Shown: positions 1 through 64,000 of the stretch, piece after piece
Position numbering within the stretch: the stretch's first letter is position 1
Layout of the letters: every line of letters starts with the position of its first letter
From: Trichoplax adhaerens
Lineage: Eukaryota > Animalia > Placozoa
Length of the DNA: 64,000 bases
Assembly: GCF_000150275.1 (NCBI RefSeq)
Contig: NW_002060946.1
Span: 5,928,597-5,992,596 of the forward strand
Direction of reading: 5' to 3'
Program-made: the position numbers and the translations under genes
Notes under the pieces: generated by a model
Told to the model about the DNA's origin: nothing
Database searches by the model: none
Seen by the model: only the letters and a program-made list of their open reading frames with translations

Positions 1-3000
1 ACGATAACTATATATAATGAATGACTATACTAATGCCCGAAATTTGAAAAGCAATTGAAGTGATGATATCATATAGTCATAAAGTACATGAGGATAAGTT
101 ATAACGTGCGTTAGAATGCATTAAACAGACAAAAACCCTATTTTACTTACAGTTAACATATAGAACACGATGAAACTTAAGAATTAATAAGTTTTCGGGA
201 CATCTAAGCTATAATCTTATGCTCCTATAATTCGCCGGCCTTGTTTTGTACAAGTCTGCTATGTACTCCGCTAACTGTTATATGCATGGAAACACAAGTA
301 ACCACAAATAAACTAGCATCATTAAATAAGTGGCCAGCAGAATCTATAGTAGATTGATATATAATTAATTATTCGGAATTGAATTCGTCTCTCTGTCTTG
401 AAATGACGTCAATATCACAATAGGTATAAGAGCTTGTACAAGTAGTGAGCAGTTAGTACGAAATAGTAAATAATTCTTTTTAATCTATTGAATTTTCAAG
501 TATGGAATCGAACTTATACTTACACAATAGAATTAAAAATTACGTATACTCTTATAGCAACATGAAGTGAGTTTTAAACGTTTAAATCATATCCACATCA
601 ACTTTTTATATCAAAATCTAAAATTTATGAAATCCTGTTGGCTAACGCTATCTTCCCAAAGTCATACACTATTGTCGATAAATATCTTATGTTCCAAAAT
701 TTAAAATTACTAAGTTGCAATATAATGTTGCATTTATTGTTATCGACTCGGTTATACTAGTATCAAACAATATTGATAGTACAATTACGAGAATCAGCCT
801 AAAAATTAGCTTAAATTTTGCTACTTTGCGCATGATTTAAAATAAGAATGATCAGTTTATAAACAACTGAAATACCAGTAAGTAATTTTGTTACGCGAAT
901 CAATTTATATTTATGATGATTTCTTGCCAATTGTCACAAAACAGCTTTACAACAAGATAACGTAAGGTAAGATCAATAAGTCAATTCCTTGAACCTCGTA
1001 TCAAGGAACGATATCTGCACTATCATGAACACGTTTGCTCTACTAGCAGACTACACAAAGACTTAGACGCCTCGTATTTTACGTTAAACACTAAGTTTGA
1101 GAATTAATTTTATTACACGATATACTGCATTTATATACTCTTCCTCAATAGTTCGTTAGTCATAATTTGTACGATTAACTTAGGAATCATTCACTGAATT
1201 AGACATTAATTTTAGCTACTACTCCCTAATACAGACAACAGTATTTACGAACATAGTCATCTGATCACTAATACAGAATAGTCAGATTACGATATATCCT
1301 ACCACGGAACATTTCCACGATAATTTACAATCTACCATAACATAGATATTTCTACTCTAATACAGTACAGCATGTAACACTGTCACACCAATATAAAAAC
1401 AAGTTTTCATGCAATGAAATATTCTTGGTACAAATTTACAAGAAGCAATCTCTAGATACCATCTATCGATCTCTAAGTTAGAAATGTACTTAACATAAAT
1501 AACAACTTTATTCAACAACTACCGATATTGTTTAGGTAGGTGGCCATAAAAATTAAGGTACTTTTTTAGATTCTTCGATTCTCCCATGTTAATACTATCA
1601 AGATGGGAGTGAATCTTCATTTTAATGGAAAATAGCTAAACTTACTAATTAGCTAATTGTATTATATTAATTAATGGCCTGATCATATTTTACTTATAAA
1701 ATCTATCTTTAATGACCGCATAATAGACTCCTGCTAGTACTATATGGTCGCCTACGAAAGCCAAAATTACTGTAATTAGCTGAGATCCTTACACTATCAT
1801 TAAAGCAAATATTGTTATCGAAGAATGTCATAAAATCTCTTAGAGACAAAGTTGGTGCTGATCTGAATACAATTATTGTATCTTTGTCAAAATTTTTTAC
1901 ATATTATGTACATACGTTTATTTGCATCCAAAAGATAATACAGTACCAAACATATGGGATCTATTATCACATTTACTCACATAAGCTTCCTCCAACTCTA
2001 TATTATCTTCAAAATCGACTTGAAGTAATAAATAAAATAAATGATATGAATACAACGCAGATAGTTAGCGAATCTCCCTAAATAACCGATATTTCGCTGA
2101 CCGTGCCAGTTCTTCAAAAATATATTCTTACTATACGTAAGAGTATCAAATGATTAGAACATTGCTTGCTGAGTTGAGGCAAAACATTACTCTTGTATCG
2201 TAGAATATTCTGGGACTGTGATAAATTGGGCACATAAAGACTAGCAAGGTAGAATACTAATATATACAAATTGAATTAAATTTAATATATCGTATTTTGT
2301 ACTTGCGCTTATAATTTAATAATCAGATACTTTTTTCTGCCCTGATTTAGCAAATAGTAACTCAGTTGAGTGACCTAACTAAATATATTTAATAGCTAAT
2401 AAACTATTGAACCTGAAAATTATCACCCCAACAAATTGAAATTTAATTATTTGCTGTAGGCTCTGAATCTTTATTAGTCTTACAGCACCTAGACTATAAA
2501 TTATAGAGAGTTAATATCATAAGGTAATTCAAATTTATTCTACTAATCGGTTATACTTTCACAGAGCAATCTTCGGCAGACTTCCATGTATATCTGACTA
2601 TTAAATAATCTGTATAATTCTTAAATTATATTTAGCCTTCTACTTCGTCTAATCATTCAGAATACAAATACTGAAGTGGTTATACTCAACATTTCGTTAC
2701 TTTTACCTAGAATAAGTTTATAAACGGCTAGTACATAAATAATACTACAGATTTATTTTCACAGACGTATTTATTAAATCATTTCTACACACGCACTACC
2801 AAAGTGGACAGATTTCTACTTATATTCAATATTTTATAATTATTCAAGACTATATAGTTATAAATTACAAAGGACTGATTAGTTATTATTCAATGTAAAT
2901 TGATTTAGTTTGTTGCATATCCAATTAATTGCATGTAAGAATAAAAATATAAGGATAGTCATGGTCAGTTCTTTACTATAAACTCAATTTTGGGTGTGTA

Positions 3001-3810
3001 TTAGATGTTATTCCCTATTGCATTCAATCAACTTTCTATCGCCAAATAATCATCTCGTTATTAAATTCTATATTTAAAACTTCAATTGAGTACTACGAAT
3101 GATTTTACTTTTAATATTAATATTTTAATCGAGATTCGTCATACCTGAATAAGATTAATTTAGTTTTGGATATAAATTGTTTAAAAAGAGTCTCATTTTC
3201 AAATTTCTGATATTAATTTTATTTATTTACGCGTAAATAATAGCTTCTAATAATTTAGCCTTCTACTACATTATTCATAACACATGATTCAGACTGAACA
3301 AGTAACTATTTATATAGTATTACAGTCCGATGATATAATATCGCAAATTCGCAATAAATGGCAATCATCACTAGAAATTGATATTCTTACAAGTTCATAA
3401 AATATCGGTGGCCGTAGTATCACATCCGAATAATAACCAAATTCGGTGTATAACATTTTCTCATTGACTGAAAAAATCGTCGAAATTCTTAAACAAGTTC
3501 TCAATAGCTTACTTAATATTTTACTAGCTAGTGATAATATCGCGAAATCGAAAGCAAGCGTAATCTTTGTACTACATCATTTGATAGTGAAAGGAAGCGA
3601 TACTAACGCGATACTGAAAGCTTATTAATTGGAGCGAATATAGGTTGCCTGATCGCATTTTCTTCCGTTCTTATACTTTTGATACTGTAATTAGCGTTTT
3701 ATTTACTGTATTACCATGCTAAATAAAGTGCATTACACAAGCCTGACCCAATATAATTTCAGTTTCTACCACTATTAAATTACTTTAATAACAACCTGGT
3801 AAATAAAAGG

Positions 3811-4318
3811 AAAATGAGATAATTAAGTTTACTATTGTAATAGCTAATTGACAATGCCCATAAGCAGAATCAATTTTCTTGCCCTGATATAGATATAAGA
3901 ATCTCTACAACCTAAAGTTATTAGTTTATGTTATTATCCAGGAACCGATTCTAATCAATATAAACAACCCAGTAAATTATAGAAAAATGAGATAATTAAG
4001 TTTGCTATTGTAACAGCGAATTGACGGTGCACGTAAGCTAATCTATTTCCTAGCTCTGATATTGATATGAGAATCTCTAACTTGAAGTTGGTGATTTATA
4101 TTCTATCCCAGGTTAGCTTCAAATAAGTAGAATAAAAAAAAGATTTGGGTATGTTACGAGCTAAGTTATAACCAATCCTGTGAACTATGGGAAGATTATT
4201 GCAAGTTTACTATTGTAACTGCGAATTGACAGCGTACATATGTTAACCTATTTCCTTATGATGACATAGATACGAAAATCTCTATAACCTAAGTTTGGTA
4301 GTTTATGTTATATCTAGG
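3811..4318. repeat. Three diverged direct copies (~130-bp core, spaced ~175-200 bp) upstream of the GPCR
   Basis: Core AAGTTT(A/G)CTATTGTAA..GC(T/G)AATTGAC...GATA...AATCTCTA...TTTAT...AGG recurs at ~3811, ~3985 and ~4203 with many substitutions. Confidence 0.8.
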
Positions 4319-4573
4319 AGCAGATTAAAAATATTTATAATTGGATAGGTTACGGACTGAGTTACAATGTAAGAGTGACATTATGTTACCCCATTGTGGG
4401 GCTGTTTAATATTAATTACATTTGCTGTAAAAACTATTCAGATCAATTCTTTCCATTTTACTAGTGCTCCCTTGTTAATAAATAAAATTTATTCTCTATA
4501 TAAAATATAGGATGTTAATAAGCATAAAATAATTTATCAAGGTTGGCAATTCTCAATATTTTCATCAACCATC

Positions 4574-5596
4574 ATGGTAAGTCATGCACCGACAATAATG
4601 GCCACCAATGCCACCATAACTGCTATACCTGTAAAATCTGAAAGCATTAGCGTTGCTACAGCTAACATCCTATATGCGATATTTGCATCATTATCCATCC
4701 TAGACAATATACTGATTTGTTGGCTGTTTCTGAGAAATAGTCAGTTACTACGCCTTGCATCAAGTATCCTTATCTTTAGTTTAGCTATCATTGATATCTT
4801 AACTGGAATATTAATTATGGCTACGCCAAAAACTTATGGAGGTATCCAAATCCATTTACAAGGCGTTGATGCGGTACTGTATTGTACTCTCGTCTATTCC
4901 GAGTATTTTATCTGGACTCTTGGTATCGCATCTTGTTATATCATTGCTGCCCTAAGTGTTGAGCGATTGTATATGGTTAGTGCTGCAGCGATGTATAAAT
5001 ATGTATTTACACCGACTAAAACGATCCTCTATGTGATCTTGATTATTCTTTGGGCTGGTATCTTGAATGCGCCCAATTTCTATCATTTTTATCACAACGA
5101 AAATATAACCAACCCTGTACCCTGTGGATTCCGAATCTTGGCAGTCGATGAAACTGCTAGTCGAGCAATTTATTTCACCAGTTTTGCTTTACGTTTTGCC
5201 ATTCCCCTAGTCATCACCATTACCTGTTATGTTGGATTTATGCGCAAAATAAGGACTGCCATAACGTGCATATCTAGTGCTAATAATGTTCAAACTGGTA
5301 AACGTAGCCGTTTAATGCTACGACGGTTAACGCGAATGTGCGTCCTAATTTCTATCGCTTTCTGTATTTGTTGGTTACCTAACCAAGTTTATTTCGTTTT
5401 AAGGGCTCAAAGATTAATAAAGCATAACCTAGCTTTCCATATGTTCACCAAAGTACTCGTATCCATGAACTCTGCTATCAATCTGTTCATCTATACTGCA
5501 TCAAATCTCTATTTTTATAACGAATTAATAGCTCTCATTAAATTTATTTGCTGTTGTAAACGTGTACAAAGAAAAATAGGGTTTTTGTCAGCTTAA
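4574..5596 (+). CDS. Single-exon rhodopsin-like (class A) GPCR, orphan, 340 aa
   Basis: Seven hydrophobic segments with class A landmarks: TM1 DN, TM2 LAIID, TM3 C...LSVERL (DRY variant), TM4 W..P, TM5 P......Y, TM6 CWLP, TM7 NSAINLFIY; C-terminal CCC; N-terminal NAT sequon. Confidence 0.93.
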   Translation: MVSHAPTIMATNATITAIPVKSESISVATANILYAIFASLSILDNILICWLFLRNSQLLRLASSILIFSLAIIDILTGILIMATPKTYGGIQIHLQGVDAVLYCTLVYSEYFIWTLGIASCYIIAALSVERLYMVSAAAMYKYVFTPTKTILYVILIILWAGILNAPNFYHFYHNENITNPVPCGFRILAVDETASRAIYFTSFALRFAIPLVITITCYVGFMRKIRTAITCISSANNVQTGKRSRLMLRRLTRMCVLISIAFCICWLPNQVYFVLRAQRLIKHNLAFHMFTKVLVSMNSAINLFIYTASNLYFYNELIALIKFICCCKRVQRKIGFLSA

Positions 5597-6719
5597 TGTC
5601 AAGGAGCTATTTTAATCCAATTACCAGCCTTATCATGCTCTAAGTTGAAATAGAATTCCGTAATAGTGAATTATACGTTAAGCTAAATACGTGCCAGTAT
5701 TACTCATAAATGACGTCAGCAGATCTGCTGTTATGGTATAACTGAAATGTGTGCTATAACTCCATTTTGTTTTATAGAAAATCTACACTCCATAACTGAA
5801 CTGCTTATGGAAACACTATATTATACTGACATCCATTCGTTTTTAGTATAACTCTGTATGGAATCTCCTAAATTCACGTGGTAGTAGAGCACTTTAACGG
5901 TATCAAATTATCACAATGTTGATAAATCAGTATAATGACCGAGTAATAGTCTTTTACTATTAATCAGACGAATAAATTTTGGGTATGATTACATTTCTAA
6001 AAGTCTTCAATGCGGTAAACATTTAGATATCTATTAATATGACAACACTATTTGTTCACTAGCTTAACTTTAGAGGAATGCTTCTTCTTTCTTGAATTGA
6101 TATAAATTTATTGCTAAAATTAATAGCATCTAGATCTACTTCTTAAAGGCAACTTTCTTCTAATATTTACGCTTATTTAAATAATGTTGATTATACTATA
6201 ATTAAAATTGACTATCTTTTAATCGTAATCAAAGTAAATAGCATACGAAATCTGTTAGTTTTCACTAATTTCTTCTTCTCCACTAGAATTTACTCTCTCT
6301 CTCTAATATTAGATTTACTGATCTATTTTTATAAACAAAAATCTAATTTCTTCTATTATAAATAAATTAAAACATAGATTACACAGAAAAGTTGTGCTAA
6401 TTTCCTAGAATGCAGCTATAACACACTATTTCAATTATCTTACCTAATCGCCATGCTTTCAACGTAGAATTGGCTATGACTTTAAAGTACTTTCCAAGTA
6501 AGAAGAATTAATTTAAAGAAACTATCAACATACGTCTAAGTAATTCATGATTGGTTAATAATTAGTGCTAATTATTGCTTATAAATATGCATTTTGCACC
6601 AAAAATTAAATATTAATTGGTATAGCTTGTAAACAATAAATAACAAAGTTTAGACACCAAATAAAATCTGGGGAAATAATCGATCAACGATTTATTACAA
6701 GAAAAATGGAGAGAAGTAT

Positions 6720-7495
6720 AAACCGAACAGCCTTACAAATACTTAACTTTAAGTATTAATAAAATAAGTGACAGACTTAAAAACTGTCAACAACCAAACA
6801 ATCTTTCAAAAAGAAGAACGTTTCAACTTACGATAATTCGACCCCGAAGGCCTTCTAAATTCAACTAGTTCTTCTAAAGAATCTTCTTCTACTCTCCCTC
6901 TAGATTTTCTAATTGCACTATCATTTATAGGCTTTGTAGAGCCGTAAGAGGTATTTAAAACTAAACATTTACTAACCAATCGCTCTTAAGATCCATTTTA
7001 GAAAACTACTTTGCACCATTTAAGAAAACAAAAATCATTCAAAGTTCGGACACAATTTACCCCATGATTCCCTTACAAAACACTATAAAACCAACAAGTT
7101 AACTATAAAATACATCAAACTTCACTTCTAACATAATTTCTATCATTAATACATTATAAAAGTCTAAAAATTAACCTTTAAACATCAAGATTTAGTCATA
7201 AAAATAACAGTCTAACTACTTAACAATCAACACAACCTCTGCCAATTCCCATCTTATTTTCTATTTTCCTAACTAAACTTTCCTAATGTGACTTTCATAT
7301 CACGCCATAAAATTTCAAAGTTTCAAATTCATAATAAAAAGTTCAAATTTCAAAAATCAACTCGTACGATATTTTTCATAAACTAAAATCTAATAGTTAA
7401 AACAGAAAATTAAAACAGATAAATTAATACAGAAAAATTATATCGGACATAAATCCGAGCGGTTCCGGAATCCGAATCCGAAAAATCCGGATTTT
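6720..7495. mobile_element. Possible DNA-transposon remnant (strand-skewed segment ending in an ATCCG/CGGA cluster)
   Basis: G-poor, A/C-rich + strand unlike its flanks, ending in ATCGGACATAAATCCGAGCGGTTCCGGAATCCGAATCCGAAAAATCCGGAT; no TIR pair, TSD or transposase motif found. Confidence 0.2.
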
Positions 7496-9892
7496 ATAAA
7501 GATCACAGTAATCGCTTATCAAGAAATTTTATATGACTACTACGACTACTTTTCTGACATCAGGATCGCTTAGTATTGATAATATTGATGTTTTAGCGTC
7601 AGGTTGTATGGTAACTGTACGATTATAGACTACATTACAGTACTTTACGGTCATGTTATAAATCCCCTTTCTCTATGGATAGGGTTTTGTTACTAAGTCA
7701 AGTTCATTTATAACTTGAATACACTATCAAACGCCCTTTCTTTAGATTAGGCAATTGCTCTAGGGCTACTTCTATAGTAATCTGTATAATACCTCGTAAA
7801 ATAATGAAGAAGAAAAGATGGCGACATGATGATTTGGCAGGGTAAAACTTAAAGACACTATCACTTTATAGGTATTTTTTATAGTAAAATAATACTAGTT
7901 ACATACTAAAAGCTATAGAGGACTCTGCTTTTAGTCCTTTACTACAGTTACCATTCACTAGCTATGATTATCGCTATAATATCGGCCTAATTTTCACAAA
8001 TAATCCTCGGAATAGTAAAATTTACTTTATTGATGTACGAAAACCTAGTATAATAATGAAACTAGTTTTAAGCTAGTTTTAAATTTCTACTTGCAATAAA
8101 AATCAGCGATATCCGGACGTCCAATCCGATAGAAATTACTTTCTGATATTATAGATACAGCGCTCAATAATTCATAGTAAAGCACAAACACTGATATAAT
8201 AAAACGATGATTATCGTTTTATTATTTTCTAATCTCCGGTAATTCTCACTCGAAATGCTTTTAATGAACTTTAACGACATACGAAAATTTACTACCATAA
8301 TACTATAAAACTATTTTAAGAGCCGTTTGAAAGTTAAATATAAAGCATGATGCTATGTTATATTTACAATGTAAAAGCACCTTAATGGTTGAGAACTTGA
8401 TCGGACCTTCTATAAGTGAATGTTATTCTAGTTTTAGTTTATCTGAAGGATCTGAGCTTATTTTTATTCCATTATGATATAGTACGCCAGAATAAGTAAT
8501 TTTATTAATACTCTGTGGGTGTAACTCTTTATAATTAAACTAGAACAATGCCAGTTACGTTATTTTAAAAATATTTTACAATATGATTCAATGAATATCA
8601 AATATAATCTTTCTGGATAACTCCATGGGAACTGTTATGAATTCACTGCGTTATTTTTTAGCCTTAAAAGTCAAGATGATAGTTGCAAAACATCATTGAA
8701 ACGAAATAGGCGTGACGTTTATGCTAACTAAAATTTATTCATATCTGACACAGAATCCAATAGAAACAATTTTATATCATAATGTAATAGAATCATATCT
8801 TGATCTAGTTTACCTACAAACAGAAATAAAGAAATGCATCATAATTGCATAGAGTGCTTAAAATAGTACCCATACTTAGGAATTAATTCCTATGTTGGTA
8901 ATTAAATTGAAATATTTATTAAATACATAGATAACCTAAAGCAGTTGAAATCAAATTATTACCGTGTCTAAAAGTAACATAAATAGAGAAGAATATCGCA
9001 TGATTAAAGTAAAACCAGCAATGCTATAGAATTCGACAAGTGAAATACTTATCCATATATATCTAAGTGCAATAATGATTCTAAGGTTTAATCAGCTAAT
9101 AGTAATCGATTTATATCTTCTATTTTTATAATTGAGCAGGCAAAGAATACGCAGTAGCATTTTAATTTAAAATGTGAAGTATTTCCTTATTGTAGTCAAC
9201 GTGTAATGAGCTGTATTATTTATTATGATCCATTTTCTACTCCAATTTGCATTTACTGTTGAGTTATAAGTCTGATAAGATTCTAAACCCTTAAAATTAG
9301 AAGATTAAAATTAACTCAATCATATCGAACAGACCACAAATGAATACTGATTTTTTTACGATATAGCCAACGAAGGGCATAAATTCTGCTGCTATGAATG
9401 AAGCTAAAGTGCAAAATTGAATCAATCGATAGTCTATAACGTTTGTTGGCTATCTAAAATTAAAAGGCAGAAATAGGTTAATTAATTTTTCACTTTTCCT
9501 GGATTAGGTCAGTCACACTATCTTGAATTATTTTCCCAGTTGTCATACATAAGTTCATATTTTTAGAGCCATAATCAGGAAATAACCAAGTTTGCTTCTA
9601 GAAATCAGTCTATAGAAAAAGTAATTCATTTAATAGAAAGAAGGAATTAGACTAACTATAGGCATGATTATTACTTCAATTAGATTTATAAATTCCGTGA
9701 CAGAATATATGAAAGGGTTAAAAATCAGCTTAATATTCGGTCTTATGTATGCATAAATTAATAAATTGTTCATAATTGCTTATAAATGTAGCTAGACTGT
9801 TTGAGATAGGTAATTCAGCATCTCCATATCTATGTTACAAATGAGTCCAAATAAGGCTATCAAGTCTGAAGATATAGCAAATCTCGTAGACT

Positions 9893-12800
9893 TTAGCAAT
9901 CTTCGTAATGTCTAATCCTGCTTATAGTGACTTTCTGTATTTACACAGAAATGAGCAATGAATATTGCAATATTATTTCTACCTAAAATAATTTCTAAGA
10001 TTATAATTTTAAATATCCTGCGTATCATTTTAGCTAACCTTTGATCTATCAGAGAAACTATCAGTTGACATCGCATTTGGTAAAATAATTTGGCTTCCAG
10101 CTGTAATAGAAATTAATTTCGAGATTCAAGTATTTGCTTAAGAAATATAGTAATAGTTAAAATATTTTTAGTGGAAAAGCTTTCATTATAACAGAAATAG
10201 ATTTAATAATCAACTCCACAATTGAATTGGTTACTCAATATCTACAATAATTATAATCACACTGTTATTGCGATATCATTAAATGATAAGTTTCCACCTA
10301 CAAAAGTACAGAATTTGAATATAAGTCAGCTTCAGATTTAAATTACTCAAGGTATAGTATTAACAGCTTGAACTGTTATAATGTAATTAGAGTGAGGCAT
10401 ATTTTACGGAAAAATAATAAACTTAAGGATTTATTCTAACAGTTTCCAATCTTTACTACATCATTAGCAGATCTTATTCTATTTAACTTACAGGTACTAT
10501 GTCTAGATCGGGAGAATAGTGACATATGCAAGCTTGTCGATTTGTTCGATTTGCCACTCTGCAGAAATAAAAGTGGTAGCAAAAATTAGTTATTGGTCTG
10601 TACAATTCTTTAATCTATTAGCTCCTAAATTATCAAATATTAAATATTCCGCTATACTTACTCGAGTACTGGATCGGCTGGCACTGCGCTTGTAATATGT
10701 TGCAATAACCTAAAACGAAAAATGTTGCTTGACATTAATCGCAGTTAACATAGTAAGACTCTACAGATAGAAATTGGATAGATGGGGTGACAAATTCTTA
10801 ATATATATTCTGACATTTGTAATAATATCATAATCGACTAACTTGTCTATCCAACAGACAGTGAAATACAAAGAAAAAGAAGCCTTGAAGCCCAATTAAG
10901 GCGGTGAAGATATAGTCAATAGCAGCCACGTTAACAAATCGGACAAAGATCAAAACCCAAGTTAAGCCAAGTAAAGGCATCAATGACATAGCACGCCATA
11001 AATCTTGTCTATTTAGTAATCGGCGATGATGGATTAGTAAAGGCTTACTTTTAAATAATTTTTTGCATGTCTTGGAATATATAACTATTATATAGGTACG
11101 GATACCAATCTTATTTCATGTTTTAGTAAATGATCTCTAAATTGGAAGGCTTTAACCTTAGCATGTACAGTAGACCACAAGCCTATAACTTCGCTGCCAT
11201 AAACTCTCTATTCAGCAAGCAAATAATTCAGAATTACCTAAGCGTCTTGGTCTTATCCATAATTTCACTTTCACCTTTCTTAGCATAAGTCATTCGAGTC
11301 GATAATCGCTTATGGATAGCATGAAGAACAACCGCCAATATAAAGATATTGACCTATGAAAAATCATTAAAAGTTTCAACAATTGATGGAGTATCAGTGT
11401 GACAAAATCTAATTGCAAACAAAGTAATATGCTTAAGCTTTAGCAGGTAAATTTGTTATTATTTTAGGAAACTTACTCCAACAACTCCGGCAGCAGGACC
11501 AAGGAAATACCAAATATGATCAGATCTTAACCAACAACTGTTAATAATATGATAAAATTAATTGATGATTCTGTCAGTTAAATTATAGTTATAGTTATAT
11601 GTATCAATTTTTAGGTAAATAATAATCTCATTAACTTACAATCCGGATCCGATTGCTATATCGGAATTGTTATAAGCATGTGGGCTAATGATTGGAGTTA
11701 AAGCAACGGGAACAGCTGGCAGCACTATCATAACGAATTATGAAATAATTAATACCACATACTACATGAAATAGCGCCAGAATAATATTTCTTCCGAATA
11801 TTTAATAGGAAATGGAAATAACGATTCGGAAGCAATGGCATAGATGATAGATAACGTAGATCATAGCTTAGTTAAAATAATCATTAATCCAAAGTATTAA
11901 GAAATAAGATTTATGACATACACCATCCTAGACCAAAGTAGAATAGGGTCCAAAGACGACTATCTTGAGTGAAAACAGTAATTAGTAGACGATACATATG
12001 GATCCCTTCTACTAACATCCAAGTAAAGCAAGCAGTGGCTACATATTGTAACATAATTGCTTTTGCGATACATAGCGGCTATAATAAGATAAAGCAGAAT
12101 ATACAATTTAATGACAATCAGCTCGTTCAATATTTAGGTACAAATGACATCAGTGTGTTCATTGCAATGGCAAAAGAAAGTTCAAATTAAGTCTTTCAAA
12201 AATTTTGAAATATTTGATCCAAAAGTAGTATAAATTATATATAGCTACATGTATCTATTTTTAATCGTTACTATCAAAATTAATTCCATCTAGGTATAGC
12301 ATTAATTGCTCCTATCCATATCTATCTATTTGCAACCTTTACCATTAAAATTAAATTCACCCCACTGTCGTACAAATTACACCAATTTACGTATATCTAT
12401 CTATTTTCTCCGCTGACGCATTCTGCGATCGATATATTATCCAATACTGCTACCGGATCTCAATCAGGTGCAATGATTAAAAGTTATCAACTTATTTACT
12501 TCTAAACTTTTTCTAACTTCATCTCAAATCTAATAAGTATAAAGTTTCAAATACAGTATCTACCGTACATACGTATATATTAATATACCACAATTATGAG
12601 CTTCTACAGACATATTTCCTCCTTGATTCACTTATTCGTAAATTGAAGTATATTTCTTAGACTGTACCTGGTTCTTCCTTCATAAATAAACCTATGATCT
12701 AAATCCTCACCGAATCTGACTCTGCTGGAACGTAAGGCATAATAAAGACCACCATGATGTTAGTTAGAGCAATTGCAATGACAAGGTTAGTGTGAATCAT

Positions 12801-15800
12801 CCATTTCTTGGAGGGTGGTAGGCTGCAAAGGGCATTGATAGCATTAAAAAGTTGCTAGTAACTTATTTATTACAGTTGATTAAGCTTATATCAATCAGTA
12901 GCTCATTGATGAGCTTCTGCAGTGATTAATTTGTTCGATATTGGCTGTACTTATTTTTCTCATTTTATGAATTAAAATCACTAACATACAAGTCTCTAAT
13001 CATATTCTCAGTGGAACATATTTATAATTCATATAAATAATTTACAAACTTTATATAACTAACAGATAACAGATAGATTTACTCACTGCAAAACTGCATA
13101 AGCCACTAATGTTAATGCTATACAAAGTAAAGAGACACAGCTTGTAATAAGCCCAAGGAGGCGCAAAGCTTCTCGATCAGCACCAGATCCAGTTAGGGTA
13201 TTATTACTTCCATTTTGCTCCTGTAATGATAATAGTTGAAAAAAATAACATAAGAATCTCATCTAACTTGCATTTCAGCTTTTCTTCTCAACTTTGCAAC
13301 AATTCATGTTACTGTACGTTAACAAAATAGCTGCCCTCTAATTGCGTTCAAGTTATACCTCACCTGATAACCAGCACCTCCTAAATCACTGAAAGTAAAG
13401 GGAATTGGATTATTAAATATAAGGATACTTGTTCGATTAGCTGGTGGAACAGTCGAGCCAATAAGTGGACAAGGCTCTTTCTGACCCGTTAAAGCAATAG
13501 TAATACCATGGATAATATCCTCGATATGAAGATTATTTTCATCAATCTTGTAATTTGGATCTTGAGAAATCTCAGTATGTGCTTTGCCTACTAGAGCAGC
13601 TAATAAGGTATGAACCGTATTCTTAAGCCGATCCATTGACGTCTCCTATCGAAAAGAAATTTAAAGTAAAATTTATAGCATGATTTATTAAGAAGAAATA
13701 ACTACATTAAACAGGAATATTGGAAATAATTATTTTCTAGTAGAGAGTTATTATAATAGTATTAGCTATACAATTACCGGCACCGGACAGTGTTTATTAG
13801 CAACCATGTGCCTGACCATTTTGATACCACCGTAAGCTAGGCACTAATAATTAATTTATAAATTAAGCAAAATATTATCGATAACTGTGGTTAATTTCTT
13901 TTTGATTCTACCTTAAACATGACAGTAATAATTAATTTATAGATTAAGCAAAATATTATCATATATACAGTGAACAAGAAATAGATTGATCCTTAAATAT
14001 TGAATTAGCTTTTGATTTGGGAATCATGTAACTATTAGCTATATTATAGTCAGTCTGACTAGATAAATAATGCTATATTGCTTACATGCAAACGAAACTT
14101 TTAAATTTCATGATAATTATTGACTTAGGTCAAGTTTTAAAATTGAGCATTTCAATTTGAAGAATGCTAATTAATATATAGCAAACTTCATACAGCATAA
14201 CTACATCATAAATTAAAATTTATCATTAATATTTCTTAAAGACCTAATCCATACTTACACAACTAAATATCGTGAAATTCTTATTACTGGTTTCAGTTTG
14301 ATTAAGCCTGGATTGATATAATAGCTCAAATCCTTTAATAGGTATATTAAAATCAGCAACATCATTAAAATGATGGCGGATAAAACTCGATAGCACACCC
14401 AGATAGTACAGCGTGTAGTCATACGCAAATGGTGAATCCATCTAATCATAGAAATGAAAAATATAAATCGTCAAAATGAAATAGTTTTCATATGCTCGTA
14501 TTTCATCATATGCAAAGCTTAAAGTTTACAGCATTTTTGTCCGTAACATTAAATACTATAATTCAGGATAATTAGATTAAGCGTTCCTTCACACTCTCTC
14601 TATATATACTTCTATTTAGTAAACATTCTTTTTACTAAAACATTTACGTTGGCTCAGTTTGATATTTTGTCCTCAAGACATTCTAAGAGGATGATACTAA
14701 AACACATATAAACTGAACTAAATAATAATTTAATTCCTCTCTCTCTCTTTATTTGTAAATTTAGAAAAAATATCGCCGCAGTAACAAGCAAAAGGAAAGT
14801 AATTTTATTTTTTAACCTGTAATTACCATAACTTAGACTTGTAAGTTAAAGATCGCTATTCTTACCCTACTGACAACATCGTTCAGGACTTGCGAGTGGC
14901 AATTGCATGGATCTACGGTATCCCATTTAGCCTGATCGTTTACCGGTAAGCAAGTTCTCTGCACGTAACCTAAAGATATTCCAAATTTGCCAGCATCAAT
15001 AATGAATTCATTAACCTTACACTAATAGATAAATTGAAATGATAGCGAATAATTTTATTATCCATTTACCACTAAGGTGCATTTGTAAGCCTTCTTGATT
15101 ACGACAGTCGTTTATCTTATCGCACTTGTAATAATTAATACAACTTTCTGTTCTTCGGCCAGTTATAGTTACGTTTCTGTAGGTAGGAGGCCACAATGTA
15201 CCATCAAAATATTGGGAATAGCATTTACTAGCTTGCTCTATAATTTTGCGAGTTCAATAAAAGTGTGAGAAATTCGATTTTCATCACTATAAGGTAAAAA
15301 TGACCACTGATATAAAGATAAAGAAACCTTATGCTTCTAGTTTTGCTATCAATCTTAGATTACGATTAACGCTGACACGAACATTTCAAGTCAAACAGCT
15401 GTTAAACTACAAATCAAAAAATGACTATTGATTGTAATGAGAGATAAAGAAACCTTGTACTTCTAGTTTTGCTATCGATCTGCAATTATGTAAATTAATT
15501 ATCATTTATTCTAGTATGAAAATTTTTAATAAAATAGTCATAGCTATAAACAATTCAAACTGAAATAAAAGGCACTATTAGAAAGCAATTATTGTAACTA
15601 ACCAAAATATGAGACAATTCTATAGATGACCAGTTGTTGCATATGGATTTATTACAGTAAACAAATTAACTGTAGTGTACTGCTTGGAGTCTGCTGTCAT
15701 ACTTGTTCTCTAAGGCAGTTACCTGCATTACAACTCAATAATTGCAACTGAAAATCGTCAAGGGTCCACAAAAACTTCATATCCCTCCTAAGTTATAAGC

Positions 15801-18800
15801 TAAGTTCTTTCTTAAAACTAGCTAATAAACTAGCTAACCTATAGTATCATGATGTTAATATTCATTATCGGCGCTTATATGATACTATAAATTTATGCAA
15901 TTATTTATTCAAATCTGTCTAAAAAATTAGCTAATTTATAGTATTATAATGTTAACAATCATTATCAGTGCTTATATAGCACCATAAAAGTATATAGTAC
16001 CTATTAAAATTTGTATGAAATACTAGATAATAGTATTATCAGTACAGTATATACCAAACTATCCCATCTATCGAAATAGATTTAGAATTTTTCAATGAAA
16101 AATTACTTCATGACACCAATCTAACTGCTATATTTTCTCACTTATGAAATGGAATAGATATACGATAAAGATTTAAAAAAGTAAATTACAGACGAAGAAA
16201 ACACTGTTCGATTCGATAGAATATTCTAAACAGCTCAATATTCGACTCAAATATCTGACACAGTTCTCATTCTTCCGCAGATCTATATTAAGAGCCGTTT
16301 ATTGGAAAGGCGATAGAACTAAGAGGTATTGACTTAGATTATAGCTAAGAGCACGATATTAAAGAAAAACTACCTAAACGTGGTGGACAATCGGCAACAG
16401 ACGCAGCTGGTTCAAAGTTTTGACAGCATATAACTGTGCCATTTGTATCGTTGGCCAGAGCATCTACTATTGGAGCCAATGTTTTTGGCTACAAGCAATG
16501 AAAAATTCAGCTAGTGTTAAGTTAATTGAAAACTTTAGTTTAATCGTTTCAAGAATAAAGTGTTAGGTGCCGCCAAATCTAAGGCAGATATAAAATAATC
16601 AAATTATTCAAATTATTTATACTGGGTTTGGATAACTATAAAATTTGCTACACCAATTAAATACATATAAATTTCATTAGTATTCAGGTAAAGTCGGAAG
16701 TGAGGTTTAACACATCTAAGTTCATTGTAGAATTATTCTAAGAACTAATTCAAGCAAGTTAAAATGCATCTGAAATATCTTACCGCATCTGAACAAGAAG
16801 TAAGATTCATGACTCTCAGAGCAGCTTGATATAGACACTATAAATTGACGTAGAATGAATTTTGAAATAACTTTAAACTCAATATCTATTGTCAGTAGAA
16901 TTGCTAAAATGATTCGAAGTAAATAATTCCAGAACTCATGATAGAGGAAAAGAACTTACATGAGAATTCCAATTTCGCGTTAAATCATTACTATGAGAGG
17001 GCAATGAATAGATTGAATATAAAGTTTTAATGGTAGAAACCAAATCATCCAAAAAAAAATTAGGATTGCCAAGTATTCTTCTGGGTTGACTAAAGAAATT
17101 ACTCATAAGTTCATTGTCCACATTTTTTGCATAAGTGTGTAATACTGATGCATTTGTGCTTTCGGTGGTATTCTATAAATTGTAAAAATAAAAAAAAAGG
17201 AATTTTAAATTATTCATTTCAACTTAGACAAGAACTACTCTCCAATAATTTTTCATATTGCCTATGAATACGTCATATCATATGTCATTTTATAACATAA
17301 AAGAATATATGATGTCTGTATCAGGTTAATATTAGCATATATTGTTAATACAAAATAAAATGAATTTATTTCAATGACATAGCAAATCTACTCTCTGCAT
17401 CCTTATAGCCTTGACCATTACGCCTATAGCTAACGTATAAATAATAGATAACTATTTTATTTTGAATAGATTAAATTTTTGGTTGATAGATTTCTAAATT
17501 AATTTATAACTGAAGTATAAATTATCATTTTTACTTTATTCTGAATAGGGTATATTAATATTACAAATCGATGAACTGCTCTTATGATTTCAGCTTGATT
17601 AAAATATCAACATTTTGCATTTCGGTTCGTTTCATTCAACAATACTATAATCTAAGGTACATTAAAATTTAAAAGCGACAGAAAAAGGCTGAAAGGTAAG
17701 CTGTAAAGCCAAGAATTCATAAAAAAAATCATTACAAAAGTCTTCATTAATAGTATTTAAATTAGTCCTGCATCATCTAATTAAATCAATTAAAAATCTT
17801 AATACTAGCAGCATCTATAAAAAATTGAACAATAAATAGAAAGCTGGTTACGGCTCTATAATATTCATTTCTATAATTTCTATCAGAATTTATTATTACA
17901 ATTTTATAGGAATACGTTGGAATAATTACAGATTCAAACAATAAAATGTAAATCACATGAAGCCCTTTACCTCAAGGTTGGCTTTCATATTTGCAATACT
18001 TTTTTGATTACATCGGCATATGTCAATGTCTGTTAATCCACCTAATATCCAACCTCCAGGAGCTTTCCAACAAGGTAATTTCACTTCTCCAGCTATAACT
18101 ATAACAAAATCATTAAGCTAACTATTAGTGCAAGGATAAAAATACTGGCGATATTCCGTATATAGTACTATGATATTGCTATTGATCTATGAAATAATAG
18201 AGTAAATTAATTAACGACTTTATAACATTCAGCTATTGGAGGCCTTAAAGTCGGCATACACAAAATCGTAAAGGCAGGCAATTAAATAACTCATCTGACC
18301 AAAGTTCTAGCTGTCCATCAAATACAATCAGTAGTTTCCTATATTTCTATATCAATTTTAAATACAGAAACTCCTATAGGCAGGCAAGCAATGAATTATC
18401 TATCTTACTAAGGAGGTCATTGTAGCTATTCATTCAAGATCTCCTTGGATCTCAATATTTTTCAAATCATCTTATAGCGTATTATAGACCAGATTGTTTA
18501 CTATCGTATTTCGTCACAGTTTTATACTTATACGCCAATCGCTATCCTATAATTCGTTCTTTTTAAATAAATCGAGTGCTGTATAACGTAGTTTGAATTC
18601 AAGTCATCTATTTTAAGACTACATAGTTGCATCTTCCCAAATTTTAGAAACTGCTTTATCTTGATATTTGTCTATTTTTAGTAAACTTACGATTGCATTT
18701 TTAATATTAATCAAATGAATCAAAGTTCCAGATATCAACAAATCTAGGTGATTATAATGTAAAGAAGCGTCTGCCTTGCATGAAGAGCATATTAAAGTAC

Positions 18801-19046
18801 AATCAGTACGGTAATGTCATTTATTCTTAGCCTTGGTACACTTTGAAAATAAGAGAATATTATCTACTAATGATATCAAATAGAATTATCTCTTACCTGT
18901 ATTTCCTTGAGTACCAAATAGTGAAGTAGATCTGCAACTATGAGATACATTTATTGTAGTATCGTTTGAATTCGAATCTGGCTTAAGATACCATATTGTT
19001 CCAGCTACAAAGCCGTAACAAAATGGATATGCAGTACTGGCAGTAG
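9893..19046 (-). CDS. Adhesion-class (family B2) GPCR: two HRM-like domains, reduced GAIN-like region without GPS, 7TM; 5' signal-peptide exon(s) uncertain
   Basis: 20 phase-compatible GT-AG exons: 19046-18897, 18092-17971, 17172-16960, 16837-16784, 16488-16374, 14969-14866, 14441-14259, 13843-13778, 13645-13364, 13220-13087, 12822-12711, 12078-11922, 11724-11640, 11537-11477, 11353-11238, 11008-10843, 10709-10662, 10558-10492, 10100-10039, 9934-9893. 7TM motifs: ALRLLGLITSCVSLLCIALTL, IHTNLVIAI, FTWMLVEGIHMY, GLGWLLP, CWL, FLGP, LLGLTW, LQGFFFFVFHCL. The last two exons are less certain (alternative read-through stop near 10437). Confidence 0.9.
15296..15481. repeat. Intronic direct duplication (~60-bp core, 2 copies)
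   Basis: GATAAAGAAACCTT(A/G)T(G/A)CTTCTAGTTTTGCTATC(A/G)ATCT at ~15318 and ~15443. Confidence 0.8.
15831..15990. repeat. Intronic direct duplication (~60 bp, 2 diverged copies)
   Basis: TAGCTAA..TATAGTAT.AT.ATGTTAA.A.TCATTATC.G.GCTTATAT at ~15831 and ~15928. Confidence 0.7.
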
Positions 19047-22000
19047 CTACAGAAATAAATCAATACGTTATCATATTAAGAAATACTGCATGAATACATT
19101 TATATAATATATATTTAATAACGTATACACATTTATCTACAAATGTTGAACCATTAATTAAAATATACAGGCACATGCATGCTCAACCATAGGTTGTAAA
19201 TTAGTAAATGCAATTTACTAATTATGTTTCAATTGAATATTTCATAATACAGTTGAGTATTTTGTTATAACTGACATAAAGTTGTAACTATTGTAAAGTT
19301 GTATAACAGTGAACATTGTAATCACAATTATTTGGCTAAGCATTTAACTCTCGGAATTGTTATTTAGTATTAGATACGTACTGTAATATACGAACTCATT
19401 ATATGCCATCTTAAGTAATTTCCTATGACTGGCATGAAGCCACCTCTGCACTAATTGTGTAGAATTGCGATTGTACTAATGATGTGAATTAGACTAGAAA
19501 TTTAGTAGCTACGGCAACAATTATATCATAATCATAATGGCTGATAATAGTAAGTAGCTCGCTTCCATTTTCATTGAACTTAGTCAAAATATCGATAGAT
19601 CTCGCATAGAATACCTTTCTAATAATATAATATGCAAATTTAAACTAGTGGAACATTGAGTACCTTTATCAGCTCTTTCTAAGAGAATTAATCACAGATT
19701 GACTATTTTAAAAAAATTGCTTTCATAGTATACAATAATGTATATAGCAAGGTTAAGAGAAAAATGATATTTTGAATATCTCCATACTTAAGCACATTTA
19801 TATCTCTTTATTACTTTTCAGATTCTGATGCAAAGCTGATAAATTCATAAAAACGTTCCCTAACAGTAGCATACTACTTAGTGCTACAGGTAATAAACCA
19901 GCACCAATATAATGCTATGCATAGCTCATTTAATGACCTATGGGCTCCTTCATAAACCCATAATGCAGCCAATGTTGGTTATTAAATCTTAGAAAAAACC
20001 ATACTACAAATCATTACGTACACTATAAGAGCTAGGAAGTGAAGTATTTTAGCACCATCATCGAAATAAGATAGTTTTGCAATAACTTTATGTACAATAA
20101 CATCTTATGTTTTAATTAAATAATTATAATGCTATTTCGTGCATATTATAAAATCTCAAATTTACTTCCCATTCAGTATTACATAATAGGGACGGTTAAA
20201 TTTTCTGCTAGATTTGAACTATAGATATACAGCCCTTCCTTAGCAGGATAAAATTAGTACTTCTGCAATGTATTGTACAGCGTAGAAATAAATATATGCT
20301 ACTAATTTATGGCGCAGACACAAATAAATAAACAAGAACAGCAATTAATCATCTAACTTACTAAATAATTCATTAATTATATAGGTATATGTCACAATTT
20401 CACTTCTGCGACAAGGTAACATACAGTAAAAGCCTATAAGTAGCTACTGACTTAAGCGCCCTTTTACTTAACGTTAAACACACACAGCAAAAGACTGTAA
20501 AGATGAAGCTTTTATTAGCAAAGATACATCTACAACTTTTTACCACCCTCTCAACTCAAATGTTCCCGTTTATATAGGAACCGTCTAATTTGTAAATAAC
20601 AACAGTATTATTATTATACCCTACTAGGAGAATCATCTCGAACTAAGATGCTCCTTACATAGCTTTTCTATCAGTAAATATTTTGAATCTCTTACGCATA
20701 CTTAATCTTAATCTAAGCTCGTAGGTTGTCTAATTTAACTATCATCAACTAGAACTTGAATCATCCTACTGCTATCTATCACACAATAACAATCAATATC
20801 AAATATGTAATGAACTATTACAAACAATATCTACGTTAAGGCATTACTTATCTTACCTAGCACTACAAATATGGATATTCTCCATACTAGCTACTACTGT
20901 ACTTATTAAACTATCCTAATGACAAGGCAACACCGTAACAGTATACTACCTATATTACAAATATAAATTAGTTCTAAACAATTTTATGATACTGTAATAC
21001 TAGACTACATTAAGAAGCTATGATCAAACTTGCAATAAATGCAATGAATGATTACGTACATCGTAGAAATGTTGCAATTTTTGTTATTCATTATATTGCC
21101 TGAGGCAACACTTTAAGCTATTGTCTCAATAAATAAGACTAAAATTAAATGACTTGAATGGATGATAGCAGTTATATAGTAGTAAAGTTAAAATGTAGCG
21201 AAATTTTTTTGATAAAACTATTTCTTATAACTTCACAGGAATAAATACTAATAAACGTAATTATTTTAATAGTAGAAGCTCTCTATTCGCACACTTTGAC
21301 TTATGAGCCTATCTGCAATAATCTACAGTATTCTATCGACTGCTGAAGTTGTAGTATTATAGTAAAGCTACACATTAGATGCGAATTCATTATATAATTA
21401 TCAATCCAGACTACGATCCTGGCTCACTTACGTTGCTAAACAAAATGTTGTTTGCTACTATAATTTGATTAGAAATTTTATATCTTTAGTGTTCTTGTTA
21501 GCTAGTCTACGTTGTTTTTATTCTTCCTCTCGCTAAAGTAGTTAATCTAGGAATTGGAGCGATGAAATTAGAGTAGCCGTTTAGCAATTGCAATCAATTT
21601 GACAATATTACTACTTATAGTAAGTTAGGATTATTTAACATTATCCTGTTTACTTAATTATTCGGGCAGAAAACTTGGAGATAACAATTAATGAATCAAA
21701 AATAACAATCCTATGTATGATTACTCATCATAATCTCGTCTCTGTGGTTTTATATTAGTTTTGACGAATTTTTTTTCTTTCGATGCCGCAAGGTATAAAA
21801 TTTTATTCTACGAACACATTCATAGTCTATGGATACATATTTATTAACAATGCTCAAATGGTTGTCAATATCTATTCTTACTGACCAACATAGACTAATC
21901 TATTAAAATTATAATATATAATGATCAAAGAGATTCTATTTTGTAACCCAATGATGTTATCTAGTTACGATCTATTGAATAAGAAAACTTGCACCTAAAG

Positions 22001-23211
22001 ATGTTAATAGATTAAACTATCACTTCCATCTAGTATTTTCATCAATAAACATTAATTTAATATTGCAATTTATTAGATTATTCTTTATCTTATCCACTTT
22101 TATTCCATATTATTTATGATTCATAAAGTCACATTAAAAGGAAATAATGCATAATGATTCTCTTGTTATACGCCCATGTCTATTGTTTAAATTTGATTTT
22201 CATCCTTATATAACTAATGATGATTTAATTTCGTCATGATGAGATACAGATATTAAAGAATTCACAGTACAATAAGAGCTTTAAGAAATTATTGTATGTA
22301 GATAGTTAAGATACTCTTTAGATCCTCCTATCCTTTCAATCTATTTTATACTGATTTGAGGTCTGTAATATCATTGAATGGCTCATTTTACAATAGAGAA
22401 TGGGAATGTAATAACTAAGGAAATCATTTCGATGACGCCTGTAGGTCAGGTAGGTTAGTTCCTATTTTCTTTGATCTATTCCCTACCGCTTATATATCCC
22501 ATTATCACGCCGTAAAGATATTAAATCATGTAGACGCGTAAAGCAACTATACAAAGATCAGACAGATAGCTTAGAAGATTGGAACACTTGTAGCAAATTT
22601 TGTTGCTTTAGTCGTTTTATTTTGCAGGATTGATAGGTTTGAATGGAATTATTGTCGTCAAACTACGATAATACGTCGATAGAATGTTGACCAATTTGTG
22701 AAATGAGTTTGAGATGCGATAGATAGATGGTCATTAAGCTAGATTCGACGTATTTCTAATTTAAACTCTGGATATAACAGAAATTTCCGAAAGAGATAAC
22801 CAGACTTGCTTATGAACTACATATCCTTATATAAGAGCGATAAAGGGGATTCAATTTCTAGTTTAAACTATGACTGTTCATAATCACGAATAAATATATT
22901 AATAGTCTGAAGACGTAGAGATATCAATTGGGATAATATTCAATTATACTAAACACGAAACGATGGTTACAACTTGATTATAGGTCAACTTACGCTTTTA
23001 ATTGAAAATAAATGCCGTTATCATGCAAATAATTTCATTGTGATACTTTCTTAAATATATATTCTATTACTAAGACAAATAATACCGTCAATTTTCTCTG
23101 CAATATAGTTAATCATCAATAATTTCTTAGGTATATTTCCAAAGTTTACTTAAATTTGAGTGCAGTTCAATTTAATTTGTCAATAACAATCAACTAATCC
23201 CAAATTAAAAT

Positions 23212-23640
23212 TTAGATTACATGATATGTTAATCTTATTTGACTACCATTTATTAATTAGAGTGAAAGATGGCATCGGTTAGATGGTAATTAAATTCTGT
23301 ATGTCTCAATCGCCATGGATAAATGTATAACTAACTTCTTAATATAAAGTTTGAATTTTATTATTGTGATTTCAATGCCCGTATTAAAACGCAATCTACC
23401 GTAAATTCAGATTCAGTCGCAAATCGAAGTTTAAATTAAATGTGCTAATCTCATTTGACTGCATTATATTAATTCTCGTAAATAATGGCATCGGTTAATC
23501 GGTAATCAAGTTCTGTAGACCGCAATCAGCATAGATAGTTATATAACTAACTTCTTAATGTAAAGTTTAAATTTTATTATTATTGGACTTTAATGCTCAT
23601 ATGAAAACGTAATCAACCATAAATTCAGATTCAATCATAA
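23212..23640. repeat. Diverged tandem duplication, 2 copies of ~215 bp
   Basis: Blocks ATTTGACT, ATGGCATCGGTTA, TATAACTAACTTCTTAAT.TAAAGTTT.AATTTTATTATT and TAAATTCAGATTCA occur in the same order twice. Confidence 0.85.
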
Positions 23641-25624
23641 AATAAATCCTGCAAGAATAGAAACATCTTTTATTAACACTTGAAAAATTAAGTTATATCC
23701 TATAATCGTTAACGCTAACTTCTATGGTCTTGACTTTCTAAACTGCTAACAACCGTGAAGTTCAATCTAAATAAGTAACGAAATATCTTGTAAATTTAGT
23801 TACTTTTTAATTGTCATGATGGTGTTGAAATTGTTAGCCATATCTAAACCAATTTTTCTATCGTCTCTTTTAACTCGAACTCATTTTGCGATCAGCATAA
23901 ATTATAGTTGTATAATATCAAAATCGAATTTGTTTACTTTATCATCTATTACAAAATAATTTTTATGGAATAACACGAGAAGGGTTTTGTTTATTGTCTG
24001 TATGAATAGTTTAAGAACAAAGAATGAGGATGATGTTAAAATGTCTCGAAATAAAGCTCAATTTGAAGCACCTCTTACTGTTCAGTTAAAACTACTATCT
24101 ATAATATTTCTCTATTGGATCCAATTTAATTCTGTAATTAAGTTAAATCTTTAATTTAGTTTGCGTTCTTGCTACTATTAGAGAAATTTCTCTTGCTTTT
24201 TACGGCATTTATTTGAATTACTATTCGAACTTTAACACTATATTTGTTATCTTCTTAATTATTATTTCTTATTTTCTGATTAAGAAATTATTATCAAACC
24301 AGGTCTTTTCGTAGAATATTTCTAGCCTAGACCTTATCATTCGCGATGATAAAAAATTTACTAAAATAACAGACATTGCCGTGGCTGTGCAGGGAAATGC
24401 CACTTGTTTTTACTAGTATAAAAGAGAAATGATGAAAGATATAGGGCTTTTGCATTTTATTGTAAAATAATTAGATAAAATTGCATGATTTACCGAGTTG
24501 ATTTCAGGCATTTAATTTTGATTACTAGGCTAGCTCTGCAGCATCGTATTAATTTAGTTAATATGACTCAGAAATAAATCTACTGTATTCGTATAAGTGA
24601 ATATTATTTCATACATAGTATTCATAATTTACAAATTGATTGTTTGCAAAGACTATAAAATTAGATATTCTTCAACGCCATTTTATTTATGGCGATTAGT
24701 CATTATTCAGGAATAATCGCAATTTATTAAATTGGCCACCTACTATGTTATCAATAAAGATTCTATTAGTAATTAATGGGCTTTCTAAAGCACCAGTTTC
24801 ACGATAAATCATTTAGAACGCAACGGGTGCCGTATCAAGGAACAAGGACTCGAATTAAGCTGATCACTTTCAGGTTCTCCTAGATATCTACTCTTATACT
24901 ATGAACAAACAAAAGATCATTAAAGTTACTTATACTGCCGCCATTGCCGTTAAACTTGAGCACTAATGTAACTGCTCTCATTAAAAATTTCATGGTCCAA
25001 AGAGTCAAGCAAGCGAAACAGAAAGTCTATTAACATACGTAATATTAATGTTAAGACAAATATATCCAATCTGAAATAGTTTTAAAACTTAAATTCCAAT
25101 GAAATAGATCATTTTTCAAATTAAAGAAAATCGTCAGTTATGAGATCATTCTGTATCATTTATTTAACGATCCAATAAACATAGTTAATGCAACTGATGT
25201 CGATTAAATCATATAGAAATGAAATAAAAAATGGTCCTGTTCAACTGATCTTTTCAGTATAAGTGAAGATGCGAGTTGCCGCATTACATTAACACTATAG
25301 CATGAGTGAATATCGAAAGGGTATTTTGAAATGGCATCGGTTACAAATAATAATTAGGAATACGGCAGTAAAGCGCACATATCGAATAATTCGCAGAATA
25401 GCCCTCATAAATAGTAAAGTTAACCTTTAAAATTTACCCAGCGTATTTTAAAATTGATCCGGCTCTTTCAGAATTAAGGAAAGGCCCCGTATTAAAGATA
25501 GCTCGTAAAGTACAAAAGTAAGAGCACTGGTATCTTATAATGCGTATATATTAATAGAGATAAAATTATATATCTCCATTTTTCTCGTAAGCGAGGGATT
25601 ATATAATTATCTATTAAAAATTAC

Positions 25625-25892
25625 GCGAGGAAATTCAAACTGTTCGCTATCTACAGTATTTCTCGTACAACATTATTTCATTTTTAAATTTTTTGTTGCA
25701 TTATTGTATCCTGCCCTTTTGAGTTAATTAATAACTAATTAGAACAATTTTCACGACATTTTCATGACTGTCTATTTTCTGTTATTACTTATTCATTGAT
25801 AAGATGAGATTATACTAGTCATCGCCATGCGAGGAAACTCAAATTGTTAGCTATCTACTTCTCGTATTATTTCATTTTTTTTAATTTTTTGC
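25625..25892. repeat. Direct duplication of ~65 bp (2 copies ~200 bp apart)
   Basis: GCGAGGAAA.TCAAA.TGTT.GCTATCTAC...TTCTCGTA...TTATTTCATTTTT at ~25625 and ~25829. Confidence 0.75.
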
Positions 25893-28869
25893 TAAAGCCT
25901 CTCTATTCTATTACTGTTCTTTTAATCACATCCAAAGCACTATTACTCTATCTCTATCATCACTGAACTATTCATCCCGTTATCAATTCGATTTTAATTA
26001 AAATGAATCTAACCTTGACCAGCCATAGCGGTGATGACCAAGAAAGTTAGGAAACAGCCATATAGCTTGATCGAATCAGCCATTTTGATATTATCAAGGA
26101 ATGGAATAATGGACGAGGTAAAAAATCGACCAAATTAATGCTGTTACGTTTAGTTAATGAGCTTACGACAATGACTAAATTAGCTAGAACAATAAAATAA
26201 ATGATGTCCAGACATCCAATCCTATAGGAATTGCTCTTTGTTACTATAGTAACAGAGCTGAGTAATCTTCACTCAAGACATCATCATTATAATGATGATG
26301 GTTGTATTAATGCCTTAATTCACAGGAAATAATCATTCAGAATAACTTTATTCTACTTCATTAACTAGCCTTATTTTATTTATATTAACTAACTCCTTAA
26401 TAAAGAAGATAAACATATCATTTTATGTTGTTTTCGCTTATATGAAATTATTTTACTGGATGAAAGCTGAAATGACCTTTGATAAGTATCTAACATTCTA
26501 GATAGTGCAGTATCTTATCTAATCTTATAGAGCTTATTTTTAATTTATTATTATATTATATGCCTGAATTAACAATTTATAGAATATCGTTTTGTGAATT
26601 AATATTTTATAATTTCGTATAATCTATCTTGACTAGAACGATATAAACTGTTTTGCTTCAAAAGGCTTTAAAAAATAATTCAAATGATATCAAATAGAAT
26701 CTTGTTAAGGATATTTCTACTGTAGTCATTACTATTTACCATTAATTTTATTTGGTTACACTATTTTCAAAGTAATCTTCGATTTTCACTATAATTTTTG
26801 GACTTTTTAGCGATGTCACTTGACACTCTCAATTAAATTATATTTTCATTTTCAAACCAAGGCGCATAATATTTGAGAACATTCACCAAATAGTATTTGA
26901 CTTTCCCACGTCTTTAGACTTATGTAAACTAATTACCAATTCAAATGAGATATAAGCTAGAATCATTCAATTATTCTCAGACTTTGTTATTTATTTCTAT
27001 TCTGCTATAGTAGAAACTTAAAATAGTACCCAGTCCTAATTGCTTTAATTACTAATGTAGATGACGTAAATTATCATCGTTCTTGTTTATATATTCATGC
27101 ATGTCTAAAGAATCTATTAACCCTTAAAACTCCGCATTAGCTCCAAAGATATTCTGTTATACTATATTAGAACTTGTTCACATGAAAACTTTAGACTCAT
27201 TATTTGCATACTTACTTAAATAAATATTGAATTCATAAAATCGCCAATAAACAATTTGGCGTCCTTGTTTAAAATATTGATCTCTATTTATCTATTATGG
27301 CCCTTCAATATCGCCAATTTTTTTTCCAAGATGCTCAATTTTATTGTCGTCATAAATTCGTATATCCCTTTCAATTCATTTTATATGCTATTTGAATTTA
27401 CTGCTGATACATAGCAGATAGCAACTACCGATCGTTGTTGATATCCACTATCATTGATATTAAGTTTCCATTTAATTTAATGAAATAATGTTATAAAATT
27501 GATATTATTTTCCGTTCATTAAATTCAAATAATCCTTTGCTCAAACATTCATGAAGAGTTCTATTTCCATTATTCTAGTCTCATGAAAGGTCTATTTTAA
27601 TCTGATTATCATCATTAATAAATTTTCTGATGAACAAACTCAACAATAGCTGAATATTAAACCGTACTCTCGTATTTCTCAAATTAGGATCGAAATCTGA
27701 GCTATCTGTTGTAATTTATAAATTCTAGTGGGAATTTGCCATCTAGCCAATAGCATATTTTAATTAGAATTCTATCGATTGATCTTTAAGCTAATCTTTA
27801 TCTTTAATATCAGCTAATTATGAAGCGAATTCTGACTTTATAACCTAGGACTATTTAGCCCGATAGCTCCCCCTGATGTATAGCATATTAGTACGTGTAT
27901 TGATAAGTACATTAAGTTTCCGTTATATTTAGCAAAGTAAGATAGAGGAACCAATCGTCAATTGTTACATTTCTTGCTTGATAACAAAAGTAAAATACGA
28001 ATTTATATTTAATATTTCACAGTAGGCATTAAAGTCTTTCACTACGGTAAAAGTTTGTCGTCATAACAGTTATGACAATAGTAATAATTTGAAAATAATA
28101 AAAATATTAACGAGGTGCCAATCAATTAATAATTAAATGGTGTTTCAAGGTAAGGAAGTAATTCTAATTGTAATGAAACATTCAATATTCTGTATTAGCT
28201 CCAATCGTTTGTTTCCATTTTTGTAATAGCACCGATGATTGGAATATGTTTTGAGCTTGTTCTTTATAGTTTTAAAAGCAATTTAATGCAACAGAAATGG
28301 TTTCGTCCTTACGTACAAATTTATCTTAAACTGATTCATTCTGAACTTAAATGATTTTGTTATCATTTCTATTCATCAACTCTAATAAAGCGTAGATAAG
28401 AACGGTATAATAATATTAGTTTAAATAGAGCTACGTCTACCTCACATCCGAGACGATTACAGGCAATTACTGCTAGTTAAGAAATTGTTTTCATGTGCGT
28501 TAATGATTTCCAAATAAAAGCTTGCTATCGCTATCAAAAGCTACAACTAGTTTAATCAAGCAATTTTAACACTATTTTTATAGATGGCCGATAGCTAAGT
28601 ATGATTGTACTACATTTATTGTACTGCACTGTTGAATACATTTTTTACCTAGTTTAATAATGAAAATTTGATTATTCAGCTGTATGGTTTAAGACACTAA
28701 TATAATAATACAAAGTGAAATATTAATATGCTTCAAAAATAGACTATGGTATAATAATAGTTAACAATCAATCCTTTCTGATCTGTTCAACTACGTAAGT
28801 TTTTAAGTTTGTCAGCTAATTGTGTGGTATTGACAAGTTAGTACTTATTAAATAACCTAAAGTAGAATT

Positions 28870-29420
28870 AATACATTGAGTTTGGTTATTCGAGCGAGCA
28901 TTCAAGTTGCAAGAGCTGCTTACTGATGTGTGTATCAAGGGGTATTATGGTTTAGCCATAATAACGATAATTGTCGCAACTGCTAGACTAGCATCGCTAG
29001 ATAATATTGTTCTTAAGGATTAATATCCTTAACTATGCATAGTTGTTACCGTTATCTTGTATTGCTGCACCGGTAAATGATAAATTAATGTTGTACGGTA
29101 CAAGTATGTTTATTAGTTAATTGTGTTATACTGAAAAATGATATCTCAAGAATGTTATCGCAATGTTAGAGAAGTTATGCATATTCATGCCAATGTTAGA
29201 GTATATAAATGAGGCGCCTTTACTATCAAAGGGGTTCGAGTGTGAGTTAGTAAGTTGGTTAGTTGTAGTTAATAAAGGTCGATTTCAACCACCGATAGAA
29301 AAGAAAGGAAATTTATAGGTTGTTGTTGGCTCAGCAGAAATTCCGCACGCTTCCGTAAATTCGTAAAGATCAAACTGAGTCACAACAATAATATCAAGGA
29401 AATTAATAAATGTTAGTTGA
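28870..29420 (-). pseudogene. Possible decayed immunoglobulin-like domain exon(s)
   Basis: After a TTACAG acceptor the minus strand reads LTFINFLDIIVVTQFDLYEFTEACGISAEPTTTYKF..., then across stops and frameshifts NLSFTGAAIQDNGNNY and SSDASLAVATIIVIMAKP, resembling I-set strand patterns. Confidence 0.25.
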
Positions 29421-31457
29421 CTGTAATAACAGAATTACCATCACTAATTTATCAAGGGAATCCAAGGCAATATTATTTTTATTAACTATCTTAATTTGAA
29501 AATACTAACAGGGAACTTATCAACAGTTCTCAATATATTTCTATTTATTAAAGGCGCTTTTTTAATATCATTTTAGGTTGTGAGTCTGATCATCCAAAAT
29601 TGTGTAATCAATTAAGGTAGATGAATTTGAGAGATGATCAACATTTAACTATTATAGCAACCAGTTATGATTAAGCTTTTCATATACATATAATGCGGAT
29701 TATCGCTATTCCTGGATGAGTAATATCGATATAAGTTAATCAAATATGCTCAATTTTTCGTGCTTACTAATAATTATAATTTGGAAATCTTTCAAAGGCT
29801 AAAAATCCTTTTCAGTATTTTTAAAAGCAATAAGCAAGTCATTTATTCAATAATAAGGCGATATGGTAATAAGTATTTCTTAATTCATTTACATTTTCGT
29901 AGATATGTTGCACAATTTTCAGGTACATGCGAGTATTTAAACAACTATTTGGAAATATACATTAATTATTGTTGAATAGAATATCCCAACTTAAAACTAG
30001 ACGGACTATAATTAATTATGTATTTATTAATACAGCTAAATTGGCATCTGTACTTTATTTTCGTTCTTGAGATAGAAGATAATAAATTTACCGGATTACA
30101 TTTGGAAGACAGAAATCGATGTTGCAATTGCATTTGCTAGATCAACGATAATTGTATTATGTATTTGTTACAATTAATTAACATCTTACTTTTCTCGCAA
30201 TAGAAATATAATCGAATGAATAATATCTAATTACTTTCATACTGAACCTTACATGGATAGTTATAATAGCGAATGAAATCGTCATAAAACAGTAATCAGA
30301 CATTCCACTAGTTATCGCCAAATCTACATAATAGCGGCAAGTATCCCTTGGATTAATAACATGCGCAACCCAGCAAATAATAATACTGACAGCAAAATAT
30401 AATCATAAATCACAAAAGTTCTAATTTTATCTCATACTTTACTGGGCACAGTATTAAACGTTATACGGGTAGCTTATAGTATTAAAAATTTTTCAACTTT
30501 GAAATAACAAGGGACTTGGCAATAAACTTTATTGTATTATCAAATAACTTTAGAACGAAAACTAAAATAGTGCAGAGTGTTCCGTGGGTGGAAATCGGAA
30601 CTAATATAACTATATTATAAATTTCAGTCAATTTCGAACAATTTTATTAGCTTTAATAAAGCTATAAAATTGTAAACAGTTTTTTTGGTTTTGTATCATA
30701 AACTCCATATCACCTAAAACTCCTTCCATGATTATATTGTACACTGTACAGTACCAACTTATAGATTCTTCATTAGGATACAAATGCTGACAGAATCCCT
30801 TAACTTTCGGTGATTACAAATCCGATTAAATGAATTTATAGCACAATAGTCAAAACATTATATGATTTGCTGATGGATACAGGTAGAACTACTGATACAA
30901 TATATCTATCAATAAATACGGCATTACAGAAGTCCGGTAAAGTAAAAAAATTAGATAGATAATATTTATGCTGAGAATAGGTGGAGTTGTATCGTAATAA
31001 CCAAAATTACTGTAAGGTACAATCTGATGCATCATGACCCGATACTCAATTTACAGTATTCAAATTTTGCAGTTTATACATACATTTATACAAATTAGAG
31101 AATCATTCGTGAAGTGCGTTTATAAAATCACACCATGCGTCGGGAATAGGCAAAAATTTAATTTCTGAACCAGATGTCTGCGCATTTATGTTATTATCTC
31201 GAATTCAGTACCAGTCGCTGCCGATCAATAAAGTACAACTATCAGAGTACAATAATTTCGCTATGATCAAGCAACACCAAACCACTTTAGGAGTTTGATC
31301 ATATTCTCAGGTAGACATGTCTATACACTAATATTATTACGTTCATATTGAATGTTGTATCAGGTGGTGCCAACCAATGTCATATAGCCAGCAACTTCCA
31401 AAGTTTTCGAATGTTCAAGCAACAACCCCTACTTCAGAACTTGATCCTTTGAAGTTT

Positions 31458-40199
<8,742 letters not shown>

Positions 40200-40391
40200 T
40201 TTTCTTAGCTCATAGCGTTTGCAGCTATACCTGCCCACTGAATATGGTATGTATGATTGATATGGACTGAATCTCTTGAAAGAGTACGGTGAATAAATAC
40301 TAATAATACCGTACACTTTCCAGGTTGATGCTAAAATGAGGTGACACCGAGTGAAATGAAGCTATTTTTCTACTGGTGGGTGATTCATACT

Positions 40392-41165
40392 CTACAGTGT
40401 ACAGTGCACGTTACTATACAGTACTGTACACTGTACACTGTACAGTATACTACAGTACAATGCAAGCCATTGAGCTCGCTATCGGTACAAGCCAGACCTG
40501 ACTACAAGCCATAAAGTTATGAAAAAAACATACAGTACAGTATAGTACTGTAGTGCGCTTTATTAAAAAGGGTTGACACTACGGTACAGTTCATGCATAC
40601 TCACTCAGGTCTAGACTACAGTACTACCAGTCGATGGTACGCTACACTGTACCGGGTATAATCGTACAGGTACCGGTGTCACGAAATTGTACGTCCGTCA
40701 TGCTGTACTGTACTTCTGCAGTAAGTTCTGCTTCTACTGTACAGTGTACAGTACTATACTGTACAATGTACAGTACTGTATATTACACTGTACAGTACTG
40801 TACAATACAGTATATAGTATTATATTACATATCACTGTACAGGGTTGTACTGTATGTGGAATTAGGAGAAATGACGTTATAATTGAGTTCGTTATTAAGA
40901 AAGATTTTACTCGATAGAAATCACAAAATACTGCAGTCAGAAGCAGAAGAAATACAGAAAACATTCGGAGTAGAGAGAGGAAAGAAAAAACCTTTTCTTT
41001 TACCTCTATGATAGTATATAGAGTGTAGTGCGGACACTATTTTGGAAAGCGCATTGTAAGGATCTCACATGTTGCTAACGGACAACTGCAAACTTTTCCT
41101 TCACGAGACCAGGGACTACGGTACTGTACACTGTACACTGTACACTGTACCGTACAGTACTGTAT
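40392..41165. repeat. Island of degenerate TACAG/CTGTA and TACACTG palindromic simple repeats upstream of POLR3A
   Basis: Examples: TACAGTACTGTACACTGTACACTGTACAGTATACTACAGTAC (~40417), dense runs at 40700-40855, CTGTACA x4 at ~41124. Confidence 0.85.
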
Positions 41166-41202
41166 GCTAAAATAACCGAAAAACTAGTTCACTAGTATAC
41201 TG

Positions 41203-41890
41203 TATCCTTCAAAAAAACCAAAGTCTCTAACTAGACCAAGGCTATTGCAGCATTAACTACAGTATTCTTTCTACTGGTCATCTCAATTAAATCGTACAGT
41301 ATATCCTTCAGGAAACCAAAATCTCTAGCTAGACCAAGGACTACTGCAGTATTAACTACAGTATTCTACTGGTCATCTCAATTAAATCGTATATCCTTCA
41401 GGAAACCAAAATCTCTAGCTAGACCAAGGACTACTGCAGTATTAACTACAGTATTCTACTGGTCATCTCAATTAAATCGTATATCCTTCAGGAAACCAAA
41501 ATCTCTAGCTAGACCAAGGACTACTGCAGTATTAACTGCAGTATTCTACTGGTCATCTCAATTAAATCGTATATCCTTCAAGAAACCAAAGTCTCTAACT
41601 AGACCAAGGACTACTGCAGCATTAACTACAGTATTCTTTCTACTGGTCATCTCAATTAAATCGTACAGTATGTCCTTCAGGAAACCAAAATCTCTAGCTA
41701 GACCAAGGACTACTGCAGTATTACCTACAGTATTCTACTGGTCATCTCAATTAAAATCGTATATCCTTCAAGAAACCAAAGTCTCTGACTGCAGTATTAA
41801 CTACAGTTTCCTACTGGTCATCTCAACTAAATCGTATATCCTTCAAGAAACCAAAATCTCTAGTTAGACCAAGGACTACTGCAGTATTAA
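41203..41890. repeat. Minisatellite, ~7.6 copies of a 90/99-bp unit
   Basis: Unit TATCCTTCAGGAAACCAAAATCTCTAGCTAGACCAAGGACTACTGCAGTATTAACTACAGTATTCTACTGGTCATCTCAATTAAATCGTA starts at 41203, 41302, 41392, 41482, 41572, 41671, 41762 and 41837. Confidence 0.97.
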
Positions 41891-44800
41891 AAGGAAAGGA
41901 AGAGATAGGCAACAGCCGTTCAGCATACTAAATATGACGGACTAACTAGTTTAATGATCATCTCAATTGAATCGTTTGTCTGAAACGATGCACTATGCCG
42001 TAGCAATATTATCCACTATTGCATTGTTATCCAAATGAGCTGCTGATTGATTTTTGTACCTTGTAGTCTACGGTTTCAGTCATGGCGTATAGTAGAATGA
42101 CCAGAAAAATGGCCAACGATGACGCTACTTTGCACTGGATGAGGCCCCACCTGATAGCTGCTTCTGTTCTTCGTAGTGCCTAACTAGACTAAGTATTGCA
42201 CTCGCATACTACTGATCAAACTGACATAAGTGTAGAACAGTAAAGCAGCTTGCCATGCCATACTATCGCTATCAGACTGCTTTATATTGGATACGTTTAG
42301 TAGCGGGATTCAATTTAAAAAATTACGAAATTATATTGGCGAATGGAATCGATTTCTTAACTATATCAATGCTTATATCTTTTATCACAAATACGTCGTA
42401 AAGTAAAAAAGAAATTGTCGATGTTATATAACAGGAACTATAGTAGAAACTGTTCAGTGTAGTCCATTGGTAATTAAAGTAAATAAATTAGGTGATCATC
42501 CCTTTACAGTCTTCTTGTTATGATGGAATCATTATATTATTAGTAAGCAGGGCTTATCCATCGGATCTAAACGGAATGTAACCTTTAGAAATTAAAATTG
42601 TTGATTAAAAGATAAATAGATACTGTACACTATCAAGTATAAATTTCTATAACGACGTTAACATTATTATTGTTATTATTATTATCATAATTACATTTAT
42701 TTTCTAGAATTGCATTAATACATATAAACAACAATGATAATAATTGGCCTTAGATTGCGCTTAATTAATGATACTTGTTGATAGTTTCGATAGTATATCC
42801 ATTTCGCACGAGAAACGATCATTGGCAATAATTTGGCTGTAATTACTATTTGTAAAATGGCGGTGTAAAAGTTGAGATATTGAATTTGACAAATAATAGC
42901 TACATTTAACTAGCATTGAATTTAATATTTATAATCACTGTAGTGCAAGCAATAAATACAGTCAACCGGTATTTAATCGTTTTTACTGATACGATATAAT
43001 AGTGATGTAAATAATAAATCTATTTCGCACTTAAATAAAAAAAAGCAATACACATCCTCTGTGATGTGGGTAGATGTAGTAGCTAGATCGACGATCATTC
43101 CATATGGGTTCACTATTATAATTTATTAAGTTTATCTTGAATGTTCTTACAATAGATAACATCATGTCTCCATTCAATGTATATAGTTTCAGCATCATGC
43201 GGACATTTTGTTGTCATGACGCTCAATAAATACAATACCAAATGACATAAAGTAGATTATTATTCAATAGGGCCACGCCGTTATTAGTTTAGATACATCG
43301 AAATAAAGATATACAACTTATTGTGAACACATTGTAGTACGCTATATTAATATTAAAACATAAGTAGTATTGGCGGCAATCACAACCTACAAGTAAAACA
43401 GGCTCTTTATTCCTTAGAACAACGACTTCCTAACAAGACACTCTACTCCAAATTATTCTTATCCACAAGTTCGATCTTAATTACATCTTAATTATATATC
43501 GAATTCGCAGCAATTTATAACTGGTAAACGATTAATCGTAAGAAATTATTCTACATCATCCCCACTAATGAAGACTTTAATCTATCATCTAGAATCAACT
43601 GTAATGTACAGATGATGACAGACATGTAATTACAATCAACAATCTCTAATTAAGAAAGGCATCGGTTTTCTAGTTATCTACCAGTAGGATTAAGATTATT
43701 AATTGTAACGTACTTCAGTCATAATTCAATACTGATCATAATAGTTATATTAATACACAAGATTGGCAGACAATTTTATTGTCTTACTGCTAACGGTTGA
43801 TGTATTTCTCTTATGCTAGTCATTGTTTCAATGACATCTGACATTAATATAACATTAAAAACTCATTGGACGGCTCTATGTACACAAAATACGGTTTATT
43901 GTAATGCCAATGTAGTTCAAAATCATCGGCGAGAGAAAAGTAGGAGAACGCTACATTGTAGAGGCCAACACTGCATCACAAGACACTAGTCGCTATTGGG
44001 TGTCATATTTACTTTCTACCATCGTTACCACCAGCGTAAGTTTTCTACTCCACTCCTCATTCCTATTCAGTGCTAGTGCAACGATAAACTATTTCTTTCT
44101 ACTATTTAACGGATGCATGCAAAGTAAGTAAACTTAACAGTCGCTACTTTTACTCATAGTCTACGAACAGTGCAATAATAACGACGGTAAAGGTTTCATA
44201 TCGAGTAAAACGTGGATTTGTCATACCTATGGAAGCATCAAGTACTATGACGCCGTAGCTAAAAAATTCTTTTTTATTACTATCAGATTTTAATTTGACA
44301 TTTCAACGATTAAAAGTCATCAGATTGATAGCATCATTTTTATATATTTATCCCGGAACACTGAAAGAAGTTAATTAGGTATGTTACTTAATAAATTTTG
44401 TTGTAAATAAATGCACGATAGTATAGTTGGTACGTTTTTACTGGTTTAGAGTAAATTACAGTTTTTATCAAACGCTATTTGATTGCCTATTTCATGAGAG
44501 TAGAATGGAGTAGCGTAAACTCCATCAAATTTATTTTGTAATTTATCCACCTTATGGTTTCGTAAGAATATTAACAAGGAAAGTGGATTGCTAGAGCGCA
44601 GTTAGATAAAATATTTCCGATAATGCTAGTTAACAACATTCCTGTCCTAATTAGTGATACGTACTGATTTATTTCTCAAGCTTCATCTCATCTTATGCCA
44701 TTGCTAACATCATTTACGATGTAACAGATTTTTTTCTGAAATGAATTGAAATGAACGCCATGTTATACCAAAGTAACTTACGTAAATAAAACTTAAATAT

Positions 44801-46726
44801 TTCGATATCAAGCGATAGCTTATACCTAGCATACAGACATTCACATCACAGAAACAGACAGTCGTGGTACTTGTTTACTTACTGTCGCAACATGAGGGTA
44901 TGATTTACTTACAATCCAGTTTTAATCTTATTTTAGCTACGATTTTCAAGGTAAATTGTATAAATTTCGTTACATAATTTCTTATATTAATCACTTAAGA
45001 GCCAATCCCTTTTGTAATTAAGCCAGTTATTTACAGAGTTTTGATATCAAATGCAAAATTTTAGTTACTTGAAGTTATTGTATTACCTCACAATATTGTA
45101 GGTTTATCAAAAGCGAATTGCTAATTGAATTAAAGAAGAAAATGTAATTCTAACATTTTATCTTGTTGGTATATCATATAAGAATGAAACGCAAACTAAA
45201 TTAATGTTTTGTCCCCTAAAGGAGGTAACATTAGTCGGCTTTGAATAACTATTTCATCTCTAAAAGAGCCTGGTTTAGTTTAAGATTGCAATTCAGAAGG
45301 ATTGTGTAGTAAACTTTACTCAATAAAGTCGCTTACTTTCTTTACTAGATATTACTGTGATTACGAAGTTATTTTGATAAAATTTGATGTAATCAATGAA
45401 AATATTCCTGTGTTTAGTAATGTCATAGCATCGAAAATTAACATTTTGAACATTTATATTACCGCCATATCAACAGCTATTATCATAGCCAGAGCGAAAA
45501 TTTAACTCATGTTATTCTAGCCGTAGCTAATTCAAGAATAACCTCAAAAATTGCTTTGCTTTCATTCACGCAAGTTGCTTAACGTAGTTAAATTCTCAAA
45601 TTCTATTTGGAGGAATCTTTCTTGGTCATTCTTAAGCTTATACTTGCTCATAATACTGTTGCAACATATTATTTAGATATTATATCACCAATTTATTGAT
45701 ACTAGTTTTCATATTCTAACGTAATAGAAACCCAAAATTACTCTCTCAAGAGGGTAATTTCCCATATTTCCGAATATGCTGCATTAATAACGTTATTACA
45801 ATCTAAAAATAAATTGTCATTGTGCACGAGATATATAAGTAATTAGTGATAGCATCGACAGCAGAATCTTCAATAAAGTACTAAAATTTGCGTGTATATA
45901 GGCCTGTCCTCTCTACCATTATTCAGGCCACCACAGCTATTTAGCGTCAAAGGATCTTGTAAAATTAACGAGGTTATTTTATGATTTGCTTCACATTGTA
46001 TGGTTTATACAATTAAAAGTAGTGGGAGATACAGTACTAGACTCTATTTGTGGTGCACTTGGAACAGTAGACGTCATGTTTGCCATCAATTCATCCTATC
46101 AATTAACTCATGCATCACTTTGTCCACATAAAATGATAATAAGGTTGCACTTAAAATTAAAAGAGATCAATTGCTCCTTAAACCCTCTTATTCAATCGTT
46201 GCTATTCTAGCTTCACTTTAATTACTTCGCTTTCCCTTCGTTTTCAAACATTGAAACCAAATCTTATTTAGTACTGTGTTTCATTTACTCGAAGATTGCG
46301 TTATATTGATGGAGTTATACGCATATACTGTATGACGCAAATTATGGTAGACATTATTAATATTTTGTAGTATACAGTATAACAGTACACACCCATGATA
46401 AAATGAATTATTAATCGTGCTCATTAAAAATTTCCTCACTATGTTGTTGTTACTTATGGAATATTTTAGTCTAGAAGCGATCTATTACTGTATGTAATAA
46501 AAATTGATTTTGATTGATACAGCAATCACTGTTTTAGTATTAAGATTGAGACTGTTCTACAAAGCTAACCAACCATATGTAATTTTTATAACTGTATGAC
46601 AATACACGTATCAATATTATTTGTCTATTAAAAGAATTCAATTGTATTAACGTTACCTCATTTCAAATAAGAATGTTGTTTACATTAACATATATTATTT
46701 TATAGTATTAATAGGTTGAATCAATT

Positions 46727-49708
46727 ATGGAGAATGCGTCAGATTCATATCACACTGATGGCTACCTAAATACAAATGGCTCGAGTATAATTATGGCAAA
46801 TGGTGAAATTTCACTAAATTGTAGTATATGTAGAAAACGCTTTAATACGCCACGTTTGTTGCCATGTTTGCACACATTTTGCCATAAATGCATCGAAGGG
46901 CTAAAATCGATGAGTTCTAACTCGATTATATGTCCATTATGCCAGAAAGAAGTGAGACTAATGAATGGTATGACTACATTTCCAATCAACTTCGTTATCA
47001 ACAATTTATTGAATGTTAAAGCTTTACAAGATACAAAAAGTGGCTCATTTTTCTGTTGCGATTCGTGTGAAACCGATGATTCAGCTGCTAGATATCGTTG
47101 TGACCAATGCTTACAGTTTTTATGCGATTTTTGTGCTGAAGCCCATCGTAGAATGAGTGTTACGCGTAATCATAATATTGCTAGTATTGAACAATTACTT
47201 ACACGCGTAGAATTAAGCGGTCCCGTTGCTTTACAACGTCCATACTTCTGCAAGCGTCATAAAGGCGAACCATTTCGTTATTATTGTCAAGAATGTCAAG
47301 AGCACCTTTGTCGTGAATGTATCGAACAACATCGAACACACACTACTAGTGTATTAGAGGATGCTGCAACACAAACTAAAAGGAATATTGAACAAGCACT
47401 TAAAAAGGCTCGAATTAACAGTAAGCCTGTTGTCAACTCACTTTTAACGGTGAAAAGTACCATGAAAGATGTTAATAAAAGTGTTACACAAGTTAACAAT
47501 GTTATAAAGAAAACTTTCGATAGATTGATTGAATTGCTACAATTGCGTGCAAGAGAATTATTTAGTGAGGTGCAAACTATTAGATCAGCTAAAATTAAGC
47601 TTCTGCAACGTCAGCATGATGAAATTGAAACTTCGCTAGAGACTACAATTACTGGTTGTACATTAGCTGAGCATGTGTTGAAAGAAGGTAGCTCGGTGGA
47701 AATTTTAAATTTAGGACCGCATATCATTAATCGATTGGAAGAATTATCCTCCCAAAAATATGACAAATCCATTCTTCAACCACAGGAAGATTCACATATT
47801 GAATTCATGAATGAAAATGAAATCTTTCAACAAGCTCTTAATAATTTTGGCAGAATTAATAGCAATGCCAAGACATGTCCCAGTGCCTCGTCTATCGTTG
47901 AATGTCCAGCGCTACATTATTGTCCAACAGGAAAAAGAATGGCGTTAACCCTTATTACCCGAGATTCTTTCAATACGCCTCGACGGACAGGTGGTGACAA
48001 CGTGCAAGGCGTTTTGAGGCGATTAGATTCGAACAACAAACGCAGTAAGTGAATTATTCTTGTTAATACCACCATTATTGATATCGTATTATTATTGAAA
48101 ATGTTATTTCCAAATTAATACATAACGTAATTTTTCACGATAGGTTATAAGTAGTAGTGATGATATTATGTAATGTATTAATAATGATTTTTTATCCTAT
48201 GTGTATCATCGTTTGTAGATGACAGTACTAAAGAGTCAAAAGCAGAAATAATTGATAACAGAGATGGAACCTATGCCATTGTATACAGTACATGGATTTC
48301 TGGGCCACATTTATTAAATATAACAGTCAATGGAGCACCCATTGCAGGCAGCCCATTCAAGGTAATTAATTACAGTAGCTAGAAATTGTCTACATTTTTT
48401 TTAATGAAAGAAGCCGTATTAAGGTGATTAAACATGTGTATAGTATATAGCCTTACCGTACACCTAGAGAGATAAATGCATACTTGGAGGCTATACTGAT
48501 TATTTTTTACGTCACTTTTGTAATTACAAATCTATTCAGATTAAGTCAATTACAACGCGAAATTTTCAAGGAATTTCTACAGCAAAATTAAGCTTTAGTC
48601 GGCGTGGAGATGGTTGGGAGCAACTGCAACGCCCGAATGATGTTATTTGTGATCATGAAAACAATATATTTATTACTGATACTGGGAATGATAGGGTACA
48701 AATTTTTCAACCTGACGGCCAGTTAGTGCATTCTTTTGGTAGCAGTGGGAGTAATCCCGGTCAATTCGAGTCACCTTCTTGCTTAACTTTAGATATCGAT
48801 GGCAATGTAATTGTATCAGATACGAACAACAATCGAGTGCAAGTCTTCACTCGAAAAGGTATCTTTATTAAGTCTTTAGGCAGTGGCGGTACCGAACCAG
48901 GAGAATTTCACGATCCTCACGGGATCACTATTGATAAAGATGGTAGAATTTTTGTTGTCGACAGTGGTAATCATCGCATCCAAGTATTTAGTTCAGACGG
49001 TGAATATCTATATCACTTTGGGGCGAAAGGTGATAACCCTGGGCAATTAGGGCTTCCCTGGGGTATTGCAATAGATCATTCCGGCAATATTTTAATTACA
49101 GACTATAAGAATCACCGAATTCAGGTTTTCGATCGAAACGGCAAGTACCGTTATTTATTTGGATCTAGAGGAAATGATACTGGCAGATTAAATAACCCGA
49201 CAGGTATTACGGTAGCTCCTGGAGGTCAAATTATGGTAGCGGATCGTAGCAATCATGCGGTGCAGGTAATATGCGTATATTCTATAAGTTTCTTTACTAC
49301 ATGAGGTACAGAAATGAAATTTATGCGAATTATAACTATCCTGTATTATTATTGGATAGTACACATTTTACAATTTTATCATGATGATTCCACTCCTTTT
49401 TATGCAATATGATATACCGTATGGAATGAGATAATTAAGTTGTTGATAAAGCTAGTTAGCAGCGTCGGTTGATTTAAATACACATCACACTAATTAATTA
49501 AAATTATTCGATCTTGCTTAACATACTATAACAAGGTGAATTTATTTCCAATTTGTAGATATTTGCCCCAGATGGTATGCCATTACATAGATTTGGAAGT
49601 AAAGGTGGAACTGTTGGTCAGTTAAAATTTCCAGCTGGAGTTTGTGTAGATAATAGTAATAATGTTATTGTAGCCGATACATTTAATTGTAGAATACAGG
49701 TTTTTTAA
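46727..49708 (+). CDS. TRIM-NHL E3 ubiquitin ligase, TRIM71/LIN-41-type architecture (RING, 2 B-boxes, coiled coil, filamin, 6 NHL repeats)
   Basis: Exons 46727-48044, 48219-48361, 48540-49265, 49559-49708. RING CSIC..LLPCLHTFCHKC..CPLC; B-box1 CDSC..CDQC..LCDFCAEAH; B-box2 CKRH..YCQEC..LCREC..H; filamin DNRDGTY..IAGSPF; six NHL repeats (D..N.R(I/V)Q(V/I)F) ending RIQVF*. Confidence 0.93.
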
Positions 49709-50451
49709 ACGGTAATGGAAACTTTATTACCATATGAAAGTATTTAAGCGATCTACTAATTATTATCTAAAAATATTTTGTTAGAAATATTCCGTACCAC
49801 ACACTATTTAAATAAGGATATCACTCTTAAAAATGTATAGGTACGATACCTTGGCAATATAGAGAGTATGTACAAGTATCACACTGCACATACGCAATTT
49901 TATTAACGTGCATTTTTGCAGCTCAAAGGGAAATAATTTGAGCATTATAACATACAAGGTACTGTTCTATCCGTACTGCATTAATATTGACCCTCATTTC
50001 ATTATAATGACTACCATTAATGAAGTAACGGAGGCAGTTGGTGCCTTATATTTGCGCCTTAAAAAATAATAGATCTTTTCTTTATCTATCGCTACTGTAT
50101 GTTATACTGTAATGTGACAAAATACTTCTATTTCATGCATTGTACGAAAAATTGATCATATGTATTGTATTAATGCTACAATTGGTAGGACAAATAGTTC
50201 ATTAATCTATTTTGATATTTGTTACTACTTTGGGCAATGGCAGAACAGGTGCCTTACTGAATAGCATGTACATAACCAACTGCGCACATGATGCAGTAAC
50301 ATCATGTTATTATTTTTTTTTTCAATATTTTTCTTACTCAATAAAATTTCGTCAATTTAGAAGTGGTGAAATAGCACTAAACTGTGATCCTATGCGTTTG
50401 CTTATATTTTTCTCGTTCTACTTCAAGCTCACCAAGTTTTATTGTTTGTGG

Positions 50452-50483
50452 ATTTAATTTAATTTAATTTAATTTAATTTAAT
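50452..50483. repeat. (ATTTA)6 microsatellite
   Basis: Direct read of the sequence. Confidence 0.9.
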
Positions 50484-50820
50484 ATGACGTTCATTATGTC
50501 AAGCAAAACACCAATCCATTAATGCCAAGAAAATGTAACAACTACGTTGTTGATGGAAGTAGTGTATCTCCATAAAATCATCCTTGCTACTATACAGGCT
50601 GGTATACAGTTACCATACAGTTGTCAACTTTGACTACCATATCGTAGGTTGTACTAACGTTGCTAAGGTTCAATGTAATTAGTAATATTATTATAATAAT
50701 CACCATAGGGATTCATTCATTATTTATTATTATCATGCAACAAGGATTAGCAAGATGTTGATCATAGAAAAAAAAATGATTTTTTTCTCCTTGGCCACCG
50801 TAGATGACTGAACCGATAAC

Positions 50821-51970
50821 ATACAGTACAGTATGATATACTGTACTGCATACTGTACAATTACTGTACTGTACTGTACTGTAATTACAGTAAAATAAAA
50901 TAATTGATTGATTTGACCGAATCTTTACAGTTGAACTCTACAGTACAGTGTACTGTACTGTCTACAGTACTGTAATACTATGCTGTACTGTACTGTAGCG
51001 TTGAGTACAGTATACTGTACGAGTCCCTTTCGCAACGATAGTACAGAACAGTACGGTCGTGTGTAAAAACTTGGAGTAGCGTACAGTACTGTAGTACTGC
51101 AGATATTATTTTTTAGTCTACAGTAGAGTAGACTAAAAACATATTTCTACGTTGGATATTTGACTTCGTTTTAGCCAGTCCTTTTAATGAATAACTGTGA
51201 CAGCAGTTGTTTACTGTACTGTATTGACACTGTACAGTGGATCGTTTATCACGCTAGACGCTAACAAGTGCTGACAACATTAACTAGGAGCACAGACGGC
51301 ACACTCAAAAATAAATACGGAAAAATGCATACATTGATATATAATTATAATCACAATGATATATCGTACAATACAATCAGAGAATGAACTAGGACCACGC
51401 AGACTAGCAGTAAAAAATTACAGTTGTAAGCACCATGATAGAACGTTTCACTAGTTTTACCAACTACAGTTTACACTGCTACATTATTACAGTCAAAAGC
51501 AGCCATTCTGCATTTTCTGCGCGTTAATGCAAGTCGTTACACCATGCAGTACGTACAGTACAGTACTGTATATTTGGTGTACAATGTACTGTAGATCGGT
51601 ACAGTACAGTACAGTACTGTACTGTACGCGGCAAATCATTTTAGTACTGTACAGTACTAAAATGACCATTGCTCAACTGTACTATTGTACCGTACAGGAC
51701 AGTGTACTGTTTCAAATGTTTCACTCGTACAGTACTGTACAGTACTGTACAGTACTGTACAGTACTGTACAGTACTTAGGGGCCTGCGGTACATTGTACC
51801 GTAGTCGGAGACTCTAAAATAATGTAAGTACTGTAGCCATCTGACATCACCGGCTGGCGTACTTGACTGCAAACGGACCGAACTAGGAAGCAAACTGACG
51901 CAACTGACTCTATGGTACAGTACAGTATGGATGTACAGTACACGCCATGCAGACGTATCATACAGTATAG
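50821..51970. repeat. Two islands of TACAG/CTGTA palindromic simple repeats upstream of calcineurin A
   Basis: (TACTG)n at ~50862-50882 and ~50940-51020; perfect (AGTACTGTAC)4+ at 51731-51776; further copies at 51548-51660 and 51915-51968. Confidence 0.88.
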
Positions 51971-52268
51971 TATAAAATAGAGCAGATAAGATCATTATAA
52001 TCTGACACTCTTTAGTGGCGACGCGCGTACAACTACACTGATAACTGTCACGACTGACGCAGTACTGGACTGTACTGGCTTACCTCAGCCGTTGCTATTG
52101 TTGTTATTATTAGAAGGTTATAATAAAAAAAGTTTTCATCGTATACAGTAGATAAGATTTAATCGGCCCACTCTGTTGTCACCTCATCGTTTTTGTGCAT
52201 CGTTTGATGTTATCGTAGCCATCTTTATAGTTAGGATCAAGATTTAAGTTGGTAACGGTGTTTAAAAT

Positions 52269-61123
<8,855 letters not shown>

Positions 61124-63346
61124 ATGTTTTTTCGACTGAAGCTTGAAATTTTACAAAGCTTTATGTATTCATAATAACATTGTAAGTCAGTCTGTAAAAG
61201 ATTACTATTAGCTTGTAATGAAAATGGGTGCCGAAGTAGTGTCTCATTTGAGATTGCTAATATGATCGAAAATGTAACAAATGAATATGTAGTTGTTTGG
61301 TTGAGTTGCTCTCTCATATTTGCAACCTACTGCAAATGAAGTGCAGGCTATGCCTTAAATGTAATCGACTAAACAAAATAACAATTGGCATCTAATCATA
61401 ATGTAGTAAAGATACTGTGTCTCTTGTCGATGAAATCGTATATTACTTATGTTGTGTTACATTACTGGGATTTCGGAAAGGCATACACCAATTTTCGGGT
61501 ATATCGAAAGTGTCGACTGTGTTATTTTAGTTACCATAATTGAAATGGCTTGATAGGTTATGATATAAATGACGATTATCTTGCGTAATACTAACAACAA
61601 TTTGATATTTGCCGTTAGACGCTATGCCAATTTGGCTTTAGATACTTACAGTATTAGAAATTATGATATATACGTATTGTGGTAAATGGATATCGATACC
61701 GAATTGCGCCGTTAAATATCTGCTGTTGTGCTATGAATGTTAGCCACCTCTATAAACTTCTTCGCTACAATACTGTAATCGACACAATTGTAACTGCTAC
61801 CTTTAGATTTGTAATACATTTGTACAGCTTGTAGTTTACAAGTTATTTTAGCCGCGAATTTAAATCTTGGAAGTACACAAGAATTATTTCCTTTTTGCGA
61901 AAGAAAAATTTTTGTTAATAAACTTCCTGTGTTGTTATTGTAAAGATGGCTAACTTTCATCAAGACTTTTTGCAGCTTTCTGCTTTTGTTACGAATGTTT
62001 GCCGCATGCATCACATGTCCGTATACGACCGTACTGTGTATGTTGATATGAGTGCAATTCATGTACTGACTTAAATGACGTGATATCAAGTATTCTAAGT
62101 TAACACAATAAAACTTCAAATAAATGGATTGATTCACTACCTGTACTATAGACTAGTCTTATCAGTATGATAACCTTGCATCACCTGACGGCATCGCGCT
62201 TATATGCAGTAACTTGTGCAGGTGCACGTATATCCGCCAATGATGATATGAGCCGATGCAATGTAGCGTACATTGCAACTGCGCTATAATTTTTTGTACT
62301 GCTAATTAAGATATTCATCGATAACTATATTTTGATGCTAATTAAAGAAAGGCTAGTAAGAAACTTGATTAGTAAAGAGTAAATCCATAATTCCGATTTA
62401 TCGTTTGCTAGCAGGTGGATCAATATATCAACGACGACACATTAAAGGAAATGATAAATATGATACAGTTAGTAGTTATCTCATTGACGATTTTGATGCA
62501 TTTATAATAATCTCGTAGTAAGGGGTACCAGAGTTAGCAGAATACCATTTGGATCTGACATCTCACTAACGAATTTTCTGCCAAATACTGGATTTTAATC
62601 GCATTTTTCGATCGCAGTTACGACTTTATTTCCGGACAATGTGGCACACTGCAGTACTTTTCAAAATTTTGTGCCAGGTAAAAGTAAAATACTTATACAA
62701 TGGCCTCAAAACCAGAAACTAAATTTAATTCGTATCTATACTATTTAAAGCAAAAATAGAATAGAAGAAGAACAAGGTTTTCTTACGGCGCTCTCGGACA
62801 ACACTGGTAAATGTTAATCGCAAAACACATATTACTACATTTCATAATGTATCAATTTTGACGTTGATCAAAACAATAGTAGAAAATCATGACGTTGAAG
62901 CTCTAACCTTCTGATAACATGGTCGAATAAGTATATAACAGATGTTATAGATACAAATACCATTATCCTGAATTTCTTTAGCATTACGATTTAGTGGTGT
63001 AGCTGGAGACAACCGTTACGTCACTAATACAGTATGTTAAATTATGTATTAGATGAAAATGGTTCTCGTTTCCAAATATTTACAGATTACTTATTACGAG
63101 AGAAAAATCTGTACAAAATTTTACATCAAGGGATAAAGTATTTCCTAATAGGGTAAGAGATTTATCAAGGAGTCATCATCTACTCCTGCTATTATCTTCG
63201 AGGTATCAAATAAAGTGCCCATTTCACGATATACATTACAAAGTAGTTCTTTGCGTTATCAATTAATTATCTAAGAAAAAGTTTGTATTTGTTAATAGTA
63301 CTGTTATCTTGGTAATGTGTAACATACACACGTCGATTAAATAAAA

Positions 63347-63853
63347 TTATTTAGATTTTTGCGGTGTTTTAAGAGGTTGAGAATACTTCTGTGAGGACCA
63401 TCGTAAGTATCTAGTATCAAGAGTTATTTGAGGTTTTCGGTACTCCGGGCTTGATAGCAATTCCTCAATCTGCTTCGGAGTTACACAGATTACATGTTGC
63501 CCTTTCCAATATTTAGTCATATTTAGCGATTGTAGGGTACCAATAATATCTTCTTCAGTAATGCATGTCATTTGACTACAAGTGAAGAAATATTAAGAAT
63601 TAGCCACTAAATAAGTGTAACATTGTATAACTTTCGGTATTAAAGGCAAACAAGTACAAACTGAGCTATGAACACTAATAAATCAAGAGGTATTTTACGT
63701 ACCACAAGTCTCGAACGGTCAGCGTTCCTCTAAAATCTTTTAATGCCTCTAGCAATACCCATGACCAATAACTTCGGTACGTCAGCTTTCCTAAATCGGA
63801 TAGAGGTTTCTCCGGCGAGCCAATCTTTCGTTCCATTTTAGCGAGCTCATAAC
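63347..63853 (-). CDS. KAT8: MYST histone acetyltransferase KAT8/MOF, last two exons (gene continues beyond the window)
   Basis: Exon 63853-63703 ([44 protein letters not shown]) and exon 63575-63347 ([22 protein letters not shown]), matching the MOF-type C-terminus. Confidence 0.92.
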
Positions 63854-64000
63854 CTAAGCGTAAAGCATATTAATAATATCACTTGCGGAATAATTCTCAA
63901 ACAGTACTCATGTACTGTACTACACGATACATGACCCTCAGAAAAGTGTTATTTATTTGTATTGTATATCAGATATTTCTGCAATCATCTTTAAGCGATC

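Follow-up and report, generated by a model that had tools for sequence, protein, structure and literature searches.

Here we describe a receptor gene of the placozoan Trichoplax adhaerens, which lies on the minus strand (as do all features given below) of the 64,000-nucleotide stretch of contig NW_002060946.1 that was analysed (the window). We believe it likely that this gene encodes a functional B2-type receptor with an HRM-like ectodomain and without a GPS, a detectable GAIN domain or a Stachel, and that the GPS-bearing part of the GAIN domain was lost once in its lineage. The defining feature of adhesion GPCRs is the GAIN/GPS module with its tethered agonist. The absence of the GPS, which the original prediction treated as an event in a single gene, turned out to characterize an entire clade of 5-6 genes. 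The window gene is a member of this placozoan clade, which comprises at least five intact genes and one decaying copy, and no paper describing the family was found in the literature.

The key region is the junction between the pre-TM1 and TM1 exons. The pre-TM1 ectodomain exon (13364..13645, 94 aa) is bounded by an AG acceptor and a GTGAGG donor, is in phase 0 at both ends and finishes with ...NNPIPFTFSDLGGAGYQ. It has a helical N-terminal part followed by a conserved C..IG..VPP...N core and the end ...PIPFTFSDLGGAGYQ, contains neither a GPS nor a Trp, and has a homologous exon in four paralogs. After an intron of 143 nt (13221..13363, GTGAGG...ACAG), it is joined in phase 0 to the TM1 exon (13087..13220), which starts with EQNGSNNTL, carries a hydrophilic, N-glycosylation-rich linker (EQNGSNNTLTGSGADRE) ahead of TM1 and ends in phase 2. 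The phase-0 splice 13364/13220 was thus placed correctly by the original prediction, as shown by these boundaries and by the same arrangement in an ortholog (see below). The intron is located where the GPS-bearing paralogs have their GPS exons and, in line with the lack of a C/W-rich exon noted in the original prediction, none of its open frames contains Cys or Trp. The earlier exon model was right for 13645-13364 and 13220-13087, but it had overlooked a 22-aa mini-exon just upstream (13778..13843, CLAYGG...HCPVP, phase 0/0, AG/GT boundaries), homologs of which (CLL...C.I.V) are found in paralogs B and C and in the family gene on contig C1403. Further upstream, between the HRM-like domain and the mini-exon, there is a 61-aa exon (14259..14441, AG/GT boundaries) that displays an amphipathic-helix pattern, as judged from its sequence, and that has no match in Pfam or the PDB; in the alignment with four paralogs, Y9, Y13, L14, S19 and F20 are invariant.

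Searches for the GPS were carried out with two profiles. In a six-frame scan of the whole genome (105.6 Mb), Pfam GPS (PF01825) produced 64 matches at E<=10, none of which was in the window or the 54 kb upstream, in the tandem paralogs or on C1403 and C1392, the contigs of the other family copies. A local GPS HMM built from 31 GPS exons of the same genome gave a best E of 2 across 118.6 kb plus the related loci. Neither profile found the C.W..W..GC..C.C.HL/T motif right before TM1, and a Pfam run on the 94-aa pre-TM1 exon alone gave nothing. In the GPS exons of the neighbouring paralogs, W..GC...C.C.HLT.FA was kept in 31 out of 31. In a motif scan of six family members, HL[TS].F[AG] did not occur, nothing resembling a Stachel even loosely preceded TM1, the final 45 aa of the pre-TM1 exon were devoid of Trp, and the membrane-proximal region had no tethered agonist (Stachel, T.F[AG].LM). 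Hence, the claims that the GPS and the tethered agonist are missing were both borne out.

The ortholog, which is on a contig (L017) from a related organism that was assembled independently, displays the same two exons with the same phase and the same intron position: the exon ends with ...GGAGFQ followed directly by GT, the intron is 138 nt long and the TM1 exon has the same start. Identity is 72-74% between the pre-TM1 exon and the ortholog fragment (P0001/L017) and 82% between the TM1 exon and its counterpart, while the two introns are unalignable (47% identity). This conservation of the exon-intron-exon arrangement rules out both an assembly deletion, a check that the original prediction had proposed, and a chance open frame. 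Moreover, the comparison of both genes yielded a pN of 0.14 against a pS of 0.72 (saturated; omega about 0.07), showing that the junction is real and that the gene is under purifying selection; the GPS-less state has persisted under such selection. When the 94-aa exon was searched with HMMER against 1.84 billion representatives, the sole sequences retrieved were the P0001 fragment of the ortholog and a repeat protein judged spurious.

These data bear on two trivial explanations. It is very improbable that a GPS exon escaped notice because it was deleted in the assembly, fell into an unassembled gap or is used alternatively. Paralog A does have a run of 324 N within its ectodomain region, but the window contains no N, the same architecture is repeated in four paralogs and in the independent assembly, and two GPS profiles in six frames detected nothing. 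A decaying pseudogene from which the GPS exon was deleted would be in keeping with the degenerate aspect of the C1392 family copy, but we give this possibility equally little credit for the window gene, with its open spliced frame, canonical splice sites, conserved key class-B motifs and low omega at saturated synonymous sites. Compatible splice phases and purifying selection suggest instead that the gene probably encodes a functional receptor that would not self-cleave, as had been proposed.

With regard to the ectodomain, the membrane-proximal HRM-like domain of the window gene is split over two exons defined by their boundaries and by paralog alignment. The first half (15070..15237, C....LWPPT......C) bears an insert of about 20 aa with two extra Cys, and the second half (14866..14969) shows the pattern G.V.R.C...W....C.C. 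Pfam HRM did not match these exons, and its six-frame search over the genome gave no match in the window, but the split domain aligns with the Cys/Trp pattern of the paralogs. In the C1403 paralog, where the domain is in a single exon, Pfam HRM (PF02793) matched over profile positions 4-64 of 66 (E=1.2e-5, 26.1 bits versus a curated cut-off of 26.2). The HRM domains of the original prediction thus receive support at the family level, from a score just short of the cut-off, even though Pfam is silent on the window gene itself. A second HRM-like module is apparent further upstream, within a group of distal ectodomain exons whose limits, drawn from open frames, are approximate (16348..19059). This group consists of the first HRM-like pair (19059-18889 plus 18117-17956), a helical exon (17172-16939) and a CC..C exon (16488-16348) that aligns with the paralogs. 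In many of the GPS-bearing genes of the same genome, an HRM match is found a few kb upstream of the GPS.

We also looked for remnants of the GAIN domain. A GAIN domain is about 320 aa long and is made of 6 helices and a 13-strand sandwich. From the last HRM Cys to TM1 there are 205 aa in the window gene, as compared with the 280-330 aa of canonical HRM-GAIN-7TM modules (PMC12716839). Pfam GAIN, run in six frames over the genome, had no match in the window, and no GAIN remnant emerged from profile searches of the PDB, from hhalign with a GAIN-GPS ORF or from reciprocal local HMMs. Specifically, profiles of the pre-TM1 exon (A1) and of the helical exon (A2) retrieved only chance matches among PDB sequences (E>=0.5) and reached a probability of <=0.1% against the GAIN-GPS ORF of gene L001, and the family pre-TM1 exon HMM gave nothing below E=2.8 in all frames of 35 GPS-bearing loci. 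The best score of this exon in the ESM Atlas (0.79, epimerases) was at chance level. Its AlphaFold2 model, computed for the exon alone from a 5-sequence alignment, had helices at residues 2-19, 23-27 and 41-53, an unstructured 55-94 stretch and a mean pLDDT of 55.6, too poor for a fold search.

The original prediction had also taken ...PIPFTFSDL, at the end of this exon, for the GAIN strand that precedes the GPS. In the GPS-bearing paralogs such a strand motif is present on the exon before the GPS exon, but an HMM of this exon from nine paralogs, run against the region, did not have the exon of the window gene among its matches, so that the strand homology is statistically unsupported and was rejected. 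In a related interpretation, the gene would keep a degenerate, uncleavable GAIN end: ...PFTFSDLG... would be the equivalent of the C.C.HL/T.FA.L strands after replacement of the cysteines and catalytic residues, and might still act as a non-released tethered agonist. As read from the sequence, the F-T-F-S-D-L spacing can be overlaid on either C-x-C-x-H-L or T-x-F-A-x-L (aromatic at +3, Leu at +6), the ortholog has this segment almost unchanged and it is about 29 aa from TM1, like real Stachel sequences in the paralogs. We consider this improbable, however, because the segment is not scored by Pfam GPS or the local GPS HMM, the motif is missing at the aligned position in the other four family members, the stretch that follows it is Gly-rich and hydrophilic, and the single-exon AlphaFold model has no structure there (pLDDT below 50).

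The remaining exons encode the 7TM region. They comprise a TM2 exon (12711..12822, AG/GT boundaries, with homologs in the paralogs); a TM3 exon that begins at the conserved Cys and ends with GLGW (11922..12078); three exons (11238..11724) with AG/GT at every junction and an open frame, namely those for TM4 (11724-11640), ECL2 with CW and the start of TM5 (11537-11477), and TM5/ICL3 (11353-11238); a TM6-TM7 exon (10843..11008, PLLGLTW ... LQGFFFF ... CLLDRQ); and C-terminal tail exons (10436..10709) at 10709-10662 and, tentatively, from 10558 to the stop codon at 10438-10436. When spliced by script, the gene from the HRM-like exon to the stop codon shows AG/GT at all 13 introns and a frame that is open over 600 aa, with seven hydrophobic segments by hydropathy. 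The key class-B motifs (the TM3 Cys, CW in ECL2, PLLG..W and QG) are kept.

Pfam 7tm_2 (PF00002) matched both the TM3 (E=1.2e-11) and the TM6-7 (E=7.2e-6) exons. Against the PDB, the family TM6-7 profile scored 2.6e-14 with ADGRL3 and 3.5e-7 with CRF1R, and the family TM3 profile 4e-12 with ADGRD1 and 3.3e-6 with VIPR1. Single exons behaved similarly: the best match of TM3 was ADGRD1 (2.3e-8), and those of TM6-TM7 were ADGRD1 and ADGRL3 (about 1e-6), with CRF1R at 3e-3. Judged by these scores, which are 6-7 orders of magnitude better for ADGRL3 and ADGRD1 (class B2) than for secretin-class receptors, the 7TM core is of the adhesion type, in agreement with the original prediction. Like adhesion GPCRs, the family has a long cysteine-rich ectodomain with an HRM-like domain N-terminal to the 7TM region, but it differs from them by the lack of GPS, detectable GAIN and Stachel and by the shorter HRM-TM1 distance. 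With the secretin class (B1: CRF1R, VIPR1, GCGR), it shares an HRM-like extracellular domain and the lack of a GPS, of a detectable GAIN domain and of a tethered agonist. In contrast to that class, its 7TM exons are not B1-like in sequence, and it has no single HRM directly before TM1, since those 205 aa intervene and there are apparently two HRM-like modules.

The GPS-less family is formed by the window gene, three tandem paralogs, the C1403 gene and the degenerate C1392 copy, in which the TM3 motif is broken and the branch is very long. All of these genes display the same exon-by-exon ectodomain (alignments took in the window gene, the three tandem paralogs and the C1403 gene) without a GPS or Stachel-like motif, and the five aligned genes have a 2-aa insertion after TM3 in common. 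As this architecture is shared exon by exon, the GPS-less state predates the duplications. In a short, unrooted 7TM tree of 31 genes (128 columns; the clade is not demonstrably nested inside the GPS-bearing genes), the six GPS-less genes are on one side of a single branch (78/99 support) and only one change of state is needed. The GPS-bearing class-B paralogs (among them L002-L010 and L023-L047) have the same TM3 exon boundaries and 40-52% identity in that exon, and many of them also carry an upstream HRM. What sets them apart from the family is W..GC...C.C.HLT.FA.L, which every one of them encodes in a small exon of its own, located between those for the ectodomain and TM1.

By parsimony, the most plausible explanation would be an HRM-GAIN-GPS-7TM ancestor from which the GPS-bearing part of the GAIN domain was lost in one event, leaving an ectodomain that would consist of HRM-like cysteine domains and helical segments plus a short stretch next to the membrane. 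This is suggested by the ancestral character of that module in holozoan adhesion GPCRs, by its presence, as a rule, in the remaining class-B genes of the genome and by the intron positions flanking the TM3 exon that the clade and the GPS-bearing genes have in common. Of the loss originally claimed, then, the absence of the GPS is firm, but the event itself is deduced from parsimony and the literature on an unrooted tree. Conversely, the clade may never have had a GAIN/GPS and may represent a class-B lineage in which an HRM ectodomain was joined to the 7TM region without it. That no family exon bears a sequence trace of GAIN, and that midpoint rooting makes the six genes a sister group of the GPS-bearing genes sampled, not nested within them, would fit such an origin. 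Nevertheless, about 50 of the roughly 62 class-B genes in this genome carry a GPS, the TM3 exon boundaries are common to the clade and 25 GPS-bearing paralogs while the upstream one is missing from L001, a near-intronless HRM-GAIN-GPS gene, and helical exons within the 205 aa that separate HRM from TM1 occupy the position of GAIN subdomain A. We thus regard an origin without GAIN as rather unlikely and favor the single loss.

Human ADGRA1/GPR123 is an adhesion-type 7TM receptor without a GPS and with almost no ectodomain. In the sponge Amphimedon, 12 out of 40 adhesion GPCRs are GPS-less, but these have short N-termini and the authors doubted their own gene models (PMC4302439). The placozoan family coincides with these cases in having an adhesion-type 7TM without a GPS, and differs in that its ectodomain is long, equipped with HRM-like domains, conserved in paralogs and ortholog, and verified at the genome level. 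It represents an unusual form of a receptor class already known and extends the known exceptions; it is not a new system or principle.

In the absence of self-cleavage and of an exposed Stachel, activation by a ligand is probable, and such a ligand would engage the HRM-bearing ectodomain and/or the 7TM pocket, as in secretin-class receptors. A conserved clade that combines a B2-type 7TM with an HRM-like ectodomain but no GPS/Stachel in an early-branching animal needs another activation mode, and it provides a natural system for asking by what means a B2-type helix bundle can be switched on when it has no Stachel, as well as candidate receptors for placozoan peptide signals. The secretin-class architecture is thought to derive from adhesion GPCRs by loss of GAIN (Nordstrom 2009, as cited in PMC4302439 and PMC12716839). 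It is tempting, although quite speculative, to propose that this B2 clade gave up GAIN/GPS tethered agonism and that its members now act through the HRM ectodomain as receptors for soluble ligands, perhaps secreted peptides. Should this be true, they would repeat, independently and in a living animal, the transition from adhesion to secretin receptors, and would be candidate receptors for placozoan secretory peptides. The window gene also belongs to a large placozoan expansion of adhesion GPCR genes.

The window (G000:C1411:5928597-5992596) has ~30% G+C and spliced genes, and comes from a genome of 105.6 Mb in 1414 contigs; the receptor gene runs on its minus strand from about 19.1 to 10.4 kb. 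Its exons were read from the sequence and each junction was checked by script, with AG/GT boundaries at 13 of 13 introns. All on the minus strand, two exons (15237-15070 and 14969-14866) encode an HRM-like domain, and are followed by the exon 14441-14259, whose pattern is helix-like, a 22-aa mini-exon in phase 0/0 with two cysteines (CLAYGG...HCPVP; 13843-13778) that is conserved in three paralogs, the reported pre-TM1 exon of 94 aa (13645-13364), the TM1 exon (13220-13087), six more exons that carry TM2 to TM7, and two exons for the tail. The original prediction had omitted the mini-exon from its exon list; the junction check agreed with it on phase 0 for the 13364/13220 junction. The frame, spliced in the script, stays open over 600 aa, and hydropathy shows seven hydrophobic segments in it. 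The joined protein served for these frame and hydropathy checks only, and Pfam, searches and folding used single exons. Among these, the TM3 exon matched Pfam 7tm_2 at E=1.2e-11 and the TM6-7 exon at E=7.2e-6, and the reported 94-aa exon had no Pfam match. The minus strand at ~31500-33900 of the window, upstream of the receptor, carries exons of a gene for the largest subunit of an RNA polymerase.

A genome-wide six-frame run of Pfam GPS with a threshold of E<=10 identified 64 GPS exons, and the window and the 54 kb upstream of it contained none of them. A second, organism-specific profile was built from 31 GPS exons of the same genome, all of them keeping W..GC...C.C.HLT.FA, and was applied with filters off to all open stretches of at least 10 aa in 118.6 kb surrounding the gene and at three related loci, where the best E-value was only 2. 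A motif scan of the family found neither HL[TS].F[AG] nor a looser Stachel-like motif before TM1, and the final 45 residues of the reported exon lack Trp. The predicted absence of the GPS block and of the tethered agonist is thus upheld by Pfam, the local profile and the motif scan, no significant GPS match having been obtained with either profile.

When the 94-aa exon was searched with HMMER against a set of 1.84 billion representative proteins, one real relative with 74% identity was obtained (P0001), a fragment from a 666-nt contig (L017) of a related organism in an independent ENA assembly. A 412-aa repeat protein with ~60-aa units (P0002; ...INIEDLLHGVSVATSPFP...) was judged spurious, its weak match (E=8e-4) being via a short IEDIIHG word only. 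On L017 the exon likewise ends in ...GGAGFQ before GT, the intron is 138 nt long and the TM1 exon starts in the same way (EQNETNS...). Over the two exons pN was 0.14 and pS 0.72 (saturated), with omega ~0.07, and the intron between them, at 47% identity, was unalignable. Judged from this comparison, the 13364/13220 junction is conserved and both exons are under purifying selection. The same arrangement in an independent assembly excludes the assembly deletion that had been raised for checking, and the relaxed dN/dS expected of a pseudogene was not seen in these exons.

Among solved structures, the best matches of the window TM3 and TM6-7 exons were ADGRD1, ADGRL3 and ADGRG6. The family TM6-7 profile scored ADGRL3 at 2.6e-14 against 3.5e-7 for CRF1R, the best secretin-class receptor, and the TM3 profile scored ADGRD1 at 4e-12 against 3.3e-6 for VIPR1, so that the 7TM core is adhesion-type (B2). 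Pfam made no HRM call on the split exons of the window; in a paralog on contig C1403, where the homologous domain is on a single exon, HRM was matched over positions 4-64 of 66 (E=1.2e-5, 26.1 bits), 0.1 bit below the curated cut-off. The window exons align with the Cys/Trp pattern of that domain, with an insert of ~20 aa, and we read them as a divergent HRM.

The original prediction had also taken ...S.V.....P.PFTFSDL, in the reported exon, for the strand that precedes the GPS. In GPS-bearing paralogs the motif (I/L)NS.I(I/L)S...P(F/V).(F/Y)TL.H lies on the exon before a small GPS exon, the TM1 exon being next, and a profile of this motif did not match the reported exon; the PFTF motif is absent from other family members. 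Conversely, the family pre-TM1 exon profile had no match in 35 GPS-bearing loci, in PDB sequences or in the GAIN-GPS ORF of L001, a near-intronless gene of the same genome. Pfam GAIN had no match in the window, and the AlphaFold2 model of the single reported exon (pLDDT 55.6) was too poor to use. The observations on the junction and the missing GPS and Stachel held, as did the adhesion-type reading of the 7TM, and the strand homology was not borne out. From the last HRM cysteine to TM1 there are 205 aa; canonical HRM-GAIN-7TM modules have 280-330 aa there (PMC12716839), and the length of a GAIN domain is ~320 aa (PMC3321182). The helix-like exon occupies the place where GAIN subdomain A would be, and by geometry alone the arrangement is compatible with a truncated GAIN.

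Upstream, the contig of the window has three class-B genes in tandem (~5.882, 5.897 and 5.911 Mb; loci L011-L016), and a further family gene is on C1403 at 1.674 Mb. Exon by exon, these genes and the window gene have a common ectodomain: a CC..C exon, the (split) HRM-like domain, the helix-like exon, a CLL mini-exon (except in paralog A, where none was seen), the pre-TM1 exon, in which a C..(I/V)G..VPP...N core is invariant, a linker rich in glycosylation sites, and TM1. Neither Pfam GPS nor the local profile found a GPS in the tandem paralogs or the C1403 gene. A run of 324 N, which may be an assembly gap, lies in the ectodomain region of paralog A (G000:C1411:5916938-5917261, L015). A sixth member (L049, G000:C1392:347001-357000, minus strand) comes nearest to the window gene at the TM3 start (PLCIAKG...) and is probably decaying: other residues stand in place of the W and EG motifs of TM3, a charged run follows, its tree branch is very long, and no HRM or pre-TM1 exons are visible in the locus. 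In an unrooted maximum likelihood tree, built from 128 columns of the TM2, TM3 and TM6-7 exons for 31 class-B genes, one branch (ultrafast bootstrap 78, SH-aLRT 99) has all six GPS-less genes on one side, and one change of state suffices for the GPS label. They also have in common a two-residue insertion after TM3. Since identity among the paralogs is no more than 45-52% in the TM exons, the GPS-less state is old.

A receptor without a GPS would be unable to self-cleave, and without a hydrophobic Stachel the canonical tethered-agonist route would be closed to it. In the window gene the class-B pocket residues (TM3 Cys, CW in ECL2, PLLG..W and QG) are conserved and the ectodomain is constrained, cysteine-rich and bears the HRM-like domain, which suggests that an external ligand may activate the receptor, as in the secretin class. 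Human ADGRA1 is not known to have a GAIN/GPS module. In the sponge Amphimedon, 12 of 40 adhesion GPCRs have no GPS and have short N-termini, the authors suspecting incomplete models (PMC4302439), and the proposal that secretin receptors derive from adhesion GPCRs is cited there and in PMC12716839. GPS-less adhesion GPCRs are therefore already known; we found no published description of this placozoan family, in which a B2-type 7TM is combined with a long ectodomain bearing HRM-like domains, GPS and Stachel are both absent, and this state is conserved throughout the clade.

As to whether the GPS was lost or never present, about 50 of the roughly 62 class-B genes of the genome have one, often with an HRM match a few kb upstream. 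Both TM3-exon boundaries are common to the GPS-less clade and 25 GPS-bearing paralogs, and the upstream one is missing in L001 (G000:C1378:239868-243002), which, with HRM, GAIN (Pfam E=3.9e-15), GPS (E=5.8e-15) and 7tm_2, has the genome's most canonical latrophilin-like module and served as the local reference. Because most class-B genes here have a GPS and these boundaries are shared, a single loss is favoured and, given that the family is real, we consider loss of the GPS fairly probable. Elsewhere in the genome, L050 (G000:C1398:429001-437000, plus strand) has LRR, Ig-like, HRM (Pfam, 30.1 bits) and 7tm_2 exons in an ADGRA (GPR124/125)-like layout, with no Pfam GPS match nearby. An intronless 768-aa frame with a complete 7tm_2 (E=1.2e-22) and a neighbouring 7tm_2 gene (G000:C1409:4548190-4548939 and 4552688-4553176), neither with a GPS match, represent another GPS-less class-B lineage.
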